From positions 12,115 through 44,114 of the forward strand of contig CAZPUN010000012.1 in assembly GCA_964589775.1 (NCBI GenBank): DNA of 32,000 bases. The letters are read 5' to 3'. Under the pieces are notes generated by a model, which ran no database searches, was not told the origin of the DNA, and worked only from the letters and a program-made list of their open reading frames with translations. Source of the stretch: an uncultured archaeon. Lineage in GTDB: Archaea; Asgardarchaeota; Thorarchaeia; Thorarchaeales; CAZPUN01. A program made the translations under genes and the position numbers. Below are positions 1 through 32,000 of the stretch, one piece after another (position 1 is the stretch's first letter; every line of letters starts with the position of its first letter).

Positions 1-2
1 AT

Positions 3-1193
3 ACAGAATCAGTAGAAAATACAATGAAAACGCAATTGTCACAAAATACAGAAAACGCAATTGAAGAAATTAGTTCTACCCATTCTGAGGAAATTGAATT
101 TGTAAATTCATTTGCAAATAATATGCAAAACATAGTTTCAGATATTTCAGATGAAATAACAACATCTTTGACTTCAACCGTAAATTCAACAAAAGATAAT
201 GTAGACAATAAAGCCAATGAATCACAAGAAAAGCTAAATACGCATATTGAAAATTCAAAAGCTACGATTTCAGAAACGATTGATCAAGGAATTGTAAGAA
301 TTACAGATACAATCAATGCATTAGACAACACTTTAGATCAAAATATAACAACATACAAACAAGTAATTTCCAATACATTAGATAGTGGAATTGAGAAAAC
401 AACAGAAGTATCAAATAATACAATAACAAACCTGAGAGAAGCATTAACTAACATAAGTCAGGATAGTAGAACAGGAATACAAAACATGAATAAGAATGTA
501 CAATTAACATTGACGACCTCAAAAGAATTCATACTAAATCAAATAAGTACTCAAATTTCTGTATTCGGAGAATTGTCTAATGAATTAAAAGAAAAGTATC
601 TTACGGCAGTCAATGAAGCAAATAGTGGATTATTACATATTTTCTCAGACGAAGCACTAGGAAAAATCACTGCAAATATGAGAGAAGCCGTGAATAACTC
701 AAATGAACTATCAAAATTACTAAAGACAATTTGGGATGAAGTAGCTGATATTAAACCAGTTCATACCAAGAAAACATGGACAGTCGTAACACGCAGTGGC
801 ATAATGGCACACATAAAGGATATGATCAAAAGAGCCAAATCACATATGCTTCTTGTTGTTCCTACAATAGCAGATGTTCCAGTAGATTTAATTCTAAAAA
901 TGAAGAAATCTGTTAGAACAGAAATAGTATTTGATGTAACTCAAAAAGATAAGAAAACTGCATTACAATTAGTACAACAAGGAAACATAAGAGTCAGAGA
1001 TAGAAAAGAACGCGACTATTACAGTTGTGTTATTGATGCGGAAGAAGTACTATTAGGTCCTGCAGCCCAAAAAGATGAAGAAAACATGGCGATCGTCTCA
1101 GAAGATGAAAATATAATTAAACTAGTTATGCAACATATGGGCCCAATATGGCAAGCACAGGCAAAGAATCTGAAAGAAGCAGACCTACAATAA
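3..1193 (+). CDS. 5'-truncated long helical (hendecad/apolipoprotein-like repeat) protein with C-terminal TrmB effector-binding/PLD-like domain
   Basis: The frame is open from base 3 (TESVENT-M), so the gene probably starts before the window. About 240 aa of S/T/N/E-rich sequence shows 11-residue hydrophobic periodicity. It is followed by an alpha/beta domain (MIKRAKSHMLLVVP...VRTEIVF...NIRVR...SCVIDAEEVLLG...IWQAQAK) resembling the TrmB C-terminal/PLD-like fold without an HKD motif. Confidence 0.6.
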   Translation, partial: TESVENTMKTQLSQNTENAIEEISSTHSEEIEFVNSFANNMQNIVSDISDEITTSLTSTVNSTKDNVDNKANESQEKLNTHIENSKATISETIDQGIVRITDTINALDNTLDQNITTYKQVISNTLDSGIEKTTEVSNNTITNLREALTNISQDSRTGIQNMNKNVQLTLTTSKEFILNQISTQISVFGELSNELKEKYLTAVNEANSGLLHIFSDEALGKITANMREAVNNSNELSKLLKTIWDEVADIKPVHTKKTWTVVTRSGIMAHIKDMIKRAKSHMLLVVPTIADVPVDLILKMKKSVRTEIVFDVTQKDKKTALQLVQQGNIRVRDRKERDYYSCVIDAEEVLLGPAAQKDEENMAIVSEDENIIKLVMQHMGPIWQAQAKNLKEADLQ

Positions 1194-1207
1194 CATTAAA
1201 TTCTTAA

Positions 1208-1227
1208 CTTTTATTTTTCCTTTTTTA
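1208..1227 (+). terminator. Oligo-T archaeal terminator candidate
   Basis: T-tracts (tttttatttttcctttttt) just after the stop codon of ORF1. Confidence 0.45.
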
Positions 1228-1269
1228 TATGAAAAATTTTAAAACACTATCAATGTTTGATGAAAATAA

Positions 1270-1347
1270 GCGGTTGTGGTCTAGACTGGTCTAGGACGGA
1301 AGCCTCCCAAGCTTCCAACCCGGGTTCAAATCCCGGCAACCGCACCA
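1270..1347 (+). tRNA. tRNA-Gly(CCC), CCA encoded
   Basis: Acceptor stem GCGGTTG/CAACCGC, anticodon arm GAAGC-CTCCCAA-GCTTC, T arm CCGGG-TTCAAAT-CCCGG, discriminator A then CCA. Confidence 0.97.
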
Positions 1348-1361
1348 CCAAATTTTGTATG

Positions 1362-1377
1362 GCAAAACATTATAAAA
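1362..1377 (+). promoter_or_regulatory. BRE-TATA promoter candidate for the C/D RNA
   Basis: GCAAAAC-ATTATAAAA lies about 25-30 nt upstream of the 5' arm of the terminal stem at 1400. Confidence 0.5.
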
Positions 1378-1399
1378 ACTATTTTTGAAAATATCAGGT

Positions 1400-1480
1400 A
1401 GATGACGAGTGATGAAATAAAGACCCCTATGAGAATTTAAAATTCGATGATTAAGATCTTGAGTATTGAACTCGTCATCT
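1400..1480 (+). ncRNA. Box C/D guide sRNA (predicted target Cm34 of tRNA-Leu CAA)
   Basis: Perfect 11-bp terminal inverted repeat AGATGACGAGT/ACTCGTCATCT. Box C GTGATGA (1409-1415), 13-nt guide, D' ATGA (1429-1432), hairpin GAATT-TAA-AATTC, C' CGATGA (1445-1450), 15-nt guide TTAAGATCTTGAGTA, D TTGA (1466-1469). Upstream TATA and downstream T-run. Confidence 0.75.
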
Positions 1481-1581
1481 TTTAAAAATATTTTCGGATA
1501 TCTCTCTGTTATTTGTATATTAAAACATACAATTTACATAAAACTTATTAGAGATAAAAGAAAGTATTAATGGGATAAAAA

Positions 1582-2793
1582 GTGTCGACCAATTTTCTTG
1601 AAGAAGAGCTACATAGAAAATCGGTATTCAGACCGAAAGGCGAGCGGTACTTGGATATTGAATATGTACCCCAAACAATGCCACATAGAGAAGAACATTT
1701 GAGACAATTAGCTCGAATTTTTAAATCAGTAATAGAGTCCCCAAGTAATACTAGTCAGAAAGTACTAATACATGGAAATACAGGAACTGGAAAAACTGCA
1801 GTTACTAAATATTTTGGGGCAATGATAGAAGATTCTGCAAGAAAACGGTCTTTACGAATTGATTATAAACATATTAATTGTAGAAGTAAAAAAACAGAAT
1901 ATTTAGTTCTTTTAACGATATTAAGACATTATGATAAGAATATTCCAAAACGTGGCTTTTCACCTTCTGAATTATTACATATGCTAATAGATATATTAGA
2001 AGCAGAAGATCGACATTTGGTACTTACGTTAGATGAAGTTGATTATTTAGTGAGGACAAGGGGTCCAGATTTAATTTACGATCTTACACGTTTAACTGAT
2101 GATCGTCTAAATGCGCCACAAAGGCTATCCTTAATTACAATAGTAAGAGATACTACGTTTCTAAATGTCTTAGATTCAAGTACATTAAGTACATTTCAAA
2201 AGAATGTTATGAAATTAGAAAAATATACAGCATCACAGCTTGAAGATATTTTAAACTTAAGGGTTCAATACGCATTTAGGGACAATACAGTTCCAAAAGA
2301 TACAATCTCATTAATTGCAGATATTGCATCAGATATGGGTGATGCACGCTATGCCATAGAATTACTATGGAAAGCGGGAAAATATGCAGATTCAAATAAC
2401 GCTGAACGCGTATATCCCGAATTTGTAAGACTTGCAAAATCCGAAATACATCCAGAAATTAGAAAAGAGATCTTAGATGCACTTTCAGACTCACAAAGAG
2501 TTTTACTATTATCGATCGCAAGGCAATTAATAAACAAAAAATCAGCATACATAACAATTGGCGAATTAGAAGAAATGTATCAAATAGTTAGTGAAGAATA
2601 CTCTATAAAGCCACGAGCCCATACTCAGGTATGGACACAAATTCAAGAGTTAGAACACCATGGGATAATATCTACAAAAATATCAGGCCAAGGATATAGA
2701 GGAAAAACAACATTAATTGGACTACCTGAAATTCCTGCAGAACAACTAGAACGTATACTAACAAAATATATGAAATCAGGGGAATATATATGA
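1582..2793 (+). CDS. cdc6: Orc1/Cdc6 replication initiator
   Basis: YVP..MPHREE motif, Walker A GNTGTGKT, HINC, Walker B LTLDEVD, GDARYAI sensor, C-terminal winged helix ending in GYRGKTT. GTG start. Confidence 0.96.
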   Translation: MSTNFLEEELHRKSVFRPKGERYLDIEYVPQTMPHREEHLRQLARIFKSVIESPSNTSQKVLIHGNTGTGKTAVTKYFGAMIEDSARKRSLRIDYKHINCRSKKTEYLVLLTILRHYDKNIPKRGFSPSELLHMLIDILEAEDRHLVLTLDEVDYLVRTRGPDLIYDLTRLTDDRLNAPQRLSLITIVRDTTFLNVLDSSTLSTFQKNVMKLEKYTASQLEDILNLRVQYAFRDNTVPKDTISLIADIASDMGDARYAIELLWKAGKYADSNNAERVYPEFVRLAKSEIHPEIRKEILDALSDSQRVLLLSIARQLINKKSAYITIGELEEMYQIVSEEYSIKPRAHTQVWTQIQELEHHGIISTKISGQGYRGKTTLIGLPEIPAEQLERILTKYMKSGEYI

Positions 2794-3071
2794 GCAAAGT
2801 AGAAACTACAAAAATACCGATAGAAGAAGTATTATCATCACGAGGAAGAGTTAAAATTCTTTCAGAACTAGCAAAAGCGGGTGAACTTAATATTTCAGAA
2901 TTAGCAAAAAGAGCAGGATTAAATCATGCGACGGCAAAGCAGCATCTTAAAATTTTAGTAAGATCTGGAATCGTAATTGAAAAAACATTTGGACGAATTC
3001 GGATCTATAAATTTAATAGTGATGACCTACGAGGACGCGCATTAAAGAAACTTTTTGAATCATGGGAATAG
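2790..3071 (+). CDS. Small winged-helix (ArsR-like) DNA-binding protein
   Basis: LSSRGRVKIL...ELNISELAKRAGLNHATAKQHLKILVRSGIV..KTFGRIRIY pattern. ATGA overlap with the cdc6 stop. Confidence 0.85.
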   Translation: MSKVETTKIPIEEVLSSRGRVKILSELAKAGELNISELAKRAGLNHATAKQHLKILVRSGIVIEKTFGRIRIYKFNSDDLRGRALKKLFESWE

Positions 3072-3106
3072 ATAAGTTAAAATAAAAAAGAATTATTCAT
3101 GGAACC

Positions 3107-3907
3107 ATGAATGTTGCCGTCAAAGTGTTTTACATAGGGACAAAATATCATGGCTCACAAATGCAACCGGGTTTGAGGACCATAGAAGGGGAATTACAAA
3201 AGGCTGTAAATAAATATAATGCAGAAAATTATGGTAAAGTAAAATTTTCAGGACGAACAGATAAAGGGGTGCACAGCTTAGGACAAATTGTAGTTTTACC
3301 AATTAAAGGCGAGATGTTTTATCCTGAAAAATTAAATACTGAGCTTCCAGAAGACATAATTGTATGGGCATGGACAAAAGTACCGCCTAATTTTAATCCA
3401 CGAAGAGACGTAAATTCAAGAACATATCGATATTTTTATCCAACATGGAATGTAAGTTTAGATTTTGAAAAAATGCGAATAGCTGCAAATGAATTCATAG
3501 GAGAACATAATTTTTCACATTTTGCAAAACCAAGAAACGATCAAAATCCGGTAACTATAATACACAATTTAGAGATTTTTCAAAATAACACATATATTGA
3601 ATTCAAAATACGTGGACGAAATTTTTTATGGATGATGGTTAGAAAGATAATAAGAGCACTAATTCAGGTAGGCTCAAATGAACTTAATATTGAGACTTTA
3701 CGGGACATCATAAATTTAAAATCAAAGCCACAGAAGGGTTTTCAGCCAGTACCAGCCAATGGATTAATTCTATGGGACATAGAAACAAAGTTTAATTTTA
3801 CGATCAATAAAAAAGGAATTAAACGCATAAAACAACTAGTAAATTCATATATATTTAATTTAGAACAAGGCTTAAACATTATGAAAAAAATTAATGACTT
3901 TATGTAA
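3107..3907 (+). CDS. truA: tRNA pseudouridine(38-40) synthase TruA
   Basis: YIGTKYHGSQMQP..RTIEG, catalytic SGRTDKGVHS, RTYRY, GEHNFSHF, FLWMMVRKI and P..GLIL motifs. Confidence 0.93.
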   Translation: MNVAVKVFYIGTKYHGSQMQPGLRTIEGELQKAVNKYNAENYGKVKFSGRTDKGVHSLGQIVVLPIKGEMFYPEKLNTELPEDIIVWAWTKVPPNFNPRRDVNSRTYRYFYPTWNVSLDFEKMRIAANEFIGEHNFSHFAKPRNDQNPVTIIHNLEIFQNNTYIEFKIRGRNFLWMMVRKIIRALIQVGSNELNIETLRDIINLKSKPQKGFQPVPANGLILWDIETKFNFTINKKGIKRIKQLVNSYIFNLEQGLNIMKKINDFM

Positions 3908-5090
3908 TAGTTATTTGTTTTTCATCGACATTTAGCCAATCGGCTATTTGCTTTTTGGGAATTTTGGTAAGGATTATTTTAAATAGCGCATAAAGAGAAT
4001 TTACTTCATTTAATGACAAATGTAGCTTATCAGCAATTAATTGCTTATTTAACAAATCCTTGTCACTTTTTCTTCTTCCAATATATACTAATAATGGCCA
4101 TTCGGATTCCGTAATGATTTTTTTATGAGGATATTTATTAGATCGCATTAATGCCAAAACAAGGAATTCATAAATATATTTTAATAAATTCCAATTCATA
4201 TTTTCGGAAATATTTTGTAAATATAGATCTGCTAGGGATATGTTTTTAATCACTACAAGCGCATCTTCTAATGACATGCCATTTAGCAAAGAGTTTTCAT
4301 AGAGCAATAATAGAGTAGTATCAGGATCTGTATCAAGATTTAGAGCTTTAAATTCAGAAATTTCTTTGAGCGATAGTAAATTCTTAATTGCATCCTCTAA
4401 AGTTAATTGTTGCTCTCTGAATGTATCACGATCAACAAAAGAATCATGTATAATTAGAGACTGTAAATCATTAATTGCAGCTCTCAAATCCCCATTTGAT
4501 CTATTAGCAATATTTTCTAAAATTTCATCAGAAACATCGATATGCTCCGCATTACATATTCTCTTTAAAATTTCAACAACATTTGATTTTGAAAGAGGCG
4601 CTAATTCAATAATTAATGAGAACTTTCCTAAGAATTTTGTTTGCGAACGATCTAATTCGTTTGCAGTAAAAATTATAGGATGTTGCGTTTTTTCAACTAA
4701 TTCTTTAAGTGATTTAAAACCACCACGGTCAAGAGAACCAGATAACCCATCAATTTCATCTAGCAGAATAACGCGATGTTCATTCCAGAAAGATTGAGTT
4801 AAAGCAGATTCAAGAACTGTAGATAGTATAGACTCCTTATTTCTTGTATCACTTGCATTAAATTCAACTACTTCATAACCAAGCGACTTTGCAGCAACAT
4901 AGACCATTGACGTCTTTCCAATTCCAGGAGGCCCAAATATAACTAAAGCTTTTTGTGCCTTTTTAGGAGACCATGATTTTATCCATCTAATTAATTGCGA
5001 TAGCTTGTCTTTATGCCCTATAAATTCACCAGGATTGCTAGGTCTATATTTTTCAACCCATGGAATTGAACCAGAATTCATGTATATCAT
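3900..5090 (-). CDS. rfcL: Replication factor C large subunit
   Basis: PWVEKYRP, GPPGIGKT, EFNASD, LLDEIDG, GDLRAAINDLQ. Lies directly downstream of rfcS. Confidence 0.93.
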   Translation of the reverse strand: MIYMNSGSIPWVEKYRPSNPGEFIGHKDKLSQLIRWIKSWSPKKAQKALVIFGPPGIGKTSMVYVAAKSLGYEVVEFNASDTRNKESILSTVLESALTQSFWNEHRVILLDEIDGLSGSLDRGGFKSLKELVEKTQHPIIFTANELDRSQTKFLGKFSLIIELAPLSKSNVVEILKRICNAEHIDVSDEILENIANRSNGDLRAAINDLQSLIIHDSFVDRDTFREQQLTLEDAIKNLLSLKEISEFKALNLDTDPDTTLLLLYENSLLNGMSLEDALVVIKNISLADLYLQNISENMNWNLLKYIYEFLVLALMRSNKYPHKKIITESEWPLLVYIGRRKSDKDLLNKQLIADKLHLSLNEVNSLYALFKIILTKIPKKQIADWLNVDEKQITIT

Positions 5091-6040
5091 CTCAGTTGAG
5101 CCATAAATGCGATTAATGAAGAGATCTGTATTTTACCAGATGCACCTTGACTTAATTGAAAATCAATGTTTCCAATTTCATGTAATATCTTAATTTTTTT
5201 AGATTCTTCAATATCAAGTTGTTTTACTGCAAGATGTATTTGTTTTAACAAATCCTCCGGAGAAATACCCTGCCCAATAATTAGATCGTCTATAATTTGT
5301 AATGCAGATTCAAATTCACCATGAATTGATGTGTTTACCAATTTTTCAATATCTTTTGGTGATGCGCGACCTGCGACCTTATATACATTTTCAGCTGTGA
5401 TATTAGAATCTAAAGCAGCTGCAGATTGAAGTAAATTAATTGCCACCCTCATATCCCCTTCACAAACATATAGAATTGCACCAAGTCCATCTTTTGTTAG
5501 ATTTATATTTTCTTTTTTAGCAATGTAGTTTAATCTTTCCGAAATAGATTCATCAGATAATGCATTAAATCTGAAAATAGCACATCTGCTTTGTATGGGA
5601 GGTATTATTTTCGATGAATAATTACAAATAAGTATGAATCTGCAAGTCGAAGAATATTCTTCCATTGTTCGTCTTAAGGCGTGCTGCGCATCAGAAGTTA
5701 AATGATCTGCTTCATCAAGGACTAATATTTTAAATGGTACATCACCAACAGGAAGCGCCCTAGCAAACTTTTTAATATTGTTTCGTACAACGCCAATTCC
5801 ACGCTCATCACTTGCATTTAATTCCATAAAATTATATTGATATGTTTCCTCACCATATAGCTCACGCGCGATACACAAAGCTGTAGTAGTTTTGCTTGTA
5901 CCGGGGGGTCCAGAAAACAAACAATGCGGAAGATCTTTTTGCTCCACCATTTTCTTTAGTTGTTTGACTATTGCATCTTGCCCAACAATTTCATCAAGTT
6001 GTTTAGGGCGGTATTTCTCAGTCCAGATAGTGGATTCCAT
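5087..6040 (-). CDS. rfcS: Replication factor C small subunit
   Basis: WTEKYRP, GPPGTSKT, ELNASDERGI, LDEAD, ALRRTME and the SRC motif. No intein. Confidence 0.97.
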   Translation of the reverse strand: MESTIWTEKYRPKQLDEIVGQDAIVKQLKKMVEQKDLPHCLFSGPPGTSKTTTALCIARELYGEETYQYNFMELNASDERGIGVVRNNIKKFARALPVGDVPFKILVLDEADHLTSDAQHALRRTMEEYSSTCRFILICNYSSKIIPPIQSRCAIFRFNALSDESISERLNYIAKKENINLTKDGLGAILYVCEGDMRVAINLLQSAAALDSNITAENVYKVAGRASPKDIEKLVNTSIHGEFESALQIIDDLIIGQGISPEDLLKQIHLAVKQLDIEESKKIKILHEIGNIDFQLSQGASGKIQISSLIAFMAQLR

Positions 6041-6128
6041 TTTTCAGCAGCCTCATCAAATAAAATATTATTCAATAAGAGAAAGTATATCATTGAATTT
6101 AAATTTAATCAAGTCTATATTTAGAATC

Positions 6129-6695
6129 ATGAATAATAATTTAAACACCAACATTACAAAACAATTGAAACGAATATGGTTTAAAATATCACATGAGAAA
6201 ATTCCAGTTATATTCAAACAACCAATTGATGAAATTAATTTAGCAGGAATAAAAATAGGACCATATCAAAAGGGAAGCGAAGTAAATTTAGAATGGTGGA
6301 TAACACAACATCTGATATCAGAAGAAATTGTAGAGCCAAAAATATCAATTTTACAATTTTTATCAGATTTAGAAAAAGAAAATTTCAAAGAGATTAATAA
6401 TTCAAGACTACAAGAAGTTGATAAGGATCTATACTTTGCAACAACGTTATATCGTAAAATCATAATTGAGCGCTCAAGAAAAAATCCAGAGCCTATGATT
6501 ATGCACCAATATGAAAAGATTGCATCATTACTTTTCGACATTTCCTTAAAGCGCGCAGCAAAATTATTAAAAATAGCTCACGCAGGAGAGCCAACAAGAG
6601 AACAAATGAACCGAATGACAGAAGAAGAAAAAACAATTGTGAAAATTTTATCAACTGTATTATCAACTTGGAAGAATTTCTTAGAAGAAACTTGA
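6129..6695 (+). CDS. GINS complex subunit (Gins23/Psf2-like)
   Basis: N-terminal B-domain (IGPYQKGSEVNLEWWIT..L) followed by a helical A-domain (R..KLLK.A...MTEEEK). Immediately upstream of mcm. Start moved to the ATG at 6129 because the longer ORF-track call overlaps rfcS. Confidence 0.85.
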   Translation: MNNNLNTNITKQLKRIWFKISHEKIPVIFKQPIDEINLAGIKIGPYQKGSEVNLEWWITQHLISEEIVEPKISILQFLSDLEKENFKEINNSRLQEVDKDLYFATTLYRKIIIERSRKNPEPMIMHQYEKIASLLFDISLKRAAKLLKIAHAGEPTREQMNRMTEEEKTIVKILSTVLSTWKNFLEET

Positions 6696-6771
6696 TTTTC
6701 CAATTATGATATCTTTATATAAAAAAGTTAAGTATCTTAATAATGATAGCCAAACAGGTGTAATATGAAAA

Positions 6772-8832
6772 ATGGAGGACTTTGAGTTTAATTTTGATCC
6801 TGAAGAACGCTTTGTAAACTTTCTCAAAATGTGTAGAGATGAGCGCGGAGAATACATATACAGAAATAAAATTGCAAAGCTCCCAACCAGTGGAGAAATT
6901 TCATTATATGTAGATTTCGATGACCTATTACGATTTGATCCGGAGCTAGCTCGAAAGACAATTTCTGAACCGGATAGTATGTTGAGAGTTGGAAGTAGCG
7001 CTCTTAGAGAAGTATTAAAGATACATGATGAAGAGTATGCAGAAAATACTGCAAATCTTCATTTACGATTTAGAAATGTTGAAACATATGTTCCCTTACG
7101 CCAAATAAGAGCAAACCACATTGGAAAACTAATTCGTGTTGAAGGTATCTTAATGAGAGCATCTCAAGTCAAACCTTTACTTGTTAATGGTGTTTTTCAA
7201 TGTGGACATTGTGGTGAGAAAATTAGAATCCCCCAAGAAGAGGGTCGCTATACTCCACCAATGGTCTGCCCTAATCCTGCATGTAGGAAAAAGGGTCCTT
7301 TTAAGCTAATAATAGAAGAATCTGAATTTATTGATTGGCAGAAAATTAGAATTCAAGAGACTCCCGATGAACTGCCACCAGGACAAATGCCACGTTCATT
7401 AGATGTAATATTTACTGATGATTTAGTCGACACATGTAGACCTGGAGATTTAGTAAGAATAGTAGGAATATTAAGGTCTGCACCTGATTTTACAGGCGCA
7501 CGAAAATTAGCTACTTTTCATGTATTTATTGAGGCTAATGGAGTAGATGTCTCAGAGAAAGAATTCGAACACTTACAGATATCAGAAGAAGATGAAAAAC
7601 AAATTATAGAATTATCAAAGGATCCTTTTGTACATACAAAAATAACTCAATCATTAGCACCTTCAATTCATGGAAATGAAAAAATTAAGGAAGCAGTCAC
7701 ATTAATGTTATTTGGAGGAGTACCAAAAGTACTTCCAGATGGAACAAAAATTCGAGGAAAATCAAATATACTATTGGTAGGAGACCCGGGTACTGGAAAA
7801 AGCCAACTACTAAAATATGTTGCCACCTTAGCCACAAGAGGGTTGTATACTTCAGGAAAGGGTACAAGTGCAGCGGGACTTACTGCAGCTGTAGTTCATG
7901 ATAGTGAAACTGGAGCTATGACTTTAGAAGCTGGTGCATTAGTCCTTGCAGATCAAGGAGTAGCATGTATTGATGAATTTGATAAAATGGAAGCAAGTGA
8001 TAGAAGCGCCATACATGAAGCCATGGAACAACATACAGTAAGTATAGCAAAAGCAGGAATTGTCGCAACACTAAATGCCAGGACATCAATTCTTGCAGCA
8101 GCAAATCCAATAATGGGGCGATACAATCCAAATCTGACAGTTGCAGAAAATCTAAAATTGCCAGTCACAATTCTTTCACGTTTTGATTTAATCTTTATAA
8201 TGATCGATAAGCCGGATACTAAAAAGGACCGCGAACTTGCACGCCATATTCTCGGATTACATAAAACAAAAGGTAAAGAATTGCCTCCTGTATTACCTCC
8301 TGAATTCTTAAGAAAATATATTGCATACGCAACCAAAAATGTAAAACCAGTGATTTCAGCAGAAGCCGCTGAAGAAATTGAAAATTTCTACATTAAAATG
8401 CGTTCATCAGGAGAAGCAGAAGGCTCACCAGTACCGATCACTGCGAGACAATTAGAAGCAGTTATCAGACTTGCGGAAGCACGCGCAAGAATGGCACTCA
8501 GAGATGAGGTTACTAGAGAAGATGCGAGAGCAGTAATTGATTTAGTAACTGAATCGCTAAAAGCAGTTGGAATAGATCCGGAAACAGGACAATTTGATAT
8601 TGATACAATATATACAGGAAGAAGCAAGTCCCAACGCGACAAAACACAACAAATTGTCGAAATTATAGAACAATTACAACTCGAGCTGGATGGGCCAGTT
8701 CCAGTTGATCAAATTATCGATAAGGCAGTAAATGAAGGCATAGATAAAGAGTTCGTAATTCGAAGCATAGATCAGCTAAAACTTGATGGTATGTTTTATG
8801 AACCCCGTCCGGGATATATCAGTAAAGCATAG
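6772..8832 (+). CDS. mcm: MCM replicative helicase
   Basis: C4 zinc finger (CGHC..CPNPAC), GDPGTGKSQ, SAAGLTAAV, IDEFDKM, SRFD arginine finger, TARQLE, C-terminal wH. Confidence 0.98.
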   Translation: MEDFEFNFDPEERFVNFLKMCRDERGEYIYRNKIAKLPTSGEISLYVDFDDLLRFDPELARKTISEPDSMLRVGSSALREVLKIHDEEYAENTANLHLRFRNVETYVPLRQIRANHIGKLIRVEGILMRASQVKPLLVNGVFQCGHCGEKIRIPQEEGRYTPPMVCPNPACRKKGPFKLIIEESEFIDWQKIRIQETPDELPPGQMPRSLDVIFTDDLVDTCRPGDLVRIVGILRSAPDFTGARKLATFHVFIEANGVDVSEKEFEHLQISEEDEKQIIELSKDPFVHTKITQSLAPSIHGNEKIKEAVTLMLFGGVPKVLPDGTKIRGKSNILLVGDPGTGKSQLLKYVATLATRGLYTSGKGTSAAGLTAAVVHDSETGAMTLEAGALVLADQGVACIDEFDKMEASDRSAIHEAMEQHTVSIAKAGIVATLNARTSILAAANPIMGRYNPNLTVAENLKLPVTILSRFDLIFIMIDKPDTKKDRELARHILGLHKTKGKELPPVLPPEFLRKYIAYATKNVKPVISAEAAEEIENFYIKMRSSGEAEGSPVPITARQLEAVIRLAEARARMALRDEVTREDARAVIDLVTESLKAVGIDPETGQFDIDTIYTGRSKSQRDKTQQIVEIIEQLQLELDGPVPVDQIIDKAVNEGIDKEFVIRSIDQLKLDGMFYEPRPGYISKA

Positions 8833-8843
8833 GTGACATTATT

Positions 8844-11042
8844 TTGAAACTGAGTGAATTACCACTAAATGAACGAGTAGTACAGATACTAATAGAATCA
8901 GGAATAGAAGATTTATTTCCACCGCAAGCAAAGGCAGTCCAAGCAGGTCTTTTAGAACGCAAAAACATAGTACTTGCAGTACCAACTAGCTCAGGAAAAA
9001 CATTAGTTGCTGAATTGGCAATGGTTCATGATATTTTGAATGGATATGGAAAAGCTATATACATGGCACCACTAAGAGCAATAGCATCAGAAAAGTTTGA
9101 AGAATTTAAAAAATATGAAAAAATAGGATTGCGTGTAGCATTAACAATGGGAGACTATGATTCAGAAGATCCAGAATTAGAGAACTATGATATTATAGTA
9201 GCAACAATAGAAAAACTAGATGCGTTAATGCGACACAGAGCAAAATGGTTGAAAGAAATTGGAACAATCGTAGCTGATGAAGTACATCTGCTTACAGATC
9301 CATTACGTGGTCCAACATTGGAAATGACCATTACAAAAATTAGAAAGTTACTAAAAGATATTAGATTCGTATTTCTAAGCGCAACAATAAGTAATTCAAA
9401 AGAATTAGCAGGATGGATCAATGCGAAATTAGTCCAATCGAATTGGAGACCAGTACCACTTAAGGAAGGCGTTTATTTGGATTCATACATTTATTATGAC
9501 GATGGCAGTACAAAACGGCTTAAAAAAAATAAAAACTCTGTATTAGCATTAGTAGATGATTGCATATCACAAGGGGGACAAGCATTAGTTTTTGTAAATA
9601 CAAGAAGTTCATCAGTAAAATTAGCAGAAGTTTTATCAAAAACCGTTAAGAAATACATGTCTGAAGATGACATAAAAGAAGTAGAAAAATCATTTTCAAA
9701 TGATGACCTGATAGATACAGACATTTTAGAAAAACTTAGAAAATATACTTCTGGAGGCGTTGCATTTCATCATGCAGGCTTATCCAATAAAGAGAGACAA
9801 ATAGTAGAACGCTTATTTAAATCAAACATATTGAAGGTTATTACTGCAACACCAACGTTAGCAGCAGGGGTTAATCTTCCAGCAAGACGCGTAATTATTA
9901 GAGATTACAAGAGATATGATATGAATTATGGATTGATTCCAATACCTATACTTGAGATTAAACAAATGTCTGGAAGAGCCGGAAGACCGAAATATGATAA
10001 AGAAGGAGAAAGCGTACTAATAGCAAAAAATGATAGGGAATTCCAATTCTTATTTGATAATTACATTTCAGGCGAAGTCGAGAGAATTAGTTCGAAATTA
10101 GCTACTGAATCTATATTACGAACGCATCTTTTAGGAGTAATCGCAGGAGAATTTGCTAATGATAGAGATGAATTAAAGGACCTACTCAATCAAACATTTT
10201 ACGCTTATCAAAACGACATTTATGTATTAGACGTAGCAATTGACGAGGCGCTAGAGTTTTTGAATTTACACGCTTTAATTGAAATTTCAGATTCAAAATT
10301 TTATGCTACAAAATTTGGAAAAAGAGTTTCACAGCTATACATAGATCCAATGACTGCAATAATAATAAAAGAATCACTAGAATATATAAAGCATCGAAAT
10401 ATTACAGATTTTTCATATTTATCATTGGTTTCGCACACACCAGATGTAAATACAATATACGTACGAGTTCATGAAAGAGGTAAATTGCATAAGTTTGCAT
10501 ATGATCACAAGAATGAGTTAATATATGATGTAAACGTTGATTATAGTATAGATGATGATTGGTTCCTATCTGAAATAAAAACAACTGAATTATTGTTAAA
10601 TTGGATTAATGAAGTTCCGGAAAAACAAATTACCGAAAAATATTCAATAGGTTTAGGAGACATCGCAAATATTGTTTCACGAGCTGAATGGATTTTATAT
10701 GCAGCTGGTGAGATATATAGAATTTTTGAACGCCCAGACCTCAAAAAGGAACTAGATAGATTGCGAATTCGTGTCAAACATGGAATAAAGCCGGAATTAA
10801 TTGATTTTGTTTCACTAAAGGGTATTGGACGTGCAAGAGCTAGAGCGATCTATCGCGCAGGATTCAAGACAATATCAGCACTAAAATCCGCGACTCTTGA
10901 AGAACTAATAAAAATTCCAATGATTGGAAAAAACCTTGCAATCTCAATTAAAAAACAATTAGGCACATATGATCCAACAGAAAAAGTTCCAGAAATAATC
11001 AAAGCGAAAAGAAGTGGACAAACAAAAATCACCGATTTCTAG
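8844..11042 (+). CDS. hel308: Ski2-like DNA helicase Hel308/Hjm
   Basis: LFPPQ, PTSSGKT, DEVH, SAT, FHHAGL, TPTLAAGVNLPA, QMSGRAGRP, HhH (GIGRARA). TTG start. C-terminal PIP box QTKITDF. Confidence 0.96.
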   Translation: MKLSELPLNERVVQILIESGIEDLFPPQAKAVQAGLLERKNIVLAVPTSSGKTLVAELAMVHDILNGYGKAIYMAPLRAIASEKFEEFKKYEKIGLRVALTMGDYDSEDPELENYDIIVATIEKLDALMRHRAKWLKEIGTIVADEVHLLTDPLRGPTLEMTITKIRKLLKDIRFVFLSATISNSKELAGWINAKLVQSNWRPVPLKEGVYLDSYIYYDDGSTKRLKKNKNSVLALVDDCISQGGQALVFVNTRSSSVKLAEVLSKTVKKYMSEDDIKEVEKSFSNDDLIDTDILEKLRKYTSGGVAFHHAGLSNKERQIVERLFKSNILKVITATPTLAAGVNLPARRVIIRDYKRYDMNYGLIPIPILEIKQMSGRAGRPKYDKEGESVLIAKNDREFQFLFDNYISGEVERISSKLATESILRTHLLGVIAGEFANDRDELKDLLNQTFYAYQNDIYVLDVAIDEALEFLNLHALIEISDSKFYATKFGKRVSQLYIDPMTAIIIKESLEYIKHRNITDFSYLSLVSHTPDVNTIYVRVHERGKLHKFAYDHKNELIYDVNVDYSIDDDWFLSEIKTTELLLNWINEVPEKQITEKYSIGLGDIANIVSRAEWILYAAGEIYRIFERPDLKKELDRLRIRVKHGIKPELIDFVSLKGIGRARARAIYRAGFKTISALKSATLEELIKIPMIGKNLAISIKKQLGTYDPTEKVPEIIKAKRSGQTKITDF

Positions 11043-11102
11043 AAAATGCAAACGACAACATGTTTATATATAATTTTTTTAGGTAATAGTTTACGAAGAT
11101 AT

Positions 11103-11205
11103 GGGTTCGTAGTCTAGATACTCGTATGATATATACGAGCTAGAATGGTATGATACGTGCCCGGGGCGCACGTGGTCGGGAGTTCAAATCTCCCCGGACC
11201 CACCA
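11103..11205 (+). tRNA. tRNA-Pro(GGG) with 26-nt D-loop intron (11120-11145), CCA encoded
   Basis: Acceptor GGGTTCG/CGGACCC, anticodon arm CGTGC-CCGGGGC-GCACG, T arm GGGAG-TTCAAAT-CTCCC. The insert in the D loop forms CTAG-ATA-CTCGTAT/ATACGAG-CTAG-AAT (BHB-like). Removing it gives a normal D loop AGATTGGTA. Confidence 0.92.
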
Positions 11206-11753
11206 TTTAAACTAAATTTTTTGAGAACAGTATAAATAGGACCTTGTGGTGTTAAGGTACTTTTCATTAGAGTAAAATGATCAACAACCATACGACCAAT
11301 ATAAACATCAGAAATTTTTAATGCTTCCCTAAATTTTTGAAAATCAATGATTCGTTTTACTCGCCCAATCGTTAAATGAGGCGTGAATTTTTCCTTGGGA
11401 ACACGTATTCCACTACGCCATACAGATTCATCAACAAGCTGTTTTAAGTTTTTAAATTCGGCGATTCCTAAAGTTGTACCAATCCACAAAACACGGGGTT
11501 TACTACATGACGGAAAACAGCCAAAATTTGCTATTTCAATTTGGAATGGAGATAAGATAATATCATTTAAGTTCTCAATAAGCTTCTCAGCTTTTGCTTC
11601 TGAAATTTCACCAATAAATCGCAAAGTAAAATGAAGATTTTCACGCTCAACTAATTTTACCTTAGCAAAATCAAGAGGAATTTTTGATTGAACTTCGACA
11701 ATTCTGTTTTTTAAGTTATCATCTTCAATAGGTACAGCAATAAAGGTTCTCAT
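11184..11753 (-). CDS. thpR: RNA 2',3'-cyclic phosphodiesterase / 2'-5' RNA ligase (2H family)
   Basis: MRTFIAV start, two HxT motifs (LHFTLRF, PHLTIGR), PRVLWIG, STLTPQGPIY. Confidence 0.95.
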   Translation of the reverse strand: MRTFIAVPIEDDNLKNRIVEVQSKIPLDFAKVKLVERENLHFTLRFIGEISEAKAEKLIENLNDIILSPFQIEIANFGCFPSCSKPRVLWIGTTLGIAEFKNLKQLVDESVWRSGIRVPKEKFTPHLTIGRVKRIIDFQKFREALKISDVYIGRMVVDHFTLMKSTLTPQGPIYTVLKKFSLNGGSGEI

Positions 11754-11864
11754 AAAAAATGTAATGCAATGGAAAGCATTAAAAACTATCGGTTTTCTAG
11801 GTAATATTAGTAATTATTTAATTCTTAGACTAATAATTAGAATTATTGAATATACAATACAAGA

Positions 11865-13007
11865 GTGATGGAAAAATTGAAGCGAAGAAAAGAACAAACA
11901 GTGGACAAAACACGTACAACAGTCGAGAATAAACCAGAAGAAAAATACGAAACATATGAAAATGTACCCATGGCCGAAAAAGTTGTAATTGCACCAATTG
12001 GTTATCCAATAAAAATGAAGGGTGAATATGAATCAGATGAGATCGAAATAGGTGATCCGGAGTTATTTCAAACATATGCAATAGAACAGTGGAATGGTAT
12101 TGTAGTTAATGAAGATACATTTCTTTTTGATCGCTTTGCAGTTCCAGATTTTGCATTTAAAGTAATAAAAGCTGTTCCTGAAAGAAGTCGAATAGGGTCT
12201 TCAACAAAGATAGTAGTTAAAAAAGTCAAACGCAAAATTAAGAAAACACATTATAATGTTTCATTCGATGAAATAATTGGACATGAAAAAGTTAAAGAAA
12301 AAGCAAAGTTAATAATCGAATATTTAAAAAATCCGAAAATATTTGGAGAATGGGGACCTCATGCAGTTCTCTTTTACGGAGAGCCAGGTACAGGAAAAAC
12401 AATGATGGCGAAAGCAATTGCATCAGCAGTAAAAGCTCCAATATTTTTCGTAAAAGCAACTGATCTAATAGGAAATCATGTGGGTGACGGCTCAAGAAGA
12501 ATTTCAGGATTGTTTAAAAAAGCTATAGAACAAACACCATCAATTGTTTTTATAGACGAATTAGATGCGATAGGATTGACACGAAACTTTCAATCCATTA
12601 GAGGCGATGTATCAGAAGTAGTTACTGCATTATTATCGGCAATTGATATGATCAAAGAAATCCCAGGACTTGTTGTAATCGGAACTACAAATGCACCACA
12701 TCTACTAGATAAAGCATTGCTAAGTAGATTTGAAACTCAGTTTAAATTTGGGTTACCTAATTACAATGAACGCCTCAAAATGCTAAAGATGTACGGCAAA
12801 AGGCTTCCAATAAAACCAACATTTAGCTTTGAAAGAATTGCAAAATTGACAAAGGACTTTTCAGGAAGAGATATCAAAGAACGCCTATTAAAAACGGCAT
12901 TACATATCGCAATAATTCGAAACTTAAAAGAAATAGATGACAAATTAATTGATGAAGTACTGAAGGATTTAGGTAAAAATCCAAGAAAAGGACAATATTA
13001 TATTTAG
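11865..13007 (+). CDS. Archaeal AAA+ ATPase (COG1223/MJ1494-like)
   Basis: N-terminal P.GYP...DPELFQ.YA.EQW.G..V....LFD....PDFAFKV domain, Walker A GEPGTGKT, pore loop HVGDG, FIDELDA, RGDVSEVV.ALL, SRFE, SGRDIKE. Confidence 0.85.
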   Translation: MMEKLKRRKEQTVDKTRTTVENKPEEKYETYENVPMAEKVVIAPIGYPIKMKGEYESDEIEIGDPELFQTYAIEQWNGIVVNEDTFLFDRFAVPDFAFKVIKAVPERSRIGSSTKIVVKKVKRKIKKTHYNVSFDEIIGHEKVKEKAKLIIEYLKNPKIFGEWGPHAVLFYGEPGTGKTMMAKAIASAVKAPIFFVKATDLIGNHVGDGSRRISGLFKKAIEQTPSIVFIDELDAIGLTRNFQSIRGDVSEVVTALLSAIDMIKEIPGLVVIGTTNAPHLLDKALLSRFETQFKFGLPNYNERLKMLKMYGKRLPIKPTFSFERIAKLTKDFSGRDIKERLLKTALHIAIIRNLKEIDDKLIDEVLKDLGKNPRKGQYYI

Positions 13008-13013
13008 AATTTT

Positions 13014-13562
13014 GTGAGTGTGATTGCAGTGAATCTTTTATTGATAACGGGTATGCCAGGTGCAGGAAAATCCATAGTTGCTGAATTCTTCAAACAAGAG
13101 GGCTATCCAGTAATTTGTATGGGTGATATAATTCGAGAAGAAGTACGGAAAAAAGGATTAGAGTATACACCCGAAACAGGAAAAAAAACCATGTTGGAAT
13201 TACGCGAAAAGTATGGAAATAACGCTGTAGCCATAAAATGTATTGAAAAAATCAAAAAGATGGATGACGAAACTATTATCGTAGAAGGTGTAAGAAGCTT
13301 AGATGAAGTAAATGAATTTAAGAAAATTGCGAATATAAAGATTATTGGAATTCATGCCTCACCTGAAACAAGATTCAAAAGACTTTCAACCAGGAAACGC
13401 GGTGATGATCCAGATAATTACGATATATTTCAAGAACGCGATCTTAGAGAACTGAAAATAGGTTTAGGAAATGTTATCGCGCTAAGTGATATAATGATAA
13501 TTAATGAATATAGTTTAGATGATCTAAAACAAAATTGCATAAAAATTAAGGAGATTTTATAG
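13014..13562 (+). CDS. UPF0200 family P-loop nucleotide kinase (dephospho-CoA kinase-like)
   Basis: ITGMPGAGKS, MGDIIRE, EGVRS..EV..F, R.RGDD, RD.REL..G. The true start may be the GTG at 13029. Confidence 0.85.
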   Translation: MSVIAVNLLLITGMPGAGKSIVAEFFKQEGYPVICMGDIIREEVRKKGLEYTPETGKKTMLELREKYGNNAVAIKCIEKIKKMDDETIIVEGVRSLDEVNEFKKIANIKIIGIHASPETRFKRLSTRKRGDDPDNYDIFQERDLRELKIGLGNVIALSDIMIINEYSLDDLKQNCIKIKEIL

Positions 13563-13564
13563 AA

Positions 13565-13984
13565 ATGGATTTTTTAGTTAAAGTTCATGTTAATATTTAT
13601 CCAACAGAAGATCCAGAGATAATAAAAAATGCACTATCAAAAATCTTTCCAGAAATTACATTTAATGTATCCGAAACAGAAATCGTCGGGGAATCTAATG
13701 ACTATCATAGCTTAGATAAATTACGCAATAAGATTCATGAACAACGAATCATCGATTCAGCAAGACTTTCCATTATTTCAAATTCGAACGATGAAATCAT
13801 AAAATTAATTATTACTAAGCAACATTCAATTTTAGGTACAATCCATTTTTGCGACAGTGACACAGAACCCCCATTAGGTTGTATAGTAATCGAAATATTT
13901 ACTGAAAAAAGAGATCGATTTATTGATTGGTTCACTCCAAAAACACAAGATGGTAGAATAATAGAAGAAATAGATTTTGAATAG
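13565..13984 (+). CDS. UPF0201 (DUF54) putative RNA-binding protein
   Basis: IYPTED...K.AL..IFP, QRIIDSAR, KQ, PPLG.I, W..P.T.DG motifs. Usual neighbour of UPF0200. Confidence 0.85.
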   Translation: MDFLVKVHVNIYPTEDPEIIKNALSKIFPEITFNVSETEIVGESNDYHSLDKLRNKIHEQRIIDSARLSIISNSNDEIIKLIITKQHSILGTIHFCDSDTEPPLGCIVIEIFTEKRDRFIDWFTPKTQDGRIIEEIDFE

Positions 13985-13986
13985 AT

Positions 13987-15036
13987 TTATTCTTTCTTTT
14001 TAAATACCATAACACGTCTTGTAAGACCACTATGAACATAAACAAAATAATTTTCAACCAATTTAATATTTCTATATTTCATAAGAATCTTATCTAAAAT
14101 ATCATTTGTGAGTATATTCGCTGAAAAAACAATACATGCAAATCCATTATTTTCAAGATATTTAGACAATTCAGAAATGAAGTTTTCTAGTAAATATAGT
14201 GGGTTCCTATTTTTTGTCGATGAAGACCGTCCATATGGCGGATCACAAACAACATGAGTAATATTCATCAATGGCAAAAACCTAGCATCACCTTGAATTA
14301 TTGATACTAATGAGTTATTCCCAATATTTTTCATAGCACATGAAACCATATTATACATGATATCCATTCCAATAAATTTTATACCCAACTTAATGGCTCG
14401 GGCTCCTATTCCCCCAACGCCACAAAAAGGATCAAAAACGACACTGTTTTCAGAAGCCCGCGCAAGATTAATCATAACTACGGACAATATTGGATTCATA
14501 ACAGATGGATGAGGACACTTTAATTTTGACATTTTATCATAAAAAATAATTTTTCTGAATGTATTTGTAGGATTTACAATAAGATAAAATTTTGATGATA
14601 TCGTAACATAAAATAGATATTTTGGAGAAGTTAGCGAAACTATAGATCCTGTCTTATCCTTTATTATCCTTCCAAATTTACGCTCTAATATCTCTGAATT
14701 GTAATTGGACTTTTTGAGCTTATTTATACGAACTGCGAAAGAATCAGTTTTTTTAATAAAATCAAAAGAATAATGTTTAAGATTATTTTCAAATTCAGAA
14801 ATCGACTCGGCAACAAATAATAAATTACCAACGAGTATCGACAAAGCAGCACGCTTCTTGATAATTTGTAAAACAGGTTGAGAAGATGCAACAATTACAA
14901 TGAGCCCATCAACAAATAATTCGTATGAAATATTATAAATCTCCATAATTGCTTTAAGTTCTCCAATAGCTAGGTCGGGATTCTCCCCACTGATAATAAC
15001 AGCAGTATGAAATTTATTTTCCGATTTCATAATCAT
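13987..15036 (-). CDS. trmG10: tRNA (guanine10-N2)-methyltransferase (THUMP + Rossmann MTase)
   Basis: SGE...LA..E N-terminus, THUMP SFAVR..., HPS.M.P..S..MINLA, DPFCGVGG, GDA..LP, DPPYGRSS, YVHSGLTR. Confidence 0.88.
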   Translation of the reverse strand: MIMKSENKFHTAVIISGENPDLAIGELKAIMEIYNISYELFVDGLIVIVASSQPVLQIIKKRAALSILVGNLLFVAESISEFENNLKHYSFDFIKKTDSFAVRINKLKKSNYNSEILERKFGRIIKDKTGSIVSLTSPKYLFYVTISSKFYLIVNPTNTFRKIIFYDKMSKLKCPHPSVMNPILSVVMINLARASENSVVFDPFCGVGGIGARAIKLGIKFIGMDIMYNMVSCAMKNIGNNSLVSIIQGDARFLPLMNITHVVCDPPYGRSSSTKNRNPLYLLENFISELSKYLENNGFACIVFSANILTNDILDKILMKYRNIKLVENYFVYVHSGLTRRVMVFKKKE

Positions 15037-15799
15037 CTCCAGCTAGCATTAACCTTTGAAGAACCGCTACAATATTTTCAAGACCCGTATAATCTTTAGC
15101 TGATGCAGGGTATAGGTCTGCTTCCATACCAAAATCAGATAACACTTCCAAAATACGACGGGAAAATTCATTTTGCATACTAGGAGCTTCTGAAGATAAA
15201 GCATTATACATATCAAACGGATCATCAATCCAATTTAGAATATGTTCAAGCTCATTTTTTTCAAGAATATCGGCTTTACTTAAAATATTCACTTTGGGAA
15301 ACAAAAATCGGTAATGAATTGATGCAGATAGTAGTTGAGCCGAAATAAAACCACTTGGGGTTCTAGCTAAATTCGCATCAATTAAGAATAACATGGAACT
15401 TGGCTCATTTCCAGATATAGTATGAAGTAAAATTGGCCCCGAGCTGCGATATGCAAATAACTCCATTTGACCTGGACAGTCTACAAGTATTTGATCAGCA
15501 TCGATAGATTGTATTTCATCACGTATTTGGTCTATAAGAGTAACAGCATAATCTATGGCGGCAATCAATCCGCCATTTGGACCCAATCCTAAAGTATCCA
15601 TTAGCTCAGAATAATTTACAAATTGACGGATATCAAAATCTGCAGAATATGGTAAAGACATAACACCAGGATCTAAATTTACAGCAGCAGTATCAACTCC
15701 AGATTTAATCAACCAATCCTTTAGTGCAGCCGTCAAACTAGTCTTACCAGCACCAGCTGGACCAATTATAAACGTAAATAACATCAAATACATCTCCAA
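15014..15799 (-). CDS. GPN-loop GTPase
   Basis: GPAGAGKT, VNLDPG, GLGPNG, DCPGQME.F, SKAD, SAK. The start is probably the ATG at 15784. Confidence 0.95.
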   Translation of the reverse strand: MEMYLMLFTFIIGPAGAGKTSLTAALKDWLIKSGVDTAAVNLDPGVMSLPYSADFDIRQFVNYSELMDTLGLGPNGGLIAAIDYAVTLIDQIRDEIQSIDADQILVDCPGQMELFAYRSSGPILLHTISGNEPSSMLFLIDANLARTPSGFISAQLLSASIHYRFLFPKVNILSKADILEKNELEHILNWIDDPFDMYNALSSEAPSMQNEFSRRILEVLSDFGMEADLYPASAKDYTGLENIVAVLQRLMLAGDDYEIGK

Positions 15800-15861
15800 T
15801 TTTAATTTTGTAACACATTACAAAGCTTATCGTAAATATAAATAATAAAAATTAAGTGATA

Positions 15862-15939
15862 TGGTGCCTCGGCCGGGATTTGAACCCGGGTCAAAGGATC
15901 GAGAGCCCCTTATGCTTGGCCGGACTACACTACCGAGGC
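15862..15939 (-). tRNA. tRNA-Glu(CTC), CCA encoded
   Basis: Reverse complement reads GCCTCGG-TA-GTGT...GCAT-A-AGGGG-CTCTCGA-TCCTT-TGAC-CCGGG-TTCAAAT-CCCGG-CCGAGGC-A-CCA. Confidence 0.96.
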
Positions 15940-15963
15940 ACGCAGTTTAAATAAATAATGGGA

Positions 15964-15980
15964 AAAATTTAAGATTTTCC
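15964..15980 (-). promoter_or_regulatory. BRE-TATA promoter candidate of tRNA-Glu
   Basis: Minus-strand GGAAAATCTTAAATTTT lies about 30 nt upstream of the tRNA 5' end. Confidence 0.45.
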
Positions 15981-15986
15981 ATAGTG

Positions 15987-16532
15987 TTATAGTTGTTTTG
16001 CATTGATACCCAAATCGTACCCTGCATTAAATGCTTGTAAATTCAAGTCTACATACTTTTTAGATGTCGTTTCTTTTATAGCACGAATAATAGAGTCTTT
16101 TTTGAGGACATTTGTAATGCCAATGAGCGAACCAAGTAAAATCATATTCATGACAACTTTTTTACCAATTTGCTCGGCTCTAGATAATGCAGGTATTGCA
16201 TATGTCTTATATTTGTCAGTATCACGAATGTTTCGCACAAGATCTTTTTCAACGATTACAAAACTATTTTCTTTTGCCTTTTCTAGCTTTGCATCATAAG
16301 CCTCTTGACAAAATGCTACAAAAATATCAGATTTGCGAACTTTTTGAAAATGAATATCCTCATCACTAATAATAACATTACTTTCAGACAAAGTTCCAGT
16401 AGCTTCTGAACCATAGGATTGTGTTTGTATTGCATTTTTATTTTCATACATAACTGCAGCAGTTCCAAGTAATACCCCAATTAAAATAACGCCTTGGCCT
16501 CCAAGTCCGGTTGCACGAATCTCATGTCTCAT
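15987..16532 (-). CDS. korC: 2-oxoacid:ferredoxin oxidoreductase gamma subunit
   Basis: EIR..GLGGQGVIL.G, QTQSYGSEA.G..S.S.V.ISD, N..LLG, N..AF..G. Confidence 0.92.
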   Translation of the reverse strand: MRHEIRATGLGGQGVILIGVLLGTAAVMYENKNAIQTQSYGSEATGTLSESNVIISDEDIHFQKVRKSDIFVAFCQEAYDAKLEKAKENSFVIVEKDLVRNIRDTDKYKTYAIPALSRAEQIGKKVVMNMILLGSLIGITNVLKKDSIIRAIKETTSKKYVDLNLQAFNAGYDLGINAKQL

Positions 16533-16533
16533 T

Positions 16534-17367
16534 TTAATGGCTCCTTGCTTTATTTTGAATCTCTTTTAATCTACTAATATAACCAGGACGATTACGTTGG
16601 ATAATTTTTCCAATTCTAATTTTACTTCCATCCTTCAATTCAATATTACCTTTTTTAGACATTTCAGATATGGTTTTAAACCACCGAATTAATTCATCAG
16701 GATCGGGCTTTCCAATTCGACGCCCGAAGGACGTAGGACATTGCGAAATTACTTCAATAAATCTAAATCCTTCCTGCTTTAGTGCTTCCTTTATTGAATG
16801 AATTAATGGAAAAACATGTGCAGTAGTCCAGCGCGCAACATAATTTGCACCAGCAGCAGCTACAACTTCTGAAGCATCAAGGGGGGGATCAGGATTACCA
16901 TAGGGGGTTGTTGTTGTCGTCAAATTTTCAAATGTTGTTGGGCTTACTTGTCCACCAGTCATTCCATAAATGAAATTATTAATCATAATAACAATTAGAT
17001 CCATATTTCGTCTAGCGGCATGCATTAAATGATTTCCACCAATTGCTGAAAGATCACCATCACCACTCATCACAACAACATTTAGTTTTGGATTTGCAAT
17101 TTTCAAGCCAGTCGCATACGCAATAGCACGACCATGTAAAGTATGTAATGTATCTGCTTTGAAATATGGTGAAATCGTCCAAGCACCACAACCAATCCCG
17201 GATACAAAAGCGAATCCATCTAATGATTCATATCCTAACTCATTGAGCGCTTTCAAAAATGCATTCATTACGATTCCATTTCCACAACCAGGACAAAATG
17301 CGGTTGGCAACAATTCATCTCGAAGATATTTTCTTGCAAAATGGACAGAAGCCACAATAATCACCAA
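16534..17367 (-). CDS. korB: 2-oxoacid:ferredoxin oxidoreductase beta (TPP-binding) subunit
   Basis: FCPGCG, SGIGC, HTLHGRA..YATG, GDGD..AIGGNH, NN.IYGMTGGQ.SPT, CPT. The start may be the GTG at 17355, after a GGTGA RBS. Confidence 0.93.
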   Translation of the reverse strand: MVIIVASVHFARKYLRDELLPTAFCPGCGNGIVMNAFLKALNELGYESLDGFAFVSGIGCGAWTISPYFKADTLHTLHGRAIAYATGLKIANPKLNVVVMSGDGDLSAIGGNHLMHAARRNMDLIVIMINNFIYGMTGGQVSPTTFENLTTTTTPYGNPDPPLDASEVVAAAGANYVARWTTAHVFPLIHSIKEALKQEGFRFIEVISQCPTSFGRRIGKPDPDELIRWFKTISEMSKKGNIELKDGSKIRIGKIIQRNRPGYISRLKEIQNKARSH

Positions 17368-17510
17368 ATTTCATATTCTATTTTCCACTTCATATCCAAT
17401 TGACCTTTAAGATTTGTTGTTCTGAACAAAATTATAAAAATGACATTAGACAAAGATTTAAGATTAGTTTACTTAAAATCTAAAACAGTAAATAAAAGGA
17501 GAATGAAAAT

Positions 17511-17936
17511 ATGGCTGAAGGAACAGCAAATGTTGCCTTTTTCAAAGAATTAGCTTCTGTGCTTGGAAATGTTGTAAAGGTTATTACAAAAGATAATAAG
17601 TCATATACAGGCACTCTAAAAGGTTTTGATAGAAATACATTGAGTGTAGTTCTGGTAGATGCAGTCGATGAAGAAAATACAAAATATCAAAAAATATTCA
17701 TTTATGGCTCCACAATAAAATATTTCACGAAAGAAAAAGAAGCATTTAACTTACAAGGTTTAGCAAAAGAGTTAGAGAGAATGTTCCCACCGGGTGGAGT
17801 AGTATATCATGAAGACGGAAACGTAATCGCAATCATGAATAAAGTATATGTCACAGAAGATGGCGTTGAAGGAACAGGACTACTTGCAGATAGAGTACGT
17901 TCAGTATATGAAAAATATGTAGCACAAAACAAATAA
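17511..17936 (+). CDS. Sm-like protein with C-terminal extension (SmAP3 type)
   Basis: Sm1 (LGNVVKV......Y.G.L.GFD....VVL) and Sm2 (IFIYGS.I) motifs, plus a C-terminal domain of about 60 aa (LAKELERMFP..V......I..MNKV.VTEDGVEG.G..A.RV). Confidence 0.88.
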   Translation: MAEGTANVAFFKELASVLGNVVKVITKDNKSYTGTLKGFDRNTLSVVLVDAVDEENTKYQKIFIYGSTIKYFTKEKEAFNLQGLAKELERMFPPGGVVYHEDGNVIAIMNKVYVTEDGVEGTGLLADRVRSVYEKYVAQNK

Positions 17937-17943
17937 AGTTCGT

Positions 17944-17970
17944 GCAAGGGCATTAGCCCCTGCTATTTTT
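17944..17970 (+). terminator. GC-rich hairpin plus T-run between convergent SmAP3 and rpl2
   Basis: GCAAGGGC-ATTA-GCCCCTGC (7 of 8 positions pair) followed by tattttt. Confidence 0.4.
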
Positions 17971-17984
17971 ATATTAAACACAAA

Positions 17985-18695
17985 TTATCGCTTTCGACCA
18001 GTTCTCTTCGGTGCGATCATACCGACTTTTCTGCCTGGAGGTGTATTTCTAGCTACAGAGCTTGGTTGACCAGGGGATTGATGCGAGCCTCCACCATGGG
18101 GGTGCGAAACTGCATTCATCGCAACACCACGTACAACAGGCCATTTCCAAGCTTTAGTCTTACTAAGATGATATTTTGCTCCAGCCTTTAAGAATGGCTT
18201 TTCAGGTCGTCCTCCACCAGCCACTACACCCAATGCAGCACGAGCATTTGGATTAAATGCACGATCCTGACCAGATGGAAGGCGTACAATAGATTTGTCC
18301 GTTGCATGTGTTTTTATAGTAGCATAAAGTCCTGAAGCCCTAACGTATTTACCACCATCACCCGGAAGAGATTCAATATTATAAATTGGATATCCTTCAG
18401 GTATTTTGTACAATGGCAATACGTTTCCAATAGATAATGCGGCATCAGGTCCACATTCAATGGTTTGGCCGATTTGAATAGATTCTGGTGCGATCATAAT
18501 TACTGTTTGATCTGCGAATTTAACTTTCATAAGTGGCGCTCCACGCCCTGGATCATGCATAATATCTACAACTTTTCCTACAACTGTATTTTTGGAAAGC
18601 TTTGGATGTTTTGCACGACCTTTTCGCTTATGCACTGGAGCTCGAAATGCCTGAGCACCACGACCCTTCCTTTGTGCAAGAATTCTCTTTCCCAT
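17985..18695 (-). CDS. rpl2: 50S ribosomal protein uL2
   Basis: MGKRILAQRKGRG, HDPGRGAP, VRGVAMNAVSHPHGGG, PPGRKVG. Confidence 0.98.
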   Translation of the reverse strand: MGKRILAQRKGRGAQAFRAPVHKRKGRAKHPKLSKNTVVGKVVDIMHDPGRGAPLMKVKFADQTVIMIAPESIQIGQTIECGPDAALSIGNVLPLYKIPEGYPIYNIESLPGDGGKYVRASGLYATIKTHATDKSIVRLPSGQDRAFNPNARAALGVVAGGGRPEKPFLKAGAKYHLSKTKAWKWPVVRGVAMNAVSHPHGGGSHQSPGQPSSVARNTPPGRKVGMIAPKRTGRKR

Positions 18696-18707
18696 TTATA
18701 AGCCTCC

Positions 18708-18974
18708 TTAGAATATACCCAGTTGCGTGGCAGTCTCCGCGGCACTGTAATCAGGCGCAAACTTGACAAATGCCTTTTTACGTCCATCAGGAGTGATAAC
18801 TGTATTTACCTTTTCGACTTCTACGTCAAATAGTTCTTGAACTGCCCATTTTATTGTATTTTTATTTGCTTTCCTGGATACATAAAAGACTAACTTATTT
18901 TCAGTCTCAATTAGATCCAGTGCAGCTTCGGTTGTTACTGGCTCGATAATAATTTGATTTGGATCCATATTCAT
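18708..18974 (-). CDS. rpl23: 50S ribosomal protein uL23
   Basis: P.TTE.A...IE.ENKLVF.V...ANK..IK.AV.ELF.V.V.KVNT....G.KKAFV. The start may be the ATG at 18968. Confidence 0.96.
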   Translation of the reverse strand: MNMDPNQIIIEPVTTEAALDLIETENKLVFYVSRKANKNTIKWAVQELFDVEVEKVNTVITPDGRKKAFVKFAPDYSAAETATQLGIF

Positions 18975-18982
18975 TCACTCCT

Positions 18983-19768
18983 TTACATGAATAACTTTTC
19001 TTCAGCTAAGGCTTTAATAGCGCCTTCAGTCCAGAGACATAATCTTCCGGGATATGTACCTGGTGCAAGCAGCTCTACATTTAATGAATGTACATTAACA
19101 ACATCCACACCAGGAAGATTTCTGGCAGCTTTCATTAGTTCAGAGGGCCCATTCGTTATGATCAATACAGATTTTGCACGCTTGTATTTTCGTCCTCGCA
19201 TTTTACCTTTTCCTGCTCGAATCTTCCGTTTCTGTGCGCGGTCCAAATCTTCTGCTAAACCTAGCTTTAAGAATAGATCAATCACGTCAGAAGTCTTTGT
19301 TAGATTTTCAACTTCGGATTCTACGATTAATGGAAGTTCAGGAACATCTGAAATACGATGACCACGAGAAGATACGAGGTCTTTATTTGCTGTAGCAGCA
19401 ATCGCAGAACGAATAGCTAACCTACGTTCTTTCTTGTTAATTCGTTCTATGAGAACCTTTTCAGCTCTAGGTGCATGAGCTCTATATCCACCAACCGTCG
19501 ATGGGGCAAATGCACCTTGACTTGACCTCAGAGAACCACGACCCTTAACACGGGGAACTCGAGACACTCCATGACCTGGGCCCCATGATTCTGCAGTAGT
19601 TCTTTTACCTGCTAATTTATTGACACCATGAGGGTTTAATCTTAGTGTCTGAAGACTAATAACCGCACGCCTAATAACATCAGGACGATATGGTGTTGAA
19701 AACTGTGGTGGAAGGTCAATATTTCGTACAGGAGTTCCATCAAGTGAATAAACGTTAGCTTTCTTCAT
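18983..19768 (-). CDS. rpl4: 50S ribosomal protein uL4
   Basis: RPDVIRRAV, AESWGPGHGVSRVPR, INKKERRLAIRSAIAAT, RAGKGKMRGR, LAPG..PGRL..WTE. Confidence 0.98.
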   Translation of the reverse strand: MKKANVYSLDGTPVRNIDLPPQFSTPYRPDVIRRAVISLQTLRLNPHGVNKLAGKRTTAESWGPGHGVSRVPRVKGRGSLRSSQGAFAPSTVGGYRAHAPRAEKVLIERINKKERRLAIRSAIAATANKDLVSSRGHRISDVPELPLIVESEVENLTKTSDVIDLFLKLGLAEDLDRAQKRKIRAGKGKMRGRKYKRAKSVLIITNGPSELMKAARNLPGVDVVNVHSLNVELLAPGTYPGRLCLWTEGAIKALAEEKLFM

Positions 19769-19780
19769 CTTGTTTCACCT

Positions 19781-20791
19781 CTACTTCCCCTGCTTAGAGG
19801 AGGTACTAATATAGACAATTTGAGGTACCTTCTCGGGGAATTTATTAGTTGGACGTATTGGATATCTCAGGCGAACTAATCTTTTAGTAGCACCGGGTAG
19901 ACTACCTTTTACAATAACATAGTCTCCGCGAACAATGCCATAATTCAAGAAACCGCCTGCGGGTGTGATTTCTTCTCCACGTTCTCCAATCTTTAAGATG
20001 TACTTATTATATTCAGTACGCTTATGATAGCCCATTTGACCTGCACGAGGTATCGTGTATCGTACTCGAGTGGGTTTCCATGAACCTATGGAACCAACAC
20101 CACGTTTTGTCTTTCTAGATTTGTGCTGAAGGATACGAATACCCCATCGTTTTACAGGGCCTTGCCAACCTTTTCCTTTTGTTACAGCAATGGCATCTAC
20201 AAGCATACCTTCAGATATTACTTCATTCACACGAATTTCTTTGCCAAGCTTTTCAACAGCATATTCAAATGCTTGTTCCACACTACTGGCTCCGACCTTA
20301 TATTCCATAAGGTCTGGAACTTTCTTTGGAACTCCTGCAAGTCTTGGTAATGTTTGTATCAGTACTCTAATTTCAGAAACTTTATCTAGCTGCTCCCGAA
20401 TAGCCTTAATTTGCTCCTCAGTCTTATCAGATTTCGGTAGAGTAATCCTACGTTTTAGATCTTTATGCAAGTCAGAAGCAATAGCTTCAGTCATTAATTT
20501 AAGACCATAAGGTGTATTCATATAAGCTCTAACCGAAATCACTCTAACTGGAGGTGTATCTAACACGGTCACGGGAACAGATATTTCATTTCCATAATAT
20601 GGACTGTGCTTTCTATTTTCAACTATAATAACATGAGTCATTCCTGCCTTATATCCAGGAAATCCAAGAATCTTTGGTTCTCCTGAATATTTAGGCCACC
20701 TCTTAATACGAGGAACAGCCTTTGCGGAACGCCCTTTTGGCAAGAACGACAATGAACCCCTTTTTGGGGCGCTTACTTTACGATGTCCCAT
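19781..20791 (-). CDS. rpl3: 50S ribosomal protein uL3
   Basis: PKRGSL.F.P, GYKAGMTH, TKGKGWQGPVKRWG, AGQMGYH.RTEYNK, TP.GGF..YG. AGGAGG RBS. Confidence 0.98.
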   Translation of the reverse strand: MGHRKVSAPKRGSLSFLPKGRSAKAVPRIKRWPKYSGEPKILGFPGYKAGMTHVIIVENRKHSPYYGNEISVPVTVLDTPPVRVISVRAYMNTPYGLKLMTEAIASDLHKDLKRRITLPKSDKTEEQIKAIREQLDKVSEIRVLIQTLPRLAGVPKKVPDLMEYKVGASSVEQAFEYAVEKLGKEIRVNEVISEGMLVDAIAVTKGKGWQGPVKRWGIRILQHKSRKTKRGVGSIGSWKPTRVRYTIPRAGQMGYHKRTEYNKYILKIGERGEEITPAGGFLNYGIVRGDYVIVKGSLPGATKRLVRLRYPIRPTNKFPEKVPQIVYISTSSKQGK

Positions 20792-20918
20792 AGTTTAATG
20801 TCCTCCTAGAATATTTCAAATTCAAGGATAGATAATTGACCGGTGTTAGCCATCGATATCGATGGATACACGCAGTTATGCCGAATATGAAATGGCATTG
20901 AAAAACAAGCTTTTAGAA

Positions 20919-20937
20919 GATTTTTAAGTCTTTTTGC
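20919..20937 (-). promoter_or_regulatory. BRE-TATA promoter candidate for the rpl3 operon
   Basis: Minus-strand GCAAAAAGACTTAAAAATC. It implies a start site near 20898 and a leader of about 105 nt. Confidence 0.4.
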
Positions 20938-20963
20938 ATTTACATTTTTTTAAAAAATTAAGA

Positions 20964-21401
20964 TTACAGATCAAGTACAAAATGTAGCATCCAACCATCT
21001 TTTTCATGCTTTATTTGCATTTCTGCATATGTAGCAGCTTTAACTCCAGTTTTAAATTCATGCTTAATTGAATCAAAAGGTTCACCACGACATATTGCGT
21101 CAAGAATCCAAAGGTCATTCTTTTCAATCTTGTGTATCTTAAAATCGGAAAATACTAGCGATTCACTATCAAAAATGATTAAAAATTCTTCTAGCCACCT
21201 TAAGAGTAACTCTTCTAAATCAAATGCTTCAATATGAATTTTGTACTCAATCTTAGGTTCTACCTTTTTTATGTTTAGCATGATATTGAATAATGCTTCA
21301 GCTGCCGCTTCAAATGTTTTTTCTAGGGTTTTATCGTAACATTCAACAATTATATCAGCAGTATGATCAATATACTTGATTCTTTCCATGGTCTTCACCA
21401 T
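20964..21401 (-). CDS. Archease (RtcB tRNA ligase cofactor)
   Basis: Y.DHTAD, LE..F..AA.ALF, DLEELL..WLEE, GE.FD..KH....VKAATY, FVLDL C-terminus. Confidence 0.95.
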   Translation of the reverse strand: MVKTMERIKYIDHTADIIVECYDKTLEKTFEAAAEALFNIMLNIKKVEPKIEYKIHIEAFDLEELLLRWLEEFLIIFDSESLVFSDFKIHKIEKNDLWILDAICRGEPFDSIKHEFKTGVKAATYAEMQIKHEKDGWMLHFVLDL

Positions 21402-21474
21402 TAATTTTATAAAAACTACAACGTTGTTAGTATATGAATAATTTTAAATTATTTATTGGAACAAAATACATAAA

Positions 21475-21578
21475 GCCAGGGTATCCAAGCGGACTGATTT
21501 AATCCCGCAATACGGAGCCGGTCTTGAGAACCGGTGCCCCTTGTGGGCTCGGGTGTTCGAATCACCCCCCTGGCGCCA
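21475..21578 (+). tRNA. tRNA-Ser(TGA) with 16-nt D-loop intron (21495-21510), CCA encoded
   Basis: Acceptor GCCAGGG/CCCTGGC, anticodon arm CCGGT-CTTGAGA-ACCGG, long variable arm GCCC-CTTGT-GGGC, T arm GGGTG-TTCGAAT-CACCC, discriminator G. BHB-like GCGG-ACT-GAT/ATC-CCGC-AAT in the D loop. Confidence 0.92.
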
Positions 21579-21654
21579 TAAAAATCATGTAAAATATCTA
21601 ACAACACTAAAAGAATGAATGTTTTTTAAGATTTTAAAAATAAAAGAAGAGAAA

Positions 21655-21972
21655 TTATCCGGTTAATTCAATTTCAATATATACTTCTTCAGGTATTTTA
21701 ACGCGCATTATCTGACGCATTGCGCGCTCATCTGCATCAATATCAATTAATCGCTTATGGATTCGCATTTCAAATTTGTCCCAGGTTTTAGTTCCTTCAC
21801 CACAAGGGGTCTTGCGTGTAGCGATCTGGAGATGTCGTGTAGGAAGTGGAATAGGACCTGACATACGTATACCGGTCTTTGTTACAATCTTTTTGATTTG
21901 ATTACATACATCATCTAGTTTTTGTGTACTTGTACTTGACAACCTAATGCGTGCTTTTTGAACCATTATCAT
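21655..21972 (-). CDS. rps10: 30S ribosomal protein uS10
   Basis: [37 protein letters not shown]. Confidence 0.98.
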
Positions 21973-22071
21973 ACAGTCTCCGTTTTTAATTATTGGAGAT
22001 AGGAATAATATATAATTTGACTAGCTTCGAATCATGAAAACTTTGTTAAAAATATTTCGGCATGGATAATT

Positions 22072-22094
22072 TAAAAAAAGAAGGTGAGAGGAAA
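22072..22094 (-). terminator. Pyrimidine/oligo-T terminator candidate after tuf
   Basis: Minus strand reads TTTCCTCTCACCTTCTTTTTTTA directly after the tuf stop codon. Confidence 0.45.
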
Positions 22095-23393
22095 TTATTT
22101 CTTGGTTACATCTACAACGATACCGACTGCAACTGTGATACCCATATCACGAACTGCAAATCGACCAAGTTGTGGAATTTCCTTGTATTTCTCAATGACC
22201 ATTGGTTTGAGTGGCTTCAGTTTGACTAAAGCAGCTTCACCCTTCTTGATAAATTCAGGGTTCTCTTCAAGCATTTGACCGGATCTCTGATCTCTTCTGT
22301 TCTTAAGTTCTACAAATCGACATGCAACTTGGGTAGTGTGTGCATGAATTACAGGAGTGTATCCAACGGTAATTGCAGTTGGGTGCTGAATAACAATAAT
22401 GTTACCTGTAAAGTCCACTGCAACAGTTGGAGGATTGTTTACATGACCTGCAACATCACCACGAGTGAGTTCCTTACGTTCAATACCACGTACATTGAAT
22501 CCAATGTTGTCTCCAGGTTCAGCCTTCTGCATTGCTTCATGATGCATTTCAATGCTCTTTACTTCACCGGTCTTACCAGGTGGATTGAATATGACCTTAT
22601 CACCTACCTTAAGAACACCAGTTTCAACTCTACCTACAGGTACAGTACCGACACCCTTAATTGAATATACATCATTGATTGGGATTCTAAGAGGCTTGTC
22701 GACTGGCTTCTTAGGAGGCTCTACAGAATCTAGTGCTTCAACTAAGGTAGGACCATTGTACCATGGAGTGTTCTTACCTTTCTCAGTAATATTATCACCA
22801 GTAATAGCAGAAGTTGGTACAAATGGTACTTTATCAACCTTATAACCAACAGTCTTTAAGAATTGACTGATTTCAGTCTTAATTTCGTCATAACGCTTCT
22901 GACTAAAGTTTACACTTGGATCGTCCATCTTATTGACGGCAACAATTAATTGATTTACACCAAGTGTAAATGCAAGATATGCATGCTCACGAGTCTGGCC
23001 GCCTGGACCATATCCAGCTTCAAATTCACCTACTTTTGCAGAAATTACAAGTAATGCAACGTCAGCTTGGCTAGCTCCAGTAATCATGTTCTTAACAAAG
23101 TCTTTGTGGCCAGGAGCATCGATAATTGTGTAGTAATATTTCTTAGTTTGGAACTTTGAAAATGCGATATCGATGGTAATACCTCTTTCTCGCTCTTCCT
23201 TTAATCTATCAAGTACCCATGCAAATGCCCAAGATGCACGGCCAATTTTTTCAGATTCTGCTTTGTATTGAGCCATAGTACGCTCATCAACAGCACCTAC
23301 TAGGTATAGGAGATGGCCTACAAGGGTACTCTTTCCTGCGTCAATGTGTCCTATGACGACTAGGTTTAAGTGTGGGAGTTCCTTCTTTGACAT
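22095..23393 (-). CDS. tuf: Translation elongation factor EF-1 alpha
   Basis: [52 protein letters not shown]. Start set at the ATG at 23393 (MSKKE), after a GGGGT RBS. Confidence 0.99.
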
Positions 23394-23606
23394 TGTTTCT
23401 ACCCCTTTTATTAATTTGATATTCTTCAAGTCGAACAAGGATAGAAAAATTGTATAAGAGTTTTTGGGTTGTTCGCACTTGATTAATGATTTTAACTATA
23501 TAATTTCTAATAAATGTAATTAAATAATATCAGAAAGTAAATATAAATTTTATAATTTAGTGTAAAAATTTACAATTAGATGAATAATAAAAAGAAAAAA
23601 GAGATT

Positions 23607-24203
23607 TTATCGTGCAGAACGTGCAATACGTTCACGCTCGTCTTTCTTGCTTACAGCATAGCTAGATGGATCATTTCGATATGCTGCAAGTAATTCATCA
23701 ACCATACATTCAACTAATGATTTGGTATTATTATGTGTTGATTTTAGAATACCAGTAACAAGCATTCGAAGTGCAAGATCAATTCGACGTTGAGGACCAA
23801 TATCAACAGAACGAGGATATGCCATACCGCCATAGCTGATACGAGTTGTCTCTTCTGCAGGCGCAGCATTTTCAATAGCTTTTACAAGAACTTGAATTGG
23901 ATTTAGCCCAGTTTTAAAATGAATAATATCAAAGGCTTGCTCAATCATTGATAAGACACGAGCTTTTTTACCAGAATTACGACCAGTTCTAAATTTTTTA
24001 TCGTTTCGGTCGCCACCACTTAATAATTTATTTGCAAATCGTTCTACAATAGGAACCGTAGATTTTCTGAATCGACGATGCTCATGACGACCCATTGTAT
24101 GTGGTACATAAATAGACCTTAAATTGATATATCTTCTGAGTCCTACATCGGATATTTCGACTTCCTCTGCATCATATTTTCCAAAGACTAGTATTTTCTC
24201 CAA
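23607..24203 (-). CDS. rps7: 30S ribosomal protein uS7
   Basis: YVPHT.GRH, PIVER..N, GRNSGKK, NPIQVLV.AIENAAP.EETTRI.YGG, KKDE.ERIA.S.R. TTG start at 24203, after a GGGGT RBS. Confidence 0.97.
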   Translation of the reverse strand: MEKILVFGKYDAEEVEISDVGLRRYINLRSIYVPHTMGRHEHRRFRKSTVPIVERFANKLLSGGDRNDKKFRTGRNSGKKARVLSMIEQAFDIIHFKTGLNPIQVLVKAIENAAPAEETTRISYGGMAYPRSVDIGPQRRIDLALRMLVTGILKSTHNNTKSLVECMVDELLAAYRNDPSSYAVSKKDERERIARSAR

Positions 24204-24218
24204 AATAATAACCCCCAA

Positions 24219-24662
24219 TTATCTTACTTGTTTTTCTTTCTTACCATAAATCAAAGCCTCTAATGAAGTTCCGTTTACTTTAACGACTTTCCATCTAACA
24301 CCAGGAATGTCACCCATTGCACCACCCATGGCGCCACCGATTCCCTCAATAATAACTTCATCATGTTCATCAATAAATTTCAAACCACCATCTCCGGGTA
24401 CAAATGCAGTTACTTGTTTTCCATTTTTAATTAATTGTACCCTAACACACTTACGAATAGCTGAGTTAGGTTGTTTTGATTCTACACCTACTTTTTCTAG
24501 TACAATACCACGAGCTTGTGGTGCCCCTTGCAATGGATCCGCTTTTACGTCTAACTTAAGCATTCTATGCTTAAATTCATGATCTTTCCAACGGAACTTC
24601 AATCTTTTTAACTTCAATTTTCTTGCTGCAAATTCACCCTTGGGGCTTTTTGATCCTGTCAA
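24219..24662 (-). CDS. rps12: 30S ribosomal protein uS12
   Basis: [53 protein letters not shown] start. Confidence 0.98.
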
Positions 24663-24753
24663 ATTTCAATTCTCCATTTATTTTTTTATAATATATACTA
24701 AGTTTGGATAGCAGTTTACTAAATTTAAAAAGATTACCATAAGGCAATCTATT

Positions 24754-25185
24754 TTAATTGATAACTACGTCGTCAATACCGAAGTGCCGCTTTGCTAACA
24801 TTCTCGCACGAGCAACATTCTTACCATTCTTTCCGATGGCAATTCCACGGTCTTCCGCAGATACTTTGACAAACGCAATTAGCTTCTCCTTAGTCTTAAC
24901 AATGTTTATAGATTCTACACGAGCCGGAGATAATGCATTCTCAATGAATTTTTCTGGCGTGTCTGATAGTTCAACGATATCAATCGGACGCCCTAGTTGC
25001 TCGCGAATTTTCTTAATGTTAGCGCCGCGTTTTCCAATTGCTTGACCTATATCTTCTGGTTTGACGACGAAGATGATTCTGCCTTCCTTATTATCAATGA
25101 TACAATCTTTTGCTACAGTTTTAGTAACATTTTCAAACAACATGAGGAGATTTAGTTCCTCGCTGGTTAATCTTATGCCTGACAT
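24754..25185 (-). CDS. nusA: Archaeal NusA (two KH domains)
   Basis: FE.VT...KDC, G.AIGKRG.NI, RG.AIGKNGKN..RA..LA.RHF. Sits between L30e and S12. Confidence 0.96.
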   Translation of the reverse strand: MSGIRLTSEELNLLMLFENVTKTVAKDCIIDNKEGRIIFVVKPEDIGQAIGKRGANIKKIREQLGRPIDIVELSDTPEKFIENALSPARVESINIVKTKEKLIAFVKVSAEDRGIAIGKNGKNVARARMLAKRHFGIDDVVIN

Positions 25186-25187
25186 TC

Positions 25188-26677
<1,490 letters not shown>

Positions 26678-29344
26678 TCAACCCTCTATCTTGATTTTTT
26701 CACGACCCAGAACTTTTTCTAAAATTATTTTAATATTAACAGCTTTTCCTTTATCGCTCTTCATTGGGTCAACACCGTCGTCACCATATTTGAATTGTAC
26801 AATTTTTCCAGATGCAGTACGAACAGTACCATCATGCTCAACTTTTATGTCTTGTAATGCAGTCATCAATCGTCTTTGCATATATCCACTTGTTGAAGTT
26901 CTAACTGCTGTGTCGACAAGACCTTCACGACCACCCATTGCATGGAAGAAGAACTCAATAGGATCTAAACCGATTCGATAGCTAGATGCAACAAAACCAT
27001 GTGACTTTGCGCCAAGATCTCCAGGTTCAAAATGGGGTAGTGTTCTACCAATATATCCACGTTTAATTCGTTTTCCACGTACGCTTTGTTGCCCGACACA
27101 AGCAGCCATCTGTGCAAGGTTTAGTTTACTTCCTCTAGCACCAGTAGATGCCATAATAACAGCTGTATTATCTAAACCGAGATATGAACCTGCAATTTCA
27201 CCTGATTTATCACGCGCTTCCCCAAGAACTTCAGTAATTCTATTCTCAAGTGTTTCTTCCAAGGTTCGTCCGGGTTGGCTTTCTAATTCTCCACGCAAAT
27301 ATGATTGAACTAATTCATTTACCTTATTTTCGGCTTCATCAAGAATTGCTTTTATTCTTAAGCGGGCTTCTCTACTTAGGTCCATATCATTAAGACCAAC
27401 ACTAAAACCACGTCTTGTAATAGCGCTAATTAACAATCTACCGATTGAATCCATAAATTCGCGAGCCTTTTTGGTTCCATATTCCTTGACAATACGATGG
27501 AACAAAGTGTTTGATACACCGGCTCCGAAAGTCTTCTTGTCAACAACTCCAAACAATAATTTACCATCTTTAATAACAACATACGAATCATATGGACAAT
27601 TTGCATATGTACATTCTGAGCAGTTTCGACAGACTTTTGATTTGTAGGACATTGTCAATCCTTTAGGTATGAATAAACTGAAGATTTGTTTGCCAGTCCA
27701 TAGAGGAATTGGTCTTAGAATAAGAGGATCTGGCAGTTTATCATCAATTCCTGCAGCCGCAAGAAGCTGTGATACTTCAGCTTTTGTAAATAATGATGTT
27801 TTTCTGGTTAATAGGAATCCTGAAGAAATATAATCCTGAAGTGCTCCGATTAATGGGCCTCCAAATCTTGGCGATAGAATTTGTTCTTGAACACGCATAA
27901 GAACACGAGCTTCAGCACGAGCTTCTTCGCTTTGTGGTACGTGCAAGTTCATTTCATCGCCATCAAAATCAGCATTATATGGTGGACATACAAATAAGCT
28001 TAATCTAAATGTACGGTAAGGCATCACACGAACTTCATGAGCCATGATTGACATACGATGCAATGAAGGCTGCCTATTAAATAATACAATATCACCGTCC
28101 TTGAGATGACGCTCAATAATAAAACCAGGTTCAAGAGATTCTGCAATTAATTTTCGGTCTTTTACAAAACGTAAGTCAATACGACGATTATCAGGTCGCA
28201 TTATGTAATTTGCACCAGGATGTTCATTTGGACCACGTAAAACAAGCTCGCGCATTTCATCAATATTCCATTCAGTAACACGTTCTGGGATAGTCAATAT
28301 CTTTGCGATCGCCTCTGGAACACCAACTTCATTCATCGAAATATTAGGATCTGGTGAAATAACCGTTCGAGCTGAGAAATCAACGCGCTTTCCAGATAAA
28401 TTCGAACGAAAACGACCTTCTTTACCTTTTAGTCTTTGTGCTAATGTCCTTAATGCCCTACCGGACCTATGTCGTGCTGGAGGAATACCTGAAACACCAT
28501 TATCAAAATATGTTGTAACGTGATATTGTAAAAGTTCCCAAAGGTCTTCTACAATTAAATGTGGAGCACCAGCATCTAGATTTTCACGTAATCTTTGATT
28601 TATACGAATAATATCAACCAGCTTATGAGTTAAGTCATCTTCAGATCGAACACCAGAGTCCAATGTGATAGATGGACGTACTGTAATTGGAGGTACAGGT
28701 AAAACTGTAAGTATTGCCCATTCCAAACGTGCAGTTTTTGGATTTATGCCCATCACGCGATAATCATCGTCTGAAATTTTCTCCAATCGATCTCGTATTT
28801 CGATGGGGGTAAGTCGAGATACTCCAAATTCAGTTTCCTCATAAATTGATGTTGGCTTTTCAAGCTTGATCTTTAATTGCTTCGCACCACAATGCGGGCA
28901 TTCTTTGACACCTGTAGCTTTGTCTAGTGCCTTTTTAGCAATTGCAACAGGAACCTCAGCACTAAGATCGTCATAATTTTTGATTTTACTAAGCATTAAT
29001 TGAATATCTTCTTCAGGAAGTAACAAACGATTGCATTCTCGACATGTTGCTTGTAAAACTTTTGTGATTATTTTCGCAAACTCTTCATGCATAACAGGTC
29101 GAGCTAATTCGATATGCCCGAAATGTCCAGGACATGAACCAACACGATTTCCACAAGTTTTGCATCTTTGACCAGGATCAATGACGCCTAATCGGCCATC
29201 CATTAATCCACCTTCGATGGGATAGCCATCTTCATCATACGTATCGGCAGCTACAATCTGAACTACAGACATTTTTCTAATTTCATCAGGTGATAGAATG
29301 CCAAACTTAATACTATCAATCATTTTAGGAAATTCAATGCTCAC
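26678..29344 (-). CDS. rpoA1: RNA polymerase subunit A' (Rpo1N)
   Basis: [34 protein letters not shown], catalytic [29 protein letters not shown] start. Confidence 0.99.
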
Positions 29345-29357
29345 TCAAACTTACCCC

Positions 29358-32000
29358 CTAAATCTTATCCTTTAATCTTATACGTGGTGCAAGACCTAAG
29401 CTCATTAGTTCTTGTAGGAGTAATTTAAATGCATAACTAACTACAACTTTTGATATTTTTGCACGTTCCCCACAAATTGGACAATAATATACATCACGAT
29501 TACGGTCATAAACACCCATAAGACCACAATTTTCACAGACCAGCATGGTAGATTTATCTGATTCTTCAAGAAGGCGACCTTTTAATAGAATAGCCGCACC
29601 ATGACCAATAAGTACGTCACGTTCCATTTCACCAAATCGCAAACCGCCTTCTCTAGCTCTGCCTTCAGTGGGTTGCCTAGTAAGAATTTGTACTGGACCA
29701 CGAGCACGAGCATGAATTTTATCAGCAACCATATGGTGAAGCTTTTGATAATATACCACACCCATAAAAACATCTACAAGTAATTTTTCGCCACTCATTC
29801 CATTATACATTACTTCGCGACCATTATATTGCAAACCATGTTCATGTAGAATTCGCTTTAATTCTTCTTCTGGAGTTCCACTGAATGGTGTCCCATCAAT
29901 CGAATGCCCAGCCATTGCGCCGGCTTTTCCAGCGATAGATTCTAAAATTTGACCTAAAGTCATACGTGATGGAATAGCGTGCGGATTAATTATTAAATCA
30001 GGAACGATACCATCTTCCGTAAATGGCATATCTTCTTGTGGAATAATAAAGCCAATAACTCCTTTTTGACCGTGACGAGAAGCAAATTTATCTCCAAGTT
30101 CAGGAATACGTAGGTCTCGAACTTTTACTTTAACTAGCCGATTACCATCCATTGTTTCCGTAAGGATTACAGAATCGACAACACCAGATTCGCCATGGCG
30201 GACGCTAATAGAAGTTTCACGACGCATAGGCGTTGGAATTTCAAATTCGCTATACTCTTCAAGAAACCTTGGAGGACTTGTTCGCCCAATTAGAACGTCA
30301 CCGCCTTCGACTTCAACTTCAGGCGAAATGATACCATCGTCGTCTAATCTAGTATAAGACTCAAAAGCTCTATACCCACGGACACTTTTTTCGGGCACTT
30401 CAAATTTATCTTCCTGACCACCGGGATATTTTCGCTCTTCCGCTTCATATGTTCTAATAAATGAAGAACGGCCCCATCCGCGCTCGATCGATGCTTTATT
30501 TGCGATCAATGCGTCTTCAATATTGTATCCAGTATAACAAAGAATTGCAATTATCGCATTTTGCCCGGCAGGTCTACCAAGATATCCAATAGGTTTCATT
30601 GCACGTGTTGTAACAATGGGAGTTTGTGGATAATGCAAGAAATGAGTTCGTGTATCAACACGATATTTAAAGTTAGAGGGAGGAATACCAATAGCCTGTT
30701 TTGCCATTCCAGCTTCATAAGTATTTCTTGGTGATTGATTATGTTCAGCAAATGGAATAAGTGATGCACTAATACCAAGAATTGTACTTGGTTCAATTTC
30801 AAGATGTGTAGTTTTTGGTGTGATATCACTCGGAAATAGTGCAATTAATGCATTTTCTTCTTCTTCAGCATCAAGGAATTCAATAATACCATTTTCAACT
30901 AGATCATCAAAAGTCCATTCTTTATTTCTAATTTTCTCAATGTGTTCAGGTTTTAATAGACTTTCACCGTTTTTGACAATAATAAGAGGTCTACGTGCAC
31001 GACCCGAATCACAATTAACTTGCACTTCATGAGTATCATAATAATATGCAACATTTACTTGTGAGTTTAACTCACCTCTACGGCGCTTTGCGCGAATAGC
31101 TTCAACTAATGCTTCGGGCTGAGGATAAACGCCAATTAGACGTCCATTAAGAAATACATCTGAACCATGCTCACTTCGTACACCTTGAACTTCCTCGATA
31201 CGTGTAACACCAAATGCATAAAGTAAGTCTTCAATTTGCGATTCATCAGTTCCTACAGAGATATATGCCATTAATGCTAGATTTTTAACTAGACCACAAT
31301 TTGGCCCCTCAGGAGTCTCATTTGGACATATTTTACCCCAATGTGTACTATGAAGGTCTCTAGCTTCAAAATGTGGTTGACTCCGCATTAGTGGTGAGAT
31401 TACACGTCTCAAATGGCTCAAAGAAGAAATGAAATTAGTTCGGTCAAGTAATTGGCTTACACCTGCTTTTCCAACCCAATTACCGGTTGCAAGTGCATGC
31501 TTTAATCTCTGAGAAATAACATCTGCTCGAACTGCAGTACGTATATTTGGTTTTCTACCTCTAACGGCAGTTCGTTCTAGCTGATATTTGATATCGCGAG
31601 TTAAATTATATAATGCGGTTCTAAAGAGAATAAGTAATAGATCACCAGATAGTTTTAATCGCTTATTTGCATAATGATCTTTATCATCCGGCTTTCGCTT
31701 ACCTACAACGAGTTCAAGTAATCTTTGAGTCATCTGACCGAGATAGTATGCTTTTTTCAGGCGATCCTCGGGTTTATTGCCAATATGAGGTAATAGATAC
31801 TTATCTAGTATCTTTTCAGCACGTTTTAATCGATATTCTTTTGTTTGCCCAACAGCAACACGTTTTCCAATATAATCTAAAGCAGCCAATCTAAGATCAG
31901 GCTCATCACTTTCAGTTTTAAGAGGGGATGCTTGGTCCAATGTTGGAATTATTGCACGGCGAATATCAGGATCATTCGAAATTACACTTACAATATCCTT
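29358..32000 (-). CDS. rpoB: RNA polymerase subunit B (Rpo2), unsplit, 5'-truncated by the window edge
   Basis: The frame is open to base 32000. [60 protein letters not shown]-terminal zinc ribbon. Continuous across the region where euryarchaeal B''/B' are split. Confidence 0.99.

Follow-up and report, generated by a model that had tools for sequence, protein, structure and literature searches.

A conserved box C/D guide RNA in an Asgard archaeon, predicted to direct Cm34 on tRNA-Leu(CAA) and to pair with tRNA introns

What is encoded between the tRNA-Gly(CCC) gene (1270-1344) and the orc1/cdc6 gene (1582-2793) of this Asgard archaeon, and on which RNAs would it act? The window, by which we mean the whole stretch of 32,000 nucleotides analysed, belongs to a metagenome-derived genome of 2.16 Mb in 64 contigs, with a G+C content of 35%. 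The original prediction had placed a box C/D guide RNA in this gap, directing Cm34 formation on tRNA-Leu(CAA). The perfect 11-bp terminal stem that it described is present, and the order C, guide, D', hairpin, C', guide, D can be read directly from 1400-1480 (+). The upstream TATA and downstream T-run are likewise where it had put them. With the boxes in the register derived below, the features are as follows.

1370-1377, + strand: TATA-like element TTATAAAA, 23-30 nt 5' of the stem, putative promoter
1400-1480, + strand: predicted box C/D guide sRNA gene, 81 nt, its presumed ends placed at those of the stem
1400-1410, + strand: 5' strand of the terminal stem, AGATGACGAGT, also the C stem of K-turn 1; pairs with 1470-1480
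1411-1418, + strand: bulged strand of K-turn 1; three-nucleotide bulge G1411 A1412 U1413, sheared G1414 and A1415, 3b/4b nucleotides A1416/A1417
1412-1418, + strand: box C in the canonical register, AUGAAAU
1419-1428, + strand: D' guide spacer AAAGACCCCU, 10 nt, with the core GACCCC at 1422-1427 and C1424 as N+5 base
1429-1432, + strand: box D', AUGA; NUGA is conserved among homologues
1433-1445, + strand: internal hairpin GAAUU-UAA-AAUUC (5 bp), the C stem of K-turn 2, read from the sequence; its closing pair covaries
1446-1453, + strand: bulged strand of K-turn 2; bulge G1446 A1447 U1448, sheared G1449 and A1450
1447-1453, + strand: box C' in the canonical register, AUGAUUA
1454-1465, + strand: D guide spacer AGAUCUUGAGUA, 12 nt; 1454-1464 pair with tRNA positions 41-31, and G1461 is the N+5 base
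1466-1469, + strand: box D, UUGA; only GA is conserved in the family
1470-1480, + strand: 3' strand of the terminal stem, ACTCGTCATCT, the exact reverse complement of AGATGACGAGT over 11 bp
1480-1483, + strand: T-run overlapping the end of the stem, a likely termination signal

From 5' to 3', the layout is stem, GAU-GA, spacer, AUGA, hairpin, GAU-GA, spacer, UUGA, stem. The 81 nucleotides fold with a predicted energy of -19.1 kcal/mol, compared with -10.3 ± 2.5 kcal/mol after shuffling (z = -3.5; none of 200 shuffles equalled the native value). Most of 29 homologous loci carry a TATA-like TTTAAGG or CTTAAGG at the matching distance. In a search of Rfam, the sRNA fell below every gathering threshold and only tRNAs passed; the best C/D match at E values up to 10 was snoZ196, with a score of 21 bits where 55 are required (E = 1.4). 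Given that no C/D family passes its threshold, the sRNA family is absent from Rfam 15.

BLAST searches of genomes from the same order returned homologues downstream of a tRNA, and a covariance model, R1, was built from six of them. R1 recognises the window sRNA with 81.6 bits (E ~1e-20) as its single match in the genome. Across the Asgard phylum it finds one copy per genome in 92 of the 151 genomes sampled, including all 27 of the sister family. The order tRNA-Gly(CCC), sRNA, cdc6 is kept in 27/27 sister-family loci, where cdc6 is 50-55% identical and a TATA-like TTTAAGG precedes the sRNA by about 30 nt; a search of genome contigs for related loci with the Cdc6 protein gave no match. In an alignment of 38 Asgard homologues, the D-guide sequence GAUCUUGAGU is invariant (38/38) and the D' core (U/A)GACCC(C) nearly so; both guides are conserved while the spacer sequence surrounding them varies. 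The terminal stem is replaced wholly between families (GGCGAG/CUCGCC, ACACAAG/CUUGUGU, UUGCAGAC/GUCUGCA and others). All eight modelled terminal pairs show double-sided changes, 95.6% of the cells being paired, a value equalled in none of 500 shuffles. Over 13 pairs, 82% of the cells are paired as against 58% after shuffling, and the covariation score is 0.64 as against 0.21 (0/500 shuffles), with slid controls scoring 0.07-0.14. G.U pairs occur in the stems of homologues, which fixes the + strand as that of the RNA. The covariation check suggested with the original prediction has thus given a clear answer: the stem covaries, and the guides and the GA dinucleotides of the boxes are conserved in relatives. 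By alignment and covariation, the sRNA is a conserved single-copy RNA family.

The homologues also correct the position of box C, which had been placed at 1409-1415 (GUGAUGA). It lies 3 nt further 3', and the sheared pairs use the second GA of UGAUGA. The register was moved because the first GA varies among homologues (AAUGA, AGUGA, UAUGA) and because the pair U1410-A1470 that closes the terminal stem covaries (CG 16, UA 9, UG 9, GC 2). In the alignment, UGA (1413-1415) is invariant and positions 1411-1412 are variable; a register without a bulge, with G1411.A and A1412.G as sheared pairs, was rejected for the variation of both bases. In the corrected register, K-turn 1 contains the sheared pairs G1414.A1469 and A1415.G1468, followed by A1416-U1467 and A1417-U1466. 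K-turn 2 has the same design, pairing G1431 with A1450 and A1432 with G1449, and nearly every homologue retains its AUGA unchanged. The 4b.4n pair of K-turn 1 covaries (UA 14, GC 9, AU 3, CG 2), as does the closing pair of the K-turn 2 hairpin (GC 24, AU 5, CG 5, UA 1, UG 1), and in homologues this position is occupied by other hairpins, such as GUC/GAC or AUCCU/AGGAU. Both GA dinucleotides of K-turn 1 are present in about 35 of the 38 homologues; the distant rows L174, L175 and L176 depart from the pattern or are misaligned at one site. The D and D' boxes of this RNA (UUGA, AUGA) deviate from CUGA. In the family, box D may be ACGA, AGGA, AAGA, AUGA, CUGA or UUGA, and its first base covaries with nucleotide 4b of box C. 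The D spacer has the usual length of 12 nt, and the D' spacer measures 10 nt in this RNA, one less than the 11 nt of the sister family. Judged by base identity and covariation, both the C/D and the C'/D' motif are true K-turns.

Identification of the targets required a reliable set of tRNA genes. A custom scan for T-arms with matching acceptor ends was needed because ARAGORN and Rfam miss many of the intron-containing tRNAs of this genome; ARAGORN's 'tRNA-Leu(caa)' on contig C9 is a different tRNA. The sole tRNA-Leu(CAA) gene contains an intron and lies on another contig, in agreement with the earlier statement that the target is outside the window. It is given here together with three genes located by the T-arm scan that are needed below.

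G000:C23:2668-2782, - strand: tRNA-Leu(CAA) gene, intron-containing, with ACUCAAGAUCU at positions 31-41
C13:58588-58726: tRNA-Leu(UAA) gene
C13:62046-62176: tRNA-Met(CAU) gene, elongator-type
G000:C13:57992-58193, - strand: tRNA-Trp gene with a long box C/D-containing intron

The anticodon arm of tRNA-Leu(CAA) is GCAGA-CUCAAGA-UCUGC. The guide core at 1454-1464, AGATCTTGAGT, is the complement of ACTCAAGATCT, a sequence that occurs twice in the genome besides the guide itself: at positions 31-41 of tRNA-Leu(CAA) and, by chance, in coding DNA on contig C39. The exact complementarity that had been proposed from a typical archaeal tRNA is therefore borne out by the genome's own gene. G1461 is the fifth base before UUGA and pairs with the wobble base C34, so that the proposed N+5 register also stands on the real target. 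Among 37 tRNA genes and the 16S and 23S rRNAs, the D guide matches tRNA-Leu(CAA) best, forming 11 Watson-Crick pairs. At least 11 contiguous Watson-Crick pairs in this 8.8-kb set were reached by 0.15-0.3% of shuffled or random 12-nt guides, a chance rate that applies before the N+5 position is required to fall on the wobble base.

Next in rank come tRNA-Leu(UAA), which forms 10 Watson-Crick pairs and a G.U pair at U34, and tRNA-Met(CAU), which forms nine pairs and has mismatches at positions 36/37. In all of the top three matches, nucleotide 34 occupies the N+5 position. The predicted duplex energies are -16.5 kcal/mol for Leu(CAA), -14.3 kcal/mol for Leu(UAA) and -9.9 kcal/mol for Met, compared with -12.7 kcal/mol for Leu(UAG) and -11.2 kcal/mol for Leu(CAG), whose genes lack the intron tag described below. 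A crude scan of the genome for separate guides to tRNA-Met or tRNA-Leu(UAA) found none that was convincing. On these pairings, tRNA-Leu(UAA) and tRNA-Met are possible additional substrates of the D guide. Only tRNA-Leu(CAA) can be called a safe target, because the G.U pair at the target nucleotide of tRNA-Leu(UAA) and the two adjacent mismatches in tRNA-Met may prevent methylation.

The D' guide yielded no convincing target in mature tRNA or rRNA. Its best candidate in a tRNA, tRNA-Gln(UUG), offers only 8 bp including a G.U pair, with G31 at N+5. A 7-bp match to GGGGUCU in 23S rRNA was discarded, the site not being conserved in four relatives and not fitting their guides, and 9-10-mers complementary to the D' guide elsewhere in the genome are chance matches in coding DNA. 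tRNA introns gave a different result. The core GACCCC complements GGGGUC, and this sequence, with 250 copies genome-wide on both strands, is intronic in only three of the 37 tRNA genes: Leu(CAA), Leu(UAA) and Met(CAU), the same three tRNAs that best match the D guide. GGGGUC is the only 6-mer common to the three introns, and none of 200,000 shuffles produced a shared 6-mer complementary to the D' spacer. The tag precedes the D target by 15 and 19 nt in the two Leu genes, where the intron interrupts the D-loop, and follows it by 9 nt in the Met gene, whose intron interrupts the 3' strand of the anticodon stem. As the two Leu introns occupy one and the same site, and homology between them is possible, the tags should not be counted as three wholly independent events. 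Neither the possible extra substrates Leu(UAA) and Met nor any relation between the D' guide and introns had been part of the original prediction. Each duplex between D' guide and tag has a predicted energy of about -13 kcal/mol. The duplex is 6-7 bp long here, the guide having an A where relatives have a U, opposite the base that follows GGGGUC.

Similar tags are found in other lineages. Most sister-family genomes have GGGGUCA (guide UGACCCC) in the introns of tRNA-Leu(UAA) and tRNA-Trp(CCA); their tRNA-Leu(CAA) shows the full D-guide match and no tag. BLAST and pattern searches for tRNA-Leu(CAA) in relatives mostly returned other Leu isoacceptors, and the genes that were recovered (genomes G020, G007 and G016) have another intron or none, and no tag. 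For the Jordarchaeia genome G074, the complementarity between the D' spacer and the intron of tRNA-Met extends over 11 nucleotides in a row, UGGGGUCAGAU. Nine pairs plus a G.U pair are formed with the intron of tRNA-Met in G061 and with the D-loop intron of tRNA-Leu(UAA) in G045; G087 has the guide GACCCUU opposite AAGGGUC, and G161 has seven pairs. A homologous sRNA of Nitrososphaerales carries the D' guide CUAGCCCU, and AGGGCUAG is found in the D-loop intron of tRNA-Gln(CUG) in three of ten genomes, a guide and tag with three compensating differences from the Asgard pair. Compensatory change was also sought in G063, G121 and G080, three lineages whose D' guide deviates, but no matching intron was found; nor did the Nitrosopumilales guide UAUCCCU match a tRNA intron in 10 genomes. 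The match GGGTCATG in G110 and G141 falls where exon and intron of tRNA-Pro(CGG) meet, and is no analogue of these tags. Taken over all these pairings, the relation between D' guide and intron tag is well supported but not universal, given that the deviant-guide lineages and Nitrosopumilales lacked matching introns; with its 6-7 bp, the present genome is at the weak end.

The proteins of a box C/D RNP are encoded in the genome. Fibrillarin (PF01269, 319 bits) and Nop5 (PF01798, 218 bits) are products of adjacent genes on contig C17, and L7Ae (PF01248, 106 bits) is encoded on C57. A search for the pattern ATGA-N4-GATCTTGAGT-N3-GA in one genome per prokaryotic species gave at least 120 records. 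Of these, 80 were examined in detail, and among the matches listed almost all are archaeal, with a few bacterial chance ones; the carriers listed include Thermococcus, Thermoplasmatota, Micrarchaeota, Nitrososphaerota, Bathyarchaeia, Korarchaeota and several Asgard classes. What Thermococcus and the many archaeal phyla have in common is C'-N4-GAUCUUGAGU-N3-GA, the remaining sequence being unrelated. Because this motif of C' and D guide recurs so widely, the predicted basic function is that of the known Pyrococcus-type Cm34 guide. The target anticodon loop is itself conserved, so that convergence with the Thermococcus guide is possible beside common descent. The original prediction had concluded that this lineage uses RNA-guided wobble methylation. 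The guide, its target and the RNP genes are indeed present, methylation being the predicted outcome, but the trait is not specific to the lineage, the motif being pan-archaeal.

Taking the evidence together, we consider it likely that 1400-1480 (+) is an independently transcribed C/D guide, predicted to direct Cm34 formation on tRNA-Leu(CAA), with its D' arm anchoring the RNP to pre-tRNA introns. The sRNA would be transcribed from its own promoter and fold into two K-turns, C/D closed by the 11-bp stem and C'/D' by the 5-bp hairpin, on which L7Ae, Nop5 and fibrillarin would assemble. When paired with positions 31-41 of tRNA-Leu(CAA), the D guide would set C34 at N+5, and methylation of this nucleotide by fibrillarin is predicted for that reason. 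The RNP would act on the unspliced pre-tRNA. The D' arm, rather than guiding a functional methylation, may serve mainly as a second anchor and specificity element through the GGGGUC tag, and the additional -13 kcal/mol or so would help the guide to compete with the anticodon stem. A broader proposal is that in Asgard archaea and at least some Nitrososphaerales short conserved intron tags recruit one shared RNP through the D' guide, so that Nm34 formation is intron-dependent on several pre-tRNAs and the untagged Leu(UAG) and Leu(CAG) are ignored. A single degenerate D guide would then serve Leu(CAA), Leu(UAA) and Met, and Trp or Gln elsewhere, with the tag acting as an address label. We put this forward tentatively, and on balance its chances fall a little short of even.

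The sRNA might instead guide Cm34 on tRNA-Leu(CAA) only, the D' guide being an orphan or having an unrecognised target, and GGGGUC being shared through intron descent or transposition, or through some structure related to splicing. The short D' duplex (6-7 bp) and spacer (10 nt) would be in keeping with this, as would the single D-loop site of both Leu introns and the four negative tests for matching introns elsewhere (the three deviant-guide lineages and Nitrosopumilales). tRNA-targeting sRNAs of Pyrobaculum typically have one guide without a target (PMC7994747). We nevertheless regard such a restricted role as unlikely. GGGGUC is the sole shared 6-mer, absent from the other 34 tRNA genes despite 250 copies in the genome, and the Met intron is at a different site from the Leu introns. 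Across the phylum, conservation of the D' core equals that of the D guide; other families show pairings of 9-11 bp with tRNA-Met and tRNA-Leu(UAA) introns, and Nitrososphaerales have the different yet complementary pair CUAGCCCU/AGGGCUAG.

If both arms pair with one pre-tRNA, and the D' target is in RNA that is discarded, the RNP could also be mainly a chaperone or processing factor that orders pre-tRNA folding or splicing, with methylation secondary or absent. The degenerate D and D' boxes and the short D' spacer would suit such a role. Against it, the N+5 register on nucleotide 34 is exact here and in nearly all homologues, the same guide is found in lineages with an intronless tRNA-Leu(CAA), such as G016, and nucleotide 34 of these tRNAs is the documented target set of C/D sRNAs in Pyrococcus (PMC7994747); we think this reading very improbable. 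The location about 100 nt upstream of cdc6/orc1 raises the question whether there is an RNA gene at all, rather than an inverted repeat acting at the DNA level, in the cdc6/orc1 promoter or in an adjoining replication origin. Inverted repeats are frequent in archaeal origins, which are often located beside cdc6. A DNA element can hardly be reconciled, however, with stem sequences that are exchanged between families while pairing is kept, including G.U pairs that have meaning only in + strand RNA. The GA dinucleotides of the K-turns and the exact antisense match to a tRNA are foreign to origin boxes, and in other phyla the motif also occurs away from cdc6. We give this explanation almost no credence.

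The predicted methylation guide has clear counterparts in other archaea. In Pyrococcus, nucleotide 34 of tRNA-Leu(CAA), Leu(UAA), Met and Trp is targeted by a set of four box C/D sRNAs (PMC7994747). The Pyrococcus/Thermococcus guide and the Asgard RNA agree in target nucleotide, antisense core, N+5 register and RNP proteins. Records from Thermococcus and other Thermococcaceae read AUGAUGA-(C/G)GAUCUUGAGUG-CUGA, and the Thermococcus loci are compact, about 58 nt long, with canonical AUGAUGA and CUGA boxes; they lack a terminal stem, and their D' guide is unrelated. The Asgard RNA, in contrast, is 70-88 nt long, with a terminal stem of 7-11 bp, a second K-turn closed by a hairpin, degenerate NNGA D boxes and a conserved D' guide that matches tRNA introns. 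One Asgard guide may serve several tRNAs, whereas Pyrococcus and Thermococcus have one sRNA per tRNA.

A connection between Cm34 and introns has precedents. The sR-tMet RNA of Haloferax volcanii is described as a trans-acting box C/D sRNA for Cm34 on the intron-containing elongator pre-tRNA-Met (Joardar et al. 2011, as cited in PMC4033218). As characterised there, it resembles the Asgard RNA in being a trans-acting guide for Cm34 on an intron-containing pre-tRNA. The Haloferax RNA reportedly uses a single guide that pairs across exon and intron. The Asgard RNA, on the other hand, has a separate second guide, and its tags lie 9-19 nt from the anticodon-loop target, at several intron positions and in several tRNAs. 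In euryarchaea, the intron of pre-tRNA-Trp encodes a box C/D guide (Pyrococcus sR50 and Haloferax; PMC7994747, PMC4033218), and wobble ribose methylation is tied to the unspliced precursor, as proposed for the Asgard RNP. The tRNA-Trp intron of the present genome itself has UGAUGA boxes and an anti-anticodon stretch, as in the euryarchaeal pre-tRNA-Trp; in the sister family, a short tagged intron takes the place of this box C/D intron. In the euryarchaeal case the Trp guide thus belongs to the substrate molecule itself, whereas the tagged Asgard introns contribute no more than a tag of 6-11 nt and the guide RNA comes from a gene of its own.

In eukaryotes, Nm34 is made by the protein enzymes Trm7/FTSJ1 (PMC4033218), and snoRNA-guided Cm34 has been described for elongator tRNA-Met (Vitali and Kiss 2019, as cited in PMC7994747). 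As these sources present them, the eukaryotic routes concern the same position and partly the same tRNAs (Leu-UAA, Trp and Met), but are mostly protein-only. In its build, with a terminal stem and two K-turns, the Asgard RNA is nearer to a eukaryotic snoRNA than to the Thermococcus sRNA. Homology to a particular snoRNA was not found in the Rfam search, where the best C/D match had an E value of 1.4.

A box C/D guide for Cm34 on tRNA-Leu(CAA) is textbook archaeal biology, here in the form of an RNA that is unannotated and absent from Rfam. What is new relative to the known guide, as far as can be read from the alignments and predicted pairings, is the snoRNA-like build with two K-turns and the pairing with intron tags. 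The sRNA is a single-copy syntenic marker in the archaea closest to eukaryotes and useful for annotation and for the study of snoRNP evolution. In yeast tRNA-Leu(CAA), modification of position 34 is intron-dependent, and tag pairing, if functional, would parallel this. It would also explain how one guide serves several tRNAs and provide a testable reason why archaeal tRNA introns are retained at unusual places. If the tags are indeed read as address labels, archaeal tRNA introns at odd positions would have a selectable function.

Four further features were found in the window:

1490-1504: short element, ATTTTCGGATATCTC, directly 3' of the predicted box C/D guide RNA (sRNA)

11103-11205, forward strand: tRNA gene, apparently tRNA-Pro(GGG), with a D-loop intron (custom T-arm/acceptor scan)

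21475-21578, forward strand: tRNA gene, apparently tRNA-Ser(UGA), with a D-loop intron (custom T-arm/acceptor scan)

25215-25487, reverse strand: second L7Ae/L30e-family gene (PF01248, 74 bits)

The short element is kept in the sister family, Candidatus Thorarchaeota, as ATTACTTTCGG-NA-CCTC, where it separates the sRNA from the cdc6 promoter. Possible readings are an Orc1/Cdc6 box (origin or autoregulatory) or a 3' trailer signal. Neither of the two tRNA genes was reported for the window by the Rfam gathering search or by ARAGORN with default settings.

Three Asgard loci (L159, L161 and L170, family f16) carry a variant of the sRNA in which three extra bases, GAG, separate GAUCUUGAGU from box D (UUGA). 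With this insertion, the N+5 rule would place the predicted methylation of tRNA-Leu(CAA) at C32 instead of C34. A weak match of the sRNA covariance model in another Asgard genome (L178, G152:C14:241044-241111) belongs to a distinct box C/D-like RNA. The guide of this RNA, CAUCUCUGGAGAA, shows complementarity to the anticodon loop of a tRNA-Trp, and the RNA may be a paralogous wobble guide.

Outside the window, the tRNA-Trp(CCA) gene of the source genome (G000:C13:57992-58193, reverse strand) contains an intron of ~100 nt that is an intron-encoded guide of the euryarchaeal type: it carries UGAUGA boxes, and part of it is complementary to the anticodon loop of the same tRNA. The sister-family tRNA-Trp has, in place of this box C/D-type intron, a short intron with the tag GGGGUCA, the sister-family form of the GGGGUC that is complementary to the D' guide core of the sRNA. 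GGGGUC is also the mature 5' end of the source genome's tRNA-Trp.

The 23S rRNA gene (G000:C23:99368-103215, also outside the window) aligns to the Rfam LSU model as two segments; the second covers ~880 nt more than the model does, suggesting an rRNA intron or insertion.

Finally, several of the tRNA introns, including those of tRNA-Leu(CAA) in G020, another Asgard genome (L093), and of tRNA-Met in the source genome, contain a box-C-like motif, GAUGAG/CUGAUGAGAC, just 3' of the tag site, which hints at a kink-turn or L7Ae site in the intron itself.
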